From: Candidatus Iainarchaeum sp.
GTDB taxonomy: Archaea; Iainarchaeota; Iainarchaeia; Iainarchaeales; CSSED10-239
Direction of reading: 5' to 3'
DNA length: 5,858 nucleotides
NCBI GenBank assembly: GCA_028700905.1
Contig: JAQVRT010000041.1
Coordinates: 1 to 5,858, forward strand
Notes under the pieces: model-generated
What the model saw: only the letters and a program-made list of their open reading frames with translations
Told to the model about the DNA's origin: nothing
Databases searched by the model: none
Shown here: positions 1 through 5,858 of the stretch, piece after piece
How positions within the stretch are numbered: position 1 is the first letter of the stretch
How the letters are laid out: each line of letters opens with the position of its first letter
Made by a program: the position numbers and the translations under genes

Positions 1-8
1 AATATAAT

Positions 9-2312
9 GTGACTAAAAATGAATATCTTGGAGAATATTCCTCTGCAAATTTAGAAGAAATTATTGAATATGATGGTGATTTTAGAGGAAAATTTATTGA
101 GAAGGGAGATTTAATTTTTACTGAAAAAAATTATTTTGCTCAATTTAATTATTATCCTTTGCCTGTAAATTCATCTTCTGATATTACCCCTAATTCTAAT
201 GATGATTCTTCAATAAAATTAAATTATGAAATTGTTGAGGGTAATAAAATTAAACTTATTTCAAATGATAATGATGCTATTATTTATTATACTTTTAATG
301 ATGATTTTCCTAATATTGAAAGTTATTTAAAAACTTCTTTAAAAAGTGACTCTGGTATAGCTTCTTTACATGAGCTTCATTTAATATCAGGCTATGAAAA
401 TTTAACTAAAATTTATAATAGCCCTGTTCAAATCTCTGATGGACAAAAATTAAATGCAATTGCAGTAAATGTGAATAATTTAGTAATAAGTAATTATCTT
501 GAAGGAATTACTCTTTCATCTTCTGAAAAATCAGAAAGTTCAGAATCATCCTCTTCTTCATCTTCTCAAAGCAATAATTTTTCAATAAACTTTAAAGAAG
601 ATAAAAAAACAGATGATGTAATCTGTGAAAAAGAAACAAAAATCTGTTATGTTAAGTCAAATACAGATACAAATGTTGATTTAATTGCAAATAAAGTAAA
701 TGATGGAAATGTTTATTTTGCAATTAATAATTTGACTAATAAATCTAATCCCTCTTTTAATAATCCAATTTTAATTTCAAATAATCTAAAACTAGGAAAT
801 AATCTTGTAAATTATAATAGTGAGAATACTGAATTTAAAGTAAATTTATCTCAAAGTATAACCGGTAATTATATTATTTCTTCAAAACAAGATAATACAA
901 ATGTTGATAAGTTATATTTTGTATTTTTACCTGACGAAAACTTTGAAGATTTAGTAAAATATAAAACTTTACAAAAAATAATAAATTCTGTATATTGTGA
1001 TGGTTGTAAAATTCCAGATTGGATGCCAAATGGATTAATAATTGATAATCAAAATTTATCTACTAGTGATCCAGATTGTAAATACACTGATGATTTTGAA
1101 ATTTTATGTGATTTTACTATCTTTAATTTAGACGATAAAATTGGAATTAAAAATATTCCTGAATCTCAAGTAACTGGTGGTGATACAACTTATTTCTTTA
1201 CAAATCTAAAAGAAACTTATTTTTTAGAAATGAAAGATAAAATTCCTAATAGCTTAAATTCAAGTGATGTCACAAAAACTTTTTTTAAAGAATTAAGTTC
1301 GAAATTAAATGAATCTGAACTTAAATCTTTATTTGCAATTATTGGAGCTGAATCAAGTTTTAATAAAATGGCTATAGGTGATAAAACAAATGTTAAAGGT
1401 CCTTCTTATGGTTTAGTTCAATTAAATGAACAATTAAGAAATAATCAAACAGAATATAATAAATTAGATCAGTATTTACCTGAAGCTCATAAAGGATTTA
1501 AAAAATATCAAAATTATTTTAAAAATATAAAAGAAGATAAATCAGATTTAGTTGATACAAATTATTCTGTGTATCTTGCATATGCTGTTTATAAATCAAG
1601 TCAAGATGAATTAAATAGTAAGATAAATAATTATAATTCTTTTTCTCCAATAGATAAATTATTTATTCATTTTTATAGTCATCAAATAGGTTTGACTGCA
1701 ACAGTTAATTTTTTTAATGGATATGATAGAAATAAAAAAGCAATCATGGATTGTATAAATAATCCTAATGCTTATAATACTTTTGAAAATAGATTAAATT
1801 GTGTTGCTGTTATTGGTTCTGTAAGAAAACTTGCATGGTACTTATATGCAAATAAACATTGGAATACTTTAAAAGGCGAAGGTAATAATCTTAATGGAAC
1901 AACTTCTACAGATAATGTTAATCTTCCTTATGTTATGTCCGGTACTTCAAAACTTTATATTCATACAAAAGATGCGCCTACTACTTTAAATTGGGAAAAT
2001 GCTGTAAACTATTGTAAAGATATGAATAAAGAAGTTGGTTTAGGGTATGATGATTGGTATCTTCCTAGTAAAGAACAAATGACTGCAATTTGGAATGCAT
2101 GTCCTGATCCAACCAAATCACGTGAATGTATGAATAATAATATATATAATAAAATAAATGGTTGGATAAACTTAATGCCTTATTATTATTGGACAAGTTC
2201 CGAGTACGGCTCGTCCGATGCTTATAGGTTCGATATGGACAATGGCTACATCACCACTAATAATAAGAGCAATAACAAGGATGTACGTTGTGTTCGCGAC
2301 CATTCACCATAG
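9..2312 (+). CDS. Large multidomain extracytoplasmic or virion-type protein. It carries IYYT-type beta-sandwich-like modules, a Ser-rich linker, an SLT-like lytic transglycosylase domain and a C-terminal DUF1566 (Lcl C-terminal, C-type-lectin fold) domain. It is possibly 5'-partial.
   Basis: The supplied ORF is 767 aa with a GTG start at 9 and a TAG stop at 2310-2312. The same frame has no stop back to position 3 (tat aat gtg), so the true start may lie upstream of the window. No N-terminal signal peptide is visible in MTKNEYLGEY..., although the domains are extracytoplasmic types. Two motifs, 'NDAIIYYTFNDDFP...IYNSPVQISDGQKLNAIAV' (about nt 216-474) and 'NDGNVYFAINNL' (about nt 640-790), resemble chitobiase/hexosaminidase C-terminal-like modules. 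That resemblance is low confidence. Confidence 0.9.
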   Translation: MTKNEYLGEYSSANLEEIIEYDGDFRGKFIEKGDLIFTEKNYFAQFNYYPLPVNSSSDITPNSNDDSSIKLNYEIVEGNKIKLISNDNDAIIYYTFNDDFPNIESYLKTSLKSDSGIASLHELHLISGYENLTKIYNSPVQISDGQKLNAIAVNVNNLVISNYLEGITLSSSEKSESSESSSSSSSQSNNFSINFKEDKKTDDVICEKETKICYVKSNTDTNVDLIANKVNDGNVYFAINNLTNKSNPSFNNPILISNNLKLGNNLVNYNSENTEFKVNLSQSITGNYIISSKQDNTNVDKLYFVFLPDENFEDLVKYKTLQKIINSVYCDGCKIPDWMPNGLIIDNQNLSTSDPDCKYTDDFEILCDFTIFNLDDKIGIKNIPESQVTGGDTTYFFTNLKETYFLEMKDKIPNSLNSSDVTKTFFKELSSKLNESELKSLFAIIGAESSFNKMAIGDKTNVKGPSYGLVQLNEQLRNNQTEYNKLDQYLPEAHKGFKKYQNYFKNIKEDKSDLVDTNYSVYLAYAVYKSSQDELNSKINNYNSFSPIDKLFIHFYSHQIGLTATVNFFNGYDRNKKAIMDCINNPNAYNTFENRLNCVAVIGSVRKLAWYLYANKHWNTLKGEGNNLNGTTSTDNVNLPYVMSGTSKLYIHTKDAPTTLNWENAVNYCKDMNKEVGLGYDDWYLPSKEQMTAIWNACPDPTKSRECMNNNIYNKINGWINLMPYYYWTSSEYGSSDAYRFDMDNGYITTNNKSNNKDVRCVRDHSP
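516..572 (+). other. Ser/Glu-rich low-complexity linker (SSSEKSESSESSSSSSSQS) within ORF1
   Basis: Direct translation: tca tct tct gaa aaa tca gaa agt tca gaa tca tcc tct tct tca tct tct caa agc. It separates the N-terminal module from the rest of the protein. Confidence 0.8.
1300..1850 (+). other. SLT (family-1 lytic transglycosylase)-like domain within ORF1
   Basis: The segment 'FAIIGAESSFNKMAIGDKTNVKGPSYGLVQLNE' has the canonical catalytic Glu-Ser (E at nt 1350-1352). About 20 residues later comes the G-L-(M/V)-Q-(I/L) motif (GLVQL, nt 1410-1424). This parallels the 'QESAWNP...GASGLMQI' arrangement of E. coli Slt70-type enzymes. Domain boundaries are approximate and the third motif (AYNAG-like) is not clear. 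Confidence 0.55.
1986..2300 (+). other. DUF1566 / Lcl C-terminal domain (C-type-lectin-like fold) within ORF1
   Basis: The sequence 'LNWENAVNYCKDMNKEVGLGYDDWYLPSKEQMTAIWN...YYWTSSEYGSSDAYRFDMDNGYITTNNKSNNKDVRCVRD' matches the family hallmarks. These are W..A..yC, (D)W(R/Y)LPs.eEl, yWsSs, A(W/Y).f....G and the terminal VRCVR. Confidence 0.7.
2193..2300 (+). other. Candidate DGR variable region (VR) at the 3' end of ORF1
   Basis: There is an abrupt compositional and codon switch. By hand count, 10 of the 20 codons in 2199-2258 end in C (tcc tac ggc tcc ttc gac ggc tac atc acc), against 1 of 20 in 2139-2198. G+C is about 50% in 2199-2258, far above the rest of the window. Most of these codons are reachable from AAC by changing only the A positions. 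The region sits in the C-terminal loop-forming part of a lectin-fold domain and ends in a GC-rich stretch (cgttgtgttcgcgacc) just before the stop. No template repeat or reverse transcriptase is in the window. Confidence 0.4.
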
Positions 2313-2343
2313 GTTTAAAATGAGCTGTATGCTCGTTTTAAAT
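2313..2343 (+). promoter_or_regulatory. Stem-loop 1, starting on the first base after the ORF1 stop codon
   Basis: The arm gtttaaaatgagc (2313-2325) pairs with gctcgttttaaat (2331-2343) as a 13-bp stem that includes two G:U pairs. The loop is tgtat. Confidence 0.6.
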
Positions 2344-2346
2344 CAA

Positions 2347-2369
2347 CAAGATGTCCAGCGGACATCTTG
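2347..2369 (+). promoter_or_regulatory. Stem-loop 2, a perfect 10-bp inverted repeat
   Basis: The arm caagatgtcc (2347-2356) is the exact reverse complement of ggacatcttg (2360-2369). The loop is agc. It is not followed by a T-run, so it is not a canonical intrinsic terminator. Confidence 0.65.
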
Positions 2370-2370
2370 A

Positions 2371-2420
2371 AAAGGGTTGTGTGTGTGAGTGGTTTTGGCA
2401 GGAGCGAGCAGCGCCGCGAC
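2371..2420 (+). other. GC-rich non-coding block of unknown function, including a (TG)5 run at 2378-2387
   Basis: The sequence aaagggttgtgtgtgtgagtggttttggcaggagcgagcagcgccgcgac is far more G+C-rich than anything else outside 2199-2312. It is followed at once by a spacer of roughly 10% G+C. I could not find a convincing fold or an RNA-family signature by eye. Confidence 0.4.
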
Positions 2421-2430
2421 TGATATTCTA

Positions 2431-2453
2431 TTTTTTTAAAAATTATTTTTTTT
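2431..2453 (+). terminator. Oligo-T tracts (T7 at 2431-2437, T8 at 2446-2453) downstream of ORF1, a possible transcription termination signal
   Basis: T-runs follow the structured GC-rich block. Oligo-T alone can terminate transcription in archaea, and hairpin plus T-run does so in bacteria. However, the hairpins are more than 60 nt upstream of these runs, and T-runs are common by chance in DNA this AT-rich. Confidence 0.3.
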
Positions 2454-2602
2454 AAAATGCTAATAATATATATTAAAATATTTTTTTTCTATTTACTTAA
2501 TACTTATTTATAAAATAATTATAAATAGTTTAATAAAAATAAATAAATCATTAAAATAATAAAAAAGAAATATCTCCTTCTCTTTTAGAAATAAATATTA
2601 AT

Positions 2603-2640
2603 AAAGAGAAACAATTCTCTTTTTATTTCTTTATTTTATA
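2603..2640 (+). promoter_or_regulatory. AT-rich hairpin with a T-rich tail just upstream of the ORF2 start
   Basis: The arm aaagagaa (2603-2610) pairs perfectly with ttctcttt (2615-2622), with loop acaa, and is followed by ttatttctttatttt. The stem is weak because only 2 of its 8 pairs are G:C. The function could be terminator-like, attenuator-like, or nothing. Confidence 0.3.
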
Positions 2641-2650
2641 TATATTATAT

Positions 2651-2725
2651 ATGATTAAAAGATATTTTACAATAATTTTCTTTATATTTCTAATAATAGG
2701 TTTATCTGTTCCTATTTTTTCAGCA
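2651..2725 (+). other. N-terminal signal peptide of ORF2 (25 aa)
   Basis: The sequence is M-I-K-R (basic n-region), YFTIIFFIFLIIGL (hydrophobic core), then SVPIFSA with an A-x-A-like cleavage context before E. Confidence 0.75.
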
Positions 2726-5700
2726 GAAATTAACCTAAATCCTTCTAAAACTTATTACTACAACCAAGAAATTGATCTAGGAACAACTTCTCTTCCAGAA
2801 GAAACTTTCTATGTAAACCTAAAAATAACTTCTGAAAACAGAACTTTATTTGAAAGAGATTTTTTAAAAGATGAAGCTTTTAACATCCCTTTTATCTTTC
2901 AAGACTTCTATCCTTCTTCTTTAACTTTAACTTATAATTATTTTTCAGTTTCTAAAGATTTACTTGAAACAAAAGAAGCTTCTTTACTTTTAACAAAACT
3001 AAACCAAGAAATTGAATATTTTTTCTGTAATGAAATTGAGTGTGAAAAAGAACTTTTTGATGTTATTGAAGAAAATGAAGATTTCTATCTTTCCTCTTCT
3101 CTAAAAAACATGTCTTTTACAGTAAAGATAACTTCACAAGATTATTTAAAAGATTATAAAGAAGTATCTTTACCTTTAAAACTTAATTTAAAAGAAGGAG
3201 TTTATTCTTTAGAGATTTCAACAATTCTTGATGATTCAATATTTTCAAAGACTTTAGATGTTATTGTAGTCTCACAAGATCAGATTTCTTCTCCTGAAAA
3301 AAATCCTTCAGATCTTGAAGGTTTAGGTTCTGGTGTTCAAGGTGTTCCTTCTCAAAATATTTTTCAAAAAATAAAAAGTAACAGCTTACAAGATAACTTA
3401 AGAAGTTATTGGTATATTCTCTTAATAATTATTATTTTATTATTCTTAATATTTAAAAAAAGAAAAAAAGAACCTATGCAAGAAAATATTAAAAAAGAAA
3501 GTTCTCTTTCAAGAAGAGAAGCAAGAAAAATGCATTTATTTATATTATTAATAATCATTTCTTTATTTTCACAAATTACTTTTGCAAACTTTGTTGATAA
3601 AGAATACGAGTTTAGTTACTTTACTGATGATTATAAACTGTTAGAAAAAAATTTTCCTCAAGAAAACGAAATTTCTTTATATCTTACAAATTTAAAGCAA
3701 AGTAATTCTTATTTTTTACCTTTAATAAACCATACAAACCAATCTTTAATTAATCCTCAGAAAAAAGAACTTTATCAAGGTACACTAGAATATATTCCAA
3801 TATCTTCTTTATTTGCAATTGATATAAATAAATCACAAGGAAATTATGCTCCTTTCTTGCCAAATGAACAATATTCTCAATATTGTAAACCAGTTTTAGA
3901 TTATTTTAAAAATCATCCTGTTAGTACAAAAGTAGATTTAATAAACAGAAATAAATTTTATTTAACAAATTATATTGGTTTTTCAAAAGAATGTATAGAT
4001 GAGCTTATCTCTAAAAGATGGCTTCAAGAAAAATATGTTTTAGCAGAAATAAAATATTCTCCTAAAGATTTTGATAATCAATCAAAAATTATTCAAGAAG
4101 AATTATTTTTTGAAAGTGATTTATTTTCAGATTCATTAACTCTTCCAATAAACATTATTAAAACAGATTCTGCAGTTGTCTACACTTATCCAGATCCAAA
4201 AAACTATAACAGCATAAGACTTGAAGTTGAGGAAAATGGTTGGATCTTAAGTAATAGAGTTAATTATCCTTATAGTTTTACAGAAATGGAAACAGTTTTT
4301 ACTTTTAATTTAACTGAAGGTGCTTTTGGTTCCTTTAGATATACTCTTAATAATTATAATGAAAATTATGCAGATGTTACTGTTAATTATTTAGATAAAG
4401 AAGAATCTTTATCTTTTAGTAATTTTTTATCTTCAAGTTATTTTTCAATAAACGATAGTAATTTTAATACTGATGTTATAAGTAAATTAAATAGAAATAA
4501 TGGTCATTTAATATTTAATAATTATCAATTATATAATATTGTGGAAAACAGAAGAAAAAGAAGATTATCAATAAATGATAATTATCAAGATTCTTTAAAT
4601 GTTTTATCAAGAAAAGAATATTCTTTAGTATATACTCCTTCTTTTTATAATGAAAATAATTTTTATCTTCATTTAAATTCAGGAAAATACTTAAACCCAA
4701 TAATTAAAGGTAACATGCATTTATTTTATGATGTTGATCCTTTACTTTTTAAAACCATTGATTTGTTTATGATAAATAACGATAATGGTAGATATTATTT
4801 TTCAGAAAACATGGCAAACTATAATTATAGTACAACAAGTTTCCTTCTAGAAAACGATACTGTTAAAATCAATGAAATCTATTCTTCAAAAGACTATACT
4901 TCTTTCCATATTCTTTTTAAAGATGAAAATGTACCTATAGTAATTTCAACAGATAGAAAAAATATTCTTTCAACAAAAGATCCTTATTTCTATATTTATA
5001 AAGATTATTTTATAATGACTTTAAATGGTACTTTAAGAGTTTATAAAAATAAAAATATAAATATTACAGAAAAAGTAAACACTTATAGTAATTATGATGA
5101 TAAATTTTTAACATTAACAGGCAGAAATCCAGATTTTGATAAAAATCAAAACATTTATTTTACAAACAATCTAAAATTATTTAATGACTATATATATGAT
5201 GTCTCAACAGCACAAGACCTATCTTTAATTGAACAAAAAGTATTTTGGGCAAATTCTTTTAAAAAAGCAGACTTAGAAGTTGATGATTGGTTCTCTGAAA
5301 ATAGTTTTTGTGATTCTAATCTTTCAATGGAAGATTTTAACAAAGTTTCTGAAAATCTAAAAAGACTAAATTTTACAATTCTTAAGTACCCTAATCTTAA
5401 TTTAACTCCTTTTAGTAATGTTCTAGAAAATACTAAAAACTATATTATTCCAAGAAACACTTTTACAAAAGAAAATTATAATTTTTTATGTAATTATACA
5501 AAAGAAGATTCTTTTAGAAACTATTCTAATATTATTTTAAATTCTTCAGAATATTTAAATGATCAAAATAGTTTTATTGAACAACTTTCTTTTTTCCAAA
5601 CTCCAATCTCTCAAATATATGGTCATCCTGATAATTATAAAGCAAAATATTTATCTGATTATTTTACTTCTTATAAAGAAGGTATTATTTTTATAGATGA

Positions 5701-5858
5701 AAATAATATTATTAAGGGTGCTTCTTCTCTAAATTTTAAGGATGATTATTCTTCAGTAATTGATTTCTTTTCAAATTATTTAGTGTTTGACAGATTATCT
5801 ATCTTTTATCCTGATAATTTAGTTTTTAGTTTTGAAACTTCTGAAAATTTAGCAACTA
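2651..5858 (+). CDS. Large secreted or membrane-anchored protein of unknown function. It is 3'-partial, has at least 1069 codons and continues past the window end.
   Basis: This ORF is not in the supplied track. The ATG at 2651 is the first canonical start after the in-frame TAA at 2552-2554. I walked every codon from 2651 to 5857 and found no TAA, TAG or TGA. The N-terminus MIKRYFTIIFFIFLIIGLSVPIFSA|E is a classic signal peptide. Codon usage matches ORF1 (AGA for Arg, T/A-ending codons). No Shine-Dalgarno motif lies upstream. I recognise no conserved domain. Confidence 0.88.
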   Translation, partial: MIKRYFTIIFFIFLIIGLSVPIFSAEINLNPSKTYYYNQEIDLGTTSLPEETFYVNLKITSENRTLFERDFLKDEAFNIPFIFQDFYPSSLTLTYNYFSVSKDLLETKEASLLLTKLNQEIEYFFCNEIECEKELFDVIEENEDFYLSSSLKNMSFTVKITSQDYLKDYKEVSLPLKLNLKEGVYSLEISTILDDSIFSKTLDVIVVSQDQISSPEKNPSDLEGLGSGVQGVPSQNIFQKIKSNSLQDNLRSYWYILLIIIILLFLIFKKRKKEPMQENIKKESSLSRREARKMHLFILLIIISLFSQITFANFVDKEYEFSYFTDDYKLLEKNFPQENEISLYLTNLKQSNSYFLPLINHTNQSLINPQKKELYQGTLEYIPISSLFAIDINKSQGNYAPFLPNEQYSQYCKPVLDYFKNHPVSTKVDLINRNKFYLTNYIGFSKECIDELISKRWLQEKYVLAEIKYSPKDFDNQSKIIQEELFFESDLFSDSLTLPINIIKTDSAVVYTYPDPKNYNSIRLEVEENGWILSNRVNYPYSFTEMETVFTFNLTEGAFGSFRYTLNNYNENYADVTVNYLDKEESLSFSNFLSSSYFSINDSNFNTDVISKLNRNNGHLIFNNYQLYNIVENRRKRRLSINDNYQDSLNVLSRKEYSLVYTPSFYNENNFYLHLNSGKYLNPIIKGNMHLFYDVDPLLFKTIDLFMINNDNGRYYFSENMANYNYSTTSFLLENDTVKINEIYSSKDYTSFHILFKDENVPIVISTDRKNILSTKDPYFYIYKDYFIMTLNGTLRVYKNKNINITEKVNTYSNYDDKFLTLTGRNPDFDKNQNIYFTNNLKLFNDYIYDVSTAQDLSLIEQKVFWANSFKKADLEVDDWFSENSFCDSNLSMEDFNKVSENLKRLNFTILKYPNLNLTPFSNVLENTKNYIIPRNTFTKENYNFLCNYTKEDSFRNYSNIILNSSEYLNDQNSFIEQLSFFQTPISQIYGHPDNYKAKYLSDYFTSYKEGIIFIDENNIIKGASSLNFKDDYSSVIDFFSNYLVFDRLSIFYPDNLVFSFETSENLAT
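3407..3472 (+). other. Transmembrane anchor with a polybasic stop-transfer tail (YWYILLIIIILLFLIF-KKRKKE)
   Basis: Direct translation. A hydrophobic helix followed by K/R residues is the architecture normally seen at the extreme C-terminus of anchored surface proteins. Here it sits about 260 codons into a much longer ORF. Confidence 0.7.
3455..3469 (+). repeat. A7-G-A7 homopolymer tract inside ORF2
   Basis: The sequence aaaaaaa g aaaaaaa encodes KKRKK. One extra nucleotide here leads to a stop at 3490-3492, and one missing nucleotide leads to a stop at 3549-3551. Confidence 0.85.
3530..3586 (+). other. In-frame internal ATG followed by a second signal-peptide-like segment (MHLFILLIIISLFSQITFA|N). 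It could be an independent start or a second TM helix.
   Basis: Direct translation. It lies 19 codons after the basic tail of the first anchor and ends in a T-F-A cleavage-like motif. If used as a start, it would give a separate secreted protein of more than 775 aa (3530..>5858). Confidence 0.5.

Follow-up and report, generated by a model that had tools for sequence, protein, structure and literature searches.

What leaves a patch of C-ending, G+C-rich codons at the extreme 3' end of a gene in an AT-rich archaeal contig? The window analysed here (5,858 nucleotides) is the entire 5.9-kb contig of a metagenome-assembled genome (MAG) of Candidatus Iainarchaeum, a DPANN archaeon. The initial annotation had interpreted the patch, at 2193-2300, as the variable region (VR) of a diversity-generating retroelement (DGR), written from a template repeat (TR) elsewhere. 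The gene and its domains are as follows.

3 to 2312, forward strand: target gene (open reading frame), its 5' end truncated by the contig end
1308 to 1628, forward strand: SLT (lytic-transglycosylase-like) domain, residues 436-542 (Pfam PF01464)
1974 to 2297, forward strand: Lcl_C/DUF1566 C-type-lectin-like domain, residues 658-765, which holds the VR (Pfam PF07603, E 4e-15)
2198 to 2303, forward strand: probable VR, homologous to the TRs of related DGRs (TR comparison)

In NCBI, the identical product is MDD4050072.1, annotated as a partial DUF1566 protein from Candidatus Iainarchaeum sp.; it consists of a Ser-rich linker, the SLT-like domain and the C-terminal Lcl_C/DUF1566 domain. Full-length orthologues begin MQKRLGILGIFL... 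and have a signal peptide, so the target is a secreted or surface protein. The PF01464 match is close to its threshold (E 5e-5; 23.2 bits, cut-off 21.3), and residues E450, S451, G470 and Q473 are invariant in nine homologues. As neither sequence nor profile searches with the SLT region returned a PDB match, the SLT assignment rests on Pfam and these conserved motifs. The VR-bearing domain models as a C-type-lectin-like (Lcl_C/CTLD) fold: in an AF2 prediction run with 6 rows (pLDDT 74, pTM 0.71), the top Foldseek match was the Legionella Lcl C-terminal domain (8q4e; E 1.6e-6, TM 0.6), followed by the CTLDs of invasin/intimin, snake-venom proteins and LOX-1. The VR lies at the C-terminus of this domain, as had been proposed, and ends 9 nt before the stop codon, with the reading frame open.

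The compositional signal proved strong. Recounting reproduced the reported 10 of 20 C-ending codons in 2199-2258 against 1 of 20 in 2139-2198. Upstream of 2190, 28 of 729 codons end in C (3.8%), with at most three in any run of 20, and the second ORF of the window reaches at most five per 20. The excess in 2199-2258 has a binomial P of 9e-10, or 7e-7 once multiplied by the number of windows. The local loss of adenine (0.23 against 0.40 upstream) and the G+C content of about 50% (0.50 against 0.235 for the window) were confirmed as well. The reported change of Arg codons is present, with AGA used five times upstream and AGG (2226), CGT (2286) and CGC (2295) in the patch; one CGT, at 2121, lies outside it. 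The claim that scaffold residues of the fold keep ordinary codons was not borne out, as the scaffold codons TCG, TCC, CGT and CGC in the patch are equally atypical.

The G+C anomaly is not confined to coding sequence. All 60-nt segments with a G+C content of at least 0.45 start within 2185-2383, so the anomaly passes the stop codon and continues to about 2425 (G+C 0.47 in 2313-2425), an extension that the initial annotation did not mention.

Relatives carry complete cassettes in the order target (Lcl_C)-hairpins-Avd-TR-RT, where RT is the reverse transcriptase (loci L007/L008, L010, L012, L014 and L018). The best PDB match of their RT is 8ub7 (E 2e-37, compared to 1e-9 for group II intron RTs), which its depositors name only 'Reverse transcriptase' and which we take to be the Bordetella phage DGR RT (bRT). 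The RT contains the motifs IGNLTSQ and YVDD, and all related cassettes encode a 124-residue Avd (bAvd E 4e-6, NF033474 E 2e-8, both under the curated cut-offs).

Comparison with the TRs of these cassettes showed that differences fall almost only on adenines, as expected for DGR mutagenesis and as the initial annotation had predicted. Using the TRs of four relatives rather than the cognate TR of the window genome, the VR differed at 14 of the 44 sites that are A in all four, compared to 1 of 48 shared non-A sites (p = 8.8e-5). The closest TR (TR_C, from L012), over about 106 nt, differs from the VR at 17 of 49 A sites and at three internal non-A sites (2213, 2258 and 2261); the mutagenised part of the VR is 2198-2282. 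Three non-A mismatches exceed the limit of two per 100 bp of Paul et al. 2015, which is expected because the TR is non-cognate. One of the three also occurs in the L012 cassette's own VR, and all but one of the non-A differences of the window VR match bases in other TRs of the clade. The change at 2261 (C to T, turning AAC into AAT) is the only one at a non-A position shared by all four close TRs. A sixth TR, from L018, fitted the window worse than TR_C, with four non-A mismatches in a hand alignment.

These comparisons also show where the codon habit comes from. The initial annotation had attributed the NNC codons to mutagenesis of AAC codons. However, nine of the ten C-ending codons already end in C in the closest TR, where only three are AAC, so the habit comes from the TR and not from mutagenesis. 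From this TR to the window VR, adenine falls from 44% to 29% and G+C rises from 34% to 44%, the effect of mutagenesis. The patch is thus G+C-rich and C-ending because it was copied from a TR that uses C-ending codons, and its G+C content is raised further because about one third of the TR adenines were replaced. The closest TR encodes ...AYKFNMNNGNINNNNKSNNKNVRCVREH, which agrees with the predicted TR peptide from AY onward; where six Asn residues had been predicted, the TR reads TEYSSS. The cognate TR of the window genome would read CCGAGTACAGCTCGTCCAATGCATATAAATTCAATATGAACAATGGAAACATCAACAATAATAATAAGAGCAATAACAAAAATGTACGTTGTGTTCGCGAACAT, with GTRCGTTGTGTTCGCGAACAT and TCCNATGCNTATNNNNTCNNTATGNANNNTGG as probe strings.

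The sequence at and beyond the end of the VR provides a second line of evidence, in the form of putative cis elements.

2283 to 2303, forward strand: IMH-like (initiation of mutagenic homing) invariant 3' end of the VR, GTACGTTGTGTTCGCGACCAT (near-invariance across targets)
2312 to 2344, forward strand: hairpin 1, a 14-bp stem whose 5-nt loop varies in sequence (fold z, compensatory changes)
2347 to 2369, forward strand: hairpin 2, CAAGATGTCC-AGC-GGACATCTTG, a 10-bp stem with an invariant AGC triloop (fold, compensatory changes)
2399 to 2422, forward strand: hairpin 3, AGC loop plus GA/GA internal loop (homology; weak in the window)

An IMH element at the end of the VR had been anticipated, and the 21-nt segment fits this role. 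It differs from the 3' end of TR_C (…GCGAACAT) solely at 2300, where the VR has C and the TR has A (GACC versus GAAC), and is nearly invariant in eight target genes, including that of a relative whose protein is only 38% identical. Conservation extends further, with hardly any variation in 2283-2369 among targets that share 38-62% protein identity. Hairpin 1 starts on the last base of the stop codon, and 2290-2430 is predicted to fold with z = -5.6. Compensatory changes occur at several pairs of hairpin 1 among the eight targets, and in L014 three stem pairs of hairpin 2 are changed on both sides while the loop is unchanged; double changes were found in 11 of 37 hairpin pairs. Hairpins 1 and 2 are fully paired in the window, hairpin 1 with one G·T pair. 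Hairpin 3 is weaker here (z = 0.33) than at the same position, with the same loop, in L008 (-4.9) and L014 (-6.0), and its block GCAGCGCCGCGACTGA is conserved. TR copies have no hairpins and are followed by the RT coding sequence instead. The inverted repeats at 2312-2344 and 2347-2369 thus accompany the VR and not the TR, as in a DGR target. In the phage BPP-1, a hairpin/cruciform downstream of the VR is required for efficient homing (PMC3240598). An Rfam scan at a permissive threshold returned no family at 2313-2425.

Can such a gene be served by a cassette that is not beside it? DUF1566 VRs are a recognised class of DGR target, and non-adjacent targets are known (PMC5758913). In the MAG GCA_964591795.1, the orthologue of the window gene (P0005) is on contig 9 and the TR on contig 6, making it a non-adjacent target of a complete cassette; its VR differs from that TR at 19 of 48 A sites and one internal non-A site. 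In the closest relative of the window (L001; 95.5% DNA identity over 1814-5858), 17 of the 49 A sites of TR_C are changed in the VR, together with one non-A site at the 5' edge, and the search for an RT within 10 kb was negative.

Searches for the cassette of the window genome itself were negative. The window, which is the whole contig, contains no TR, RT or Avd, and a repeat search in it turned up nothing but low-complexity AT-rich chance repeats, with 2190-2310 present just once. In the protein collection, RT and Avd searches and RT/Avd cluster membership yielded no RT or Avd attributable to this MAG; the RT and Avd clusters closest to its lineage have JGI or Logan members only. An NCBI member of the RT/Avd clusters (P0132) was considered and rejected, as it is from another metagenome assembly, with a TR_B-like repeat. 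Pattern scans of genomes and metagenomes matched a relative's TR and VR and returned neither the window's contig nor its own TR, and a scan of viral contigs for the TR-type 3' end gave no match, and thus no sign of a phage-borne copy. The absence of a cassette means little in a MAG as fragmentary as this one, of which the present contig spans 5.9 kb.

The adenine-specific mismatches to TRs, the conserved cis elements, the remote orthologous target and the CTLD fold together uphold the central claim of the initial annotation. With considerable confidence we conclude that 2198-2303 is a DGR VR, located C-terminally in the Lcl_C/DUF1566 domain of a secreted Iainarchaeal protein that is a remote target. 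The Avd-TR-RT cassette presumably lies elsewhere in the genome, and we infer that rewriting of the VR continues. If the mechanism is that of characterised DGRs, the TR RNA would be reverse transcribed by an RT-Avd complex with misincorporation opposite template adenines, and the resulting cDNA would replace 2198-2303. Homing would be guided by the invariant 2283-2303 and the downstream hairpins at 2312-2369, perhaps also by that at 2399-2422.

The most serious alternative is that a DGR once wrote the VR, or that it was recombined from a DGR-bearing relative, and that it has been frozen and drifting since the working cassette was lost. The lack of an RT or Avd of this MAG in the databases would fit such an orphan, but weighs little for so fragmentary a genome. 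The change at 2261, with two further mismatches to the closest TR, could be read as drift; against this, the remaining non-A differences equal bases of other clade TRs. Decay does occur in this target family, as the related target L005 has lost a pair in hairpin 2 and carries a G to T change in its IMH-like segment. Hairpin 3 has a weakened outer stem in the lineage of the window, L001 and L005. In the window, however, the 21-nt segment is intact, hairpins 1 and 2 retain all their pairs and the reading frame is open. One identical VR is shared by three assemblies of the sister population (JGI 3300042274-77), so ongoing diversification is not demonstrated by these genomes, whereas the orthologue of a sister strain is an almost perfect match to the available TR. 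We regard a relic as unlikely, though deserving serious consideration.

Horizontal acquisition or recombination of the 3' patch from a G+C-richer organism, without a retroelement, is very improbable. The gene is a mosaic, as 1130-1814 has no DNA-level alignment with the closest relative and 1994-2190 is unusually divergent from it (16-21 differences per 90 nt). Yet the differences from TRs sit on adenines, equally AT-rich relatives have the same patch and downstream elements adjoining Avd-TR-RT, and the loss of adenine relative to the TR explains the rise in G+C quantitatively. Least probable of all is local codon bias or RNA structure in the coding region, for example for expression control, since the strong secondary structure just downstream comes after the stop codon, outside 2199-2282, and has no Rfam match, and codon bias cannot give adenine-specific divergence from a repeat beside a reverse transcriptase. 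Both readings were rejected because of this adenine specificity. A comparison with L001 was set aside as stand-alone proof of hypermutation: although 2174-2263 has 28 differences where most flanking windows have 0-5 per 90 nt, the neighbouring non-VR sequence at 1994-2173 is divergent too.

The system inferred here is of a well-known type, and leaves the known picture of how DGRs work unchanged. Among its closest known counterparts are the DUF1566/CLec2 targets (category 'd' of Wu et al. 2018; Legionella pneumophila LdtA), with a VR at the extreme C-terminus of a DUF1566/Lcl_C domain, a TR rich in AAC/AAT and a secreted or surface-exposed protein. It differs from them in its DPANN (Iainarchaeota) host, the added SLT-like domain, a target that is not beside the RT, and two to three AGC-triloop hairpins after the VR. 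In the Treponema denticola DGR (TvpA and remote targets), as in the relatives studied here, a single TR serves a cassette-adjacent and a distant target; the target family, RT lineage and archaeal host are different here, and only two targets per genome were seen.

With the prototype, the Bordetella phage BPP-1 DGR (Mtd, Avd, TR, bRT), the system shares the Avd-TR-RT logic, adenine-specific TR-to-VR differences, an invariant VR 3' end, an RT (in the relatives) most similar to 8ub7, and a downstream inverted repeat whose stem sequence is free to vary while the loop is constrained (PMC3240598). BPP-1 has one hairpin with a GRNA-type tetraloop (PMC4372165), in contrast to two to three hairpins with AGC triloops here, and is phage-borne, whereas this element is chromosomal. 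Also unlike BPP-1, IMH and IMH* differ here at a single position, where the TR has an adenine and the L012 cassette VR a T, making a fixed IMH/IMH* distinction doubtful. DGRs are known to be abundant in DPANN/CPR lineages, and those from groundwater, together with Nanoarchaeota DUSEL4, resemble this one in their ultra-small AT-rich DPANN hosts and in trinucleotide-loop hairpins beside VRs. DUSEL4 has orphan target proteins, GRA loops and hairpins within the target gene, compared to a DUF1566 target, AGC loops and hairpins after the stop codon here.

The locus shows that composition alone can reveal a DGR target on a short contig that lacks the retroelement, which helps in annotating fragmentary MAGs, since remote targets usually escape notice there. 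With it, the DGR-diversified proteins of DPANN archaea gain an Iainarchaeal surface protein, and the pairing of a lytic-transglycosylase-like domain with a variable lectin domain is in line with a proposed investment of these small-genome organisms in fast-evolving surface binders. The conserved multi-hairpin AGC-triloop element is a concrete candidate for the target-recognition module of an archaeal DGR.

A broader reading, which we offer tentatively and think less likely than not, is that the DGR diversifies the targeting domain of a cell-wall-cleaving enzyme and that the 3' module is portable. If the SLT reading is true, a genome-reduced DPANN archaeon could redirect a lytic or attachment function as the surfaces of its hosts or prey change. 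The module (DUF1566 VR, invariant 21-mer and two to three AGC-triloop hairpins) may act as a 'landing pad', and appears to have been grafted onto the gene family, where it would recruit a distant cassette in trans. Other members of the family (P0004 and P0006-P0008) end directly after the SLT domain.

The window, which has a length of 5858 nt and a G+C content of 23.5%, is one entire contig of a fragmentary metagenome-assembled genome (MAG) whose host is a DPANN archaeon. Its first ORF, the target gene, is 100% identical to NCBI MDD4050072.1, annotated as 'DUF1566 domain-containing protein, partial' of Candidatus Iainarchaeum sp., and full-length orthologues have a signal peptide at the N-terminus. 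The features of the gene and of the DNA that follows it are:

3-2312, + strand: first ORF, truncated at the contig end
aa 436-542 (window 1308-1628), + strand: lytic-transglycosylase-like (SLT-like) domain, Pfam match marginally over its cut-off
aa 658-765, + strand: Lcl_C/DUF1566 domain, Pfam, E 4e-15
2312-2344: hairpin 1, an inverted repeat downstream of the variable region (VR)
2347-2369: hairpin 2, loop AGC
2399-2422: hairpin 3, weaker, loop AGC with a GA/GA internal loop

We consider it likely that the patch near the 3' end of this gene is the VR of a remote target of a diversity-generating retroelement (DGR). The initial annotation had proposed such a VR, a reading supported here apart from some details. 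Its codon counts were exact: C is the last base of 10 of the 20 codons in 2199-2258 and of 1 of the 20 codons before. Upstream of 2190, 3.8% of codons end in C, with a maximum of three per 20-codon window, and the binomial P for the patch is 9e-10 (7e-7 when corrected for window number). G+C is 0.50 in 2199-2258, and A is 0.23 compared to 0.40 upstream. The G+C-rich island extends beyond the stop codon to ~2425, where an intergenic stretch of 9% G+C begins. The second copy, RT and Avd sought by the initial annotation were absent from the 5858-nt window (by repeat search, and by ORF and Pfam searches, respectively), and an Rfam scan of the window gave no match.

Homologues of the window protein include P0002 (62% identity), P0003 and P0005 (38%). 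P0002 and P0005 share a gene neighbourhood, with CysRS upstream and TsaD downstream, and a large secreted protein follows P0002 too. A degenerate pattern built from the shared positions of the 3'-end alignment was used to scan genomes and metagenomes. It matched two contigs of MAG GCA_964591795.1, in the P0005 gene (contig 9) and at a second site (contig 6), and the JGI metagenome scan recovered the same two sites. The contig 6 site is a complete DGR cassette of Lcl_C target, accessory protein (Avd), template repeat (TR) and reverse transcriptase (RT). The target is a separate Lcl_C gene that carries a VR of its own and is followed by the same element. It is accompanied by an Avd of 124 aa and by the TR, an A-rich repeat, which leads immediately and in frame into a 505-aa RT with the motifs IGNLTSQ and YVDD. 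The best solved structure for this RT was 8ub7 (E 2e-37, compared to 1e-9 for group II intron RTs); the entry is titled only 'Reverse transcriptase', and we take it to be the Bordetella phage DGR RT. The Avd matched bAvd and the NCBIfam DGR Avd model, both below cut-offs. Cassettes of the same build were found through RT and Avd relatives at loci L010/L011, L012/L013, L014/L015, L016/L017 and L018. The TR is part of the annotated RT ORF and shares its reading frame (L007 742-2259; L010/L012 6001-7518), so many database RT proteins bear a spurious-looking N-terminal PF07603 (Lcl_C) match. Toxin-antitoxin-type genes (DUF3368/UPF0175, ParE, MazE) recur near the relatives' cassettes and the remote target (L001 4718-5503 and 7453-8333; L010 876-1211 and 8228-8916; L018 191-514).

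TR-VR pairs were compared after dropping a few edge positions beyond homology from the non-A counts. The VR of the contig 6 cassette (L008) differs from its TR (TR_A) at 20/48 A sites and one internal non-A site, L003 (a remote orthologue of the window's gene) differs from TR_A at 19/48 and one, and the L010 VR differs from its TR (TR_B) at 22/47 and one. All three cognate pairs thus show the DGR signature. L001, the closest relative of the window (95.5% DNA identity to 1814-5858), has a VR that differs from TR_C, the TR of the L012 cassette, at 17/49 A sites, with a single non-A difference at the 5' edge. L012, L001 and L002 come from JGI samples with adjacent numbers (3300042274, 3300042277 and 3300042276, respectively).

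TR_C also fits the window VR best; across the homologous stretch, 2198-2303, 17/49 A sites differ, and so do three internal non-A sites (T->G at 2213, C->T at 2258 and C->T at 2261). The G at 2213 is common to the window VR and the VR of TR_C's cognate cassette. In a comparison independent of the choice of TR, the window was set against the relatives' TRs A, B, C and E jointly. The initial annotation expected mismatches almost only at template adenines, and this was borne out: 14/44 all-A sites differ, against 1/48 shared non-A sites (Fisher p = 8.8e-5), the lone exception being a synonymous AAC->AAT. The TRs disagree at 14 sites; at 12 of these the window has a TR base, and the remaining two are A in at least one TR. 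The AAG (Lys) codon at 2265-2267, in ...AATAAGAGC..., contains two TR adenines yet is unaltered in 8/8 VRs examined, which points to selection on the Lys residue or against a TAG stop arising from A->T.

The comparison also corrects the proposed origin of the codon habit. In the VR frame TR_C reads TTEYSSSNAYKFNMNNGNINNNNKSNNKNVRCVREH. Of the ten C-ending codons in 2199-2258, nine already have a final C there (ACC, TAC, AGC, TCC, TTC, AAC x3 and ATC); GGC at 2244 is the only one whose C arose by an A->C change. The habit is thus copied from the TR rather than made by mutagenesis, which, from TR_C to VR, takes A from 44% to 29% and G+C from 34% to 44%.

Among relatives, a mosaic of differences spans 2196-2282, and the DNA from 2283 to ~2370 is almost invariant, even in the relative of 38% identity, and more conserved than coding sequence. 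The 21-nt segment 2283-2303 is identical to the TR_C 3' end save for 2300, where the VR has C and the TR has A. As this position is T in the L012 cassette VR, it may be one further mutable adenine rather than a fixed difference between initiation of mutagenic homing elements (IMH/IMH*). The fold of 2290-2430 has z = -5.6, while hairpin 3 alone in the window is not significant (z = 0.33). Across eight targets, 11/37 predicted hairpin pairs show compensated changes on both sides, and L014 has other stem sequences in hairpins 2 and 3 but keeps their AGC loops. Downstream of the TR copies lies RT coding sequence, without hairpins 1-3. The position of the hairpins after the VR parallels BPP-1, where efficient homing requires a post-VR hairpin/cruciform whose stem sequence is free and whose loop sequence matters (PMC3240598), and their AGC loops resemble the constrained trinucleotide loops of nanoarchaeal DGR hairpins (PMC4372165). 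Directly after the hairpin block, the intergenic DNA (2426-2650) has T-runs, possibly the target gene's archaeal terminator, as well as a tandem repeat of 15 nt (2429-2458). Hairpin 2 has a terminator-like score on the minus strand as well.

It is unlikely, though worth weighing, that the VR is an orphan or relic. The searches did not find a cassette belonging to this genome itself, the RT and Avd clusters nearest this lineage contained no member from the lineage, and three assemblies of a sister population (proteins P0002, P0141 and P0142) share one and the same VR with each other. Decay does occur among related targets: in P0003 (L005 2722-2868) the invariant 21-mer carries G->T (GTACTTTGTG), replacing Arg with Leu, and one pair of hairpin 2 is broken (GGAAATCTTG). 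P0003 is possibly a decaying target.

As a DGR VR, the patch adds to an established kind of system. DUF1566-type VRs are an established target class, for example in Legionella, and targets that are not adjacent to the cassette have been described (PMC5758913). Modelled with AF2 (6-row alignment, pLDDT 74, pTM 0.71), aa 634-769 matched the Legionella Lcl C-terminal domain first (8q4e, E 1.6e-6, TM about 0.6), followed by further C-type-lectin-like domains, among them those of invasin/intimin, snake venom and LOX-1. Less ordinary are the combination, in a DPANN archaeon, of an SLT-like domain with a variable lectin domain, the VR-less family members and the multi-hairpin element with AGC triloops. 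Several homologues (P0004, P0006, P0007 and P0008) stop directly after the SLT-like domain and have no DUF1566/VR module at all, so this module looks to have been added to an older family of secreted SLT proteins. E450-S451 and G470...Q473 of that domain are invariant among homologues.

Divergence from L001 peaks at 28 differences per 90 nt in 2174-2263, and the adjoining non-VR stretch is divergent too. The flanks of the target gene are 95-99% identical to L001, 1130-1814 (including the SLT region) scarcely aligns at the DNA level, and 1994-2173 differs at 16-21 positions per 90 nt without TR involvement. The gene is a mosaic, a pattern that suggests recombination or diversifying selection alongside the DGR. 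A Ser/Asp/Glu-rich linker unit (515-566) varies in copy number among close relatives: the window has one, which aligns with L001 at three overlapping positions (10720-10813), and there are three copies in P0002 and four in P0141 (EDSDSSESSSSSSS). The large ORF at 2651-5858 (+ strand) had no match in a Pfam search; it leaves the contig end after 1069+ aa and has a signal-peptide-like start, and at ~3400-3600 a hydrophobic stretch is accompanied by KKRKK and by another signal-like segment. In the homologous region a single gene of 1289 aa is annotated in L001, and two genes in L002.
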